A stretch of DNA of 63,725 nucleotides. It comes from Bacteroidales bacterium (GTDB lineage: Bacteria > Bacteroidota > Bacteroidia > Bacteroidales > VadinHA17). The stretch lies in contig JBJKPQ010000043.1 in the NCBI GenBank assembly GCA_046706305.1, positions 1-63,725 on the forward strand, given 5' to 3'. The notes beneath the pieces were generated by a model. That model was given only the letters and a program-made list of their open reading frames with translations. It was not told the DNA's origin and searched no databases. Positions within the stretch are counted from its first letter, which is position 1. The number at the start of each line of letters is the position of its first letter. Below, one piece after another: positions 1 through 63,725 of this stretch. The translations under genes and the position numbers were made by a program.

Positions 1-1
1 G

Positions 2-136
2 TCCTCTTAACCCGGTAACAAAGCGGGCATTATGATAGTTATTCCCATTAGCGAGAAGAAAAATGGAGACACCCTCAAGAATAATAAAGATGATAAGATT
101 ATTAAATTTCAGCAGAAAATTAAGTAAACTCCTCAT
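2..136 (-). CDS. mreC: Rod shape-determining protein MreC, N-terminal fragment (runs off window edge)
   Basis: Manual minus-strand translation from ATG at 136 gives MRSLLNFLLKFNNLIIFIILEGVSIFLLANGNNYHNARF, a Bacteroidota MreC-like N-terminal TM segment directly downstream of mreB. Confidence 0.8.
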   Translation of the reverse strand, partial: MRSLLNFLLKFNNLIIFIILEGVSIFLLANGNNYHNARFVTGLRG

Positions 137-149
137 TATAAGGGTTTGA

Positions 150-1172
150 TTATCTCATTAGAAACTGGAACTTTTCTACATTTTTAAGAGCTACCCCCGT
201 ACCCCTTGCAACTGCATGAAGCGGATCCTCAACAACATTAAAGTTAATATTTATTTTATCAGCAAGTCTCCTGTCCAGCCCGCGCAGGAGTGCTCCGCCT
301 CCGGCCAGGTAGATCCCCTTGTTTACTATGTCGGCGTAAAGTTCGGGCGGTGTCTGTTCAAGAACACTCAGAAGAGCTGCCTCCACTTTTGAAAGGGATT
401 TGTCGAGGCAATAAGCAATCTCCTGGTACGAAATGGGTATCTCAATAGGCAGAGCCGTCATTATATTCGGACCTCTGACAATAAAATCGGCCGGAGGATT
501 ATCAATATCAGGAAGTGCCGCACCAACTGCTATTTTTATGTCTTCGGCTGTACGTTCGCCTATTTTAATATTATGCTGGTGCCGCATATATGCCTGGATA
601 TCTGCTGTAAAACCATCGCCCGCTATCCTTATCGATTTATTGCAAACGATACCTCCCAGGGCTATAACCGCTATCTCTGTTGTCCCTCCTCCTATATCAA
701 CCACCATGCAACCTTCAGGAGCCTCAACATCGAGTCCTATACCTATTGCAGCAGCCATTGGTTCATAGATCATATAGACATCACGTCCTCCTGCATGCTC
801 CGACGAATCCCTTACAGCCCTGATTTCAACTTCGGTACTGCCTGAGGGAATGCATACTACCATCTTCAGGGAGGGAGCAAAAAGACGTGGTCCCTTGTTA
901 ATTAGTTTAATCATTCCCCTGATCATGAGCTCCGCAGCATTGAAGTCGGCTATTACACCATCCCTTAGGGGCCTTATCGTCTTAATGTTTTCATGTGTCT
1001 TACCATGCATTTGCCTGGCCTGTTCGCCAATGGCGATAAGCTTCCCTGTTACTTTGTCGATAGCCACAATGGATGGTTCATCAACAACAATTTTATCATT
1101 ATTGATAATGATGGTGTTTGCAGTTCCGAGATCAATTGCAATTTCCTGCGTTAAGAATGAAAATACGCCCAT
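150..1172 (-). CDS. mreB: Rod shape-determining protein MreB
   Basis: IAIDLGTANT, IRPLRDGVIADF, VDIGGGTTE, LAGGGALL actin-like motifs. Confidence 0.98.
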   Translation of the reverse strand: MGVFSFLTQEIAIDLGTANTIIINNDKIVVDEPSIVAIDKVTGKLIAIGEQARQMHGKTHENIKTIRPLRDGVIADFNAAELMIRGMIKLINKGPRLFAPSLKMVVCIPSGSTEVEIRAVRDSSEHAGGRDVYMIYEPMAAAIGIGLDVEAPEGCMVVDIGGGTTEIAVIALGGIVCNKSIRIAGDGFTADIQAYMRHQHNIKIGERTAEDIKIAVGAALPDIDNPPADFIVRGPNIMTALPIEIPISYQEIAYCLDKSLSKVEAALLSVLEQTPPELYADIVNKGIYLAGGGALLRGLDRRLADKININFNVVEDPLHAVARGTGVALKNVEKFQFLMR

Positions 1173-1196
1173 GTGTTGAGATAATTAATTAATTTA

Positions 1197-2720
1197 TCAA
1201 TGTCTGAAATGTCTGACTCCTGTAAATACCATTGCCACGCCGTTTGCAGAACAATAATCCACCGAATCCTTGTCCCTTACCGACCCGCCCGGCTGAATTA
1301 CGGCTTTAATACCAGCCTTATGGGCTATCTCCACACTGTCGGCGAAAGGGAAAAACGCATCGGATGCCATAACTGCACCATTAAGATCAAATCCAAAAGT
1401 ACCTGCCTTTTCAATTGCCTGTTTCAATGCATCAACTCTTGATGTCTGTCCGATTCCGCTTGCACACAGCTGTTTATTTTTAGCCAGCACTATAGCATTT
1501 GATTTACTGTGCTTTACAATGATATTAGCAAATACAAGGTCTTCAATCTCTGAAGGTGACGGTTGCCTGTCTGTTACCGGCTTCAGGTCCGCTGCTGTCT
1601 CGGTGCTTGAATCTTTTTCCTGCCATAATACACCATTCAGGAGGGCTCTGTAACTATAATCAGTTTTTACAGCTTCCTTTCTCCTGAGAATTATCCTGTT
1701 CTTTTTCCTGCTCAGAATTTCAAAAGCCACGCTGGAATAATCTGGTGCAATTATTATTTCAAAGAATATCTTGTCGATCTCTTTGGCAGTCTCTTCGTCA
1801 ACTTCCACATTTGTAACAATAATACCTCCATAGGCTGAAAGAGGGTCACAGGCAAGAGCATCGCGCCAGGCTTCAACAGGATTTTCCCTGCAAGCTACCC
1901 CGCATGCATTATTATGTTTGATAACAACATATGTTGTTGCACTGAATTCATCTATAAGACCTAGTGCAGCATCAACATCGAGAAGATTATTATATGAAAG
2001 TTCTTTCCCGTGAAGCTTATCGAAAAGATCGCCGGGATCACCATAGAAAACTCCTTTCTGGTGAGGATTCTCTCCGTACCTGAGAGGATAAAATGAATCT
2101 ATACTTTCACGGAATGCAGGAATGGAAGTATCACTGTTAAAATAATTGAATATAGCCGTATCGTATCCCGATGATACACGAAATGCCCTGGCAGCAAATA
2201 GCCTTCTTTCTTCCAGTGAAGTAACTCCACCACCTGAATCAAGAAGCTCAATAAGATCCATATACTGATCTCTCCCGGAGACAACAACCACATCCTTATA
2301 ATTCTTGGCAGCTGCCCTGATAAGAGATATACCACCTATGTCGATCTTTTCAATTATCTCCTGCTCACCTGCAGCACTTTTCACTGTTTCTTCAAAAGGG
2401 TACAGATCCACAATAACAAGGTCAATCTCCGGAATATTATATTCAGCAAGCTGGTCATGGTCCTTATTGTTGTCTCTCCTTGCCAGAATACCCCCAAAAA
2501 CCGAAGGATGAAGCGTCTTAACCCTTCCACCGAGTATTGATGGGTAATTGGTCAGATCTTCTACTTTTTCCGCTTTAATCCCAAGTTCATTAATAAAGTT
2601 CCAGGTACCTCCTGTTGAGAATATCTTTATCCCCAAATCATTAAGCTTTTTTACAATATCAGCTAATCCTTCTTTATAAAAAACTGAAATAAGAGCACTG
2701 TTAATTTTCTTGTCACTCAT
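1197..2720 (-). CDS. purH: Bifunctional AICAR transformylase/IMP cyclohydrolase
   Basis: GGRVKTLHP, IDIGGISLIRAAAKN, LRYGENPHQ, ASDAFFPF, C-terminal RHFRH. Confidence 0.98.
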   Translation of the reverse strand: MSDKKINSALISVFYKEGLADIVKKLNDLGIKIFSTGGTWNFINELGIKAEKVEDLTNYPSILGGRVKTLHPSVFGGILARRDNNKDHDQLAEYNIPEIDLVIVDLYPFEETVKSAAGEQEIIEKIDIGGISLIRAAAKNYKDVVVVSGRDQYMDLIELLDSGGGVTSLEERRLFAARAFRVSSGYDTAIFNYFNSDTSIPAFRESIDSFYPLRYGENPHQKGVFYGDPGDLFDKLHGKELSYNNLLDVDAALGLIDEFSATTYVVIKHNNACGVACRENPVEAWRDALACDPLSAYGGIIVTNVEVDEETAKEIDKIFFEIIIAPDYSSVAFEILSRKKNRIILRRKEAVKTDYSYRALLNGVLWQEKDSSTETAADLKPVTDRQPSPSEIEDLVFANIIVKHSKSNAIVLAKNKQLCASGIGQTSRVDALKQAIEKAGTFGFDLNGAVMASDAFFPFADSVEIAHKAGIKAVIQPGGSVRDKDSVDYCSANGVAMVFTGVRHFRH

Positions 2721-2911
2721 TTTATGATATTTACGACAGATTTAGGATCCCACTTTAAGGTGGTTAAAAATAGATAATTTTTATTATACTCCATGCAATA
2801 TACTTATGAATATCTTTGATTATTGCTTCTAAATGTCAAAATCATCCGGTAACATAACAAGATGGCACTATTTTGACTGTATTTGCATGACGGCATAATC
2901 AATGATTTTCG

Positions 2912-2919
2912 TATCTTTG
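2912..2919 (+). promoter_or_regulatory. Bacteroidota housekeeping sigma -7 element (TATCTTTG)
   Basis: Matches TAnnTTTG about 35 nt upstream of the ABC permease start. Confidence 0.55.
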
Positions 2920-2953
2920 GAACTTTGTAAATACAAATATTTTTAATCACAAT

Positions 2954-4201
2954 ATGTTTATAAGGCTTCTTAAAGAAAGCTTTCTGTTCGGGCTTAACTC
3001 GATATATGTTAATAAGTTAAGAACATTCCTTTCGTTGTTTGGGATAACAATAGGCATAGTCTCCATTATCTCTGTCTTTACCATTCTTGACTGGATGGAA
3101 AAAGCTATCAGGGATAATATTTCCAGCCTTGGCGATAATGTGCTATATGTTACCAAGTGGCCATGGGGTATTAATACAAACCTGCAATGGTGGGATATCA
3201 TTAAGTGGCCTGCTGTTTCAAAATCGGATTACCAGGCGGTACTGTCTAAATCGACCAAAGCTAAATATGCATGCCTTACGGTAGTCCAGCCCGAACCTAT
3301 AAAGTACAGGAAAAACCTGGCAAGTGATATTAATATTTATGCCGTATCAAACGATTTTGAAAACATACGTTCATTTGAAATCGGTGATGGCCGTTATTTC
3401 TCTCCAGAAGAGATTGCGTCAGGAAGAAATGAAATAATCCTTGGAGCTGTTCTTGCAGAGAGACTGTTTGACAATGAAAACCCGGTAGGCAAACAGGTAA
3501 ATGTAGCCGGGAAAAGGACAACGGTAATAGGAGTTTTCACAAAAGAAGGGAAGGGGGGTATTGGTGATAATGGTATGGACGATATGGCAGTTATTCCGCT
3601 TAATTTCGGAAAGACCTTTATCAACATGAAAAATATGTTCCTCAATTCTACCCTGATGATTAAGGCAAAAGACGGAGTATCGGCCCAGGATCTGAGCGAT
3701 GAAACGACAATGATATTAAGGGCTGCCAGGAGACTGCGACCCGACATGAATGATGATTTCTCCATTAACCGTGCAAGTGTTATATCGCAAAGCTTCGATT
3801 CTGTTTTTGCAGGTATCAACCTTGGCGGATGGGTTATCGGGGGGTTTGCCATCCTTGTGGGCGGATTCGGGATCGCTAATATTATGTTTGTATCGGTAAG
3901 GGAAAGAACCAACCAGATAGGGATACAGAAAGCCCTGGGAGCAAAAAAATTCTTTATTCTTCAGCAGTTCCTTGTCGAATCTGTTCTGTTGTCTGTGATT
4001 GGCGGAGTGCTGGGTGTAATAGTAGTCTTTATGGGAACAATTTTTGTGAATTATGCCTATGAAATGCATATTCATCTGACAGTCGGCAATACCATGCTGG
4101 CCATTTTTATTTCGGGAATTATTGGAATTGTGGCGGGTTATGCTCCGGCTTATTCGGCGGCCAGGATGAACCCCGTTGATGCTATGGGATTCTCCTTCTG
4201 A
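2954..4201 (+). CDS. MacB/FtsX-family ABC transporter permease
   Basis: N-terminal LRTFLSLFGITIGI, periplasmic core, VGGFGIANIMFVSVRERTNQIGIQKALGA, C-terminal PAYSAARMNP. Confidence 0.92.
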   Translation: MFIRLLKESFLFGLNSIYVNKLRTFLSLFGITIGIVSIISVFTILDWMEKAIRDNISSLGDNVLYVTKWPWGINTNLQWWDIIKWPAVSKSDYQAVLSKSTKAKYACLTVVQPEPIKYRKNLASDINIYAVSNDFENIRSFEIGDGRYFSPEEIASGRNEIILGAVLAERLFDNENPVGKQVNVAGKRTTVIGVFTKEGKGGIGDNGMDDMAVIPLNFGKTFINMKNMFLNSTLMIKAKDGVSAQDLSDETTMILRAARRLRPDMNDDFSINRASVISQSFDSVFAGINLGGWVIGGFAILVGGFGIANIMFVSVRERTNQIGIQKALGAKKFFILQQFLVESVLLSVIGGVLGVIVVFMGTIFVNYAYEMHIHLTVGNTMLAIFISGIIGIVAGYAPAYSAARMNPVDAMGFSF

Positions 4202-4205
4202 AAAA

Positions 4206-4976
4206 CTATGAATTTTTTTCTATCCAGTTTGTAAGATCAATAAATCCCTTTACGGATAATTGTTCCGGGCGCAGGCCAAAATCGGGATAATCTTCATTTT
4301 TTAACCTGAAAGCCGCACGTACGGAATTCCTTAAAGTTTTCCTCCTCTGATTGAAACATGATTTTACAACCCTCATAAACAGTTTTTCATCACAGCCCAG
4401 CTCCTCCACTTCGTTACGTACCAGGCGTATCACTCCCGATTTTACTTTGGGAACCGGAACAAAAACATGTTCAGGAACAGTGAACAGGTATTCAGCGTTG
4501 TAGTAAGCCTGGAGCAGCACACTTAGAATTCCATAAGTGCGAGATCCCGGACCGGCGCATATTCTCTCGGCCACTTCCTTTTGCAGCATGCCACATACCT
4601 CTTTCACCCTGTCCTTTTCAGACAGTACCCTGAAAAAAATCTGTGATGATATGTTATAGGGGAAATTACCAATAACGGCCATCGGATCAGGAAAGGCATT
4701 ATCAATATCCATAGTAAGAAAGTCCGATTCCATAATACCTTCAAAACCCGGGAAACGGGAATGCAGGTACCGAACCGATTCCGGATCTATCTCCACTACC
4801 CTGAAATCAGTGAACCCTCTTTTTAAAAGGTAAGCGGTAAGAATGCCCATACCGGGTCCTACCTCAAGGACAGAGTCATAACCTACACCTGTAAGAGAAG
4901 CAGCTATCCGCTCTGCTATTCCTTCATCTTTTAGAAAATGCTGCCCAAGATTTTTTTTGGGTCTTACTTTATTCAT
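4206..4976 (-). CDS. rsmA: 16S rRNA m6,2A1518/1519 dimethyltransferase
   Basis: PKKNLGQHFL, VLEVGPGMG, GNFPYNIS, FNQRRKTLRN. Confidence 0.97.
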   Translation of the reverse strand: MNKVRPKKNLGQHFLKDEGIAERIAASLTGVGYDSVLEVGPGMGILTAYLLKRGFTDFRVVEIDPESVRYLHSRFPGFEGIMESDFLTMDIDNAFPDPMAVIGNFPYNISSQIFFRVLSEKDRVKEVCGMLQKEVAERICAGPGSRTYGILSVLLQAYYNAEYLFTVPEHVFVPVPKVKSGVIRLVRNEVEELGCDEKLFMRVVKSCFNQRRKTLRNSVRAAFRLKNEDYPDFGLRPEQLSVKGFIDLTNWIEKNS

Positions 4977-5002
4977 CTGTACGAATATTATTCCGGTTTA
5001 TA

Positions 5003-8000
5003 TCAGAATTGCAGCAGATCACGTCCATATTTCCTCAGGATAGGCAGCTTTAAGTGTTCCAGTAATACTATAAAGCGCTTGAGCAGGTTGTAATATAATG
5101 CTGCAAACAAAAGGAATATCATAATCCATATGGCCAGCAGGTTAAAAATAAGAGTACCTATCTTCAAATTTCCAATCTGTTTGAAAGGTGCAAAAAAATG
5201 AGCCCTTCCGTACCTTGACAGCGGATGCATAAATACGGGGTCGGCCTTTTGAATGAACCTGTCGCCAGCATCATATATCTTACTTGTGGAAAGACGGTTA
5301 AGTACAACATCTGCAAGACTCTCATTGTAATTCTCATCCCGCAGTTTCTGAAACTCCGAATCTCCTATCTTGCTGGTAATCTGCCTGTAAAGTGAATCCC
5401 TGGCATATGAATACTTCCTGTCCTCAACCCTGAAATACATCTTCAGGCTGTCGAGTAAATGGTTGGCATCTTCTGCTATGGTACCATTGAAGTCCTGATA
5501 ATTGAGATTATTCAGCCAGGCGCCCGCATTGATCCCTGAAATGTGCGAAAGGTCCCTTATGTGATAATTCAGTTTCTCAAAATTGCTTTTTGAATAATCC
5601 ATGTAATCAGGATCCTTTCCTGCAGTCAGACACTCATTCACCTTGGTTTTTAAAGCCGGGATAAGAAATGATGCATACCAGTCATTCTGGCTTATTTCCA
5701 TATCATCCTTAAAGAAGGGTTTTTCAAATTTATTGCTTTTGAATTCTTCCACGCAGAGTGCCTCATAGGCCCATCTTGTCACCATCATGTCTCCTACCAC
5801 AGGAACATATATCTTTTTACTTATCGATCTGTGCAGATCATCAAATTTGATCATGGCGCCGCCAAGCAACAACTGAGGAACAAGTATCAACGGGATAAGG
5901 ATATAAATGCTGACAGCCGTTCTCATTCCCGCGGATATGTTTAATCCCATCAGGTTACCAAAGCAGGCTGTGGAAAACAAAACTATCCATTGCTGAAGCA
6001 ACATCCCCTTCACATCAAGAATAAGATTAGCCACCACGATAAATGTAAGAGACTGTATGGCAGATAAGGTAAACAGGAAATTGATCTTGGAAATAAGATA
6101 GCTCAACCTGCTAAGATTAAGGAACTTTTCCCTTTCCAGAATCTTCCTGTCACGGAAAATTTCTTCAGCACTGACAGTCAGCCCGATAAAAAGAGCAACT
6201 ATTACTGACATGAAAAGGAAGATCGGGTAGTTCTTGTTATTGGCAAAGCTGTATGAGCTGTTTTCACTGAATTTGGAAATATATCCCAGTATGAAGGCCA
6301 GCAGAGGAGCTTCCAGAAGGTTAATTATCATATACTGACGGTCAGCCAGTTTTCTTGTAATATTACGCCGTATAAAAGTCCTTATTTGCTCGGCTTTCCT
6401 GGGAACCCTGAAGTTACTCGGGGGAATAGCTGTTTTGGAAGGCCTGTCACCCAGCACAGGCATCATCTTCTTTTTATACTTCTCGTACCATTCTTTAGGA
6501 CTGATCTGCCTATCCTTGCCGGGATATCCGCTATTATCAATAACCTTAACCTCTACTATATGCAGGATGCTGTCAGTTTCAACATTACCACAATTCGGGC
6601 ACTCACTCTGCCCTGCATTAGCCTGCGATGTTTCGGTCTTAAAATAAACCAGTGCTTCAACAGGATCCCCGTCATATATCATATATCCGCCCTTGTCGAG
6701 CAACCATAGCCTGTCGAACATTTTTATTATATCAGACGAAGGCTGGTGTATAATTGCAAAGACAAGCTTACCACTCAGTGACTGGTTGCGCAGAAGTGTC
6801 ATTACCTTTTCGGAGTCGAAGGAAGATAATCCGGAAGTTGGTTCATCTATAAAAAGAATAACAGGCTCACGCATTAGCTCGAGGCCGATATTAAGCCTCT
6901 TACGCTGTCCGCCGCTAACCTTCTTGTTAAGAATATCTCCTACCTGAAGATCCTTTATATCGTAAAGATCGAGATCCTGAAGTACTTTTTCAACTGTGCT
7001 TTTCAACTGTGCTTCTTCATAATCACCAAAGCACAAACGGGCATTAAAATAGAGGTTCTGATAAACAGTGAGTTCCTCAATAAGCATATCATCCTGCGGT
7101 ACAAAACCAATAAGACCTTTCAGCTCTTCCGAGTCAGAATTAATATCATATCCGTTTATGTATATATTACCGCTGGTAGGCTGAGTTTTTCCGTGAAGAA
7201 GATTCAGCAATGTTGTTTTACCCACTCCACTACCACCCATTATACCTATCAGGTTCCCCGATTCCACGCGGAAATTCATCTTCTGAATCCCGTTCTCTGA
7301 ATTCCTGAACTTATATTCCACATCATGGCCTTCAAAGAATATCTTCTCCGGAAACTTTCTGGAGACAAATTTCTTGAAGATCTTTGAGTAATATATGGGG
7401 TCTATTCCCTGACCCTTAATATTGACACCCCGTTCGAGCAGGTAGGGCCGGCAGGCAATTATATCCCGTCCCTTAAAATAGAGTACCAGCGGACCATCAT
7501 AAGTTATAAGGAGGGTTCCTGTGCTTTCTATATGAAGGACAACCAGGTGGCCCTTAAAACCTTTAATCCTTATATGCCTCCATTTATTGTAGTTCTTATA
7601 TAATGATGCACCGGATAACTCAGGATTATCGCTCTCAATTATTAACAAACAGTCGGGAGTGACTTCATCATAAGAACGGCCGATCATGAAGGCAGTGGCG
7701 TTTTCATACTCTTTCCTGGAGATATTAAACGTCCTGGCAACAATATCTATGATTGTCTTTTCCTGTTCCGATATCATGCCGTCCTCAAAGGCAAACTCTA
7801 TAAGCTGCAGGAAAACTATCATCCTTTCCTCCAGGAACAGTCCCTTTTTGATCTGACGGCATATATTAGTAATCTGAAATGAAATAAGTGAATCATCATC
7901 CGACAACTCAGCCTTATCAACGCTTTTCAGCTCATTATAATAAAACTCGAGATTATTCTCAAAAAGAGCAAAATACTCCTCTTCCAGTTCCCTGCTGAGA

Positions 8001-8116
8001 TAACGCCTCAGATAACTTCTTAAGATCTTTCGGCCCCGCGAAGAAATTCCACCCGGATTTATGGTGGAAACAATTGCAAAAATATGAATTAAAGCAAGTA
8101 GAACAGATTCTCTCAT
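5003..8116 (-). CDS. Large ABCG/White-type ABC transporter (NBD-TMD order) with N-terminal TerB-like domain
   Basis: Walker A GGSGVGKTT, signature SGGQRKR, Walker B FIDEP, H-loop IIHQPS; ABC-2-like TM block in the C-terminal half; N-terminal DGMISEQEKTIIDIVARTFNIS resembles TerB/DjlA. Confidence 0.85.
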   Translation of the reverse strand: MRESVLLALIHIFAIVSTINPGGISSRGRKILRSYLRRYLSRELEEEYFALFENNLEFYYNELKSVDKAELSDDDSLISFQITNICRQIKKGLFLEERMIVFLQLIEFAFEDGMISEQEKTIIDIVARTFNISRKEYENATAFMIGRSYDEVTPDCLLIIESDNPELSGASLYKNYNKWRHIRIKGFKGHLVVLHIESTGTLLITYDGPLVLYFKGRDIIACRPYLLERGVNIKGQGIDPIYYSKIFKKFVSRKFPEKIFFEGHDVEYKFRNSENGIQKMNFRVESGNLIGIMGGSGVGKTTLLNLLHGKTQPTSGNIYINGYDINSDSEELKGLIGFVPQDDMLIEELTVYQNLYFNARLCFGDYEEAQLKSTVEKVLQDLDLYDIKDLQVGDILNKKVSGGQRKRLNIGLELMREPVILFIDEPTSGLSSFDSEKVMTLLRNQSLSGKLVFAIIHQPSSDIIKMFDRLWLLDKGGYMIYDGDPVEALVYFKTETSQANAGQSECPNCGNVETDSILHIVEVKVIDNSGYPGKDRQISPKEWYEKYKKKMMPVLGDRPSKTAIPPSNFRVPRKAEQIRTFIRRNITRKLADRQYMIINLLEAPLLAFILGYISKFSENSSYSFANNKNYPIFLFMSVIVALFIGLTVSAEEIFRDRKILEREKFLNLSRLSYLISKINFLFTLSAIQSLTFIVVANLILDVKGMLLQQWIVLFSTACFGNLMGLNISAGMRTAVSIYILIPLILVPQLLLGGAMIKFDDLHRSISKKIYVPVVGDMMVTRWAYEALCVEEFKSNKFEKPFFKDDMEISQNDWYASFLIPALKTKVNECLTAGKDPDYMDYSKSNFEKLNYHIRDLSHISGINAGAWLNNLNYQDFNGTIAEDANHLLDSLKMYFRVEDRKYSYARDSLYRQITSKIGDSEFQKLRDENYNESLADVVLNRLSTSKIYDAGDRFIQKADPVFMHPLSRYGRAHFFAPFKQIGNLKIGTLIFNLLAIWIMIFLLFAALYYNLLKRFIVLLEHLKLPILRKYGRDLLQF

Positions 8117-8132
8117 TCAGGTACCGGATAAT

Positions 8133-8165
8133 AAAAAGACCGCAAAGACAGTACCTTTGCGGCCT
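8133..8165 (-). terminator. Intrinsic terminator between the lipoprotein and ABC transporter genes
   Basis: Minus strand reads AGGCCGCAAAG-GTACTGT-CTTTGCGGTCT followed by TTTT. Confidence 0.6.
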
Positions 8166-8181
8166 GGTATTTAAGAATTAT

Positions 8182-9003
8182 TTATTGTATGATCTTACTT
8201 CTTATATCAACTATGGCTGTTGTTATATCTTTAATATTCTGCTCGGTAAGGCTGGTCCCGATCCCGTCATAAACCTTTTTGACCGGATCAAGAGTCTTTA
8301 CAAAATCACTAACTGTCTGATTATTCATGTAGGGCTGGGTTATCTCAAGGTATTGATCGAGAGATTTCTTTTGCTCAAGCAGTACTTTTGAGATACCTTC
8401 ATACTGGTAAGCAGCATCAGACACCTGTGTTGTAAGCCATACTCCTTCCACCCAGGCACCACCAACAACAAGCAGGGCAAGAGGTTGCTGATCATTCTGA
8501 ATAAGATAAGCATAAGTATTATTGAAGGCATTTGTAAGTATGTTAACGAGAGTATCTCTTTTGTCGAAATTATTCTTTATCTCGTTATACAGGTTTTCAT
8601 CGTATATCTTAGACATATTCAACTCATTGGCCAGGGATCTTATTGCACTCAGGTAATCAATAACAGCCTGTTGCTGATTATAAATTGTTGCATAACTGAG
8701 ATCTGCCCCGTACACACCAACATTAATTGCGCGCGCTGAACTGCTGAAGTATTTCTTGGAGTTTTCAACAGGATTTGTAATTCCAAAAGTATAACCAACT
8801 TCAAATTCCGATAGCATTTTTATAACCTGTGCGGAAGTAGGTAATGGATATACATTGGTTTCAATCTGGTTCTCAATAGTTTTTGCCTGCTGTTCTTCAA
8901 TCTTCTTCTGTTGTTTGGCAGCTTCCCTGTTCTTACAAGACGTAAGGCCTGTAAATCCCAGTATCATCAAAGGAAGTATAATACCTGCAATAATCTTTTT
9001 CAT
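8182..9003 (-). CDS. Uncharacterised helical lipoprotein
   Basis: Lipobox LTSC; motifs AINVGVYGADLSY and GGAWVEG; 273 aa. Confidence 0.85.
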   Translation of the reverse strand: MKKIIAGIILPLMILGFTGLTSCKNREAAKQQKKIEEQQAKTIENQIETNVYPLPTSAQVIKMLSEFEVGYTFGITNPVENSKKYFSSSARAINVGVYGADLSYATIYNQQQAVIDYLSAIRSLANELNMSKIYDENLYNEIKNNFDKRDTLVNILTNAFNNTYAYLIQNDQQPLALLVVGGAWVEGVWLTTQVSDAAYQYEGISKVLLEQKKSLDQYLEITQPYMNNQTVSDFVKTLDPVKKVYDGIGTSLTEQNIKDITTAIVDIRSKIIQ

Positions 9004-9315
9004 TTTCAGTCAGTTTTATTATTTAAATTACCGTTTAAAATCCGTCCATAAAAGTAAATAAAAATATTGAAAATATTTAGTGACTTATATTTGTAGTAGT
9101 CAAAATCTCAAATTTTTCACTTTAAATTATTGTTTTTTTAACCAGTATAACATCCAACATGTAAAAACGGTTGAAAATAATAAAATCACATTAACAAAAA
9201 GCAACTCTCTTATCATTTTATCTTTTAATGATCATTAGCATACATCCCCGGTCGTAACAGCAGATAATACATAATTTTATGTATCTTTATGCCCCTGAAT
9301 TGATAGTTTATTTTC

Positions 9316-10491
9316 ATGACCTGGAATTTTGATGAATTAGTTGTAAGAGAGGATACTAACAGTGTAAAGTACGATTTAAGAAAAGAGGTTTTCGGCAAAA
9401 AGGATATTATACCCATGTGGGTTGCCGACATGGATTTCAAAACTCCCGGTTTTATAACCAGGGCTCTGCATGAGCGTACGGACCATGGCATTTTTGGCTA
9501 TTCATTCAGGCCGGAAGAATATTACACTTCAATAATCAGCTGGCTCGGCAAAAGACATTCGTGGCACATACAAAAGGAATGGATAAATTTCAGTCCTGGC
9601 ATTGTTCCCGCTCTTAATTTCAGCACTCTTGCCTTTACCGAACCCGGCGACAGTATTATTGTGCAACCTCCTGTATATTTCCCTTTCTTTTCGGCTGTTG
9701 AGGCCCACAACAGGAAACTGGTCCACAACAGGCTGAAGTTTAACAACGGACGATGGGAAATGGATCTTGAGAACCTGAAGAAGCTGATCAGCAGCAAAAC
9801 TAAAATGATTATTATCTCCAATCCGCATAATCCGGTAGGAAGGGCCTGGACAGAAGAAGAGCTTAAAGAACTGGCAGGTATCTGCATTGAAAAAAACATA
9901 CACATCCTTTCTGATGAGATACACTCGGATCTTGTTCTGCCCGGTCACAGGCACATTCCCATGGCAAAGCTTTCGGAAGATATTGCAGGTAGGACAGTCA
10001 CATTTATTGCCCCGAGTAAAACCTTTAACCTGGCAGGCTTATCAACATCATCAGTCATTATTTCCGACCCAGGTCTCCGGAGATCTTTTACAAGTGTCGT
10101 GGAGAGCCTTCACATAGGAGGCGGCAACATATTTGGTACTGTAGCCTCTACTGCGGCTTACCTTTATGGAAGCGATTGGCTGGATGCCCTGCTTGAATAT
10201 GTCGATAAAAACATTAGTTATGCTGTTGAATATTTCAGGAAGAGGATACCTGAAATTATACCTGTTCAGCCCGAAGCCACATATATGGTCTGGCTCGATT
10301 GCAACAGGCTGGGCATGAAAGGAAAGGAGCTACAGGATTTTTTTGTTAAAAAGGCAGGTGTGGGCATGAACGAGGGCTCGGTATTCGGTCCTGGAGGTGA
10401 AGGTTTTATGAGGATGAATCTTGCAACAAGAAGACAGACTGTTATGAAAGCAATGGAACAGATTGAGAAAGCTGTTTCACTTATCAGATAA
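9316..10491 (+). CDS. PatB/MalY-family PLP-dependent cystathionine beta-lyase / C-S lyase
   Basis: PMWVADMDF, NPHNPVGR, SDEIHSD, APSKTFNLAGL. Confidence 0.93.
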   Translation: MTWNFDELVVREDTNSVKYDLRKEVFGKKDIIPMWVADMDFKTPGFITRALHERTDHGIFGYSFRPEEYYTSIISWLGKRHSWHIQKEWINFSPGIVPALNFSTLAFTEPGDSIIVQPPVYFPFFSAVEAHNRKLVHNRLKFNNGRWEMDLENLKKLISSKTKMIIISNPHNPVGRAWTEEELKELAGICIEKNIHILSDEIHSDLVLPGHRHIPMAKLSEDIAGRTVTFIAPSKTFNLAGLSTSSVIISDPGLRRSFTSVVESLHIGGGNIFGTVASTAAYLYGSDWLDALLEYVDKNISYAVEYFRKRIPEIIPVQPEATYMVWLDCNRLGMKGKELQDFFVKKAGVGMNEGSVFGPGGEGFMRMNLATRRQTVMKAMEQIEKAVSLIR

Positions 10492-10509
10492 CCAGTTATA
10501 CATAATAGA

Positions 10510-11595
10510 ATGAAAAACAATGTTAATGTAAAGCTGACCCTTGAAGATGGTACCGTATACCATGGTCGATCATTCGGATCCGAACTGGCAACTGCCGGTG
10601 AAGTGGTATTCAACACGGCCATGACGGGATACCCCGAGAGCCTTACCGATCCCTCATACCGGGGGCAGATACTTTGTCTTACATACCCCCTTGTCGGAAA
10701 CTATGGTGCTCCTGCCAGAAGCGAAGAAAATGACCTTTACAGGTTTTATGAATCATCATCCATTCATATTTCCGGATTAATAGTATCCGACTATTCTTTT
10801 GAATACAGTCACTGGAATGCAACAGAAAGCCTGGATGAATGGCTTAAAAGAAACAATGTTCCGGGAATTTACGGGATAGATACACGCAGCCTTACAAAAA
10901 GAATTAGGGTAAAAGGTGCCATGCTTGGAAAAATAGAACCAGAAGGCAGTGAAACAGATTTCTATGATCCCAATAAAGATAACCTTGTAGCTGAAGTCAG
11001 CACCACGGAAAAAAAGATTTACGGTACCGGGAAACACAGGATTGTGCTCGTAGACTGCGGTGTAAAATATAATATAATCAGGAACCTGCTCAAAAGGGAC
11101 ACCACAATTATAAGAGTACCATGGGATTATGATTTCCACAAAGAGGAGTTTGACGGCCTTTTTCTATCTAACGGCCCGGGTGATCCCAAAATGTGCACAG
11201 CTACTATAGACAATATAGCCAAAGCTTTCACAGGTGATAAACCTGTTTTCGGCATCTGCCTGGGGAACCAGCTTATGGCCCTGGCCTCCGGAGCCGATAC
11301 CTACAAACTGAAATACGGTCACAGAAGCCATAACCAGCCTGTCCTTCTCGCAGGTACAGATAAGGCATATATCACATCCCAAAATCACGGATTCGCAGTA
11401 GACAATAAGACTCTCGGAGATGACTGGGAACCCCTCTTTATTAATATTAATGACAAGACAAATGAGGGTATGAAGCATAAAAAGCTACCCTTCTTTTCAA
11501 CACAGTTTCACCCTGAGGCTTCGGGAGGACCGACAGACACAGACTATCTTTTCGACGACTTTATTGATAATATTGAAAAATATAAAGCAGGATAA
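10510..11595 (+). CDS. carA: Carbamoyl-phosphate synthase small subunit
   Basis: GEVVFNTAMTGYPESLTDPSY, LSNGPGDP, GICLGNQ, QFHPEA. Confidence 0.98.
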   Translation: MKNNVNVKLTLEDGTVYHGRSFGSELATAGEVVFNTAMTGYPESLTDPSYRGQILCLTYPLVGNYGAPARSEENDLYRFYESSSIHISGLIVSDYSFEYSHWNATESLDEWLKRNNVPGIYGIDTRSLTKRIRVKGAMLGKIEPEGSETDFYDPNKDNLVAEVSTTEKKIYGTGKHRIVLVDCGVKYNIIRNLLKRDTTIIRVPWDYDFHKEEFDGLFLSNGPGDPKMCTATIDNIAKAFTGDKPVFGICLGNQLMALASGADTYKLKYGHRSHNQPVLLAGTDKAYITSQNHGFAVDNKTLGDDWEPLFININDKTNEGMKHKKLPFFSTQFHPEASGGPTDTDYLFDDFIDNIEKYKAG

Positions 11596-11617
11596 AGATA
11601 TTGACAAACAACCCTCT

Positions 11618-12964
11618 TCACAGCTTAGTTATATAATGCATCATTTTATCGGCCAGTTCGGCAGCAGTAGTGTTCCTGAATGGTTTCATCCGTTCATCAA
11701 AGACAGCTGCAATCTCTTTATTGCACAGGTTGCCGATACTTCCCTCATGAACATAATCCTTTACCGTGGTCCTGGAAAATGATGAAGTCCTTACCATTTC
11801 AGATACTGCTTTATAGGCATCACGGAAAGGAATGCCCTGACGTACCAGCCTGTTCACCTCTTCCGTACTGAAGATGTTATTGTAAAGAGGGTTATCAGTT
11901 ATATTCTTCCTTACCCTTATATTATTTAGCATCAGTATCATTATTTCAATACACTCCCTGAGATCGGTAAAAGCATCAAAAACTATCTGCTTAAGAAGCT
12001 GAAGATCGCGATTATAGCCCGAAGGGAGGCCTGAAACAAGGTTTGCAACCTGGCTGGGAAGAGTCTGAATCAAAGAAGATCGTCCCCTGATTAATTCAAA
12101 AACATCGGGGTTTCTTTTCTGCGGCATTATGCTTGAACCTGTTATATACTCATCGGGGAAATCGATAAATCGGAACTCTGATGTCATGTAAAGGCATATA
12201 TCCATCGACAGTCGACCCAGGGTCTGGGCAACAGATGCTAGTGCTGAAGCAACTGCCATTTCTATTTTACCCCTGCTCAGGCTTGCATAAGCAGAGTTAT
12301 AAATAAGGTCGTCAAATTCCAGCAGGTCAGATGTAAGCTTCCTGTTTATCGGGAGAGTGGTACCATAACCTGCAGCTGTTCCAAGAGGGTTCTGATTATT
12401 AAGGGACCTTGCGGCTGAAAGAAGCACAACATCATCTGACAATGCCTCAGCATATGAACCGAACCACATACCGAAAGAAGAAACCATACCCGGTTGCATA
12501 TGCGTGTAACCCGGAATCAGGACTTCTTTATGCTGATCACTCAGTGATTGTAGTCTTTCAAAAAGTTTCCTCACCAGGCCGGCCAGAAGATCTATCTCTT
12601 CCCTGGTATACAGCCTGATATCGACAAGCACCTGATCGTTGCGCGATCTTCCTGTATGTATCTTCCTTCCTGTTGTACCAAGAATAGACGACATTTCCTT
12701 TTCAATCTGTGAATGAATATCTTCTATGTCATTTTCTATAACAAGCGACCCTTCCTCATCCCAAACGAACAATGAATGCAGTGCCTTCAGAAGGTTATTT
12801 TTCTCCTCGTCTGATATGAGCCCCACATCGGCAAGCATAATAACATGCGCCATTGATCCTACTATATCCCATTTAGTAAGGGCGAGGTCGGTCTTCCTGT
12901 CTTTTCCTGCCGTAAACTCAATTATAGCAGGTTCGGGATTTATCCCTTTTTCCCAGAGTTTCAT
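11618..12964 (-). CDS. argH: Argininosuccinate lyase
   Basis: HTGRSRNDQV, PGYTHMQ, GSSIMPQKRNPD, GIPFRDAY. Confidence 0.97.
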   Translation of the reverse strand: MKLWEKGINPEPAIIEFTAGKDRKTDLALTKWDIVGSMAHVIMLADVGLISDEEKNNLLKALHSLFVWDEEGSLVIENDIEDIHSQIEKEMSSILGTTGRKIHTGRSRNDQVLVDIRLYTREEIDLLAGLVRKLFERLQSLSDQHKEVLIPGYTHMQPGMVSSFGMWFGSYAEALSDDVVLLSAARSLNNQNPLGTAAGYGTTLPINRKLTSDLLEFDDLIYNSAYASLSRGKIEMAVASALASVAQTLGRLSMDICLYMTSEFRFIDFPDEYITGSSIMPQKRNPDVFELIRGRSSLIQTLPSQVANLVSGLPSGYNRDLQLLKQIVFDAFTDLRECIEIMILMLNNIRVRKNITDNPLYNNIFSTEEVNRLVRQGIPFRDAYKAVSEMVRTSSFSRTTVKDYVHEGSIGNLCNKEIAAVFDERMKPFRNTTAAELADKMMHYITKL

Positions 12965-13242
12965 CTTATTAAGTTATTTCCTGATGTTACAGAATTTGTC
13001 TTTCAACCGGGGCTGCCGGATATTAACCGGCTGATTAATACCATCTGATTTCCAGGAATTACCCTGTCTTCACAAGTCAGCCGGAAATTTTCAAATTGTC
13101 TTCTAACCAATCATTTAATACGGGTATTCCTGACAAATAAGGCCATACCTTGCGCGATCTACAGTATGAGGACCTTTCAGCAGCCCCTGAATTGAAAGTT
13201 AAGTATTTTTCAGGATATTTTTTATAAACAACAATTATAAGT

Positions 13243-14481
13243 TTAACGTTCGCCGTTCCTGCTGGCTTCCACAATGGCCCGGTGAGCCATCAGCCTTATG
13301 GCATTTATCCTTATGAAGCCCTTGCTGTCTGTCTGATCAAATCCTCCTTCAATATCCATACTCGAAAGCTTCTTGTCGTACAGGGAAGAAGGTGATTCAC
13401 GACCTTCAATTATTACATTTCCCTTATAAAGGCAAAGATGTACACTTCCATCGATAAGCTCCTGGCTTTTCTCGATAGCTGCCAGCAGGAAATCCATTTC
13501 CGGACTAAACCAGAAACCATTATATATTATTTCTGCAAATTTCGGTGTGAGCATGTTAACAAGACGCATTACTTCCCTGTCCATTGCAATACCTTCAATA
13601 TCCTTATGCGCAATATGAAGAACTGTGGCAGCCGGAGTCTCATACACGCCTCTCGACTTAATACCGACAAACCTGTTTTCAACCATATCAAGAAGGCCAA
13701 TACCATTCTTTCCTGCCAGTTCATTAAGGTATACATACATATCGTATGAATCTTCCTTCACAGTACCGTCATCCTTATTGATAAGCTTAACGGGTATACC
13801 GTTTTTGAAATGTATGACAATACGTGTTTCCTTATCCGGAGCATCCTGTGGCATAACCATCTTTTCAAGCATGCTCTTGTGAAGAGTATACATTGGATCT
13901 TCCAGAATCCCGGCTTCATGACTGATATGCATAAGGTTATCATCTTCACTATAGGGTTTGTCGATACTCGCTTTTACCGGAATTTTTTTATCTGATGCAT
14001 ATTTAAGAAGATCCGTCCTGCCCTTGAATGCAGCCAGAAATTCCTTGTCCTTCCAGGGTGAAATGACCTTTATCTCCGGCATCAGGGCAAAATAACAGAG
14101 CTCAAACCTAACCTGGTCGTTACCCTTGCCTGTTGCACCGTGAGCTACTGCCGTGGCACCTTCAGCCCTGGCAACCTCAATCTGCTTCTTGGCTATAAGT
14201 GGTCTTGCAAGAGCAGTCCCCAGCAGGTACCTGTCTTCATATATAGCATTAGCCATTATTGCCTTTAAAACATATTCATCTATAAACTCCCTCTTCAGAT
14301 CGGCTATTACAACCTTTGTTGCTCCAAGTAAGAGAGCTTTCTTCCTGCACTCCTCAAAGTCATCATTCTGACCTACATCCGCTACAAAAGCTATTACATC
14401 ATAGCCCTTCTCGATCAACCATTTCAGGATGACCGAAGTATCAAGACCGCCGCTGTACGCGAGAACCACTTTTTCTTTCAT
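13243..14481 (-). CDS. argG: Argininosuccinate synthase
   Basis: [40 protein letters not shown]. Confidence 0.98.
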
Positions 14482-14537
14482 CTTTAAATCAAATTAATGT
14501 TATGTGTTTATTTATTACCCATCAGAAAAATAACCGG

Positions 14538-15020
14538 TCAGGTCCGGGGTCTTACCTGTTCATGTATACCCGGCAATATCAGCTCCAGGCAGGTGTGAAC
14601 CTGCTGAAGAGTAATCCCGTCCCTTGGAATAACCAGTATTGTATCATCACCTGCAATTGTACCTGCAATCTCATACCTTGAGGCACCGTCGATAAAAAAG
14701 GCTGTGTTGCTGGCATTACCCGGTATAGTCTTTATTACAAGTAATCCGTTTGCCTCAATGATGTCGCGTATTACAGGAACAAGATTCATTTTAAGGGCAG
14801 CTCCCGCCGGTGCCGGCTGCCTGTCAGGTAAAGAGTACATATAACCCCCTCTCCCGTCAGGTATTCTTCCCACACCCAGCTGCCTCAGGTTCCTCGACAG
14901 GGTTGCCTGGGTGCAACTGATGCCCTTATGATGCAACATCTTTAACAACTCTTCCTGTGTCGTTATATGCTCTTCGGCAATTATCTCCTCAATTACAAGA
15001 AGCCTGTTTGTTTTTTGCAT
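14538..15020 (-). CDS. argR: Arginine repressor
   Basis: TQEEL, TQATLSR, KTIPGNAS, GTIAGDDTILV. Confidence 0.96.
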   Translation of the reverse strand: MQKTNRLLVIEEIIAEEHITTQEELLKMLHHKGISCTQATLSRNLRQLGVGRIPDGRGGYMYSLPDRQPAPAGAALKMNLVPVIRDIIEANGLLVIKTIPGNASNTAFFIDGASRYEIAGTIAGDDTILVIPRDGITLQQVHTCLELILPGIHEQVRPRT

Positions 15021-15052
15021 ATTTATTCATTTATTTTGCAAATATATTCATT
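15014..15052. promoter_or_regulatory. Tandem ARG boxes (ArgR operator) overlapping the argR start codon and its -7 promoter element
   Basis: Cores TGCATATTTATTCA (15016-15029) and TGCAAATATATTCA (15037-15050) are offset by 21 bp, i.e. two 18-bp boxes 3 bp apart; minus-strand TATATTTG at 15039-15046. Confidence 0.85.
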
Positions 15053-15088
15053 TTTTAATAAAAACAAATCCTAATAAAAAAATTGTGT

Positions 15089-15096
15089 TAATTTTG
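15089..15096 (+). promoter_or_regulatory. -7 promoter element of carB (TAATTTTG)
   Basis: TAnnTTTG match 17 nt before the carB ATG. Confidence 0.6.
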
Positions 15097-15113
15097 GACC
15101 TCAAATCAGTACC

Positions 15114-18100
15114 ATGAAAGATCCGATAAGAAAGGTTGTTATATTAGGGTCCGGAGCCCTTAAAATTGGAGAAGCCGGGGAGTTTGACTATTCCGGTTCA
15201 CAAGCCCTCAAAGCCCTTAAAGAAGAGAACATCAGAACAGTTCTGATAAACCCAAACATTGCCACAGTACAGACATCGGAAGATCTTGCAGACAAAATTT
15301 ACTTTCTTCCTGTCACTCCTTTCTTTGTTGAACAGGTAATTGCAAAGGAAAAGCCTGACGGTATACTGTTATCATTCGGTGGCCAAACGGCTTTAAACTG
15401 TGGAACAGGTTTATTCAAAGCAGGGGTGTTTGAAAAGTACAACGTACGGGTGCTGGGCACTCCCGTGAGGGCTATTATGGATACTGAGGACAGGGAATTG
15501 TTTGTAAACAAGTTACGAGAAATAGATGTAAAGACCCCCAGCAGTATTGCAGTTCAAAGTGTGGATGAAGCTCTTAAAGCAGCTGGCAGGCTCGGCTTCC
15601 CTGTAATAATAAGGGCTGCTTATACTCTTGGCGGGCAGGGAAGCGGATTTGCATCGGATACTGATGAGCTGAAGACACTGGCCTCAAAAGCTTTTTCATA
15701 TACCGACCAGATCCTTGTTGAGGAATCGCTGAAGGGTTGGAAAGAGGTTGAATATGAAGTTGTAAGAGACAGGTATGATAATTGTATCACTGTCTGTAAC
15801 ATGGAAAACTTCGATCCGCTGGGGATACATACAGGCGAAAGTATTGTTGTTGCCCCTTCGCAGACTCTTACCAACAGTGAATACCATAAACTTCGCGAAT
15901 TATCGATAAGGATAATACGTCATATCGGTATTGTGGGAGAGTGTAATGTTCAGTATGCCCTTGCGCCTGATTCGGAAGACTACAGGGTTATTGAGGTGAA
16001 TGCACGGCTTTCCCGTTCAAGTGCACTGGCGTCAAAAGCTACAGGATACCCCCTGGCTTTTATTGCCGCCAAGCTGGGAATGGGTTATGGTTTACATGAA
16101 CTTAAAAACTCGGTAACAAAAAATACTACCGCATGTTTTGAGCCTGCCCTGGACTATATAGTATGTAAAATACCCCGATGGGATCTTAATAAGTTCGACG
16201 GGGTATCGCACCTGATAGGCAGCAGCATGAAAAGTGTCGGAGAGGTTATGTCGATAGGCAGGACCTTTGAGGAAGTGATACAGAAAGGATTGAGAATGAT
16301 AGGCCAGGGGATGCATGGATTTACAGGCAACAGGAACCTGAGCTTTGAAGATATTGAGAAGGAATTATCGGAGCCTACCGACATGAGGATATTCTCTATT
16401 GCTGAAGCCCTGGAAAAAGGTATGTCGGTAGAGAGGATTTACGAACTCACGAAGATTGACAGATGGTTTCTGTTTAAACTAAAGAATATTATCAGTATTA
16501 AGGATGAAATATCAGGCTATGACTCACTGGAATCGATACCTCCCGCATTACTATCGCATGCCAAAATAAACGGGTTCAGCGATTTTCAGATTGCAAGGCA
16601 TATATTCAAATCAGAGCCGGGAAATATCCACGAAGACCTTATGAAGGTAAGGAAGCACAGGAAAGCCCTGGGGATAATTCCCTACATTAAGCAGATAGAT
16701 ACCCTGGCGGCAGAGTACCCGGCTGTAACTAATTACCTGTACCTGACATATAGTGGCACGGAACATGATATCAACTGTGAGACTGACAAGAGATCAGTTA
16801 TAGTCCTTGGTTCGGGTGCATACCGGATTGGTTCCAGCGTGGAGTTCGACTGGTGCTCTGTTAATGCCATCGACACTATAAAAAAAGAAGGCCTGCGATC
16901 CATAATGATAAATTATAATCCCGAAACAGTCAGTACAGACTATGATATCTGCGACAGGCTCTATTTTGACGAACTGACTTTTGAAAGGGTATACGATATT
17001 ATTGAACTTGAGAACCCGGGAGGAGTCATTGTGTCGGTGGGCGGACAGATACCAAACAACCTGGCCATGCGGCTCTACAACGAGAATGTGCCGGTTCTGG
17101 GTACATCTCCGATATCAATAGACAGGGCAGAGAACAGGCATAAATTTTCCGAGATGCTCGATATACTTTCCGTCGATCAGCCTCGATGGAAGGAGTTGTC
17201 ATCAATAGACGACATACATGATTTTGTGGAAAGGATAGGGTTTCCTGTTCTTATCAGGCCTTCCTATGTTCTTTCCGGAGCCGCGATGAATGTGGTCTCC
17301 AATAAAAATGAATTGACACATTACCTCGAACTGGCTGCCCAGGTATCAAAACAATACCCGGTTGTTGTTTCGGAGTTCATAGAAAATGCCAAGGAGATAG
17401 AGATTGACGCCGTGGCTAATAAGGGCGAGATGATAGCATATGCCATCAGCGAACATGTCGAGTTTGCCGGAGTACATTCAGGAGACGCCACAATGGTATT
17501 TCCGGCGCAGAAAATATATTTTGAAACATCACGAAGGATAAAACGCATCTCGAGGCAGATTGCCAAAGAACTTAATATTTCGGGCCCTTTCAATATCCAG
17601 TTTCTTGCCAAGGATAATGATATAAAAGTTATTGAATGTAACCTGCGTGCAAGCCGCAGTATGCCTTTTGTTTCAAAAGTACTGAAATCCAATCTTATAG
17701 AGCTGGCCACCAGGGTAATGCTTGGTGTCAGGGTAGAAAAACCTGTCAAGACAATATTTGAGCTCGATTATGTAGGTGTCAAAGCACCGCAGTTCAGTTT
17801 CTCCAGACTTGCCAAGGCCGATCCTGTGCTCGGGGTGGATATGTCTTCCACAGGTGAGGTGGGCTGCATAGGAGAAGGATTCTATGAAGCTATCCTTAAA
17901 GCAATGTTTTCTGTCGGCTACCGTGTTCCTGTAAAAAGCATTCTGCTGTCCACGGGACCTGCAAGATCGAAAGTTGAACTGCTGAACAGCGCCAGGGCAC
18001 TGAGGGAAAAAGGTCATAAACTTTATGCAACCAGGGGGACCCAGCAGTTCCTTGAAAATGCTGGTATCGAAGCACATGTTGCCTACTGGCCCGATGAAGA

Positions 18101-18335
18101 TAAATCGCCTAATACCATTGATCTTATACGTTCAAGGGAAGTAGATCTTGTGGTTAATATCCCGAAAGACCTCAGCGCAACAGAACTAAGCAATGATTAC
18201 TCAATAAGAAGGAGCGCTGTCGATTTCAATGTTCCTCTTATTACCAACGCCCGCCTGGCAAGCGCCTTCATCCTTGCTTTCTGTAAACTGAAAACAGAGG
18301 ACCTGCAGGTTAAAAGCTGGGATGAATACAAGTAA
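15114..18335 (+). CDS. carB: Carbamoyl-phosphate synthase large subunit
   Basis: GEFDYSGSQA, duplicated ATP-grasp halves, IEVNARLSRSSALASKATGYP, C-terminal MGS domain. Confidence 0.98.
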   Translation: MKDPIRKVVILGSGALKIGEAGEFDYSGSQALKALKEENIRTVLINPNIATVQTSEDLADKIYFLPVTPFFVEQVIAKEKPDGILLSFGGQTALNCGTGLFKAGVFEKYNVRVLGTPVRAIMDTEDRELFVNKLREIDVKTPSSIAVQSVDEALKAAGRLGFPVIIRAAYTLGGQGSGFASDTDELKTLASKAFSYTDQILVEESLKGWKEVEYEVVRDRYDNCITVCNMENFDPLGIHTGESIVVAPSQTLTNSEYHKLRELSIRIIRHIGIVGECNVQYALAPDSEDYRVIEVNARLSRSSALASKATGYPLAFIAAKLGMGYGLHELKNSVTKNTTACFEPALDYIVCKIPRWDLNKFDGVSHLIGSSMKSVGEVMSIGRTFEEVIQKGLRMIGQGMHGFTGNRNLSFEDIEKELSEPTDMRIFSIAEALEKGMSVERIYELTKIDRWFLFKLKNIISIKDEISGYDSLESIPPALLSHAKINGFSDFQIARHIFKSEPGNIHEDLMKVRKHRKALGIIPYIKQIDTLAAEYPAVTNYLYLTYSGTEHDINCETDKRSVIVLGSGAYRIGSSVEFDWCSVNAIDTIKKEGLRSIMINYNPETVSTDYDICDRLYFDELTFERVYDIIELENPGGVIVSVGGQIPNNLAMRLYNENVPVLGTSPISIDRAENRHKFSEMLDILSVDQPRWKELSSIDDIHDFVERIGFPVLIRPSYVLSGAAMNVVSNKNELTHYLELAAQVSKQYPVVVSEFIENAKEIEIDAVANKGEMIAYAISEHVEFAGVHSGDATMVFPAQKIYFETSRRIKRISRQIAKELNISGPFNIQFLAKDNDIKVIECNLRASRSMPFVSKVLKSNLIELATRVMLGVRVEKPVKTIFELDYVGVKAPQFSFSRLAKADPVLGVDMSSTGEVGCIGEGFYEAILKAMFSVGYRVPVKSILLSTGPARSKVELLNSARALREKGHKLYATRGTQQFLENAGIEAHVAYWPDEDKSPNTIDLIRSREVDLVVNIPKDLSATELSNDYSIRRSAVDFNVPLITNARLASAFILAFCKLKTEDLQVKSWDEYK

Positions 18336-18440
18336 ATAAAACAGTTATACCCCTTTACAGGATCGAACTGCCGACTACCATATGAAAAAGGAACAGTCCT
18401 ATTCCATTTATATATTATAACTTAAAAACAAAGTAACCGT

Positions 18441-18890
18441 ATGATTACTATCCGAAAAGCCCGAGTGGAAGATTCTGATAAACTAATTGAATTCCAGCAA
18501 AAAATGGCATGGGAAACGGAACAGCTTGAACTAGACATCGCCATTGTGAACAATGGTGTAGCTGCAGTCTTTGAGAATCATGGCAAAGGACAGTACTATG
18601 TTGCTGAAGAAGATGGAATTGTTGTTGCTTCATTACTGATAACATATGAATGGAGCGACTGGCGTAACAGTGATGTATGGTGGTTCCAGTCGGTTTATGT
18701 ACTGCCCGCCTCAAGGAGAAAAGGAATATTCAGAAAGATGTATACATATGTAAAGGAGGAAGGTGAGAAACAGGGGATTGCCGGACTCAGGCTATATGTT
18801 GAATCGAATAATAAAAGAGCCATGGCAACATACGAAGCTATGGGCATGCACTGCGAACATTATACAATGTATGAATGGCTTAGGGATTAA
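18441..18890 (+). CDS. GNAT-family N-acetyltransferase
   Basis: TYEWSDWRN, VYVLPASRRKGIF (motif A), LRLYVESNNKRAMATY. Confidence 0.9.
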   Translation: MITIRKARVEDSDKLIEFQQKMAWETEQLELDIAIVNNGVAAVFENHGKGQYYVAEEDGIVVASLLITYEWSDWRNSDVWWFQSVYVLPASRRKGIFRKMYTYVKEEGEKQGIAGLRLYVESNNKRAMATYEAMGMHCEHYTMYEWLRD

Positions 18891-18892
18891 CG

Positions 18893-19975
18893 ATGCAATG
18901 GCTTATTGCTATATTTATTATACCTTATCTTATCGTGCTTCTCAAGATTTACGGGAGCATGAAAAGGGCATCATCTTTTAAGTCGTTCCCCACTCCTTTT
19001 TTTAAAATATCGGTCATAATTCCATGTCGCAATGAAGGAAAGAACCTGCCATATATCCTCGGGGATCTTTCCTTCCAGGATTACCCTCCGGATTTTTTCG
19101 AAGTTATAGTTGTTGATGACAATTCAACAGATGGCACCTTAAGCTCTGTATTATCAGAGAAACGGATAAGAAATCTCATTGTCGTCAAAAACACGGGTGC
19201 AGGTAAAAAAGATGCCCTGAGATGCGGGATTGATGTTGCGACATCCGGACTTATCATTACAACGGATGCTGATTGTCGCATGGGGAAAAAGTGGATAAGC
19301 ACAATTGCCTGCTTTTACAATAGGGGAAGACAGGATCTTATAATAGGGCCTGTGAAGCTCAGTTCACGGGCAGGGTTCCTGGGCAGGTTCCAGGAGCTTG
19401 AGTTTATGGCATTGCAGGGGGTTACCTACGGAACTGCAACAGCTGGACAGGCAACAATGTGCAACGGGGCTAACCTGGCCTTCCCCAGGAGTACCTATTA
19501 TGATAATGCAGGCAACCTGCATCCCGAAATTCAGTCAGGAGATGATATATTCCTGCTGCACAGTATAAAAAAGGGAAAAAGAGCTGTAATAGAATGGCTG
19601 GGATCGGATGAGGCCGTTGTAGAAACAGCCCAGGCAAGTTTGTTAAAGGATCTATTAAGGCAGAGAAGGCGGTGGCTGGCCAAGAGCCGTGTTTATACTG
19701 ATATCCACACTGTTATATTGGGGTTAGTGGTATTCATTCCTGTCGCGCTTATACTTTTTACACTTGCAGCTTCCTTTTTCAACAGCCGTTTTATTCCGGT
19801 TGCATTTTTCCTTTACCTGCTGAAATCTGTTCCGGATTATCTTATCCTGAAAGAAACAACTGATAAGTATCGATCGCCTGAACTTATGAAATGGTTTATT
19901 CCGGCCGAACTGGTTTATCCGTTTTATGTTGCAATTGTTGCAATAATGTCAGTGAGGAAAGGAAGAAACACCTGA
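18893..19975 (+). CDS. GT2-family membrane glycosyltransferase
   Basis: IIPCRNE, VVDDNSTD, TTDADC, SGDD, QRRRW, C-terminal TM helices. Confidence 0.92.
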   Translation: MQWLIAIFIIPYLIVLLKIYGSMKRASSFKSFPTPFFKISVIIPCRNEGKNLPYILGDLSFQDYPPDFFEVIVVDDNSTDGTLSSVLSEKRIRNLIVVKNTGAGKKDALRCGIDVATSGLIITTDADCRMGKKWISTIACFYNRGRQDLIIGPVKLSSRAGFLGRFQELEFMALQGVTYGTATAGQATMCNGANLAFPRSTYYDNAGNLHPEIQSGDDIFLLHSIKKGKRAVIEWLGSDEAVVETAQASLLKDLLRQRRRWLAKSRVYTDIHTVILGLVVFIPVALILFTLAASFFNSRFIPVAFFLYLLKSVPDYLILKETTDKYRSPELMKWFIPAELVYPFYVAIVAIMSVRKGRNT

Positions 19976-19977
19976 TT

Positions 19978-22158
19978 CTAGTTACCCATCTCAGAGAGGA
20001 ATTTGATACGCATAAGCCTTATCTCCTCCTCCTCGAACTCATTTCCAAGTTCATTAATTGCTTCTTCCAGGGAATCTGACTCTGCTTCTTCCCTGAAGTA
20101 GGCATAGATATCCTGTTGACGTTCCTCGTCGATAGTGTTGTTAATATAATAATCGAGATTAATCCTGGTTCCCGAGTTGACAATTGCTTCAATCTCAGTC
20201 AGCAGCTCTCCCATCTCGAGTCCTTTTGCCTCTGCTATATCCTCAAGCGATCTCTGCATGTCGATGCTTTGGATTATATATACCTTGATGCCTGATTTGT
20301 TCACCACAGATTTAACAACCATGTCGAGCGGACGGATTATCTCCTTCTCCTCTACATATTTCTTGATTATCTCAACAAACTCCTTCCCGTAACGCTGTGC
20401 TTTACCTGCTCCTACTCCTGATATATTCTGCAGCTCATCTATGCTTATGGGGTATTGTATTGCCATGTCCTCAAGAGAAGGATCCTGGAAAATAACAAAA
20501 GGCGGCACATCCTTGATCTTGGAAATTTTCTTCCGCAGATCTTTCAGTATACTGAAAAGCTCTTCATCAACAGCAGCTGTTCTGGCCCCGAAAGCATTTT
20601 CTTCTTCCGAAGTATCTGCATAATCGTGATCTTCGGCCAGCATGAATGATGTTGGTGCATCAAGGAATTCAAGACCTTTCTGTGTCACTTTAAGCAATCC
20701 ATAGTTCTCTATATCCTTCGAAAGCAGTTTAGCTATCAGAGCCTGCCTGATCACCATGTTCCAGAACTTCGGATCCTTATCCTCTCCTATGCCGAAATAC
20801 TCCAGCTTATGGTGTTTGTACGACTTGATGGCCGAGGTAACCTTGCCCGATAATATATTTGAGATATGGTCCGCCTTAAATTTCTCCTTCACTGCAAGGA
20901 TTGTTTCAAGCACGCTGACAACGGCTTCATTGCCTTCAAACTGCGATTTGGGATGCAGGCAGTTATCACAGGCTTCGCAGTTCTCTTTTGGATATTCCTC
21001 CCCGAAGTAATGAAGAAGCAGCTTCCTTCGGCATACCGATGATTCCGCATAGGAGACAGTCTCAAGAAGAAGTTGTTTCCCTATTTCCTGTTCCGCAATG
21101 GGCTTTCCCTGCATAAACTTCTCCAGTTTCTGGATATCGCTGTAACTGTAATAAGCTATACAGTTTCCTTCTCCACCGTCACGACCGGCTCTGCCTGTCT
21201 CCTGGTAGTAACCTTCCAGGCTCTTAGGAATATCATAATGTATCACGAACCTGACGTCGGGTTTGTCTATACCCATTCCGAAAGCTATTGTAGCAACAAT
21301 TACATCAACCTCTTCCATCAGGAACTTATCCTGGTTGGATGTACGCGTGGCCGAATCCATACCCGCATGGTAGGGAAGTGCCTTTATCCCGTTAACCTTA
21401 AGTAATTCCGCCAGTTCTTCCACTTTCTTACGGCTAAGGCAATATATAATTCCGGATTTCCCCGAATTGTTCTTTATATACTTGATTATTTCCTTCGAGA
21501 CATCCTGTTTCGATCTTACTTCGTAATAAAGGTTGGGCCTGTTAAAGGATGATTTATAAATATCGGCTTCTAGGATTCCAAGGTTCTTCTGAATATCGTG
21601 CTGTACCTTCGGGGTTGCCGTTGCAGTAAGAGCGATGATGGGAGAACGTCCTATCGTGTCAATTATGGGACGGATACGCCTGTATTCCGGTCTGAAGTCG
21701 TGTCCCCACTCAGAAATACAATGAGCTTCATCAATAGCATAAAACGAGATACTGATATTTTTAAGAAATTCAATATTATCCTCTTTTGTAAGCGATTCAG
21801 GTGCTACATACAGCAACTTGGCCTTCCCCGATATCACATCACTCTTTACACGGGCTATCTCTGTTTTTGTAAGCGACGAGTTAAGAAAATGAGCAACATC
21901 ATCATCAGTGCTGAAATTACGCATGGCATCCACCTGGTTTTTCATCAGCGCTATAAGCGGTGAAATAACTATGGCTGTCCCTTCCTTCATCACGGCAGGC
22001 AGCTGGTAACATAATGATTTGCCACCGCCTGTAGGCATAAGCACGAAAGTATCCCTGCCCTCCAGTACATTCTTTATGATCTGTTCCTGGTTACCTTTGA
22101 AAGTATCAAACCCAAAATACTTTTTTAAATAATCATGTATTGTAGTATCATTCAACAT
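19978..22158 (-). CDS. recQ: ATP-dependent DNA helicase RecQ (ATG at 22158; TTG at 22170 also possible)
   Basis: MPTGGGKSLCYQ, DEAHCISEWGHDFRP, QETGRAGRDG, RQC Cys cluster, HRDC domain. Confidence 0.97.
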   Translation of the reverse strand: MLNDTTIHDYLKKYFGFDTFKGNQEQIIKNVLEGRDTFVLMPTGGGKSLCYQLPAVMKEGTAIVISPLIALMKNQVDAMRNFSTDDDVAHFLNSSLTKTEIARVKSDVISGKAKLLYVAPESLTKEDNIEFLKNISISFYAIDEAHCISEWGHDFRPEYRRIRPIIDTIGRSPIIALTATATPKVQHDIQKNLGILEADIYKSSFNRPNLYYEVRSKQDVSKEIIKYIKNNSGKSGIIYCLSRKKVEELAELLKVNGIKALPYHAGMDSATRTSNQDKFLMEEVDVIVATIAFGMGIDKPDVRFVIHYDIPKSLEGYYQETGRAGRDGGEGNCIAYYSYSDIQKLEKFMQGKPIAEQEIGKQLLLETVSYAESSVCRRKLLLHYFGEEYPKENCEACDNCLHPKSQFEGNEAVVSVLETILAVKEKFKADHISNILSGKVTSAIKSYKHHKLEYFGIGEDKDPKFWNMVIRQALIAKLLSKDIENYGLLKVTQKGLEFLDAPTSFMLAEDHDYADTSEEENAFGARTAAVDEELFSILKDLRKKISKIKDVPPFVIFQDPSLEDMAIQYPISIDELQNISGVGAGKAQRYGKEFVEIIKKYVEEKEIIRPLDMVVKSVVNKSGIKVYIIQSIDMQRSLEDIAEAKGLEMGELLTEIEAIVNSGTRINLDYYINNTIDEERQQDIYAYFREEAESDSLEEAINELGNEFEEEEIRLMRIKFLSEMGN

Positions 22159-22511
22159 AAGTCTTCCCAAAGAATATCAAAGTAACCTGCAAAATAATTT
22201 TGATTTACAGTTTAATAAAGTTAATAAATTTCCCGATCATAAATGGTCATAATGATATTTAATACAATTTAAAAAATCGTGAAAAGTATCCTGTAATAAT
22301 ATTGTTCCCCATTTAGATCAATAGCTAATTTAACAATTCAGGCCGAAGTTATAATTTATTAATGTTAATTTAAGAAATATTTAACGACTGTCCCGACATT
22401 GTGTAGATACAGTGTAACTGATTTTTTAACAGATAAAGATTAATTTTGTTTTGCATCAGAAGATTTATCATCTTTACAGGCTGTTTATAAACCAATTTAT
22501 ACCGGATTTTA

Positions 22512-23390
22512 ATGTTGAAATTTTTCAAAAAAGGGAAGAGCGGAGAAAAGGAAATGTCATTCCTTGAGCATCTCGAAGAGCTCAGATGGCATATTATCCG
22601 GTCCGTTCTGGCTATAGTTGTTTTTATGGTTGTTGCCTTCCTCTTTAAGAGCTTCATTTTCGATAATGTAATACTGGCGCCCAAGAACCCGGGTTTCTGG
22701 ACAAACAGGATGCTGTGCAAACTGGGAGAAACGCTGCTTCATAATGATGCCCTCTGTATTAACAGGCAGCCTCTGAACCTAATCAGCATTAAAATGGCAG
22801 GTCAGCTGACAACTCATATTGCCGTATCGATGGTTGCCGGTATCATTCTTGCCTTTCCTGTAATAGTATGGGAATTCTGGAAATTTTTTAAACCTGCTCT
22901 TAAGGACAATGAGGCCAGGCATGCAAGGGGTGCGGTCAGTGCTGCTTCTTTGCTGTTCTTCACCGGGGTCCTATTCGGTTATTATATGCTTTCGCCTCTC
23001 TCTGTTCATTTTCTTTCATCATATACAGTTAGTTCTGAAGTCACCAACCAGATCAACATAAGATCATATATAGGTACTCTATCGTCCATCTGCCTTGCAA
23101 CGGGACTTGTATTCGAACTGCCTATCATTGCATATTTCCTGACCAAGGTAGGCATTGTTACACCCTCCCTGCTGCGCAGGTACAGGAAGCATGCCATAGT
23201 GGTTATCTTTATTCTGGCTGCCATCATAACTCCTCCGGATGTTTTCTCACAGACACTTGTGGCCATCCCTCTGCTGTTATTATATGAGGTAAGTATATTT
23301 ATTTCCGGCAGGGTAATGAAACAAAAAGAGAAGGATCGCGAGGCTTTCTTTAATGATGATGGTGATGAAACTGAAACTGTAACTTCATAG
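22512..23390 (+). CDS. tatC: Twin-arginine translocase subunit TatC
   Basis: [31 protein letters not shown]. Confidence 0.96.
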
Positions 23391-23398
23391 TTAACGGT

Positions 23399-24124
23399 AT
23401 GAGACTTTATACAGAAAATCTTGTAAAGAAATATCGCAGCAGGACCGTTGTCAATCATGTGTCAATAGAAGTTGAGCAGGGAGAAATAGTAGGATTGCTG
23501 GGACCCAACGGAGCCGGTAAGACAACGTCCTTTTACATGATTGTGGGTCTCATAAAACCCAGGGAAGGCAAGATTTTTCTTGACGATGAAGAGATAACAA
23601 GGCTTCCCGTTTATAAAAGAGCCCGCAGGGGAATAGGATACCTTGCCCAGGAAGCCTCCGTATTCAGGAACATGTCGGTGGAAGATAATATAAAAGCTGT
23701 GCTTGAAATGTCGAAATTCCCGAAACAGGAGCAAGCTGAAAGGCTGGAGAACCTCCTCGATGAATTCGGGCTGCAAAGGATACGGTCAAGCAAAGGGATA
23801 CAGCTGTCGGGAGGAGAAAGGAGACGTACGGAGATAGCAAGGGCTCTCGCACTGAAGCCAAAATTTATCCTTCTCGACGAACCGTTTGCCGGAGTGGACC
23901 CTATAGCGGTTGAAGATATACAGGAAATCGTTTCCAAGCTAAGGGAGAAAAATATAGGTATTCTGATTACAGATCATAATGTTCATGAGACACTTTCAAT
24001 AACCGACAGGGCATACCTCCTGTTTGAGGGCCAGATACTGAAATCCGGCACCGCTGCACAACTGGCAGACGATGAGCATGTAAGAAAAGTATACCTTGGA
24101 AAGAACTTTGAGCTTCGCCGTTAA
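23399..24124 (+). CDS. lptB: LPS export ABC transporter ATP-binding protein
   Basis: [43 protein letters not shown]. Confidence 0.95.
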
Positions 24125-24133
24125 ACGCTGTTG

Positions 24134-24164
24134 TTTGTTTTAAAAAGAATTTATTATACTTTTG
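24134..24164 (+). promoter_or_regulatory. tRNA promoter (-33 TTTG, -7 TACTTTTG)
   Basis: TTTG at 24134-24137 and TAnnTTTG at 24157-24164 with a 19-nt spacer. Confidence 0.7.
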
Positions 24165-24177
24165 CGGAAAATTTTAC

Positions 24178-24260
24178 GCGGATGTGTCGTAATTGGTAGC
24201 CGAGCAAGACTTAGGATCTTGTGTCCTCGTGACGTGGGGGTTCGAGTCCCTTCATCCGCA
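24178..24260 (+). tRNA. tRNA-Leu(TAG), CCA not encoded
   Basis: Acceptor GCGGATG/CATCCGC plus discriminator A; anticodon arm CAAGA-CTTAGGA-TCTTG; long variable arm; T arm GGGGG-TTCGAGT-CCCTT. Confidence 0.96.
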
Positions 24261-24270
24261 CAAATATTTC

Positions 24271-24316
24271 AAACCGCCCGTAACGATCTCTATTAGCGCG
24301 TTTTGGCGGTTTTTTT
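24271..24316 (+). terminator. Terminator-like hairpin downstream of tRNA-Leu
   Basis: AAACCGCC...GGCGGTTT followed by a T run; the loop is long. Confidence 0.55.
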
Positions 24317-24341
24317 AACTAGTCAATTAACAATTGCTGAA

Positions 24342-25691
24342 ATGAATATCACCAGAGAAAACATTGACGATCTTAATGCAGTATTGAAGATAAAGATCGA
24401 GAAACCCGACTATGAGGATAACGTAGAAAAAGTACTGAAGGATTATCGTAAGAAGGCTTCCATTAAAGGATTTCGTCCGGGTATGGTTCCTATTGGCCTG
24501 GTAAGGAAAATTTATGGAAGAGCAGTTCAGATTGACGAGATAAACAAGGTCGTTACGGATAATATCCAGAAATACATAACCGATGAAAAAATAGAAATAC
24601 TCGGCGATCCTATGCCAAAAGACGGAGAGCAGGAAAATATTGACTTTGATACCCAGGAAGAATTTACATTCTCCTTTGAAATAGGTATAGCCCCCGCAGT
24701 TGAACTTCCCCTTACAAAAAAGAACAAAGTTACCGAATATGAGATAACTGTTGATGACAAGGTGAGAAATGATTATCTCGATAACTATACACGTAGGTTC
24801 GGGGAACTCAGGAGTGCCGATACAACTGAAGAAAAAGATGTAATAAAAGGTAATATCGCAGCCCTTGACCCTGAAGGGAATATTAACCCCGAAGGACTGA
24901 CAGCGGATGATACTTCCCTGGGCGTGGATATTGTCAAAGATGAAAAGATAAAAAAACAATTTATTGGTAAAAAGCCAGGAGAATCAATAGACTTTGATAT
25001 TAAAAAGGCTTTCCCCAACGACTCCGAAGTGGCAGGGATACTTCGAATTAAAAAGGAAGAGGCTGAAAATATTGGTGGCATTTTCAGGTTTACAATAAAT
25101 GAGATCAGTCGCTTTTACCCGGCCGAAGTAAACCAGGACCTCTTCGACAAGGTATACGGTGAAGGCACCGTGACATCAGAAGAAGAATTCATGACCCGGC
25201 TGGAGGAAGAGATAAAAACAAACCTTAAAAAGGAAACTGATTATAAGCTTATGATCGACCTCAAGGCACTGGCAATAGAAAAGACAGAAATGCAGTTCCC
25301 GGAGGAATTCCTCAAAAAATGGCTGCTTAGAGTAAATGAAAATACCACTGCCGAACAGATTGACCAGGAATTCGACAGCTTCAGGAAAGACCTTAAATGG
25401 CAGCTTATCCGTAACAAGGTTGCCAGGGATAACGAGGTTAAAATAACCGAGGATGAGCTTGTTGAAGAAGCTAAAAACATAACCCGCTACCAGTTCCAGC
25501 AATATGGCCTGTTCTATGCTACCGACGATCAGATAACAAACTATGCCCGGGAGACTCTTAAAAGGGAAGAAGATGCCAAAAGAATAGCCGATAAAATACT
25601 TGATGATAAAGTCATTCTCCTTATTAAGGATATGGTGAAACAGGAACCCAAGCAAGTGTCTGTTGAAGAGTTCAATAAGCTGTTTGAATAG
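24342..25691 (+). CDS. tig: Trigger factor (ATG at 24342 preferred over the upstream TTG)
   Basis: MNITRENID start, ribosome-binding motif KGFRPG, upstream of clpP-clpX. Confidence 0.95.
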   Translation: MNITRENIDDLNAVLKIKIEKPDYEDNVEKVLKDYRKKASIKGFRPGMVPIGLVRKIYGRAVQIDEINKVVTDNIQKYITDEKIEILGDPMPKDGEQENIDFDTQEEFTFSFEIGIAPAVELPLTKKNKVTEYEITVDDKVRNDYLDNYTRRFGELRSADTTEEKDVIKGNIAALDPEGNINPEGLTADDTSLGVDIVKDEKIKKQFIGKKPGESIDFDIKKAFPNDSEVAGILRIKKEEAENIGGIFRFTINEISRFYPAEVNQDLFDKVYGEGTVTSEEEFMTRLEEEIKTNLKKETDYKLMIDLKALAIEKTEMQFPEEFLKKWLLRVNENTTAEQIDQEFDSFRKDLKWQLIRNKVARDNEVKITEDELVEEAKNITRYQFQQYGLFYATDDQITNYARETLKREEDAKRIADKILDDKVILLIKDMVKQEPKQVSVEEFNKLFE

Positions 25692-25726
25692 AAATTCCCA
25701 TCACCCGGCTTTTTGTATTATTTTAT

Positions 25727-25734
25727 TATCTTTG
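25727..25734 (+). promoter_or_regulatory. -7 promoter element of clpP (TATCTTTG)
   Basis: TAnnTTTG match 26 nt before the ATG. Confidence 0.55.
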
Positions 25735-25760
25735 TCTGATAATTTTTAAACTGATATAAA

Positions 25761-26438
25761 ATGGATATCCTGGACGATTTTGGGAAATACGCAAAAAGCA
25801 AACGTAATATCAGCAGCCTTAACCTGCACAGATATACATCAATATACGGAAGTTATATCTCTCCTACAATTATTGAGGAAAGACAACTAAATGTCGCTTC
25901 AATGGATGTGTTCTCACGTCTTATGATGGACAGGATAATATTCCTCGGCCTCCCCATCGACGATTATGTTGCCAATATTATACAGGCACAGCTTCTCTAC
26001 CTCGATTCATCCGACCCCGGTAAGGATATACAAATCTATTTCAACACTCCCGGAGGTTCGGTAAGTGCAGGATTGGGGATTTATGATACAATGCAATACA
26101 TATCGGCCGATGTTGCGACTATATGTACAGGTATGGCAGCATCTATGGGAGCCGTACTGCTGACAGCCGGCACCAAGGGTAAAAGATCTGCCCTTAAACA
26201 TTCAAGGATCATGATCCATCAGCCTATGGGCGGTGCAGAAGGCCAGGCCTCAGATATAGAGATAACAGTAAGGGAAATCATGAAACTCAAAAAGGAACTG
26301 TATGAAATAATTGCTCTTCATTCAGGTAACCCATTTGAGAAAGTGGAAAAAGACTCTGACCGCGACTACTGGATGACATCCCAGGAAGCTAAGGATTATG
26401 GAATGATTGATGAGATACTTCAGAGAACAGCTAAATAA
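25761..26438 (+). CDS. clpP: ATP-dependent Clp protease proteolytic subunit
   Basis: MDVFSRLMMDRIIFLG, GMAASMG, MIHQP, DRDYWM. Confidence 0.98.
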   Translation: MDILDDFGKYAKSKRNISSLNLHRYTSIYGSYISPTIIEERQLNVASMDVFSRLMMDRIIFLGLPIDDYVANIIQAQLLYLDSSDPGKDIQIYFNTPGGSVSAGLGIYDTMQYISADVATICTGMAASMGAVLLTAGTKGKRSALKHSRIMIHQPMGGAEGQASDIEITVREIMKLKKELYEIIALHSGNPFEKVEKDSDRDYWMTSQEAKDYGMIDEILQRTAK

Positions 26439-26452
26439 TATCTTGAGGGAAA

Positions 26453-27667
26453 ATGGATAAATGTTCTTTTTGCGGCAGGACAAAGAAAGAGACTAATATG
26501 CTCATTGCAGGTCTGGAAGGCCATATATGCGATCATTGCATAGAACAGGCTTACAGCATTATGAACGAAGAGCTGGGAAGCAAGAAGAATATTGATTTTA
26601 CTACAATTAATCTTCTTAAACCTGTCGAAATAAAAAACTTCCTCGACCAGTACGTAATCGGTCAGGACCAGGCAAAGAAAATCATTTCCGTAGCTGTCTA
26701 TAATCATTATAAAAGGTTGATGCAAAAGCCCAATCCTGAGGATATTGAGATTGAAAAATCCAATATCATTCTTGTGGGTGAAACAGGAACCGGCAAAACA
26801 CTTCTGGCGCGGACGGTAGCCAGGATGCTGCATGTACCATTCACTATAGTGGATGCTACTGTACTGACGGAAGCAGGCTATGTTGGTGAAGATATTGAGA
26901 GCCTGCTTACACGGCTCCTACAGAATGCAGACTATGATGTTAAAGCAGCCGAAAAGGGCATTGTCTTTATTGATGAGATTGATAAGATAGCAAGGAAAAG
27001 CGATAACCCTTCCATAACCCGAGATGTATCTGGAGAGGGTGTCCAGCAGGGACTACTTAAACTGCTTGAAGGATCTGTTGTTAATGTCCCACCTCAGGGA
27101 GGAAGAAAACACCCGGAACAGAAAATGATTCCTGTAGACACCAAGAATATCCTGTTTGTATGCGGAGGGGCTTTTGAAGGTATAGAAAAAAAGATAGCCC
27201 AGCGACTTAATACCCAGATCGTAGGCTTCGGTGCTTCAAAAATAAGAGATAAGGTCGACAAGGATAACCTTCTGCAGTATATATCTCCGCAGGATCTGAG
27301 ATCATACGGACTTATACCTGAGATTATCGGAAGGCTGCCCGTGCTTACCCATCTCGATCCCCTCGACAGGGATGCCCTCAGGGCTATACTGACTGAACCA
27401 AAGAATGCCCTTGTTAAGCAGTATATAAAACTGTTCAAAATGGACAATATTGACCTTACCTTTGGTGAAGGAGTACTTGATTATATTGTTGACAAGGCAA
27501 TCGAATTCAAGCTTGGAGCAAGGGGCCTGAGATCAATTTGCGAAGCCATCATGCTTGATGCCATGTATGAAATGCCCTCACACGAGTCAAACGAGCTTGA
27601 GATCACAATCGATTATGCCAGCCACAGACTAGAACACATCAATCTCAAGGTTCTGAGAGCATCCTGA
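26453..27667 (+). CDS. clpX: ATP-dependent Clp protease ATP-binding subunit
   Basis: C4 zinc finger CSFC...[30 protein letters not shown]. Confidence 0.98.
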
Positions 27668-27702
27668 AAAAAAATTCTTTCAGTAATTTAAGACTAAAAG
27701 AT

Positions 27703-27748
27703 AAAAAAAGTCCGCCTGTACTTTAGGAGCAAGGCGGACTTTCATTTT
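27703..27748. terminator. Probably bidirectional intrinsic terminator between convergent clpX and lipoprotein genes
   Basis: Perfect 11-bp stem AAAGTCCGCCT/AGGCGGACTTT with an A run on the left and T-rich sequence on the right. Confidence 0.75.
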
Positions 27749-27776
27749 ATATATGGTTGTCAAAAAATCTTACTTG

Positions 27777-28634
27777 TCAGTTCTTCACCATAAACCTGTG
27801 TTGGAACCTAAGCTGAAACTGCTTCACCTCCCCGTTGCAGGCAGCGGTCGCAACAGCATCGCAATCGCCGTTGCCATAATCTATTACAACAGGGTCAGAA
27901 CCTTCAACGTTAACACTTACGCTTCCGCTGACAGCAAAGCGGCAGGCCCGCTCCCACTTCAGAGCTGTCATAATAGTGTTTGTATAAGCTACCCCGTTCA
28001 CTGTTTTCCCCGATCCGGACCCGGTAACAAGAAACTCATCATCCCATATGTTACCTGTCTGCATGCCAGCCATCCATTCTCTCTGATGCTGGAAGGAATG
28101 CTCCATTGTCTTACCGTCAGGAAGAGTGAGCTTACCATTCATCAGGCTGACTGAAAAGACCAGGTTAAGGTTTGTATTATAACCCATGTTCTCAACCCGG
28201 TGTGTGCCTTCTACCCTGATTCCATTAAAATAGTAGTTATCAAACGTAACTGTTTTCACCGATCCTTCTTCCCTCCTCGGACCAGTAATCTCTATTATTA
28301 TCTTACCCGATCGTGTATTATCATACAGACCTGTACAGCCGGTACCGAAATCGATTGTTATTGTTTTTGGCCATACACCCGGGGTCAGAGGTGTGATTAT
28401 TATCTCCGGACAGGTATCCGTTACAACGGTGTTAAGCGACCGTGCAAGGGAATAATTGTCAAGAATAATATCAGCATTGTCCACAGTATTGAAAACATCA
28501 TCAAATACTGCACTGCTAACTGCATCATCATCTGCAAAATCGACACTTGTCTGGGATATTGTATCCTCCTTGGTACAGGAATAAAGCGAAAAGAATGCAA
28601 AAGCAGCCATGATAATAAAAAACTTCGTCTTCAT
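27777..28634 (-). CDS. Uncharacterised beta-rich lipoprotein with paired cysteines
   Basis: Lipobox LYSC; DTCP...DFGTGC...RSGKI and ACRF...DYGNGDCD motifs. Confidence 0.85.
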   Translation of the reverse strand: MKTKFFIIMAAFAFFSLYSCTKEDTISQTSVDFADDDAVSSAVFDDVFNTVDNADIILDNYSLARSLNTVVTDTCPEIIITPLTPGVWPKTITIDFGTGCTGLYDNTRSGKIIIEITGPRREEGSVKTVTFDNYYFNGIRVEGTHRVENMGYNTNLNLVFSVSLMNGKLTLPDGKTMEHSFQHQREWMAGMQTGNIWDDEFLVTGSGSGKTVNGVAYTNTIMTALKWERACRFAVSGSVSVNVEGSDPVVIDYGNGDCDAVATAACNGEVKQFQLRFQHRFMVKN

Positions 28635-28739
28635 AATTTCTATTTTTTTGGTTTATGTTTCCGATCTACAATTTTTTAGATTGAAAGATTTCGGAAAGGT
28701 TTAACCTGAGACGAATTTTTTTCCTGAGATCTTTAAAAT

Positions 28740-29243
28740 TTATACATCCCCGTTCCTGCTTATACGTTCATAAATTACATAACTGTAGGGTATGCTGTTA
28801 GTTTTGCTTATTCCGAATTCCTCACTGCTTACGGTTTTCCAAATTTCGGGATCTATCTCCGGAAAGAACACATCTGCAGGAGCAGTGCTGTGGACATGTG
28901 TAATATAAAGCCTGTCTGCCAGAGGCATGAATTGCCTGTATACACTTCCCCCTCCAATGACAAATATCTCTTCCTCCTTATCGCACTTATCGAGAGCATC
29001 TTCAATTGAATAGGCAGTTACGGCAAGGTTAATGCATTCTGCGGGACTGTCAGTCAGGACAATATTTTTTCGTCCAGGCAGAGGTTTACGCGGTAAAGAC
29101 TCCCATGTTTTTTTCCCCATTATCACAGTATTCCCCATAGTAAGACTCTTGAATCTTTTCAGGTCTTCCGAGATATTCCATAACAGGTCATTTTCCTTAC
29201 CGATACCCCAGTCTTCCGAAACAGCAACAATAATTGATATCAT
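28740..29243 (-). CDS. folA: Dihydrofolate reductase (ATG at 29243)
   Basis: ISIIVAV, IGKENDLLW, IMGKKTWES, PLPGRKNIV, IGGGSVY. Confidence 0.97.
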   Translation of the reverse strand: MISIIVAVSEDWGIGKENDLLWNISEDLKRFKSLTMGNTVIMGKKTWESLPRKPLPGRKNIVLTDSPAECINLAVTAYSIEDALDKCDKEEEIFVIGGGSVYRQFMPLADRLYITHVHSTAPADVFFPEIDPEIWKTVSSEEFGISKTNSIPYSYVIYERISRNGDV

Positions 29244-29253
29244 AAATTTTGAG

Positions 29254-30048
29254 TTATACAGAAATATCCCCTTTAATATGGGGATGTGAAACATAATCCT
29301 TCAGTGTAAAATCCTCATAGCTGAAGTCCGAAATATTCCTTATATCAGGATTAATAATCATAACAGGCAATTTATAGGGTTCCCTTGTAAGTTGCATCTT
29401 AACCTGTTCTATATGATTAAGGTATATATGTGCATCACCAAGCGTATGAATAAACTCCCCCGGCTCAAGACCTGTAATGGCTGCAACCATATGTGTAAGA
29501 AGTGAATATGATGCTATATTAAAAGGGACACCAAGAAAAATGTCCGCACTTCTCTGATACAGCTGGCACGACAATTTGCCGTTGGCTACATAAAACTGAA
29601 AAAGGATATGACAGGGAGGGAGTGCCATTTTATCAATTTCCCCGACATTCCAGGCACTGACAATGTGCCGCCTCGAGTCCGGTGATTTTTTTATGGATTC
29701 AATAACATTTTCAAGCTGGTCTATCTTACGGCCGTCTGATGCCGGCCAGGATCTCCACTGATACCCGTAAACAGGTCCCAGATTACCTTCACTGTCTGCC
29801 CACTCATTCCAGATCCTTACCCCGTTATCTTTCAGGTAACCTATGTTAGTGCTGCCTGAGATAAACCATAAGAGCTCGTGCAAAATCGATTTAAGATGCA
29901 GTTTCTTTGTTGTCAGCAGGGGAAAGCCCTCCTGAAGATTGAAGCGCATCTGGTAACCAAAAACACTTATAGTACCTGTCCCTGTTCTGTCTGATTTTTC
30001 AACACCGGTCTTAAGGACATGATCGAGAAGGTCAAGATATTGTTTCAT
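29254..30048 (-). CDS. thyA: Thymidylate synthase
   Basis: [37 protein letters not shown]. Confidence 0.98.
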
Positions 30049-30067
30049 CAGGAGATCAATTTATTAC

Positions 30068-32017
30068 TTATTGCACAGGTGTGATTCTTGCCACCCATCC
30101 TCCGCCGGGAGCAAGATGTATAGTCATTACATCGCCTGAGACAGCTGTTTTTTCATAGTGCTTATAATCGCTGGCATACCTGTCGGCATTTATACCATCG
30201 GCAAAAATATCGAGTTTGTATTTACCTGCAGGCAGAAATGAGAGATCAAGCTTCAGGTCGCGGCTTTTCCAATCGGTTATTGCCCCTACAAACCAGTCGC
30301 TGCCTGAACGGCGCGCCAGCAGTACATAATCCCCGACCTTACCGTCGAGACCGACAATATCATCCCAGACTACCGGTATCTTAACTATATAATCTGTTGT
30401 TTCCTGTTCCTTCATATAATTTGAAGGACTGTCAGCCAGCATTTGCAGCGGACTTTCATAGATAACATACAGGGCTACCTGGTGGGCCCTTGTACCCTGA
30501 CTCTCAGGCCGTGTATAAAGAGGCCTGAAGTTGACACTGTCCATGTTAACCATGGCTCCCGGAGTATAATCCATTGCTCCGGCTACCATCCTGGTATACG
30601 GTAAGGTGGCATCATGATCCGGATTAATATCAGTGCTCCACTTGTCGTTTTCCATACCCTTAACACCTTCACGGGTAAGTGCGTTGGGCCATGTCCTGTT
30701 CAGCCCGTCCGGTTTATACGCACCATGGAAATCGATAAGGAGATGATGCTCTGCGGTTTTCCTTGCAGCTTCATAATAAAAATTCACAACCTTCTGATCA
30801 TCCCTCTGCATGAAATCAACCTTTACTCCCTTTACACCCCACTTTTCATACTGTGCCACTGCTGCATCCATCTTGTCCCAGAACGATTTCCATACAACCC
30901 AGAGAATAACTCCCACATGCTTGCTTTCAGCATACCTGCAAAGCTCCGGAACATCAATTCCGGGAACCTGTGAGAGTACATCACCGAGTTTATACCATCC
31001 CTCATCAAGTATTATGTATTTTATCCCGTTTGCTGATGCAAAATCGATATAATATTTATATGTTTCATTATTAATGCCTGCCCTGAAATCAACGCCGTAT
31101 ACATTATTTGCATTCCACCAGTCCCATGCTACCTGGCCCGGCTCAATCCATTTTGTGTCTTCAATCCTGCCGGGAGCTGCCAGCCGGAAAACTATGTCAT
31201 TTTCAACAAGTTTGATATCCGTAGGGGCTATTGCAAACACCCTCCATGGAAATGTTCTTGACCCTGAGGTCTTTGCGATATAATCTTCGGTATCGGTAAC
31301 AAACAGGTTACGGTCGCCCTGCAATTTTTCCTTTGCAGGATACCTGGCCCAGGTACCCGATAATTTGCCTGAACCTTCTCCCCGCAGCCACATGCCCGGG
31401 TAATCTTCGATGTCTGATTCGGTTATCAATACATCAGCACCGTTAGCTCTGAAGAGTGTAGGCAGACTGGCCAGATGCCTGTTATCTATTGTGTCGAGTG
31501 AAGAATAAATAAATATCCTTTCATTATGCGACATCATACTTGTTTCCTCCGGGAAATAGGAGTATGATCCTTCTGGGAAGAAATAATCCGATATTTCATT
31601 CTTAACTGTTATATCACCCTTATATTCAGTCACAAACCTGTATGCCACACCATCATTATAAGCCCTGAACTGCAAGGTGAAACCCGACCTGAACGATAAC
31701 TCTAGTATATTACAGTTGTTCTTAACCTCTGATCTTTTATTGGGAACAACCGGGTTAATAATCTCATTGAGCGTGCTTGTCCTTGCTTTCCTGACTTTTT
31801 CATTTTCTCCGAGTATCCTTCCATCTTCAAGGATCATCGCAATCCTCGAGGCACCTGCTACTTCTTTGCCATTGTAGACTGCTGTCCAGCTAATGCCAGA
31901 TCCGACATTTACAGTCAGGGTTATCTTATTATCAGGAGAATTAATTTTATAATCTTTTGCAGCAAAAGATGCCACAGCGATTACACAAAAGAAAAAAAGT
32001 AACAATGATCTTTTCAT
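30068..32017 (-). CDS. Glycoside hydrolase family 97 (alpha-glucosidase/alpha-galactosidase), secreted
   Basis: Signal peptide; AWDWW, YIDFA, LDEGW, GVKVDF, TREGVKG, GAMDYTPG, YESPLQMLADSP. Confidence 0.95.
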   Translation of the reverse strand: MKRSLLLFFFCVIAVASFAAKDYKINSPDNKITLTVNVGSGISWTAVYNGKEVAGASRIAMILEDGRILGENEKVRKARTSTLNEIINPVVPNKRSEVKNNCNILELSFRSGFTLQFRAYNDGVAYRFVTEYKGDITVKNEISDYFFPEGSYSYFPEETSMMSHNERIFIYSSLDTIDNRHLASLPTLFRANGADVLITESDIEDYPGMWLRGEGSGKLSGTWARYPAKEKLQGDRNLFVTDTEDYIAKTSGSRTFPWRVFAIAPTDIKLVENDIVFRLAAPGRIEDTKWIEPGQVAWDWWNANNVYGVDFRAGINNETYKYYIDFASANGIKYIILDEGWYKLGDVLSQVPGIDVPELCRYAESKHVGVILWVVWKSFWDKMDAAVAQYEKWGVKGVKVDFMQRDDQKVVNFYYEAARKTAEHHLLIDFHGAYKPDGLNRTWPNALTREGVKGMENDKWSTDINPDHDATLPYTRMVAGAMDYTPGAMVNMDSVNFRPLYTRPESQGTRAHQVALYVIYESPLQMLADSPSNYMKEQETTDYIVKIPVVWDDIVGLDGKVGDYVLLARRSGSDWFVGAITDWKSRDLKLDLSFLPAGKYKLDIFADGINADRYASDYKHYEKTAVSGDVMTIHLAPGGGWVARITPVQ

Positions 32018-32056
32018 TATATTAAAGGTTTAGGTTTTCAGGAGTTAAGAAAGCTC

Positions 32057-32656
32057 TCAGTCTTTTTTCTTTTTCTTTCTTCTTTCAAGCTCATCCCTGA
32101 CATTGGCGGCCCGTTCATAGTCTTCAGTCCTTACCGCCTCATCTATCATCTTGTACAGCTCATCATCCGTATATGAATCGTATTTGCCATTATCGGGGTC
32201 AAGCATGCTCTCTGCCTCATCAGGCTCATTCGTTTCGGTATCTGCCGGATTAAGAGTGATCCCTGCCTTATCAAGTATATCCTCACTTATAAATATCGGA
32301 CACCCGAACCTCAGTGCCAGTGCCACAGCATCGGAAGTACGACTGTCTATAGAATATTCCTTATCACCGTTATTGCATACCAGCCTTGAATAGAAAACTC
32401 CTTCTTCGAGCTTATAAATCATAACTTCGGTCACTGAAATAGTGAACTCATCGGCAAATCTTTTAAAAAGATCGTGAGTCAGTGGCCGGGGAGGTTCAAG
32501 ATTTTCCAGTTTTATAACAATAGCCTGGGCTTCAAAACCACCTATGATAATAGGTATCCGTCTCTCTCCATCTTCTTCGACCAGTATCAATGCATATGCA
32601 CCAGACTGGGTCTGACTGTAGGATATTCCCATTACCTTAAGCTTTATTCTCTTCAT
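32057..32656 (-). CDS. Bifunctional-nuclease (DUF151/BFN) protein with C-terminal UVR domain (ATG at 32656)
   Basis: IPIIIGGFEAQAI, RPLTHDL, DSRTSDAVALALR; C-terminal EDYERAANVRDEL. Confidence 0.9.
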   Translation of the reverse strand: MKRIKLKVMGISYSQTQSGAYALILVEEDGERRIPIIIGGFEAQAIVIKLENLEPPRPLTHDLFKRFADEFTISVTEVMIYKLEEGVFYSRLVCNNGDKEYSIDSRTSDAVALALRFGCPIFISEDILDKAGITLNPADTETNEPDEAESMLDPDNGKYDSYTDDELYKMIDEAVRTEDYERAANVRDELERRKKKKKD

Positions 32657-32904
32657 ATTAATACTCAATACCCCGGATAAATAACCTGTATCATTAATGT
32701 TTCTGACAAATATAAAGATATTAGCAGTATGACTCCGGGTATGTTTGTTCTTTTTTTCAACATGATGTAAAGATAAATACATGATTATTCCCGATCATAC
32801 CAATCAGTTTCAGGACAATTTCAATGCCCGGAACCCTTGTTATGAGTTATAAATTAAAACATTAAAAATTTGATTATACCGGTTTGAAAATTATCATATT
32901 TGAT

Positions 32905-32912
32905 TATCTTTG
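32905..32912 (+). promoter_or_regulatory. -7 promoter element of rplU-rpmA (TATCTTTG)
   Basis: TAnnTTTG followed by CA, 95 nt upstream of rplU. Confidence 0.65.
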
Positions 32913-33007
32913 CAGTCCGAAATTAAAATAAATCCGCAGGGGGCACCGTAAAGTTGTAAGACGTAAGTTCATACACGCCTCACGGAGTAACGTAAAAATA
33001 AATCAAG

Positions 33008-33586
33008 ATGTACGCAATCGTAGAAATTGCAGGCCAGCAGTTTAAAGTAGAAGCAGGCAATAAGATTTTCGTTCATCGCCTTGAGGCTGAAGAAGGTTCA
33101 GGCGTTGAATTTGATAATGTTCTCCTTATTGAAGATAACGGCAAGGTTACCATAGGTGAACCGACTATTAAGGATGCCGTTGTTGAAGGAAAAATACTCG
33201 AGCACATGAGAGGCGATAAGGTTATCGTCTTTAAAAAGAAAAGGAAGAAAGGCTACCGTATTAAAAATGGTCACCGCCAGAACCTGACACATGTGGAGAT
33301 AATTAATGTCTCGGCAAAAGGCGGAACAAAAAAGACAGCAGCTAAAAAAGAGGAGACAAAACCTGTTGAAGCCGCAGTAGCAGCTGAAACTGTAAAGGAA
33401 GAAAAAACTGCAGCTAAAAAGACAGCTGACACAGGTGCTGAGGTAACTGAAAAGAAAGCAGCAAGCACCAGGAAACCGGCTGCCAGGAAGACCGATGAAA
33501 AGAAACCGGCAGAGAAAAAACCTGCTGCAAAGAAGACCACTGCTAAAAAAACGGCTTCAGATAAGCCAAAAGATAAAGAGGAATAG
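33008..33586 (+). CDS. rplU: 50S ribosomal protein bL21 with long Lys/Ala-rich C-terminal extension
   Basis: MYAIVEIAGQQFKV, KVIVFKKKRKKGY..KNGHRQ; about 90 extra low-complexity residues. Confidence 0.97.
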   Translation: MYAIVEIAGQQFKVEAGNKIFVHRLEAEEGSGVEFDNVLLIEDNGKVTIGEPTIKDAVVEGKILEHMRGDKVIVFKKKRKKGYRIKNGHRQNLTHVEIINVSAKGGTKKTAAKKEETKPVEAAVAAETVKEEKTAAKKTADTGAEVTEKKAASTRKPAARKTDEKKPAEKKPAAKKTTAKKTASDKPKDKEE

Positions 33587-33615
33587 TAAGTTAAAGCACT
33601 TAAAAATATATAATT

Positions 33616-33876
33616 ATGGCACATAAGAAAGGAGCAGGTAGTTCACGTAACGGTCGCGAGAGCCACAGTAAAAGACTGGGTGTGAAGCTCTTTGGCGGCC
33701 AGACCGCTAAGGCAGGCAACATTATAGTGCGCCAGAGAGGTACAAAACATAATCCGGGTACTAATGTAGGCCTTGGTAAAGACCATACTCTTTTTGCACT
33801 CACTGATGGTGAAGTTGAGTTCACAAAAAGAAAAGATAACAAGACATACGTATCGGTAAAACCGGTTACAGAGTAA
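33616..33876 (+). CDS. rpmA: 50S ribosomal protein bL27
   Basis: [33 protein letters not shown]. Confidence 0.99.
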
Positions 33877-34000
33877 TCTGTTATCCCAAAAGATACCAAC
33901 ACCGAAATTCTTTCTCTTACCGGGAAAGTTTGTCGGGAGTTTTTAATACTTTTACAGCAGGCTTTAACGGGCCTGCTTTTTTATTAAATCAACCTGTAAT

Positions 34001-35275
34001 ATGCTGACTATAAACCTTATACGCGAAAAGAGAGACTTTGTTATCGAACGTCTGAAAATCAAGAATTTTGATGCATCCCAGATTACAGCCAGGATAATAG
34101 AGCTTGATGCCGAACGCCGTGATATACAATCACGCAGTGATAACATGCAGGCAGAGATGAACCGTATATCAAAAGAGATAGGGACTCTTATAAAGACCGG
34201 GAAGAAAGCTGAAGCTGAAGCTGCAAAAGAAAAAACATTTTCTCTCAAAGAGGAGATCAAATCTCTGGCTGACAAGCTAGGCCCTATTGAAAATGAACTC
34301 AGGGAAGAAATTGTCAGGCTGCCCAATCTCCCTAACGAGTTAGTTGCACCCGGTAATAGTGCCGACGATAACGTAAAGGTTAGAGAAGGTGGAATAATAC
34401 CTGTCATCCCTGATCCTGCACTGCCCCACTGGGATCTGATAAAGAAATATGACATCATCGATTTTGACCTGGGTATAAAGTTAACAGGAGCAGGTTTTCC
34501 TGTATATAAGGGCAAAGGAGCAAAATTGCAGCGTGCGCTTATTAACTTCTTCCTTGACGAGGGTGAAAAAGCAGGGTACAGAGAAGTAATGCCTCCTATT
34601 ATGGTTAATGAGGATTCAGGATTCGGTACAGGTCAGCTACCTGATAAAGAAGGACAGATGTACCATGTCGGTCTCGATAATTATTACCTGATACCCACAG
34701 CTGAGGTTCCTGTTACAAATATCTACAGGGATGTTATCCTTAATGCCGCGGACCTGCCTGTAAAAAACATGGCATATACACCATGCTTCAGAAGGGAGGC
34801 CGGTTCCTGGGGTGCTCATGTAAGAGGTCTTAACAGGCTGCACCAGTTCGATAAGGTGGAGATCGTCCAGATAGCTCATCCTGAGCATTCCTATGAGTCA
34901 CTCGAGGATATGGTCAAACATGTTGAAGGGCTTGTGTCAAAACTGGGTCTTCCTTACAGGATAATGAGGCTATGCGGAGGTGATATCTCATTCACATCAG
35001 CCCTAACCTACGATTTCGAGGTTTGGTCCGCCGCGCAGAAAAGATGGCTTGAAGTAAGTTCGACGTCCAATTTTGAATCTTTCCAGGCCAACAGGTTAAA
35101 ATGCAGGTTCAGGGAAAAAGGCGAAAAACAGACAAAACTCGTTCATACTCTTAACGGCAGTGCTCTTGCCCTGCCCAGGATACTGGCCGCAATACTTGAA
35201 AATAACCAGACAGAACAGGGCATAAAGGTTCCGGAAGTGCTGGTTCCTTATACCGGCTTCGATATGGTAAATTAA
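34001..35275 (+). CDS. serS: Serine--tRNA ligase
   Basis: N-terminal coiled coil, LIPTAEVP, FRREAG, RLHQFDKVE, HTLNGSALA. Confidence 0.98.
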   Translation: MLTINLIREKRDFVIERLKIKNFDASQITARIIELDAERRDIQSRSDNMQAEMNRISKEIGTLIKTGKKAEAEAAKEKTFSLKEEIKSLADKLGPIENELREEIVRLPNLPNELVAPGNSADDNVKVREGGIIPVIPDPALPHWDLIKKYDIIDFDLGIKLTGAGFPVYKGKGAKLQRALINFFLDEGEKAGYREVMPPIMVNEDSGFGTGQLPDKEGQMYHVGLDNYYLIPTAEVPVTNIYRDVILNAADLPVKNMAYTPCFRREAGSWGAHVRGLNRLHQFDKVEIVQIAHPEHSYESLEDMVKHVEGLVSKLGLPYRIMRLCGGDISFTSALTYDFEVWSAAQKRWLEVSSTSNFESFQANRLKCRFREKGEKQTKLVHTLNGSALALPRILAAILENNQTEQGIKVPEVLVPYTGFDMVN

Positions 35276-35320
35276 TGGTATATACGAGGCTGTATCAAAA
35301 ATAAAAAGTCCTTAACCATT

Positions 35321-36208
35321 ATGGACAAAGCCCGCAGCTCATATATATATGCCGGACTGGCTGTCTTTTTCTGGTCAACAGTACCAACAGCGTTCAAGAT
35401 AAGCCTGGGGGAAATGGCTATATTGCCGATGCTGACAATAGCTTCCCTGACCTCAGCCGTTGTACTCACGGTTATCGTTATTGCAGGGGGGAAAAAACAT
35501 ATAATACTTGCTTCTACCGGTAAAGAGCTGCTGAGTTCAGCCATCCTGGGATTCATTAATCCCTTCCTGTATTACATCATCCTGCTAAGGGCATACCAGC
35601 TGCTGCCTGCCCAGGTTGCTCAGCCGCTTAACATGATCTGGCCGATTATACTCGTCTTCCTCTCTGTCCCAATATTAAAGCAGAAAATAGCGGGAAAAAG
35701 CTTCATCGCATTGTTCATAAGCTTCATTGGTGTTTATTTCATATCATCACAGGGGCACCCTTTTCATACAACAGTACCCAATCCAGGTGGCGTTATACTG
35801 GCAACAGGCAGCTCAGTCTTCTGGGCTTTCTATTTCATCCTTAATGTAAAGGATAAAAGAGATGAAGGTGTTAAACTTATGCTTAACTTTCTTTTCGGTT
35901 CTGCTTACCTGGTAACTGCAATGACAATAACCGGTCAGTGGCACCTCGTTTCCGGCCTGAAAGGCATTATATCATCGGTATATGTGGGTATATTTGAGAT
36001 GGGAATAACTTTTTTCTTCTGGTTGAAAGCCCTTCAGAGAGCTACAACAACCGACAGGGTAAGTAATCTTGTTTACCTTGCACCATTTATTTCCCTGGTG
36101 TTTATACACTTTATTTTGCATGAACCCGTTTACTATACAACCCCGGCCGGACTTATTTTTATTGTTTCAGGAATACTGATACAAAACAGTAAACCTGCCG
36201 GCACTTAA
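35321..36208 (+). CDS. EamA/DMT-family transporter
   Basis: About 10 hydrophobic segments in two repeats; FWST..TAFK and NPFLYY motifs. Confidence 0.9.
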   Translation: MDKARSSYIYAGLAVFFWSTVPTAFKISLGEMAILPMLTIASLTSAVVLTVIVIAGGKKHIILASTGKELLSSAILGFINPFLYYIILLRAYQLLPAQVAQPLNMIWPIILVFLSVPILKQKIAGKSFIALFISFIGVYFISSQGHPFHTTVPNPGGVILATGSSVFWAFYFILNVKDKRDEGVKLMLNFLFGSAYLVTAMTITGQWHLVSGLKGIISSVYVGIFEMGITFFFWLKALQRATTTDRVSNLVYLAPFISLVFIHFILHEPVYYTTPAGLIFIVSGILIQNSKPAGT

Positions 36209-36327
36209 ATATGTTTTATTGATTAGTTATAATTATATTAACAACGCAGGAACGGCAGACCGGAGATTGATTAAAAAACTTGTCGGCACGAAATCTGCAT
36301 TTCCCTGTAAATAAAATCATTAACAAA

Positions 36328-37635
36328 ATGAAGAAATTAATTTATCTGCCCGTTATATTTCTTATCCTGTTTTCGTCGTGCAAGAAGAGCGAAGTAGCTC
36401 CCGATGTGACAGTAACTGATTCAATGGCAAGAGACAGTCTTTTCTATATAATGAAAGCATGGTATTACTGGTATAATATGCCTGAAGCTGCCAGTATAAC
36501 CACAACTACCAAGAACGATTATCCCGATCCTTATAAATTACTGGAAGCCATGCGCTACAAAACACTTGACAGGTGGAGCTTCGTGGCAGACTATGATCAG
36601 TTCAATGCAGAGATGCAGGGTTCTTTTGTTGGACATGGTTTCAGGATAGGGCTCGATGATTCCGGGAATGCCCGTATAGCAATGATATACGACAACTCTC
36701 CCCTTTATGCATATGGGGTCAGGAGAGGCTGGATAATTAAAAAACTCAATGGCGTTGACCTGGCTCCTATTCTGTTGTCGAACGATTATAATGCATATAA
36801 TAATCTTATCGGACCTAGCGAGGCAGGCGTTACAAACATCTTTGAGTTCACTAAGCCCGACGGGACAGATACAACAATATCTGCCACCAAATCTTCATTT
36901 GTCGTACATACTGTGTTACTATGCGACACTTTGCACCTGACATCAGGAGTGGCAGGGCATCTTGTTTTTGAATCCTTTATTGAACCCTCTGCCAATGAGC
37001 TCGCATCGGCTTTCAGCTATCTTAAAAGCAATGGCGTTACTGATCTTATTCTCGACCTGAGATATAATACAGGAGGATACCTTTATATTGCCCAGGGGCT
37101 GGCAAGCTATATAGCGGGGAGCACATACCAGGGCAGTGTCTTTGCTAAGCTTGATTATAATGATAAGAAACAGGATGCCAACACTACTTACAAGTTTGTC
37201 TCTCTTGCCAATTCACTCGGATTATCGAGAGTGGTTGTTATAACCACAAGGGAAACTGCTTCTGCCAGTGAGGCTGTAATAAACGGTCTCAAGCCCTATG
37301 TGGATGTAGTGACAATAGGTGATACCACCCAGGGCAAGCCAACAGGTATGAACGGATGGTCGGTTGGTAAAAAATACTGGATGTGGCCCGTTACATTTAA
37401 AATTGTCAACTCAAATAATGAAGGTGATTATTTTGCAGGCATACTACCCTACAAAGAAGAAACTGATGATATTACGCACGATTTCAGCGACAGGAGGGAG
37501 TTTTGCCTGAAAGATGCAATCGATTATCTTGAAAACGGATCAATATCAACAAAAAGCTATCGTCCTTTCAAACGTTATCCCCAGTTTTCTGAGAAACCCA
37601 AATGGATGAATAATACTTTTGTAAAAGAAAAATAA
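36328..37635 (+). CDS. S41-family peptidase lipoprotein with PDZ domain (ATG at 36328)
   Basis: Lipobox FSSC; SPLYAYGVRRG (PDZ), ILDLRYNTGG, TASASE, IGDTTQGK. Confidence 0.9.
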   Translation: MKKLIYLPVIFLILFSSCKKSEVAPDVTVTDSMARDSLFYIMKAWYYWYNMPEAASITTTTKNDYPDPYKLLEAMRYKTLDRWSFVADYDQFNAEMQGSFVGHGFRIGLDDSGNARIAMIYDNSPLYAYGVRRGWIIKKLNGVDLAPILLSNDYNAYNNLIGPSEAGVTNIFEFTKPDGTDTTISATKSSFVVHTVLLCDTLHLTSGVAGHLVFESFIEPSANELASAFSYLKSNGVTDLILDLRYNTGGYLYIAQGLASYIAGSTYQGSVFAKLDYNDKKQDANTTYKFVSLANSLGLSRVVVITTRETASASEAVINGLKPYVDVVTIGDTTQGKPTGMNGWSVGKKYWMWPVTFKIVNSNNEGDYFAGILPYKEETDDITHDFSDRREFCLKDAIDYLENGSISTKSYRPFKRYPQFSEKPKWMNNTFVKEK

Positions 37636-37647
37636 TTATCAGAACTA

Positions 37648-38217
37648 TTGAAAACAAAAGCCTCAGAAAGAATAATACTGGGTATCGACCCCGGAACAAA
37701 CGTAACCGGTTATGGTGTTATAAAAGTTGTGGGGAATATGCCTGAACTCATTGCCATAGGGGCAATAGATCTTGCAAAATACCAGGATCATTTTCTGAAG
37801 TTAAAGCATATCTTCGACAGGACAAGCGGCATAATAGATGAATATCATCCGGATGAACTGGCTGTTGAGGCTCCGTTCTATGGCAAGAATGTACAATCGA
37901 TGCTTAAACTGGGAAGGGCCCAGGGAGCTGCCATAGCGGCAGCTCTCTCAAGGTCGCTCCCTGTATTTGAATATGCGCCCAGGAAAATTAAAATGGCCAT
38001 TACCGGACAGGGAGCTGCCTCTAAAGAACAGGTGGCTGCAATGCTGATGAATATTCTTAAATTCAGCCTCGATGATTTCAAGCTTGATGCAACAGATGGC
38101 CTGGCTGCCGCCCTCTGCCATTTCTACCAGACAGGTAATCCTGTAGCAGAAAAAAAATATAACAGCTGGAAGGATTTCATGAATAAAAACCCCGGGAAAA
38201 TAAAAACTGGTAAATAA
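37648..38217 (+). CDS. ruvC: Holliday junction resolvase RuvC
   Basis: [42 protein letters not shown]. Confidence 0.97.
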
Positions 38218-38221
38218 CCTT

Positions 38222-38923
38222 CTATATTACAGCAACCGCCAGCGCGACAACGCTTATTTTCACACCCTTCAGCTTAAGTAACTCCAGGGCACATGATTCG
38301 ATTGTCGAACCTGTTGTTATAACATCATCAACAAGCAGTAAGTGTTTATTATAAAAAGTCTCAGGAAAAGACACACTGAAAATGCCTTCCACATTGGTCC
38401 ACCTGTCATAACGCGAACGGCGCGTCTGTGATGATGAATGGACAAGCCTTACAAGGGAACAGGTTTCCAAAGCGATACCTGTAACTTCCGAGATGCCGGA
38501 AGAGATTATTTCACTCTGGTTGAATCCCCTTCTGCGTTGTTTTTCAGGATGTAAAGGCACTGGTACTATTAGATCTATGTCTTCTGTGAAACCCTCTTTC
38601 TTAAGAGACAATCCGTATATCTTCCCCATCTCGTAACCGATCTCTTTTATCCCCCTGTATTTAAGATTATGAATTATATTCCTTATCCGGCTGCCACGGC
38701 TGTAAAATGAAAATGCAGCGGCCTTTTCGATATAGCATCTCCCCCAGAAAAGCTGTTCAACAGGATTTCCGGGCATTGTATGATATCCTGTCCGTGGCAT
38801 TGACACAAAACAGTCCGTACAGATCAGGCTCTCATTTCTCATCAGGTGATTTCCACAACCATGGCAGATACGAGGAAAAAGGAGACTGATAAAATCGTCC
38901 CAGATATCATACAGGTAATTCAT
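38222..38923 (-). CDS. comF: ComF-family protein (zinc ribbon plus PRTase domain)
   Basis: CHGC...CTDC, PVPLH...RRGFNQS, LLVDDVITTGST. Confidence 0.9.
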   Translation of the reverse strand: MNYLYDIWDDFISLLFPRICHGCGNHLMRNESLICTDCFVSMPRTGYHTMPGNPVEQLFWGRCYIEKAAAFSFYSRGSRIRNIIHNLKYRGIKEIGYEMGKIYGLSLKKEGFTEDIDLIVPVPLHPEKQRRRGFNQSEIISSGISEVTGIALETCSLVRLVHSSSQTRRSRYDRWTNVEGIFSVSFPETFYNKHLLLVDDVITTGSTIESCALELLKLKGVKISVVALAVAVI

Positions 38924-38988
38924 GCAGCGATATGAATTATTACTGTAAAGATATTAAATATTCAGTAAATGAATCTTTGCCGGGAAGT

Positions 38989-39387
38989 CTACAGTTTCAC
39001 CCTGCTGCTGATATTGCCGGCAATTTCCTTGAACTCTCCGGGAGAGAGGCTGAGTTTTGGTTTTTTGAAATTAATGTCATCCATCGAATCCATAGGGACA
39101 AGATGAATATGTGCATGAGGTACTTCAAGCCCGATAACGGCAATCCCTATCCGGTTACAGGGGATAACACTTTTTATTGCCGCCGCCACTTTCTTCGAGA
39201 AGAGGATCATCCGCGATATTTTATCATCTGACAGATCAAAAATATAATCTGTTTCTTCTTTCGGAACCACAAGGGTATGGCCTTTCCTCAGCGGATTAAT
39301 GTCGAGAAAGGCAAAAAAATCCTCATCCTCTGCAATCTTATAACAGGGGATCTCTCCTTGTATGATTTTTGTGAAGATGGTTGCCAT
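38989..39387 (-). CDS. HIT-family nucleotide hydrolase (ATG at 39387)
   Basis: IFTKIIQGEIP, AFLDINP..GHTLVVPK, histidine triad HAHIH. Confidence 0.95.
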   Translation of the reverse strand: MATIFTKIIQGEIPCYKIAEDEDFFAFLDINPLRKGHTLVVPKEETDYIFDLSDDKISRMILFSKKVAAAIKSVIPCNRIGIAVIGLEVPHAHIHLVPMDSMDDINFKKPKLSLSPGEFKEIAGNISSRVKL

Positions 39388-39406
39388 GATCAGCAGAATA
39401 AATTTT

Positions 39407-39880
39407 TTACAATGAAATAGCAATTATCTCGAATGGGATAACACCGGAAGGCACCTTAATTTCCGCTACATCCCCTACCTTACGTCCAATCAGGCCCTTT
39501 GCTATAGGAGAATTAACCGCTATTTTACCCTGTTTAAGGTTAGCTTCGCTTTCAGGTACAAGCTGGTACTCCATCACAGAATTGTTAAGTTTATTCCTGA
39601 TCTTCACCTTGTTAAGGATCTGGACAGATGTTGTATCTATCTTCGATTCATCAATTATTCTTGAACGTGCAATAGTATCTTCAAGCTTGGAAATCTTAAG
39701 TTCAAGCATGCCCTGTGCCTCCTTGGCAGCAGAATATTCCGCATTCTCAGAAAGGTCGCCTTTATCCCTTGCCTCAGCAATCTGCTTTGATATCGAAGGC
39801 CTCTCAATATTCCTGAGTTGATCGAGTTCCTCTTTCAACTTTTGGAGACCGTCCTCTGTCACATATATAACCTCTGACAT
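39407..39880 (-). CDS. greA: Transcription elongation factor GreA (ATG at 39880)
   Basis: AEARDKGDLSENAEY, SPIAKGLIG. Confidence 0.97.
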   Translation of the reverse strand: MSEVIYVTEDGLQKLKEELDQLRNIERPSISKQIAEARDKGDLSENAEYSAAKEAQGMLELKISKLEDTIARSRIIDESKIDTTSVQILNKVKIRNKLNNSVMEYQLVPESEANLKQGKIAVNSPIAKGLIGRKVGDVAEIKVPSGVIPFEIIAISL

Positions 39881-39896
39881 TTCTTCTCTAATATTT

Positions 39897-39947
39897 AAAA
39901 AACAAGAAGAATCCCGGGTATTCCGGAACTCTTCATGAGCAAATGTA
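39897..39947 (-). promoter_or_regulatory. greA -7 promoter element followed immediately by an intrinsic-terminator hairpin
   Basis: Minus strand: TACATTTG (39947-39940), then GAAGAGTTCCGG-AATAC-CCGGGATTCTTC (12-bp stem with 2 GU pairs) and TTGTTTTTT. Confidence 0.65.
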
Positions 39948-40035
39948 GAAAATAATTTCATTAATTACAAATAATTGTTTCTCAAAAGAGGTGTTTCACA
40001 ATTATTTATAGAACAAAGATTTAGATTTTCACCAT

Positions 40036-40443
40036 TTATTTATATTTTCTCCCGGCCTTCCTTGTTTTTAGCCTGTCCTTTCGTCTTTTGGACTTATCTC
40101 GTGTTTTTATGTCTTTCATATTTTGTTTCATCCTGGCCTTTACTTCAGGTGTCTGAATCTCATAAGCATGTTTACGTGTATCATTAACAGATTTTTCATA
40201 TTCCTTTTTCAGTCTCTTCTGATTGGCTTCCTGTTTCCTTTTTGCTTTTGTTACAGAGCGGGGTTCCCTTACCTTTGCCTGCCTGGAAGAAGAACGTGAT
40301 TTACCGAACAAGCTGTGTTCGGTATGTTTCAATGTGTTCCTTTTAAATATCTGGGCCTCTGATGGTCCGGAGGCAAGCAGTGCAAGTATCAGGAGTAATA
40401 TTAATCTCTTCAGGCAAAATTTATCAACCATCATAAACAACAA
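40036..40443 (-). CDS. Hypothetical highly basic protein with predicted signal peptide (start uncertain)
   Basis: Hydrophobic LILLLILALLA..SEA-Q; Lys/Arg-rich helical remainder. Confidence 0.7.
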   Translation of the reverse strand: MLFMMVDKFCLKRLILLLILALLASGPSEAQIFKRNTLKHTEHSLFGKSRSSSRQAKVREPRSVTKAKRKQEANQKRLKKEYEKSVNDTRKHAYEIQTPEVKARMKQNMKDIKTRDKSKRRKDRLKTRKAGRKYK

Positions 40444-40502
40444 TAATTATTAACAGTAAACGTTAATTTCTCAACGGTAATATTAATTTTGAAAAAAAAA
40501 AT

Positions 40503-40988
40503 TTGACGATAAAATCAAATATAGCCATTTTTTCAATAGCTGCTGCGCTTATATTTTTAACAGTCTCATGCAGGAAGAGTGAGAACGATGTTATTCCCAA
40601 CACCTATGTCGATTTTACTCTTGATCTGAGCGATCCTGAGTTTGTCAGTCTCAATACCCTCGGAGGATCTGCTGCCGTTGACTCAAAAACCAATAACTGG
40701 GGACTCAGTGCTGCCGGTTTCGATGGTAACGGCATTATAATATGTTCATGGGTGGATGAGTTTTTTGCCTACGACAGGACCTGTCCGCATGATTATGTTG
40801 TCAATGGTCTCAGTGTACCGGTCAACATAGACCCATCTTCTTCGATGTTTGCCATTTGCCCCGAGTGCGGTACAAAATACGCCCTGACTGCAGGTGGGAC
40901 ACCTGCATCAGGACCGGGAAAATATCCTCTTAAAAATTATAAAACCTATTTTGACGGCAGGTTTGTAAGGGTCTGGAACAACCGATGA
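40503..40988 (+). CDS. Rieske-like lipoprotein
   Basis: Lipobox TVSC; AYDRTCPH ... CPECGTKY ... YPLKNY; TAATTTTG at 40484-40491 upstream of the TTG start. Confidence 0.8.
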   Translation: MTIKSNIAIFSIAAALIFLTVSCRKSENDVIPNTYVDFTLDLSDPEFVSLNTLGGSAAVDSKTNNWGLSAAGFDGNGIIICSWVDEFFAYDRTCPHDYVVNGLSVPVNIDPSSSMFAICPECGTKYALTAGGTPASGPGKYPLKNYKTYFDGRFVRVWNNR

Positions 40989-40997
40989 AAACCATTG

Positions 40998-41013
40998 AGC
41001 CCCTTGCGGGGCT
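40998..41013. terminator. Short GC hairpin between convergent genes
   Basis: AGCCCC-TTGC-GGGGCT; weak U tracts. Confidence 0.4.
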
Positions 41014-41019
41014 TCAGGA

Positions 41020-42435
41020 TCAATACCTGTAATGCTCCGGTTTATACGGTCCTTCAGCAGGAACGCCGATATACCCGGCCTGTTCCACCGACAATTTAGT
41101 GAGTTTTACCCCAAGCTGATCGAGATGCAACCTTGCCACTTCTTCATCGAGATATTTGGGTAACCTGTAAACACCAATTTCATAATTATTCTTCCAAAGA
41201 TCTATCTGAGCCAGTGTCTGGTTGCTGAATGAATTGCTCATCACAAAAGACGGATGCCCTGTAGCACATCCCAGGTTAACAAGTCGTCCTTCTGCCAGCA
41301 TGAAGATAGCATGACCGTCGGCAAATGAGTACTTATCAACCTGTGGTTTGATATTTATCTTTTCCACGCCTTCGGTTTCATTGAGCCTGTCGACCTGTAT
41401 TTCATTATCAAAATGCCCGATATTGCATACAATGGCCTGGTCTTTCATTTTCTTCATATGATCAACAGTGATAATATCCCTGTTACCTGTGGCGGTTACA
41501 TAAATATTACCTTCTCCGAGAGCATCTTCAACGGTCTTAACTTCAAATCCTTCCATAGATGCCTGCAGAGCACATATAGGATCTATTTCTGTTACAATGA
41601 CCCTTGCGCCATATGACCTCATCGAACGGGCACAGCCCTTACCAACATCGCCATATCCGCAAACTACAACCACCTTGCCTGCGATCATTACATCGGTTGC
41701 TCTTTTAATACCATCCGCAAGTGATTCCCTGCAACCATAAAGGTTATCAAACTTTGACTTGGTCACTGAATCGTTTACATTAATTGCCGGCACAAGCAAT
41801 TCCCCGTTTTCCATCATCTGGTAAAGGCGGTGTACCCCGGTAGTTGTTTCTTCTGATACACCTTTCAGTTCACTGACCATGGTATGCCATTTACCTGGTT
41901 CCTCCCTGAGCAAATTCTTAAGTGTCTCGAAAACAACCGCTTCTTCCCGATTGCCGGGTTTTTTGTCAAGTAGCCCAGGGTTATCCTCCACTTTATATCC
42001 CATATGAACCAACAGAGATGCATCACCCCCGTCATCAACTATCAGGTTCGGTCCCTTTCCTTCCGGAAATGACAGGGCCCGGGCTGTACACCACCAGTAT
42101 TCCTCAAGAGTTTCCCCCTTCCATGCGAAAACAGGAATCCCTCTTGCAGCAATAGCGGCGGCAGCATGATCCTGAGTTGAAAATATATTACAGCTTGCCC
42201 AGCGAACATCGGCCCCAAGTTCAGCCAGTGTTTCTATCAGGACAGCAGTCTGTATGGTCATATGTAATGAGCCGGTAATACGTGCTCCCTTAAGCGGTTT
42301 TTCAGAAGAATATTTTTTCCTGATTGCCAGCAATCCGGGCATCTCCTTTTCTGCTATCTCAATTTCTTTCCTGCCAAAATCAGCCAGTGAAATATCTTTT
42401 ACCTTGTACTGCATTATGTCTGTTTTAACGTCCAT
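41020..42435 (-). CDS. ahcY: Adenosylhomocysteinase
   Basis: [48 protein letters not shown] end; TATCTTTG on the minus strand at 42458-42465. Confidence 0.98.
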
Positions 42436-42482
42436 ATTGTGTTTATTTTTAAGAGTGCAAAGATAAGAAAACTATTGCTTTT

Positions 42483-43412
42483 TCAGTTGAATAATTTCAA
42501 TGTATTCTCCTTGTCAATCTCCATCTGTTCAGCCAGTTGTTTAATATTATCAAATTTCTTCTCCGACCGGAGTCTTTTTCTGAAAACAAGGGTAATATTT
42601 TGACCGTAAATATCCTTGCTGAAGCTGAGTATATGAACCTCAACCGATCTTGCCGTCCCATCCTTTCTTACCGTTGGATTAAAGCCTATACTAAGCATTC
42701 CCGGATAGGTTTTGCCACCTGTTTCGACCTCAACGGCATAAACGCCATTTCCCGGGATAAGTTTATATTTATCGGTGGTTTCAATATTAGCTGTTGGAAA
42801 ACCTATTGACCTGCCTATCCTGTGTCCCTCAACAACAACACCATCAAGCCTGTAATAATACCCAAGCCAGTTATTGGCCTTCTCAACATGACCCTGCAGT
42901 AACTCCTCACGTATTGAGGAGGAACTTATTTTGCCTTCCTCCGTCTGCAGGCCCTTGACCTGCTCAACTCCGAAATGCATTGATGCGGCGCATTCCTTTA
43001 CTGTATTGTAATTCCCCTCTCCCTGCTGTCCGAAATGGTGATCATATCCAAGAATCAGATGCTTTGTTCCTATCCTGTCTACCAGAATGTCTTTTATAAA
43101 CTCGCATGCCCCTTTTTTGCTGAACTCAAGATTGAAATCGATTATGATAAGGTGATCAATACCTGTCTTCTCCAGCAACGAGATTTTCTCCTCCATGGTA
43201 CTCAGAAAAGACAGGTTAACATGATCCTGTTCAAGAACAATCCGGGGATGTGGTGAAAAAGTGATAACAACACTATCGCCATGAGTCTCCCTCGCCCTGT
43301 TAACCAACGTTTTAAGAAGACTCCTGTGACCCCGGTGCACACCGTCAAATATTCCCATGGTTACAACCGGATTCACCAGGGTAAGATTATCATAACCTTT
43401 GTGAATTACCAT
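42483..43412 (-). CDS. ribF: Bifunctional riboflavin kinase/FAD synthetase
   Basis: GIFDGVHRGH, GYDHHFG, ISSSSIRE, GRSIGFPTAN, GVYAV. Confidence 0.97.
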   Translation of the reverse strand: MVIHKGYDNLTLVNPVVTMGIFDGVHRGHRSLLKTLVNRARETHGDSVVITFSPHPRIVLEQDHVNLSFLSTMEEKISLLEKTGIDHLIIIDFNLEFSKKGACEFIKDILVDRIGTKHLILGYDHHFGQQGEGNYNTVKECAASMHFGVEQVKGLQTEEGKISSSSIREELLQGHVEKANNWLGYYYRLDGVVVEGHRIGRSIGFPTANIETTDKYKLIPGNGVYAVEVETGGKTYPGMLSIGFNPTVRKDGTARSVEVHILSFSKDIYGQNITLVFRKRLRSEKKFDNIKQLAEQMEIDKENTLKLFN

Positions 43413-43512
43413 AAATGGGTATTATGCATGCAAAAATAGCAAAGCCGGTGGAAAGGAGGATGTATTTCGATTTTGTTTTTGTATTTTTATATTAAGATTA
43501 AGCCTGACAACC

Positions 43513-45540
43513 ATGCAAAATGAAGATTTCTATTTGGCAGACCCATGGCTTGACCCCTTTACCGGGATCATTAATGGAAGGATTGACAAATGCCTTGCCA
43601 GGGAGAGGAAGCTTACCGGGAATGATACCCTTAAAAACTTTGCAATGGGTCATTATTACTATGGCCTTCATTTTGCAGATAAAAAATGGATATTCAGGGA
43701 ATGGGCACCAAATGCTACCGGCATTTTCCTTATAGGAACATTCAACGGCTGGAAGGAAACGGAGGAATATTCAATGTCAAGGTTAAATACCTATGGTGAC
43801 TGGGAAATAATTCTCCCTGAAGATTCACTGAAGCACCGTGATCTGTTTAAAATGTCTGTACACTGGGAAGGAGGAAAGGGAGAAAGAATACCATCTTATG
43901 CAACCAGAGTGGTGCAGGATGATAAAACAAAGATCTTCAGCGCACAGGTCTGGAAACCCCGTGCCGAATACAACTGGATTGTCAACGATTTCAAGCCTTC
44001 GGAAGGTGTTCCCCTGGTCTACGAAGCTCATATAGGCATGTCGACTCCCGATGAGAAAACAGGAACATACAACGAATTCAGGGAATTTGTACTGCCCAGA
44101 ATAATAACAGCAGGATATAATACCATACAGCTGATGGCTGTACAGGAACATCCGTTCTACGGTTCATTCGGTTATCATGTATCGAGTTTTTTTGCAGCCT
44201 CATCAAGGTTCGGCTCTCCCGAGGATCTTAAGGAATTGATTGATGCAGCACACCAGGCTGGGATAAGGGTGATTATGGATCTCGTCCATTCTCATTCAGT
44301 AAGGAATGTCAACGAGGGACTTGGCCTTTTAGACGGCTCGCCCGGACAGTATTTTCATACCGGTGACAGAAGGTACCATGTAGCCTGGGACTCGCTCTGT
44401 TTCGACTATGGCAAGGATAATGTAATTCATTTCCTGTTATCCAACTGCCGTTACTGGCTTGAGGAATACAGGTTCGACGGGTTCAGGTTCGATGGTATAA
44501 CAAGTATGATATATTATGACCATGGCCTCGGTAAGAACTTTACCACATACGGTGAATATTTTGACGGCAATGAAGATGAAGATGCACTTATTTACCTGTT
44601 CCTGGCGAATAAGCTGATCCACAGTTACAATCCCGATGCATTAACCATTGCCGAAGAGATGAGCGGAATGCCGGGGCTGGCCGCCCCTACTAATAAAAAG
44701 GGATATGGTTTCGATTACAGGTTGTCAATGGGTGTTCCTGATTTCTGGATCAAGCTTATTAAGGAAAAAATGGATGAAAACTGGGATACCGGAAATATAA
44801 TGTATGAACTTACCCAGCATCGTCCTGAAGAGAGAATAATCTCCTACTGTGAATCTCACGACCAGGCCCTGGTAGGCGATAAAACTCTTATTTTCAGAAT
44901 GCTCGATGCAGAGATGTACACAGGGATGTCTAAATCGTACCACAGCTTTGTTGTTGACAGGGGAATAGCTCTTCACAAGATGATCCGGCTTATCACTTTC
45001 AGCACATCAGCCGGAGGATATCTTAATTTTATGGGCAATGAATTCGGGCATCCCGAATGGATTGATTTTCCCAGGGAAGGAAATAACTGGAGTTACAAAT
45101 ATGCACGCAGGCAATGGCAACTTGTCGATAATACCGATCTTAAATACCATTACCTTGCCAACTTCGACAGGGATATGATAAACCTGGAGAGACAGTACAG
45201 CTTTCTCGACAACCTTTATATTGACAGGATCTATGATAATAACTCAGACAAGATAATAGCATTCATGAGGGGTGATCTTCTCTTTGTGTTTAACTTCCAT
45301 CCTTCGGCCTCATACACAGATTACGGCATCCCTGTTTCCGGGAGGTTCAGGATTATCCTTGATACTGATGATGACAATTACGGCGGATTCAACAGGCTTG
45401 ACAGGAACAGGATATACCTTTCTGTCCGCAAGGCAGAGAAGAACATCGTAAGTGCCCCTTTATACCTGTACCTTTACCTTCCGTCACGAACTGCTATGGT
45501 ACACCGGAAAGAACCGGTACCGAAAGCTACAGATATTTAA
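43513..45540 (+). CDS. glgB: 1,4-alpha-glucan branching enzyme (GH13_8-like)
   Basis: FREWAPNA, YEAHIGMS, FDGFRFDGITSM, IAEEMSG, ESHDQALVGDK, GNEFGHPEWIDFPR. Confidence 0.95.
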   Translation: MQNEDFYLADPWLDPFTGIINGRIDKCLARERKLTGNDTLKNFAMGHYYYGLHFADKKWIFREWAPNATGIFLIGTFNGWKETEEYSMSRLNTYGDWEIILPEDSLKHRDLFKMSVHWEGGKGERIPSYATRVVQDDKTKIFSAQVWKPRAEYNWIVNDFKPSEGVPLVYEAHIGMSTPDEKTGTYNEFREFVLPRIITAGYNTIQLMAVQEHPFYGSFGYHVSSFFAASSRFGSPEDLKELIDAAHQAGIRVIMDLVHSHSVRNVNEGLGLLDGSPGQYFHTGDRRYHVAWDSLCFDYGKDNVIHFLLSNCRYWLEEYRFDGFRFDGITSMIYYDHGLGKNFTTYGEYFDGNEDEDALIYLFLANKLIHSYNPDALTIAEEMSGMPGLAAPTNKKGYGFDYRLSMGVPDFWIKLIKEKMDENWDTGNIMYELTQHRPEERIISYCESHDQALVGDKTLIFRMLDAEMYTGMSKSYHSFVVDRGIALHKMIRLITFSTSAGGYLNFMGNEFGHPEWIDFPREGNNWSYKYARRQWQLVDNTDLKYHYLANFDRDMINLERQYSFLDNLYIDRIYDNNSDKIIAFMRGDLLFVFNFHPSASYTDYGIPVSGRFRIILDTDDDNYGGFNRLDRNRIYLSVRKAEKNIVSAPLYLYLYLPSRTAMVHRKEPVPKATDI

Positions 45541-48500
45541 TCAATCCATCTGAGCAGGTAGAAGTCCTGTTTATGAGGCAGATCTTTATGCTTTGGGTAG
45601 ATTCTTATGCCATAAAAGAACGAACCGGCCTTCTCCGGCACCAGGCTTGCCCTGTAGAGGCATTTGCCTGATTTGCAGCTTACAAGCTCAAACTCTTCAC
45701 TTGCAACAAATTCATGTTCGCCATATTTGCCCATACGGGTTATAATAAATTCCACACCGACATTTTCTTTTGGAATATCCTTCACATCAAGGGCTATTTC
45801 AGCCTGGTAATCATGGCCCGACTTATAGACATTATCGGCCGATCTCTCAAAGCTGTAATTTACAACCTCAATATTGTCCCATCCCTCTCTCATTCTCTGT
45901 TTCCATTCAGCCATCTCTTTCGCTTTTTCGAAATTATTGGATGTAAGAGATTTACTCCTTTCAGACAACTTGGAATAGTACTTATCGTAATAATCGTCTA
46001 TCATCCTTTTCATTGTAAATTCGGGTGCAATCTTAACCATTGTATTTTTCATATGGCTTATCCATTCCACCGGGACACCCTTCTCATTAAAGGAATAATA
46101 GGCAGGGATGATCTCATATTCAAGCATGTTATATATGGTCTCAGCATCAATATCATTCTGAAGATCCTGGTTCTCAAAGGTTCTCTTCTTGGGAAGAGCC
46201 CATCCGGCAAATGCACGATATCCTTCAACCCACCATCCATCGAGCACACTGAAATGCAGTGTACCGTTCATAACGGCCTTCTCCCCGCTGGTACCTGATG
46301 CCTCGAGAGGTCTTGTAGGCGTATTCATCCATATATCCACTCCCCTGACTAGATATTTAGCCATCTCTATGTCATAGTTTTCAAGGAAAAGAACTTTCCC
46401 GGTAAACTGTGGCATTTGTGAAATTTCAAAAATGCGTTTAATCAGGTCTTTCCCTCCTCCATCGTTAGGGTGAGCCTTACCGGCATAGATGAACTGGACA
46501 GGCTTATCCGGGTTATTTACAATTCGTTCAAGCCTTTCCAGGTCGGTGAATAGCAGAGAGGCCCTCTTATAAGTGGCAAAGCGTCTTGCGAAACCGATAG
46601 TAAGAGCCTTTTCATCCAGATGGCTGCTTATGCTAAGAAGTGTATGCGGACTGACATGCTTGTCCATCATATCAGATTGCAGTCTTTTCCGGATATGGGT
46701 AAAGAGGTTGTTTTTAAGTTCTTTTTTTATCTCATATATCTTCTTATCCTCCAGAGTATAGATCTTCTCCCACATAGTCCTGTCTGCCTGGTCAAAATCC
46801 TTTTTACCAGTAAGTTCTTCATATGTATCCCTCCATTCAGGGGCTGTCCATGTAGGATGATGTACACCGTTAGTAACATATCCGATAAAAAGTTCTTCCT
46901 TAAGATATCCGGGCCAAAGCTTGTTGAACATTCCCTGGCTCACATCCCCGTGCAGTTTACTTACACCATTCATCTCCTGCGACATCCTTGCTGCCAGGAA
47001 ACTCATATTGAATTTCTTATCAGCATCATTCTCACATTGTCCGAGGGCCATCAGGTTCTCCCACGATATTGTCAGCCTCCCGGCATAATGTGAAATGTAC
47101 TTACGCAACAGATCTTCCTCGAAGGCATCATGCCCTGCGGGTACCGGTGTATGGGTTGTAAAAAGAGTTGATGATCTTACAACCTCAAGGGCCTGGTTAA
47201 ATGTAAGATGATGATCATTGATAAGTATTCTTAAACGTTCAAGGCTGATAAAAGCGGAATGACCTTCATTGCTGTGATATAACGACGGTCTCATCCCCAT
47301 GGCCTCGAGGGCTCTTATACCTCCTATCCCCAGGATGAGTTCCTGCCTGAGCCTGTTCTCATTATCACCGCCATAGAGATAGTGTGTTACAGTCCTGTCT
47401 TCAGGAAGGTTATCGTCAAAATCAGTATCGAGCAACACCAGTCTTACTTTCCCTACCATAGCTTCCCAGACCCTGATCCTGACTGTTCGTCCAGGCCATA
47501 CAAGACTTACAACCAGCTGATTATCGGAAGAGTCCTTGATCGGACTTATTGGTAAGCGTGAAAATTCTTCCGCATCATAAAGAGCCAGTTGTTCGCCTCT
47601 GGGACCGAGTTTCTGTTTAAAATAGCCATACCTGTAGAGAAGGCCGATTCCTGTTATATTAAGATTTGAATCGCTGGCTTCCTTAAGGTAATCGCCGGCG
47701 AGGATACCTAGCCCTCCTGAATATATTTTAAGGCATGGGTGTATACCGAACTCCATACTGAAATAAGCAACTGAAGGCTTTGATTCGTCAGGCCTGCGGC
47801 TCATATATGTATCAAATGCATCCTTTACATCCTGCAGGTCCGAAACAAAATCCTCATCATCCTCAAGTACAAGGAGTCTTTTGTAATCTATTTTCTCAAG
47901 CAAAAGTTTAGGATTATGCTTTACATCTTCCCAAAGAGAGGGGTCCATCCTTTTGAAAAGCACCTCTGCTTCAGTGTTCCACGACCACCACAGGTTATTG
48001 GCAAGTTCCTTAAGAGCAACCAGCCGTTCCGGCACATCACTCTGAACATAGATATCCTTCCAGACTGGTACCTGGTGGGGTTTACGCACCACCAGCCCCG
48101 GTGCTTCAACAAATTTGGCAAAGTCGCGGGGCTCTTTCCTCCTGTCCATACTGTTTTCAAGTGCCTGGACATACGCCTCGAAATAATATTTTGAGAGATT
48201 ATCCCATAATGCAATCCTTGAGATCTCATGTGCCTTTTTACGAGCATCCTCTACCTCGGCCGGGCTCAGACCTGTAAACATTGAAATAAACCGCCTTATA
48301 CTCTCGACGACCTCTTTCTCATTATCGTCTGTCCTTTCAATAACTGAAATGCCGTTACCCGGACTCCGGAAGTAATGCTTTACCCACAGGCCAAACCCCG
48401 ATAATGATGTTGTTACCGTTGGTATTGAGAACATAAGGCTCTCAAGTGGAGTATATCCCCAGGGCTCGTAATAAGATGGAAAAACAGTCAGGTCGAAACC

Positions 48501-49763
48501 TATCAGCAGGTCAAAATATGGTATATTGAATATACCGTCATTACCATTCAGGTATGACGGGACAAAAATCACTTTAACCTTTGATGATTGATCATTATTC
48601 AGGTTGTTTGCAATTATCCTTTGAATAACGGGATCTGATGCAGGGTAATGAAGACTGTGTGTCAGATATTTATCACCACTGTTAATGTTTTCACCGTTAA
48701 CAAGAATATCTTTTATGTCCTGTCGCGGGCCCTTATGATAAGCAGGTATTAGGAAAAATGCAACGCAGTCCTTCTTTGCATTCTCATTTTTATTCAGCTC
48801 ACCAAGAGAATCAATAAGGATATCCACACCTTTATTCCTGAACTCATATCTGCCGCTGTTTGCTATAAGTATAGAATCTTCAGCAAGTGAATAACCTAAA
48901 ACAGCTTCTGCCACATTTATAAGCTTCTCCCTGGCTGCCTGTCTTTTCTCATCAAATACCTCGCTGGTCGGTACAAAGGAATCCTCAAAACCGTTTGGTG
49001 TAATTACATCCACGTCCTTTACAAGGAAATGACTGCATTCTCTTGAGGTAATCTCGCTGACAGTAGTAAAAACATCTGCTTCTGCAGCTGAAATCTTTTC
49101 AAGCGATTGTTTGGCAAGTATATTATATTCACGGGCTACCTGTGCCGGAATATATTCCTTCATATTGCCGTAAAGGGGTTTGTTGTTTCCTGCAATGCAT
49201 CTCCCAAGAACAGTGGCGTGAGTTGTAAATGATGTGGCTATCCAGGATGCATTCTTTTTGAGGTATAGTATACCCGTACCTGTCATCCATTCATGAAATT
49301 GAGCAATAACGTTATGCCCGTCGTGATAGAAAGACGAAAAACTCTCTATCGTCTTGCCAACAGCATATCCGAACAGGGCAGGTTCAATATAATCCCACTG
49401 GCCAGTTAAACTGTCTAGCTTGTAAGTTTCCCAGAAACCTGCGAATATCTCGTTTTGCTGTCCGAAATAAGGAGTAAAATCGATAAGGATAACAATGGGT
49501 TTCCCGGCAATGTTCCACCTTCCCGTTTTAACCCTTAGCCCCTCTGAAGCGGCTATCGACTTCCAGTCAATAAACAGCGAATCATCGGGGATAAACTCGG
49601 GATTGGTAACATCCTCCCTCCATACATCCGGGCCTATGAGAATATAATTATTCTCACCAACTTCATTAATAACATTAAGGGCTTTGGTTGAGATGACCGT
49701 ATGAATCCCTCCTACCTTGTTACATACTTCCCAACTGGTCTCAAAAATAAAATCAACCTTCAT
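45537..49763 (-). CDS. glgP: Fused glycogen synthase (GT3) - alpha-glucan phosphorylase (GT35)
   Basis: N-terminal FETSWEVCNKVGGIHTV, FHEW, GRYEFRNKG, FPSYYEPWGYTP; C-terminal YSGGLGILAGD, FTTHTPVPAGHD, FARRFATYKR, EASGTSGEKAVMNG; one uninterrupted 1408-aa ORF. Confidence 0.93.
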   Translation of the reverse strand: MKVDFIFETSWEVCNKVGGIHTVISTKALNVINEVGENNYILIGPDVWREDVTNPEFIPDDSLFIDWKSIAASEGLRVKTGRWNIAGKPIVILIDFTPYFGQQNEIFAGFWETYKLDSLTGQWDYIEPALFGYAVGKTIESFSSFYHDGHNVIAQFHEWMTGTGILYLKKNASWIATSFTTHATVLGRCIAGNNKPLYGNMKEYIPAQVAREYNILAKQSLEKISAAEADVFTTVSEITSRECSHFLVKDVDVITPNGFEDSFVPTSEVFDEKRQAAREKLINVAEAVLGYSLAEDSILIANSGRYEFRNKGVDILIDSLGELNKNENAKKDCVAFFLIPAYHKGPRQDIKDILVNGENINSGDKYLTHSLHYPASDPVIQRIIANNLNNDQSSKVKVIFVPSYLNGNDGIFNIPYFDLLIGFDLTVFPSYYEPWGYTPLESLMFSIPTVTTSLSGFGLWVKHYFRSPGNGISVIERTDDNEKEVVESIRRFISMFTGLSPAEVEDARKKAHEISRIALWDNLSKYYFEAYVQALENSMDRRKEPRDFAKFVEAPGLVVRKPHQVPVWKDIYVQSDVPERLVALKELANNLWWSWNTEAEVLFKRMDPSLWEDVKHNPKLLLEKIDYKRLLVLEDDEDFVSDLQDVKDAFDTYMSRRPDESKPSVAYFSMEFGIHPCLKIYSGGLGILAGDYLKEASDSNLNITGIGLLYRYGYFKQKLGPRGEQLALYDAEEFSRLPISPIKDSSDNQLVVSLVWPGRTVRIRVWEAMVGKVRLVLLDTDFDDNLPEDRTVTHYLYGGDNENRLRQELILGIGGIRALEAMGMRPSLYHSNEGHSAFISLERLRILINDHHLTFNQALEVVRSSTLFTTHTPVPAGHDAFEEDLLRKYISHYAGRLTISWENLMALGQCENDADKKFNMSFLAARMSQEMNGVSKLHGDVSQGMFNKLWPGYLKEELFIGYVTNGVHHPTWTAPEWRDTYEELTGKKDFDQADRTMWEKIYTLEDKKIYEIKKELKNNLFTHIRKRLQSDMMDKHVSPHTLLSISSHLDEKALTIGFARRFATYKRASLLFTDLERLERIVNNPDKPVQFIYAGKAHPNDGGGKDLIKRIFEISQMPQFTGKVLFLENYDIEMAKYLVRGVDIWMNTPTRPLEASGTSGEKAVMNGTLHFSVLDGWWVEGYRAFAGWALPKKRTFENQDLQNDIDAETIYNMLEYEIIPAYYSFNEKGVPVEWISHMKNTMVKIAPEFTMKRMIDDYYDKYYSKLSERSKSLTSNNFEKAKEMAEWKQRMREGWDNIEVVNYSFERSADNVYKSGHDYQAEIALDVKDIPKENVGVEFIITRMGKYGEHEFVASEEFELVSCKSGKCLYRASLVPEKAGSFFYGIRIYPKHKDLPHKQDFYLLRWID

Positions 49764-49859
49764 TATATTTCGTTATTTGATTTTACATATTGTTAACTGG
49801 AAAAACGTCATCAGATTCTGACAAAGTGTAAAAACCTGATTTACTTATTATTCCAACTA

Positions 49860-51332
49860 TTAATTTTTCCCGCGAGGACTTCTTTTTGCAGTCTTCACCG
49901 ATGTTTCTTTTTGCGGTTTCTTTAACGTCAGCTTTTCTTCTTTTATTGCTTTTGTTGCCTTTGGTGCCGCAGTACGTGCAGTCTTTTTTTTGACGCCTGC
50001 TTTTGCAGGGCTGAGACGCACTATTTTTCTTGATAGTTTCTCAATCTCTTTCGTCTGCTTGTATATAATGCTATCCTTCTCATTCATTTCCCTTGTAAGC
50101 AGGAATATCTGTTCCTGCTCTTTTGAATCGGGGAAATACTGTTTAACCCTGAGCTCAAAATCACTAAGCACATTCATATAGTTCATGAAAGCGTCGTATG
50201 GTGTCTCATAAGGATTAAAATAAGCATGTACGGCACCATCTGAAAAGAATTTTGTGGCCATGTAATAAAAATGGTCACTGGCCTGCAGGTAATCCCAGTC
50301 CTTCCTGATATGAGGATCGTCACACCTGTTTACCTTGTCTGCCAGGCTGTAGAGTTTATCAAGAGCTGCCACCTGTAGTTCGTTTCCGTGCCATGCTGTT
50401 ATATCCCTTTCCTCATCAGCCCATGAAACAGGCGATGGTACACTTATGGCCGAGACAGGCTGAAGCACATCTGCAACTTCCGAGGGTGTCATAAATTTAA
50501 AAGGTGTTTTCCGCAATATTGCAGCCGGCATATGCGACAGGAAATCAAATATCCCTGATTCCTTCCAGTTATGTTCGCCGAAGGTCTCATAATCCATGAA
50601 GATATTTACAAGGTCGCGCCGGGAGCCCAGTTTGCTTATCCATCCGGCATATTTTTCAGCCGTAAGCGGCCAGGAGTTCCACTCGCGTTTTGAGAAACGG
50701 AAGGCAATATCATCACTGAGTGCAAAGTTCCTGAGCAAAACTTTTAATCTTGGGTTTACAGAGTTACAGTAAAGATAATTAGGGCTCTTCCAACCCAGAA
50801 CATGCTTTGCCCCTTCAGTAAGCATTGCCTTAAAGCCCATATCGGCTACCCACGACCCTATTTCATCGGAGTAAATAAGTTCGGTATTCCTGAAAGATGT
50901 AGCATCAACACCAAGATGTTCCTTGAGCATATTTTTATGACGGTTCACCTGTTGTTCAAATTCACCACGACTTTTAATGGATGCGAGTGAATGGGCATTT
51001 GTCTCGGCAAGAAATTCCACCATACCCGTTTCGGCCAGCTTTCTGAATGACTCAAGTACCTCCGGAGCATAAAGCCTGAACTGGTTTATTGCCAGTCCGG
51101 ATATTGAAAATGTAACCTTGAACTTGCCATGATGCTTAGCGATAAGATCTGATATCACTTTATTGGCCGGCAGGTAACATTTGTCAGCCACCTTTCTCAT
51201 TATTGATTCATTGGTATAATCATCATAATAGTAGTGATCGTGTCCAAGATCGAAGAACCTGTACCTTTTTAGCCTGAAAGGCTGGTGAACCTGGAAATAA
51301 AAGCAAATAGCTTTTTTGTTTGATGCGCTCAT
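49860..51332 (-). CDS. Glycoside hydrolase family 57 protein with basic C-terminal tail
   Basis: FQVHQPFRL, FRNTELIY, LSDDIAFRF, DYETFGEH, SWADEERD, SDHFYYM. Confidence 0.93.
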   Translation of the reverse strand: MSASNKKAICFYFQVHQPFRLKRYRFFDLGHDHYYYDDYTNESIMRKVADKCYLPANKVISDLIAKHHGKFKVTFSISGLAINQFRLYAPEVLESFRKLAETGMVEFLAETNAHSLASIKSRGEFEQQVNRHKNMLKEHLGVDATSFRNTELIYSDEIGSWVADMGFKAMLTEGAKHVLGWKSPNYLYCNSVNPRLKVLLRNFALSDDIAFRFSKREWNSWPLTAEKYAGWISKLGSRRDLVNIFMDYETFGEHNWKESGIFDFLSHMPAAILRKTPFKFMTPSEVADVLQPVSAISVPSPVSWADEERDITAWHGNELQVAALDKLYSLADKVNRCDDPHIRKDWDYLQASDHFYYMATKFFSDGAVHAYFNPYETPYDAFMNYMNVLSDFELRVKQYFPDSKEQEQIFLLTREMNEKDSIIYKQTKEIEKLSRKIVRLSPAKAGVKKKTARTAAPKATKAIKEEKLTLKKPQKETSVKTAKRSPRGKN

Positions 51333-51335
51333 ATC

Positions 51336-52634
51336 TTAATTCTTATAGTTCTCAATAACTCTGTAATATATATCACGTACGTGTCTGGCCGAGTTGTCCC
51401 ATTTCAACCTTATAACCTCCTCTTTCCCATTCTTTATAAACATACCCGAAAGTGCCGGGTAATTAAGTATTCCATAAATAGCATCAGCCATAGCGTCAAT
51501 GTCCCAGAAATCTGTTTTCACTGCATGAGTAAGTATCTCCGCAACACCCGACTGCTTACTGATAATAACCGGAACATTCGACTGCATAGCTTCCAGGGGT
51601 GAGATGCCGAATGGCTCCGACACTGAGGGCATAATATACACATCGCTTAGTTCAAGCATCTTAAAAACATCCGGACCTCTCAGGAACCCGGTAAAATGAA
51701 ATCTGTCAGTGATTCTTAATGCGGCAGCACGTCTCATCATCCTTTCCATCATATCGCCCGAACCAGCCATAACAAATCTTACATTATTCATCCTTTTTAG
51801 CACCTTGTTGGCAGCTTCAATAAAATATTCAGGACCTTTCTGTAATGTTATCCTTCCAAGGAAAGTAACTACTTTTTCTCCAATACCCTTTTTAAAAGTG
51901 GAGCCGTGACTGTAACTGACAGGTTCAACTGCATTATAAACGGTTTCCACTTTATCGGGGCTTATGTTATACCTGTTAATAACAATATCCCTAGTAAGGT
52001 TACTAACAGTAATTATTTTGGCAGCGGCATCCATCCCGTTTTTTTCTATCTGGTAAACATCCGGATTAACACTTCCTCCGCTGCGGTCAAAATCGGTTGC
52101 ATGTACATGTATGACTAGGGGCTTACCTGAAACAGCCATAGCGGCTATACCTGCCGGGTATGCCAGCCAGTCGTGAGCATGTATTATGTCAAAATCATTC
52201 TCTTCAGCTATTATTGAGGCTACAATGGCATACTTATTAATTTCTTCCAACAGGTTATAATCATACCGGCCTGAAAAATCTATCATCCCTTTATCATTTG
52301 TCTGAACAAAGAGGTTTTGTCCGGTTATTTCTTTTGATACAACCTTCCAGAAATCTTTCGGATCGATATAGGGTACGATTTTTGAAGAAACCTCAATCAT
52401 TTCAAGAGGCTTTCTAAATCCTTTATAAAATACTTTCCTTGATGCCACGGGGACCTTGTTGGCACCTATAAGCCTGACCATACTCTGGTCCTCATCACCC
52501 CAGGCCCTGGGAACTACAAAAATGACGTCAAGGTCGTCAAGTGTGGCCATCCCTTTTGTCAACCCATAACTTGCAGTACCCAGTCCGCCAGAGATGTGTG
52601 GCGGGAATTCCCATCCGAACATTAACACTCTCAT
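51336..52634 (-). CDS. GT4-family glycosyltransferase of the glycogen cluster
   Basis: MFGWEFPPHISGGLG, IHAHDW, LGRITLQKG, PSVSEPFGI. Confidence 0.92.
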   Translation of the reverse strand: MRVLMFGWEFPPHISGGLGTASYGLTKGMATLDDLDVIFVVPRAWGDEDQSMVRLIGANKVPVASRKVFYKGFRKPLEMIEVSSKIVPYIDPKDFWKVVSKEITGQNLFVQTNDKGMIDFSGRYDYNLLEEINKYAIVASIIAEENDFDIIHAHDWLAYPAGIAAMAVSGKPLVIHVHATDFDRSGGSVNPDVYQIEKNGMDAAAKIITVSNLTRDIVINRYNISPDKVETVYNAVEPVSYSHGSTFKKGIGEKVVTFLGRITLQKGPEYFIEAANKVLKRMNNVRFVMAGSGDMMERMMRRAAALRITDRFHFTGFLRGPDVFKMLELSDVYIMPSVSEPFGISPLEAMQSNVPVIISKQSGVAEILTHAVKTDFWDIDAMADAIYGILNYPALSGMFIKNGKEEVIRLKWDNSARHVRDIYYRVIENYKN

Positions 52635-52652
52635 ATGCTTCCTCTTAATTTG

Positions 52653-54599
52653 TTAGCTGGAATATTTTCTCTCGAGTAATTCAATTATTCTCAACACTTC
52701 AGCCACGCTCCAGGCCTGTGATATAGCACCTTTTGGAGCATGTGGAGGATTACCGTCATGAATCTCCGACAGTGTGCTTACCCCGTGTTCGCCCATAACC
52801 TCTTCAAGTCCAAACACCAGGCCTCTTACTTTCTGAACTCCCTGGTTACCGTATACTTTAAGCCATCCCTCGCAAAATGGTCCGTACAACCAGGGCCAAA
52901 CTGTACCCTGATGATAGGCGCTGTCTCTTTCCTCCTGGTTTCCTTCATAAATGCCTTTATACAATTTATTCCTGGGAGACAGGGTTCTCAGTCCCCTGTT
53001 TGTAACCAGTTCCCTGTCAGCAACATCAAGGATTTTTTTCATCTGGTCTTTTTCAAGCATTGAATAAGGCATGGAAACAGCTATAACCATGTTAGGTCTA
53101 ACATAAAAGTTCCTGTCTTCCTCATCATTGACGTAATCGGCCAGGTAACCTAATTTATCATCCCAGAATAGTTCAATGAACGATTTTTTTATCAGTTCAG
53201 GCATTCCTTCATATTCTTTCACAAAAGCTTTGTTTTTGGTTTCCCTGGCCTTTTCAAGCGCAAAGCAGACTGCATTGTACCAAAGGGCATTTATCTCCAC
53301 GGCATATCCGCCTCTTTGTGTAACCGGTACCCCGTTAACAACAGCATCCATCCAGGTGAGAGCCTTACCATCCGCCATAGCATATACAAGGCCATTCTCC
53401 CGGGTGTGAATATTAAAGGCTGTTCCATTACGGTATGCATTTAAAACAGATATGGCAGCCTTTCCGTAGCGTTCCCATCCGTCACGGCCCCCCTGTTCAA
53501 TATATTGCTGTATTGCCCATATGAACCATAAAGGGGCATCAACCGAGTTAAAAGCGGGGTTATTATCATCGCCCATGTTAGGGAAGAGCCCATCCTTCAT
53601 CTTTTCAACCTGGGTATCCATAACTTCACGGAAAAGCTTCAGGTCATGCCTGGCCACCGCGAGACCGGGTACCGAGATAAAGGTATCACGTCCCCATGCT
53701 CCGAACCATGGGTAGCCTGCTATGATCAATGTTTTTCCACCACGTTTTTCAATAAACTGCTGAGAAGCGTTGCCAAGGCAATTCATGTAGCTGTCGCGCG
53801 GTATCTTACCTGCCACTGTCTTCGAAAATTTCTGCTTCATCTGTGAAGTTTTCTGCTCCCTGGTGGAAGCACTGAAGACAACAACTTCACCTTTCTTTGC
53901 CTCAAACTCAAAAAAACCGGGAGTGAAAAGATCCTCTGAATAGTCATAACCCCTCTTCTGCTCCTCTATGTATTCAACACCCAGGTACCAGTCGGGTACA
54001 TGCACAAATTCCACCTTTTTGGAAAACTGCATGTTAAGGTAGGGAAACCCTTCGTACATCTTCGATCTTATACCGTTCTCAATAAATTCGACTCTTGTGT
54101 CGGCAGCAAGATTGGCATGCGTTAGATGATGAATATTCCTGAAAGCCAGGAAGGGACGAACCTGTATCTTCATCTGCTCAGTGGCCTCCTCAACAGTAAA
54201 ACGCAGAAGAAACTGTTCCTCATCGTGCACAAGTAGCCTTTCCTGCCTGAGCATTACACCACCTACCCGGTATAAACGTGAAGGTATACTCTCAGTATTA
54301 AAATCATCTATGTATTTATGACCTTTCGGACTAAAATAGTCGCCTTTGTATTTTCGGATTCCTATATTGAACTTTTTCTCGCTGTTCAGAACAGTGACGT
54401 CGAGGGAAGACAGGAGTACAAAGCGCTCGCCACCGAAGTTATCGACAGGGCATACAAGCAACCCGTGATACTTTCGTGTATTACAGTCAACAATGGTTGT
54501 TGATGTATACGACCCTGCCCTGTTTGTCCTGATAATCTCCCTCGAGAGGGAGTATTCCAGGTTGACGACCTGATTCTTTTCAAACTTTATATAACTCAT
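52653..54599 (-). CDS. Amylo-alpha-1,6-glucosidase (glycogen debranching enzyme, GH133-like)
   Basis: NTRKYHGLL, IAGYPWFGAWGRDTFIS, LTWMDA, VEINALWYNA, AYHQGTVWPW, QAWSVAE. Confidence 0.93.
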   Translation of the reverse strand: MSYIKFEKNQVVNLEYSLSREIIRTNRAGSYTSTTIVDCNTRKYHGLLVCPVDNFGGERFVLLSSLDVTVLNSEKKFNIGIRKYKGDYFSPKGHKYIDDFNTESIPSRLYRVGGVMLRQERLLVHDEEQFLLRFTVEEATEQMKIQVRPFLAFRNIHHLTHANLAADTRVEFIENGIRSKMYEGFPYLNMQFSKKVEFVHVPDWYLGVEYIEEQKRGYDYSEDLFTPGFFEFEAKKGEVVVFSASTREQKTSQMKQKFSKTVAGKIPRDSYMNCLGNASQQFIEKRGGKTLIIAGYPWFGAWGRDTFISVPGLAVARHDLKLFREVMDTQVEKMKDGLFPNMGDDNNPAFNSVDAPLWFIWAIQQYIEQGGRDGWERYGKAAISVLNAYRNGTAFNIHTRENGLVYAMADGKALTWMDAVVNGVPVTQRGGYAVEINALWYNAVCFALEKARETKNKAFVKEYEGMPELIKKSFIELFWDDKLGYLADYVNDEEDRNFYVRPNMVIAVSMPYSMLEKDQMKKILDVADRELVTNRGLRTLSPRNKLYKGIYEGNQEERDSAYHQGTVWPWLYGPFCEGWLKVYGNQGVQKVRGLVFGLEEVMGEHGVSTLSEIHDGNPPHAPKGAISQAWSVAEVLRIIELLERKYSS

Positions 54600-54776
54600 A
54601 TATCCAAGTGTTTATTAGTCCAAAAGGTAAAGTAAGGTAATAATTAAAAGTGAACCGTGCAACAGTATTAAGACCCGCCAAAAAGTAATTAAATCTCATA
54701 AAAGTTCAGACGCATTAAAAAAAGAATAACTTTGCATTTCTGTTATATTATAGCTATTAACTAATATTAAACTTTA

Positions 54777-55940
54777 ATGAACAAGAAAATTCTTTTTTAT
54801 TTGTTTGCTGCCTTGGTCTTTACAGGATGCAAAAATAATACTTTCCTGATAACAGGCACACTAACAAACCCGGTAAATGGAGAATACATTTTTCTTGATC
54901 AATTAAAATCAAACGAACTTATTACTGTTGACTCAGTTAAGGTAGCAAATGACGGCAAGTTCAGCTTCAAGGGAGAAATTAAAAATCCCGCATTTTACCT
55001 CGTTAAGTTTAATGATAACAATTTTTTGACCATGCTTGTTGAGCCGGGTGATAAAATTATTTTGAAAGCCAAACACGATTCACTTAATTTCCCTGTTTCT
55101 GTGGAAGGTTCGGAAGGGACACAGCAGATGGTAGAATACAACCGGACTATGAGCAAGACGATTAACAAACTAAGGAGCCTTAACGATATATATATGAATA
55201 ATTCTGACAATCCCCACCTTGCTGCCGTCATGGATTCGTTAGACAATCTTGCACAGGGTTACCTCGGGGAAATTAACATGTACACAAAGAAATATATCGA
55301 TAAAAATATCGGGTCGCTTGTTAGTCTAGTTGCTCTTTATCAGCAGGTTGCCCCCAGTGTTTATGTACTCAACCCGGAGAAGGATATTAAATATTTTGAA
55401 AAAGTTGACTCATCAATGTATGGTAAGTATCCCGACTATGATCCCGTAGCTACTCTCCATGAACAGGTAAAACAGCTGAAATCAGGCATGCAGGGGGAAT
55501 CAACTCCTGAGGAAGCAGGGACTGGTGCTGAAGCACCTGAAATAAGCCTGCCTGATCCGCAAGGTGATACTATTAAGCTCTCTTCAACAAGAGGCTCCGT
55601 TGTTCTGCTTGATTTCTGGGCATCATGGTGCAGTCCCTGCCGTCGCGAAAACCCAAACCTGGTAAAGGCCTATAACCTGTACCATAATAAAGGCTTCCAG
55701 ATTTTCCAGGTTTCACTCGATAAAACAAAAGAAGCTTGGACAGATGGTATTAAAGACGATCAGCTTGGCAGATGGATACATGTAAGCGATCTTAAATACT
55801 GGAATTCAAGTGTTGTACCTCTCTATAAAATAGAATCTATACCCTGCAATTACCTGCTCGACAAAAACGGCCGTATAATTGCTTCAAACCTAAGGGGGGA
55901 ACAATTGCAGAATAAACTCGCAGAAATTTTTAATAAATAA
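54777..55940 (+). CDS. TlpA/ResA-like thiol-disulfide oxidoreductase lipoprotein (DUF4369-like plus AhpC/TSA domain)
   Basis: Lipobox FTGC; LLDFWASWCSPCRRENP; cis-Pro loop IESIP; TAACTTTG promoter element at 54727-54734. Confidence 0.92.
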   Translation: MNKKILFYLFAALVFTGCKNNTFLITGTLTNPVNGEYIFLDQLKSNELITVDSVKVANDGKFSFKGEIKNPAFYLVKFNDNNFLTMLVEPGDKIILKAKHDSLNFPVSVEGSEGTQQMVEYNRTMSKTINKLRSLNDIYMNNSDNPHLAAVMDSLDNLAQGYLGEINMYTKKYIDKNIGSLVSLVALYQQVAPSVYVLNPEKDIKYFEKVDSSMYGKYPDYDPVATLHEQVKQLKSGMQGESTPEEAGTGAEAPEISLPDPQGDTIKLSSTRGSVVLLDFWASWCSPCRRENPNLVKAYNLYHNKGFQIFQVSLDKTKEAWTDGIKDDQLGRWIHVSDLKYWNSSVVPLYKIESIPCNYLLDKNGRIIASNLRGEQLQNKLAEIFNK

Positions 55941-55979
55941 AAATTGTTGTAATATTCGTTGTTGCAAATTTTATCATAA

Positions 55980-57137
55980 ATGAAACGTGTACTATTTATA
56001 CTGGCGCTGGTAGTAATTTTTTCAGGTTGCAGGGATAAGGAAGGCTTTACCGTTAATGGTTTTGTTAAGGGGAGGAAGGAAAAATATATTTACCTGAACA
56101 GGCTGGATGTAAATACTGCCGTTTTTATGGATTCTGCAAAGATTAATCGAAGCGGACATTTCAGGTTTCACGTAAAGGCTTCATTCCCCGATTTTTACCA
56201 GGTGGGCTTTTCTGAATCTGATTTTATAACACTGCTTGCCAGTCCCGGAGAAGAGATCAGTCTCGACTTTAAAGGAAAAACCCTGTATGATGATTATACA
56301 ATAAAAGGATCTGAGGGCACAGAGAAACTCCAATATCTCGACAACACTCTCGCCGAGACAAAAAGAAAGCTCGATTCATTGCGTAATGAATACAACAAGG
56401 CCATGAAACAGCCGGGGTTCGACAAGAAAGGACCTGATCTGGAAGAGCAGTTCAACAATCTTATAAAACAGCAGCGACGGAAAAATATAGAATTCATCAT
56501 TAAGAATGTTAATTCACTCGCTTCTATAAAGGCTCTTTACCAGAGGATAGACCCGCAGACATATGTCCTGTACGATCCGAAAGATCTGCAGTTTCTTAAA
56601 ATAGTTACAGATTCTCTGACCCGTCACTATCCCAATTCAAAACATGTTCAGGCCCTGGCCAGGGATTTTACCAACGAGATGAACCAGATGTACGTCAACC
56701 AGCTCGAAAAAATGGCCAAGGATGCACCAATAACAAAACTCAATCCCAGTCTCAAGGATATTAATAATAACAGGATAGCCCTTTCTTCATTAAAAGGTAA
56801 ATATGTACTGCTCAGTTTCTGGTCGGCACAATCGCAGGATTGTGTAAATGAGAACCTGCAGTTCAAACAACTTTATAAACAATATCATAACAAGGGGTTT
56901 GAAATATACCAGATCAATCTCGACAAGGATACCGAAGCATGGAAGGCAGCTGTAAGGTTTGATGAACTGCCATGGATTAACACGCGTGAAGATGACCCTT
57001 CAAACCCTAAAAATGCCATTCTTTTTAATGTAAAAACATTACCGGCCAATTTTCTTTTTGATAAACAGGGTAATATAATTGCATCAAACCTGCACGGAAG
57101 GTCTCTGCAAATAAAACTAAACCAGCTTTTCAACTAA
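55980..57137 (+). CDS. TlpA-like lipoprotein paralogue with degenerate active site (SxxC)
   Basis: Lipobox FSGC; LLSFWSAQSQDCVNEN aligns with WASWCSPC of the upstream paralogue. Confidence 0.88.
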   Translation: MKRVLFILALVVIFSGCRDKEGFTVNGFVKGRKEKYIYLNRLDVNTAVFMDSAKINRSGHFRFHVKASFPDFYQVGFSESDFITLLASPGEEISLDFKGKTLYDDYTIKGSEGTEKLQYLDNTLAETKRKLDSLRNEYNKAMKQPGFDKKGPDLEEQFNNLIKQQRRKNIEFIIKNVNSLASIKALYQRIDPQTYVLYDPKDLQFLKIVTDSLTRHYPNSKHVQALARDFTNEMNQMYVNQLEKMAKDAPITKLNPSLKDINNNRIALSSLKGKYVLLSFWSAQSQDCVNENLQFKQLYKQYHNKGFEIYQINLDKDTEAWKAAVRFDELPWINTREDDPSNPKNAILFNVKTLPANFLFDKQGNIIASNLHGRSLQIKLNQLFN

Positions 57138-57149
57138 TACGATACCGGT

Positions 57150-57932
57150 TTGGCTGAAAACGGGAAAATATATTTTGCCTCCGATTTCCATCTGGGACTT
57201 CCAGCCGGATCTCCTCCGGTAGAAAGAGAGAAAAAGGTTGTCAGATGGTTAAATACCGTGAAGGATGATGCCCGGGCAATATATCTTCTTGGTGATGTTT
57301 TTGATTTCTGGTGGGAATATAGATTGGTTGTCCCGAAGGGATTTACCAGATTCCTTGGGACCGTGGCATCGATTTCTGACTCCGGTATTCCCGTACATTT
57401 TTTTACCGGAAATCACGACATGTGGGTTGGCGATTACCTTACAAGGGAATGCGGAATGACAATACATACCGGCCCGCTCACAACTGTTTTTGACGGACAG
57501 GTGTTCCACCTGGCCCACGGTGAAGGACTGGGAACAAAGGATTTCTCCTACAAAATCCTTCTCGCACTGTTCCGTAATAAATTTCTGCGGAAAATGTATT
57601 CTGCAATACATCCTTACATTGGCATAGGTATCGGGCAAAAATGGTCTCTTAATTCAAGACTTGGGAAGGGGATTATGATGGAATTCCTGGGAGAGGAGAA
57701 AGAAGACCTGATAAGATATGCCCGTTCCGTTCTGAAAACCAGGGGCATTGATTATTTTATCTTTGGGCACAGGCACCTCGCAAGAAATTTTAAACTAAAG
57801 GAAGGACCGGAAATAATATTCCTTGGCGATTGGATAAAAAGCGGAAGCTATGCCGAATGGGATGGCAGCAGGCTTATCTTCAAGAAAGTGGAAGACAAAG
57901 ATAATGTTCAGACATTAACTGTGAGTAAATAA
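57150..57932 (+). CDS. lpxH: UDP-2,3-diacylglucosamine hydrolase (metallophosphoesterase)
   Basis: FASDFHLG, LLGDVFDFW, GNHD, HG, FGHRH, LGDW. Confidence 0.88.
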   Translation: MAENGKIYFASDFHLGLPAGSPPVEREKKVVRWLNTVKDDARAIYLLGDVFDFWWEYRLVVPKGFTRFLGTVASISDSGIPVHFFTGNHDMWVGDYLTRECGMTIHTGPLTTVFDGQVFHLAHGEGLGTKDFSYKILLALFRNKFLRKMYSAIHPYIGIGIGQKWSLNSRLGKGIMMEFLGEEKEDLIRYARSVLKTRGIDYFIFGHRHLARNFKLKEGPEIIFLGDWIKSGSYAEWDGSRLIFKKVEDKDNVQTLTVSK

Positions 57933-59008
57933 TAGGAATAGACCTCGTTTAACTTCTCAAACTGGTATTCCAGTTTACTTCCCGACTTACGTGCTATCTC
58001 AATAAGCCCCATATTACCCGTGCTGTCAGTAAACGTAGTCTGATACGATAAGGATGTTTTAAAAAGGTCTTTAAGACCTTCATAATCATACCTGTTTATT
58101 ATCTCAATCTTCTCCCTGAGTTCGCCGACTCTTTCATTCAAGATGAGATTGCCGGAAGTAAGTGTGTAAATCCCGTCTTTCAACCGCAGAAGTGCTACTG
58201 ACATGCCGAATTCTTTTTCAGCATCTGCACCCGGGCAATAGGAAGAGACATTCTGAAGTATCTCTACAAGAACGCTGAAAACTTTCCTCTTCAGGGAAGC
58301 CTCAACATCTTCCTCGTACATTTTTGTTTCAGTGAGTGTAACAACCTCCTTACCTATGTTTGGAGATATATGCCCTGACCAAATCAGGCATATATTATTC
58401 TCAGCCATCATCCTTTCCAGTTCAGATATCACCCTGCCGTTAAATGCCTTTTCTGCCCCCGGCAGATTACTGCCACGCCCTGATGAATCAACAGTCTTAC
58501 TGAGAATAAAATATGAATATCTGTTATCGAGATCTATAAAATCATAGTCAAGCCTGTTGCCTGTTTTCCTCGCCATCTCCAGCAAGCCCAGTCCTACTCC
58601 TCCCTTATTGCTGAACTCCGATTTTCCCAACATCTTCCTGTAAACCTTTCTTACCTCCTCGGCATCCAGGTGATTTATCTCTTCAAGCTTAGCCCTCAGA
58701 TTGTCGATATGAGATGAAGGCAGTACATTACCTGTTGTCACTGTATATCCGTCGGCTGTTTTCGAGTATACCACAAGCGACATATTTGCAAATTCTACAG
58801 GATCACTGTGCCTAGAAACATTCTGCAGACTTTCCAGAACAAACATAAAAAGTCGTTTCCTCCCCAGGAAATCAAACTCCGCGTTCTCCATTTCACTTTC
58901 GAGAAGCATAATCAAAGGCACTGAATTTTCATCCGTAACAACACCCCGGTAAATGAACATCAGGTTTTCCTGCATCATTTTGTCACGAATCCGCCTTGTC
59001 AGGTCCAT
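57908..59008 (-). CDS. SiaB-family (DUF6272) protein kinase-like protein with two tandem domains
   Basis: Repeat 1: ESLQNVSRH..TTGN..GGVGLGLLEMARKTGNRLDYDF; repeat 2: EILQNVSSY..TSGN..GNMGLIEIARKSGSKLEYQF. Confidence 0.8.
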   Translation of the reverse strand: MDLTRRIRDKMMQENLMFIYRGVVTDENSVPLIMLLESEMENAEFDFLGRKRLFMFVLESLQNVSRHSDPVEFANMSLVVYSKTADGYTVTTGNVLPSSHIDNLRAKLEEINHLDAEEVRKVYRKMLGKSEFSNKGGVGLGLLEMARKTGNRLDYDFIDLDNRYSYFILSKTVDSSGRGSNLPGAEKAFNGRVISELERMMAENNICLIWSGHISPNIGKEVVTLTETKMYEEDVEASLKRKVFSVLVEILQNVSSYCPGADAEKEFGMSVALLRLKDGIYTLTSGNLILNERVGELREKIEIINRYDYEGLKDLFKTSLSYQTTFTDSTGNMGLIEIARKSGSKLEYQFEKLNEVYSYYLLTVNV

Positions 59009-59066
59009 GGTATGTTTTTAAGAAATTTGTTACCAGTTAAAATTAGTATAATAATTCTACTTAATC

Positions 59067-59119
59067 AACAGCCGGTAAAAACATCGGCTAAAATCCAACC
59101 TCTGTTAATACCGGCTGTT
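59067..59119. repeat. Perfect 11-bp inverted repeat
   Basis: AACAGCCGGTA (59067-59077) / TACCGGCTGTT (59109-59119). Confidence 0.6.
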
Positions 59120-59157
59120 ATATTGTATTGAAAGCGGCTATAAGCCCGGTATCCCAA

Positions 59158-59688
59158 TTATTTTTTAGAAGGATCAGGATGAGCTATTTTTGCAGCATAT
59201 GTTTCAAAATTAAATTCCTTGAAGAAAGGATTTTCCTTATTGTGACACTCGAGGCAAAGCTGCTTGTCGGGCATTATAAGACCCATTTTCATAGCCTGCT
59301 CACGGTTCTTCATTACTGAAGGTGATTTGTATGAGCTGCCTGGACCATGACATGTCTCACAGGAAACACCTTCCGTAGGTTTGATGCCTGCCCTTAGTTT
59401 GGCATCAACTCTTTCATAAGTTGAATGGCACTTAAGACATTTCGGATCTTTAGCAGGATCGGCAATGCCATGAGCTTTGGCATAATCGAGCGATTCCTTG
59501 CTGCTCAGTGTCTCCAAGGCCTTTGCATGCGGTCCCTTTTGCCATATTCCATACTGGTTACCAGTATTGGGTTTATTATGACACATCTTGCATTTATCCG
59601 CACCAATGTACTTATATGTCTGAGCTGATACCACGCTTCCCAGTAACAACGACAAACATACCAGCAGAATACCCTTTTTCATAATCAT
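59158..59688 (-). CDS. Periplasmic tetraheme cytochrome c (c554-like)
   Basis: Signal peptide; CKMCH, CLKCH, CETCH, CLECH; YIGADKC..CH and EGVSCETCHGPGS signatures; TATATTTG on the minus strand at 59749-59756. Confidence 0.92.
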   Translation of the reverse strand: MIMKKGILLVCLSLLLGSVVSAQTYKYIGADKCKMCHNKPNTGNQYGIWQKGPHAKALETLSSKESLDYAKAHGIADPAKDPKCLKCHSTYERVDAKLRAGIKPTEGVSCETCHGPGSSYKSPSVMKNREQAMKMGLIMPDKQLCLECHNKENPFFKEFNFETYAAKIAHPDPSKK

Positions 59689-60008
59689 AGTGGTTTAATA
59701 TTAGTTAATAAATTTCTTAATTCTACGGGCAGCTTACAGGCTGCAAAACAAATATATGAAAAATTACTCATACTCACAGATAATATGATTTTTATAATTT
59801 ACATCCAAAAATAGTGCCATAAAGGCTAATATTGTTTTTATCTACTCCTCTTTCCTTTTTTGTAATAAATTGTAAGGATCAGACCCACATTTTCCAAAAT
59901 ATTTTTCATTTTTAGCCCTAACTAATTTGCATGAATTAAAAGTAAAACTAATTTTAAATCATATTTTTATAGTTTGTAACTGCATAATAATCCTATCCTG
60001 ATAACCGT

Positions 60009-60920
60009 ATGAATAATCTCATGACTGAAAATAAGACCGAACTAAAAATTTCAATTGACCAGTATCTTGAATATCTGCTGAAGAAAGGAGGACCCGAACC
60101 TGAAGATTATGAGAAATTTACGGATACAGTCAATAACCTCTCCGCTGAAGAGGTAGAGCCATTCCGGGATAAAATAAAGACTGTCTTAAATGAAAATACT
60201 CTTATAGGACACGGATTTGTCAAACCCTATGGTTACCCGGGCGATTTCAGATTAATTAACAAAATTTATAAGTTTGAGATAAACGAGGAACCATATTACC
60301 GGAACTGGGACCTGTTTTTCCAGAACCAGCCGGGTGCGAATGCGGTGAGGAACAGGAAAGATTTCTTTATGAAGTTCTGTGAAAACCTTCTCGACAAGAA
60401 GGAAAGTGCAAAGGTACTTATACTGGGTTCGGGGCCCGCAACAGATGTATATGAGTTTATATCTAATCATCCCGGGAATAATATAACCTTTGATTTGATA
60501 GATTTTGACCAGTCGGCTATCGATTTTTCCAGGGAGAAAAATCATAAGTTTAACGGGCAGATATCATACAATAAGATAAATGCATTAAGATATAATTCAT
60601 TTAAGCTGTATGATCTTATCTGGAGTGCCGGCCTGTTTGATTATTTCAAAGATAAACATTTTACTTTCCTTATCAGGAAATATGTTAACTGCCTTGATGC
60701 TGAAGGGGAGATGGTAATAAGCAATTTCAGTACAAGGAATCCCACGAAAAGACTTATGGAAGTACTGTCTGACTGGTACCTGAACCTGAGGACCGAATCG
60801 GACCTCTTCAGAATCGCCGCCAATGCCAATGTAGACAGTGAGATGGTCAGCGTTGACAAAGAACCGCTGGGAATAAATCTCTTTTTGAAGATTAAGAAGA
60901 ATCAAACCGGTGGAAAATAA
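60009..60920 (+). CDS. Class I SAM-dependent methyltransferase, PhcB-like
   Basis: KPYGYPGDF, AVRNRK, motif I VLILGSGPA, DFD, YDLIWSAGLFDY, SNF, DWYLNLR. Confidence 0.8.
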   Translation: MNNLMTENKTELKISIDQYLEYLLKKGGPEPEDYEKFTDTVNNLSAEEVEPFRDKIKTVLNENTLIGHGFVKPYGYPGDFRLINKIYKFEINEEPYYRNWDLFFQNQPGANAVRNRKDFFMKFCENLLDKKESAKVLILGSGPATDVYEFISNHPGNNITFDLIDFDQSAIDFSREKNHKFNGQISYNKINALRYNSFKLYDLIWSAGLFDYFKDKHFTFLIRKYVNCLDAEGEMVISNFSTRNPTKRLMEVLSDWYLNLRTESDLFRIAANANVDSEMVSVDKEPLGINLFLKIKKNQTGGK

Positions 60921-60946
60921 TAGTTATAACTAATAACCGATTCCGG

Positions 60947-62923
60947 ATGAGCTTATTAAAAAATAAAGGACTCAATCTGCTTGGACTTTCACCATCAGGA
61001 CAGGAATCAATTTCACTCAATTCGCTCACACTTGACTTTACAGGTGAGTTACGGAAATATGAAAATGATTTCCGCGAGGATTATTTTATTAAATCACTTA
61101 ATCCTTTCAGATTCTCCCTGATATTATCTATGATCTTCTATGGCGCCTTTGCTTTTCTCGATGCCGTTTCCGTTCCAAAATTGAAAGAGTTGTTCTGGTT
61201 TATAAGATTCGGAATAGTGTTTCCTGTTTTTATAGCCGTCTTTATTTTCACTTACTCAAGACTTTTCAAAAAATACATGCAGCTTGTGATTGCATCCATT
61301 ATGTTTATCACGGGTTTTGCAATTATCATAATGATAATCTATGCGTCAAAAGAGCATAATTATGAATATTATGCAGGACTGATGCTCATATTCATTTTTG
61401 GTTACACTTTTATAAGGGCGCGTTTCTTTTATGCATCAATAGCCGGCTGGTCGATAGTGGTAGCCTACGAGATATCGGCTATCTGGATATCCCACACCCC
61501 GGTAGGTATACTTATCAATAACAACTTCTTCTTCATAAGTGCCAATATTATAGGCATGTTCATCAGCTATTTCCTTGAGCTGTCTGCCCGGAAGGAATTC
61601 TATATGAGGATTCTTCTTGAGCAGGAAAAAGAAAATGTAAAAACGGCAAATGATGCCCTTGAAAAAAGGGTTATGGAAAGAACACGACAGTTATCAAATG
61701 CCAATATCGATCTTAAAAAAGAAATTGAGATACGAAAAAAATTCGAGAGGGAAAGAGCTGACCTGGAAAAACAGCTCTTCCAGCTTCAGAAGATGAAAAC
61801 CATTGGCACACTGGCCGGAGGTATAGCACACGACTTCAATAATATCCTTACTCCGATACTCGGGTATACCGATATGGCCCTGGAAGAACTGCCGGAAGAA
61901 AGCAACCTGCGCTTCGATCTCGAACAGATTAACAATGCGGCTGTAAGAGGCAGGGACCTTGTGCAGCAGATACTGACCTTCAGCCGGGAAGTGGACTTCA
62001 ACAAGAAACCGGTTCAGATCCAGCCGATAGTCGCTGAAGTACTGAACCTTCTTAAGTCAACCTCTCCCACAAGTGTTAAAATTAAACAAAAACTTGACCC
62101 GGGTATCGGCACTGTTCTTGCCGACCCAACGCATATTCACCAGATAGTGATGAACCTGTGCACCAATGCCAACCATGCAATGCTCGATTCTGGCGGAATA
62201 CTCGACGTAAGGCTCGAAGCCGTCAAGATCAGCCACCGGTCAGACCCAAGGCTAAGCAACCTTAAAAAAGGCGACTATATCAGACTTCAAATATCGGATA
62301 CCGGTCACGGAATGGATATGGAAACCAAAGAACGAATCTTTGAACCATTTTTCACCCGCAAGGAGGTAGGCTCCGGTTCGGGTCTGGGACTGTCTGTTGT
62401 ACACGGTATAATAAATAACTACGGGGGCGCCATACTGGTTGACAGTTCTCCCGGGAAAGGAACTACATTCAGCATTTACCTGCCCAGGCATGGTACCGAT
62501 CCCGGAAATCTTGATAAACTGGAAAAACAGACATACAAGGGAGATGAGTATATTCTTTTTGTTGATGATGAACCGGAGATTACCTTCCTGGGCAAGAAAA
62601 TGCTTGAGAACCTTGGTTACAGAGTATCCATACAGGGCGACAGCGTTGCTGCTCTCGAGGAATTCAGAAATAACCCGCACAAATATTCTCTCTTGGTCAC
62701 CGACCAGAATATGCCAAAGATTACAGGAACCAGCCTGGCTTCCAGGATGAGGGAAATCAGACCTGATTTAAAAGTTATTATAATTACGGGATATGCCGAA
62801 CACCTTTCAGAAGAAATGATAATGAAACACGGCATATCTGAAGTTATTCTTAAACCAATGATATTAAGCGATTTCAGCAAGGCTATTCGAAGAGCCCTTG
62901 ATGAAGCCAAAGCAAAAAAATAA
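60947..62923 (+). CDS. Membrane-bound hybrid sensor histidine kinase (6 TM, HisKA, HATPase, REC)
   Basis: Six hydrophobic segments; H-box LAGGIAHDFNNIL, N-box QIVMNLCTNA, DTGHGM, FEPFFT, GSGLGL; receiver VDDE/TDQNMP/KP. Confidence 0.95.
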   Translation: MSLLKNKGLNLLGLSPSGQESISLNSLTLDFTGELRKYENDFREDYFIKSLNPFRFSLILSMIFYGAFAFLDAVSVPKLKELFWFIRFGIVFPVFIAVFIFTYSRLFKKYMQLVIASIMFITGFAIIIMIIYASKEHNYEYYAGLMLIFIFGYTFIRARFFYASIAGWSIVVAYEISAIWISHTPVGILINNNFFFISANIIGMFISYFLELSARKEFYMRILLEQEKENVKTANDALEKRVMERTRQLSNANIDLKKEIEIRKKFERERADLEKQLFQLQKMKTIGTLAGGIAHDFNNILTPILGYTDMALEELPEESNLRFDLEQINNAAVRGRDLVQQILTFSREVDFNKKPVQIQPIVAEVLNLLKSTSPTSVKIKQKLDPGIGTVLADPTHIHQIVMNLCTNANHAMLDSGGILDVRLEAVKISHRSDPRLSNLKKGDYIRLQISDTGHGMDMETKERIFEPFFTRKEVGSGSGLGLSVVHGIINNYGGAILVDSSPGKGTTFSIYLPRHGTDPGNLDKLEKQTYKGDEYILFVDDEPEITFLGKKMLENLGYRVSIQGDSVAALEEFRNNPHKYSLLVTDQNMPKITGTSLASRMREIRPDLKVIIITGYAEHLSEEMIMKHGISEVILKPMILSDFSKAIRRALDEAKAKK

Positions 62924-62929
62924 TATATT

Positions 62930-63331
62930 ATGGCAACTGTATATGTTTTTGATGATGAACCTTCAATACTTCTGATGATAAAGAAAATGCTCGAAAAAGC
63001 AGGCCATGAAGTAGGAACTGCCCTTAATGGCAGGGAAGGTATGGAGATGATAAATGAAAAAATTCCCGACCTGATAATTACAGATATTATAATGCCTGAG
63101 AAAGAAGGACTGGAAACCATTATGGAATTGCGCAAGAAGCATCCGGAACTTAAGATCATCGCCATCTCGGGAGGAGGCAGGTTCGGCCCGGAGGGTTATC
63201 TTCCCGGGGCCAAATTGCTTGGAGCAGATATGGTTTTTCAGAAACCTCTCATGCAGAAAGAATTCCTAAATGCCGTCGCCGACTTACTGAATGAGAACAA
63301 AAGGAACAACATGCCTCCAATCCAGCTTTAA
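62930..63331 (+). CDS. Stand-alone receiver-domain response regulator
   Basis: FDDE, ITDIIMP, AISGGG, QKP; no output domain. Confidence 0.93.
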   Translation: MATVYVFDDEPSILLMIKKMLEKAGHEVGTALNGREGMEMINEKIPDLIITDIIMPEKEGLETIMELRKKHPELKIIAISGGGRFGPEGYLPGAKLLGADMVFQKPLMQKEFLNAVADLLNENKRNNMPPIQL

Positions 63332-63407
63332 GCCGTTGCTCACAAACAGTATAATAGAATTATTATAATTACAGTTTAAATCCTGCAGGCGCTTATTATA
63401 TCTTTTT

Positions 63408-63725
63408 TCAGGTATATTTCTGGATTATATCTCCTGTCGATTTCTCCTTAAGCATAACTTTAGTCCTTCCGTCAGGCATTCTTTCTTTTTTTACAAGGAA
63501 ATACCTGTCGTCATAATTAACAAGGTCGATACCTGAAGTTATCCCTTCCTTTCCACGCCATATATTTAACTCAACAGGCTCCCATCTCCTTGTTCCGGCA
63601 GACCTGTAGCAGGCATCCATTATAGCGTTTACCACGTATCCGTCGTAAAAGGTCTCACGCGGCTCCCTCTCCTGCTCCAGCGAATCGAGCATGTCAGAAA
63701 ACATATCAGGATAACCACGTGCCTG
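63408..63725 (-). CDS. Probable Gfo/Idh/MocA-family oxidoreductase, C-terminal part (5' end beyond window)
   Basis: GYPDMFSDML...PRETFYDGYVVNAIMDACYRS...WEPVEL resembles C-termini of this family; frame is open to the window edge. Confidence 0.65.
   Translation of the reverse strand, partial: QARGYPDMFSDMLDSLEQEREPRETFYDGYVVNAIMDACYRSAGTRRWEPVELNIWRGKEGITSGIDLVNYDDRYFLVKKERMPDGRTKVMLKEKSTGDIIQKYT

Follow-up and report, generated by a model that had tools for sequence, protein, structure and literature searches.

The window, that is, the whole stretch of 63,725 nucleotides of a contig (JBJKPQ010000043.1) from an uncultured Bacteroidales bacterium analysed here, carries three ORFs on the same strand, located at positions 60009-60920 (303 aa), 60947-62923 (658 aa) and 62930-63331 (133 aa). 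These genes are separated by gaps of 26 nt (60921-60946) and 6 nt (62924-62929). The original prediction had described three co-oriented genes with these gaps, encoding a SAM methyltransferase, a hybrid kinase with a membrane sensor and a receiver-only protein; this observation was confirmed.

An AT-rich intergenic region of 320 nt (59689..60008, GC about 0.36 as read from the sequence) lies 5' of the operon, separating the methyltransferase gene from a divergent cytochrome c gene, and presumably holds the operon promoter. The promoter consensus TAnnTTTG had no exact plus-strand match in this region and was not enriched in the whole window (63 occurrences found, 58.8 expected). Scans for sigma-70-type promoters are ill suited to Bacteroidota. 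The cytochrome c gene and a gene for a SiaB-like kinase were considered as parts of the module and rejected, being neighbours of the operon in close relatives only.

The three gene products

The first gene (60009..60920, plus strand) encodes a protein of 303 aa which homology, a family tree, signature residues and an AlphaFold2 model identify as a short-form SAM-dependent methyltransferase of the PhcB family. The protein is composed of a helical cap (about aa 16-130), in which the motifs KPYGYPGD (72-79) and AVRNR (112-116) are found, and a Rossmann core (about aa 131-298). All the peptides quoted in the original prediction (KPYGYPGDF, AVRNRK, LGSGPA, DLIWSAGLFDY and DWYL) are present in the translation. 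Pfam gave only sub-threshold matches to generic class I methyltransferases (Methyltransf_31, 25.2 bits for a cut-off of 27), sequence searches of the PDB matched the Rossmann core only, and the clusters found in the ESM Atlas were all of the unspecific kind labelled 'class I SAM-dependent methyltransferase'. The AlphaFold2 model has a mean pLDDT of 95.7 and its best PDB match is 3ocj (Foldseek E 1.2e-12, TM 0.61, 267 columns), the sole structural match to cover both cap and core, at 15% identity; this entry was also matched by a sequence profile (E 5.7e-10). As 3ocj is an uncharacterised 'possible exported protein' of Bordetella parapertussis with no known function, it gives no information on the substrate of the methyltransferase. 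The closest characterised relatives of the enzyme are small-molecule methyltransferases. Moreover, 35 of the 120 best-matching homologues listed carry the JGI label '3-hydroxypalmitic acid methyl ester biosynthesis protein', presumably that of KEGG K19620.

The second gene (60947..62923, plus strand) encodes a hybrid sensor histidine kinase of 658 aa, recognized by Pfam and by BLASTP to a PhcS-type kinase (E 7.7e-24, 27% identity over 332 aa). Its membrane-embedded sensor (aa 35-218; 61049..61600, plus strand) has about six transmembrane helices, seen in the hydropathy scan as about six closely spaced hydrophobic helices within residues 53-212. Pfam assigned no family to residues 1-265, and none to the sensor even at an E-value of 10. 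The transmitter (61808..62488, plus strand) consists of a HisKA domain (aa 288-347), with H295 as the predicted phospho-accepting residue, and a HATPase_c domain (aa 393-514), and the C-terminal receiver (aa 536-647; 62552..62887, plus strand) contains D586. These domains were placed by Pfam and alignment, and the two phosphorelay residues, H295 and D586, are both present.

Compared by hhalign, the sensor matched the PhcS-type sensor at 94.1% (E 1.3e-7) over 177 columns covering the whole transmembrane region, in alignments of low diversity, while unrelated six-helix sensors used as negative controls gave 0.6% and 6.3%. The two sensors are probably homologous, a relationship that rests on this one profile-profile score, the single-sequence query giving 45.5%. 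When the PhcS-type sensor was searched by tblastn against the plasmid collection only the query itself was recovered. A sensor of the same family, unaccompanied by the enzyme, was also seen in a 6TM-PAS kinase adjoining a TetR/RND efflux operon.

The third gene (62930..63331, plus strand) encodes a stand-alone receiver of 133 aa without an output domain, Response_reg being the only Pfam family found. Residues D8, D9, D52, S80 and K105 are conserved. BLASTP gave no match to PhcQ and a weak match to the receiver of PhcR (E 7.4e-6), and the uncharacterised C-terminal part of PhcQ (about 337 aa in locus L208) is missing.

Relationship to the Phc system

In Ralstonia, the synthase-receptor relation of the Phc enzyme and sensor has been established by experiment, the substrate of PhcB being a fatty acid. 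As reference for PhcB and PhcS we used loci with the phcBSRQ architecture (one Paraburkholderia plasmid and 80 metagenome contigs) and not the named Ralstonia proteins, to which PMC10653808 gives the accessions WP_011002642.1 (PhcB) and WP_072633512.1 (PhcS). Features of this diagnostic architecture include a third gene encoding REC, HisKA and HATPase domains, and a HisKA domain that starts at residue 224. Searches for long-form homologues recovered cNMP-fused and Myxococcota clades without any named Burkholderiales protein, and a Ralstonia megaplasmid record gave only a 19-bit match. The phc genes of Cupriavidus are placed on chromosome 1 in the accessible part of their description.

The methyltransferase matched the phc-type enzyme of Paraburkholderia by BLASTP (E 5e-26, 25% identity over 237 aa). 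Its family aligned with the PhcB type by hhalign at 100% (E 7.8e-41, 235 columns), and another such comparison gave 99.9% (E 1.5e-32); residues 56-298 correspond to PhcB-type residues 203-463. The broad PhcB family was defined by the motifs KPxGYxGD, AxRNR, GxGP, GLxDY and W.L..R. In an alignment of 37 long-form and 87 short-form rows, 24 columns share one residue that is kept in 85% or more of the rows of each clade, and the enzyme of the window has all 24 of them, which bears out the motif set of the original prediction as real signatures of the family.

A quick IQ-TREE run with 124 catalytic modules placed the enzyme in the 87-row short-form clade and the PhcB type in the 37-row long-form sister clade (SH-aLRT of the branch 100). 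Sequence and profile similarity agree with the proposed membership of the PhcB-type family, as represented by the phc-architecture loci, but given its position outside the PhcB clade the enzyme is a member of this family and not an orthologue of PhcB. It is also shorter, as had been suspected, having 303 aa for the about 464-468 aa of PhcB and lacking the N-terminal domain of about 200 aa of the latter. There are, in addition, 24 fixed differences between the short form and the PhcB type, many of them beside the motifs, so the chemistry of the methyltransferase may differ from that of PhcB.

In both the Phc system and the window, the gene for a SAM methyltransferase is located directly upstream of the gene for a membrane histidine kinase, which is followed by one or more receiver proteins without a DNA-binding domain. 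The catalytic modules are homologous, the sensors of about six helices probably so, and the phospho-accepting histidine comes soon after the transmembrane region. However, a receiver is fused to the kinase of the window but not to PhcS, and the 133-aa receiver protein is without the C-terminal part of PhcQ. Inspection of the ORFs and Pfam found no PhcR-type protein (receiver plus histidine-kinase domain) in the window, and the module contains neither a DNA-binding output detectable by Pfam nor a LysR-type PhcA-like gene. Homology and linkage thus lend support to the phcBSR-like cassette that had been proposed, with a relative of PhcB in place of an orthologue and no PhcR-type protein in the window. 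The accessible part of a survey limited to Pseudomonadota describes phc as restricted to a few genera of Betaproteobacteria (PMC10653808). Our search of the literature on PhcB and PhcS homologues, Bacteroidetes included, found no description of such a cassette.

The logic of the operon, a synthase gene placed beside a multi-helix hybrid kinase for a putative hydrophobic signal in the membrane, is shared with systems of the LuxN/CqsS/LqsS kind. CqsS and LqsS have a six-helix topology. The synthase of those systems is a LuxM/CqsA-type enzyme, whereas that of the window would be a methyltransferase. A likeness by description also exists to the DSF system of Xanthomonas, in which a fatty-acid-derived signal is coupled to a hybrid kinase, RpfC, with a fused receiver beside the synthase (PMC6989110, in the part accessible); RpfF, however, is a crotonase-family enzyme and not a methyltransferase.

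Conservation of the trio and the wider enzyme family

At least 80 Bacteroidales genomes, counted at species level and coming from fens, peat, soils and sediments, carry the cassette. Where 3.6 kb or more of sequence is available downstream, the three genes are kept together in 63 of 64 Bacteroidales loci; they are also together in 10 of 12 loci with 0.9-3.6 kb, and in all six relatives from the genus in which the enzyme is present. The trio is the only conserved neighbourhood, no further family of adjacent genes occurring in more than 19 of 80 Bacteroidales loci. The recurrence in 63 of 64 loci means that the arrangement is not due to chance, and the coupling of methyltransferase and kinase is conserved. 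In a sample of 25 genomes of the genus, strong matches to the sensor were obtained in exactly the seven that bear the enzyme. A variant Bacteroidota locus (L093) has a REC+HisKA_2 protein.

The divergence of the methyltransferase tracks that of the sensor domain and not that of the stand-alone receiver. With the kinase core controlled for, the partial correlation of the enzyme was 0.46 with the sensor and -0.01 with the receiver, and among 32 non-overlapping sister pairs the corresponding rho values were 0.68 (p 2e-5) and 0.05 (p 0.78). This co-variation could come in part from block recombination of adjacent DNA. Prediction of a complex between the methyltransferase and the stand-alone receiver, run without controls, scored 0.05 against a mark of 0.32, which weighs neither for nor against an interaction.

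The family has about 3,700 representatives, and outside the Bacteroidales the enzyme is found with other partners. In green sulfur bacteria it adjoins a different six-helix hybrid kinase in all eight loci, and the cytoplasmic core of these kinases is of LuxN-like type (NF041945, 341.8 bits, short of the cut-off of 1550). One green sulfur bacterial locus has a paralogue of this partner kinase adjoining an AfsA-family signal synthase. The idea that all partner sensors belong to one family was rejected, the sensor of the window having no detectable similarity to the LuxN-like green sulfur type (the 0.6% given above). A distant homologue in Rhizobium adjoins an EAL protein and a cyclase, not a kinase.

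Members of the family are also found fused to enzymes of fatty-acyl metabolism, namely KAS III, acyl-CoA dehydrogenase plus ACP, and fatty-acid desaturase, and to a patatin phospholipase. Judging from the sequences, these fusions point to a lipid substrate, which would fit lipid modification and signal synthesis equally well. Other fusions are to PilZ, cNMP-binding and HTH domains, and these may belong to a regulated enzyme as well as to a signal synthase.

A putative lipid-ester signalling cassette

On balance, we favour the view that the trio is a self-contained, Phc-like cassette of signal synthase, receptor and relay. The PhcB-family methyltransferase would use SAM to form the methyl ester of a fatty-acyl-derived acid. 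Bacteroidota make abundant 3-hydroxy fatty acids and, by analogy with PhcB, a 3-hydroxy fatty acid would be the likeliest substrate. The hydrophobic product is expected to partition into membranes and there to be sensed by the hybrid kinase encoded alongside, through its PhcS-like sensor of six helices. The kinase would then autophosphorylate on H295, and the phosphate would go to D586 in its fused receiver, to D52 in the stand-alone receiver or to both. The stand-alone receiver may in turn act through direct contact with a partner protein encoded elsewhere. In this scheme the class of the substrate, the product as ligand of the kinase, its release and sharing between cells, and the output are what we infer from the comparison.

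A different role, less likely in our view, would have the kinase respond to a cue from membranes or lipids, such as free fatty acids or other hydrophobic stress, with the phosphorelay controlling the methyltransferase. The methylated lipid would then be a physiological end product, modified or detoxified, and not a shared signal. A trio without DNA-binding output that stays self-contained in varying contexts is simply explained by an enzyme that serves as the output, and this role is in line with the frequent fusion of the family to signalling input domains (PilZ and cNMP-binding), with the lipid-enzyme fusions, and with the paralogous sensor that adjoins the TetR/RND efflux operon. Nevertheless the enzyme co-varies with the sensor and not with the stand-alone receiver, which is the opposite of what contact between regulator and enzyme predicts. 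Moreover the enzyme and, probably, the sensor are homologous to the Phc pair, of which in Ralstonia one makes the signal and the other receives it, and the partner kinase of green sulfur bacteria has a paralogue paired with a bona fide signal-synthase family.

It is also conceivable, but in our opinion improbable, that the linkage is purely transcriptional, an ordinary two-component system lying beside an unrelated biosynthetic methyltransferase, with either one regulating the other and no ligand relation between them. Two-component genes commonly adjoin the genes that they control; this module, however, has no DNA-binding regulator, different lineages show the enzyme paired with kinases of unrelated families, the pairing is common to the Phc system by homology, and the enzyme and the sensor co-vary. 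Methylation of a protein, for example of the kinase or the receiver in a CheR-like adaptation, is very improbable: the annotation of a Deinococcus plasmid homologue as 'chemotaxis protein CheR' and the weak, sub-threshold Pfam matches that some homologues give to the SAM-binding domain of CheR (E 2.7e-5 to 8.5e-4) are offset by the restriction of these matches to the generic Rossmann part, by the lack of any CheR family match of the window's enzyme at an E-value of 0.01 in Pfam, by the fusions, which are to fatty-acyl enzymes and not to chemotaxis proteins, by the small-molecule methyltransferases that are its closest characterised relatives, and by the action of PhcB on a fatty acid.

Taking the trio as a signalling cassette, the operon is a good candidate for a chemical signalling system of its phylum. 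To our knowledge, no autoinducer synthase-receptor pair of their own has been characterised in Bacteroidota. A homologous but re-built cassette would carry Phc-type signalling chemistry across phyla. It is possible, and we put this forward only tentatively, that the PhcB-family methyltransferase together with a multi-helix membrane kinase constitutes an old and widespread class of cell-cell signalling by lipid esters, with Bacteroidales, green sulfur and fused-form versions, and not a speciality of Betaproteobacteria. If this is true, the version in Bacteroidales would combine a short synthase without regulation, a PhcS-like receptor and a signal of their own, such as a methyl-esterified branched 3-hydroxy fatty acid; in green sulfur bacteria this synthase family would have been coupled anew to a receptor of LuxN-like type; and the forms fused to patatin, KAS III or ACP would make precursor and signal in a single protein. 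Green sulfur bacteria include cultured strains and offer genetic access to the pairing of enzyme and kinase. For microbial ecologists who study anoxic environments, the cassette would supply two definite genes, and a predicted class of molecule, to search for.

Organisation of the operon and features of its products

The operon is composed of three genes on the forward strand, encoding a SAM methyltransferase of 303 aa (ORF1, 60009-60920), a hybrid kinase of 658 aa (ORF2, 60947-62923) and a stand-alone receiver of 133 aa (ORF3, 62930-63331). ORF calling returned the same coordinates, orientation and 26- and 6-nt gaps as the original prediction, and all the peptide motifs it had quoted for the methyltransferase were found in the ORF1 translation. 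Since a convergent gene fragment lies downstream of ORF3, the operon ends with this gene.

The best Pfam match of ORF1 was Methyltransf_31 (25.2 bits versus a cut-off of 27), all its Pfam matches being sub-threshold and of the generic class I methyltransferase type, and the NCBIfam search gave no match. In the AlphaFold2 model of the enzyme (mean pLDDT 95.7) a Rossmann core bears a helical cap, where both KPxGYxGD and AxRNR are located. The closest structure in the PDB is the uncharacterised 3ocj (TM 0.61), and the remaining matches are all small-molecule methyltransferases (TM ≤0.55). ORF2 contains HisKA, HATPase_c and Response_reg domains (Pfam), with the phosphorelay residues H295 and D586 intact. 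Its residues 1-265 matched no Pfam family, even at E 10, and a hydropathy scan revealed about six closely spaced hydrophobic helices at residues 53-212. ORF3 is a receiver domain alone (Pfam) in which D8, D9, D52, S80 and K105 are all present.

Relationship to the Phc system

In the Phc system of Ralstonia, PhcB makes a fatty-acid methyl-ester quorum signal that is sensed by PhcS. Our Phc-type references were defined by operon architecture and not by named Ralstonia proteins. Plasmid pPHS1_P of Paraburkholderia graminis carries a gene for a 468-aa class I methyltransferase followed, after 2 nt, by that for a 445-aa kinase and then by genes for two receiver proteins. Scanning metagenomes with this enzyme gave 80 loci with 54-100% identity, most matched at full length (462-468 aa), and beyond the closest group most loci comprise four genes of about 464, 445, 365-400 and 330-340 aa. 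On a 3.6-Mb contig the HisKA domain of the second gene product starts at residue 224, the third gene encodes a REC+HisKA+HATPase protein and the fourth a REC domain with an unassigned C-terminus. According to the passages cited, the autophosphorylation site of PhcS is H230 (PMC11960443), PhcQ is composed of a receiver and an uncharacterised part, and R22 of PhcB is conserved in Ralstonia, Cupriavidus and Paraburkholderia (PMC6989110). R22 is invariant at position 22 of the PhcB-type alignment. As these gene features match the published descriptions of PhcS, PhcQ and PhcB, the enzyme alignment (A6) and the sensor alignment (A5) were taken as Phc-type references. The third gene is shorter than the 365-400-aa REC+kinase in the plasmid locus (L145), where it encodes a 134-aa receiver only, and in its closest metagenome relatives (L146-L157), and is of full length in loci L158-L225.

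Against these architecture-defined references the original prediction was borne out for a PhcB-like methyltransferase and, as a probable homology, for a PhcS-like sensor. BLASTP aligned residues 56-269 of the window enzyme with residues 203-437 of the Paraburkholderia enzyme (E 5e-26, 25% identity). The family profile matched the same protein at 99.9% (E 1.5e-32) and A6 at 100% (E 7.8e-41) over 235 columns, window residues 62-298 aligning with 209-463. The window-type sensor alignment (A2) scored 45.5% against the single Paraburkholderia kinase and 94.1% (E 1.3e-7) against A5, over 177 columns covering the whole transmembrane region, versus 0.6% and 6.3% for two unrelated six-helix sensors used as controls. 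Similarity to PhcS-type kinases extends to the cytoplasmic portion of ORF2 (E 7.7e-24). The N-terminal 200 aa or so of the PhcB type (A6 residues 1-200) matched nothing in Pfam; on visual inspection they are similar to the N-terminal parts of two family proteins of 470-475 aa (P0364 and P0376) and look like a beta-barrel (PilZ-like) domain. Two other family members, P0144 and P0281, do have a recognised PilZ domain.

A quick maximum-likelihood run on 124 catalytic modules, the more careful search being incomplete, splits the enzyme family into two clades (SH-aLRT 100 for the dividing branch). The long-form clade (37 rows) includes the PhcB type, the cNMP-fused and Myxococcota proteins, one PilZ fusion and the patatin fusion, and the short-form clade (87 rows) includes the window, all Bacteroidales, green sulfur bacteria and the KAS III, ACAD, desaturase, AraC and HTH fusions. 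In 24 alignment columns the two clades share a residue, each at a frequency of 85% or more, and the window protein has all 24 (K72, P73, G75, Y76, G78, D79, A112, R114, N115, R116, G142, P143, G208, L209, D211, Y212, G233, N239, N244, M250, W256, L258, R261 and F292), in agreement with the motif set proposed as a PhcB-type signature. Another 24 positions, many of them beside the motifs, are fixed differently in Bacteroidales and the PhcB type. The suggested kinship with PhcB therefore stands at the level of the broad family, with the window enzyme placed outside the PhcB clade (references again by architecture); judged from its sequence, it is a PhcB family member in the broad sense and not a PhcB orthologue. 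A substrate different from that of PhcB is plausible.

Diversity and distribution of the enzyme family

At E ≤ 0.001 an exhaustive representative search gave 3,732 cluster representatives, of which 232 also passed E ≤ 1e-30; most are of about 300 aa. The fusion partners of longer members are KAS III, acyl-CoA dehydrogenase (alone or together with ACP), fatty-acid desaturase, PilZ, AraC-type or HTH_3 domains, patatin phospholipase and a cNMP-binding domain. Fusions in other Bacteroidota include a 630-aa patatin-like phospholipase fusion (L128:1976-3868, reverse strand), adjoined by a divergent 819-aa kinase, and a 485-aa cNMP-binding fusion (L127:5541-6995); the large cNMP-fused class measures about 475-487 aa and the Myxococcota class about 465-480 aa. 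Fusion to fatty-acyl enzymes points to a substrate of fatty-acyl origin, and fusion to second-messenger domains shows direct regulation of the enzyme to be frequent. Among the 120 closest homologues listed, 35 bear the JGI name "3-hydroxypalmitic acid methyl ester biosynthesis protein", which we take to be the KEGG K19620/phcB label. A distant homologue (about 26% identity) on a Rhizobium sp. K102 plasmid (L144) lies between genes for an EAL-domain protein and an adenylate/guanylate cyclase, with an AraC regulator nearby, and on an Enterobacter ludwigii plasmid (H58) the matching domain is within a type I polyketide synthase.

At least 588 of 599 pattern matches to the enzyme were confirmed in species-representative genomes. 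Among the best 80 loci from this collection, 78 have titles of uncultured Bacteroidales, Bacteroidota, 'Bacteroides', Rikenellaceae or similar MAGs, one (L070) is Ignavibacterium and one (L036) is titled only 'metagenome genome assembly'; isolate names indicate fen, peat, soil and sediment. The enzyme is patchy in the window's genus (7/25 genomes, its own counted). The family profile matched 20 of 401 evenly drawn Bacteroidota genomes at E ≤ 1e-10, about 13 at family length (E below 1e-40, rows judged by reading). Most of the latter belong to one family of another class (11/87 genomes), and none of the seven other genomes of the window's order in this draw had a family-length match.

Linkage of enzyme and sensor and its interpretation

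The coupling of methyltransferase and kinase, which the original prediction had put forward for survey, is kept. The trio is together in all six enzyme-bearing genus relatives. Among the 80 best loci, a homologous sensor directly downstream and a receiver were found in 63 of the 64 with at least 3.6 kb of downstream sequence, and the sensor in 10 of the 12 with 0.9-3.6 kb; in the other four the sequence is too short to judge. Exceptions are L092 and L093, with a related hybrid kinase upstream of the enzyme (in L093 followed by a REC+HisKA_2 protein, then the enzyme), and L094, in which the 7 kb downstream contain no kinase gene and the upstream sequence amounts to only 130 bp. When neighbouring ORFs were clustered, the counts were 79 loci for the enzyme, 71 for the kinase and 68 for the receiver, and the next commonest family reached only 19 of 80. 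Two genes encoded divergently upstream were consequently regarded as lineage-specific neighbours and rejected as module parts: that for a 366-aa tandem SiaB-family kinase/DUF6272 protein (57908-59008, reverse strand; NF038262, 242.6 bits; PF19788 in two stretches), found in closer relatives only, and, between it and the operon, that for a small multihaem c-type cytochrome (59158-59688, reverse strand; Cytochrome_C554, E 5e-18), confined at this position to the closest relatives L015, L016 and L038, and located elsewhere in L035. The methyltransferase-kinase spacer is 150-340 nt in one Bacteroidales subgroup (L054, L063-L078, L083), and the two genes abut or overlap in another (L046-L062). The long-spacer subgroup has lower methyltransferase but higher receiver identity to the window, which hints at mosaic histories inside the operon.

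Full-length family members also occur in another class, the green sulfur bacteria, an identity indicated by the FMO protein family (5/5 genomes tested, 0/14 controls). There the enzyme (34-38% identity to the window's) adjoins, in either order, a same-strand hybrid kinase of 703-727 aa in 8/8 loci, the 830-aa reading in L129 being over-extended at its start. This kinase has about six N-terminal helices, two receivers and a LuxN-like cytoplasmic core (below that model's cut-off). A sensor family common to it and the window kinase was rejected, the sensors being unrelated (0.6%). Synthase-receptor pairs would be expected to recur in this way, with the receptor coming from a different family. Locus L123 also encodes, 4 kb away, a paralogue of the partner kinase whose neighbours are an amine oxidase and a synthase of the AfsA family (butyrolactone-type), an arrangement that associates this kinase family with a recognised signal-synthase family. 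The set (AfsA-family synthase, amine-oxidase-like flavoprotein and 702-aa 6TM hybrid kinase; L123:8526-12933, genome G061), 0.6 kb downstream of the methyltransferase-kinase pair, is a second putative synthase-receptor set; if so, a single green sulfur bacterium would carry two neighbouring candidate signalling systems.

In the genus sample of 25 genomes, strong sensor-alignment matches were found in exactly the seven enzyme-bearing genomes. A divergent member stands alone in the relative G023, as an orphan 6TM-PAS kinase whose gene immediately precedes those of a TetR regulator and an RND efflux operon (OEP, HlyD, AcrB; L142:5481-13992). This position hints at a broader role of the sensor family in detecting hydrophobic compounds.

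Co-variation was evaluated in 65 complete Bacteroidales modules as pairwise enzyme divergence controlled for the kinase catalytic core (partial r, bootstrap interval) and in 32 sister pairs (Spearman rho of residuals). The enzyme co-varied with the sensor domain (0.46, 0.34-0.54; rho 0.68, p 2e-5), the linker (0.42, 0.33-0.51; rho 0.37, p 0.03) and the kinase's own receiver (0.25, 0.16-0.33; rho 0.56, p 8e-4), and gave -0.01 (-0.12 to 0.12; rho 0.05, p 0.78) with the stand-alone receiver. This pattern favours a functional tie of the enzyme to the sensor over one to the stand-alone receiver, although joint replacement of adjacent DNA could also produce it.

A Phc-like cassette is the best-supported reading, and we consider it somewhat probable. 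The enzyme would make a methylated molecule from a fatty-acyl precursor, the adjacent PhcS-like sensor would pick up this product within the membrane, and the phosphorelay would terminate on the receiver-only protein, whose target would be an unlinked partner. The main rival, a circuit that senses and modifies with the enzyme itself as output, draws on the lack of a DNA-binding output in the module and on the many fusions to regulatory domains; we consider it rather unlikely, since the co-variation results speak against it, as does the homology to a pair whose synthase and receptor roles have been established by experiment. Protein methylation by the enzyme and mere co-regulation with the two-component genes are minor alternatives.

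The view that no such system had been characterised in Bacteroidota agrees with the literature searched, which gave no description of Phc-type systems outside Betaproteobacteria; the phc cluster is described, in the passage cited from a survey of Pseudomonadota only, as restricted to Betaproteobacteria (PMC10653808). What would be new here is the occurrence in Bacteroidales of a putative Phc-like enzyme-sensor cassette, as a variant of the already known Phc system.
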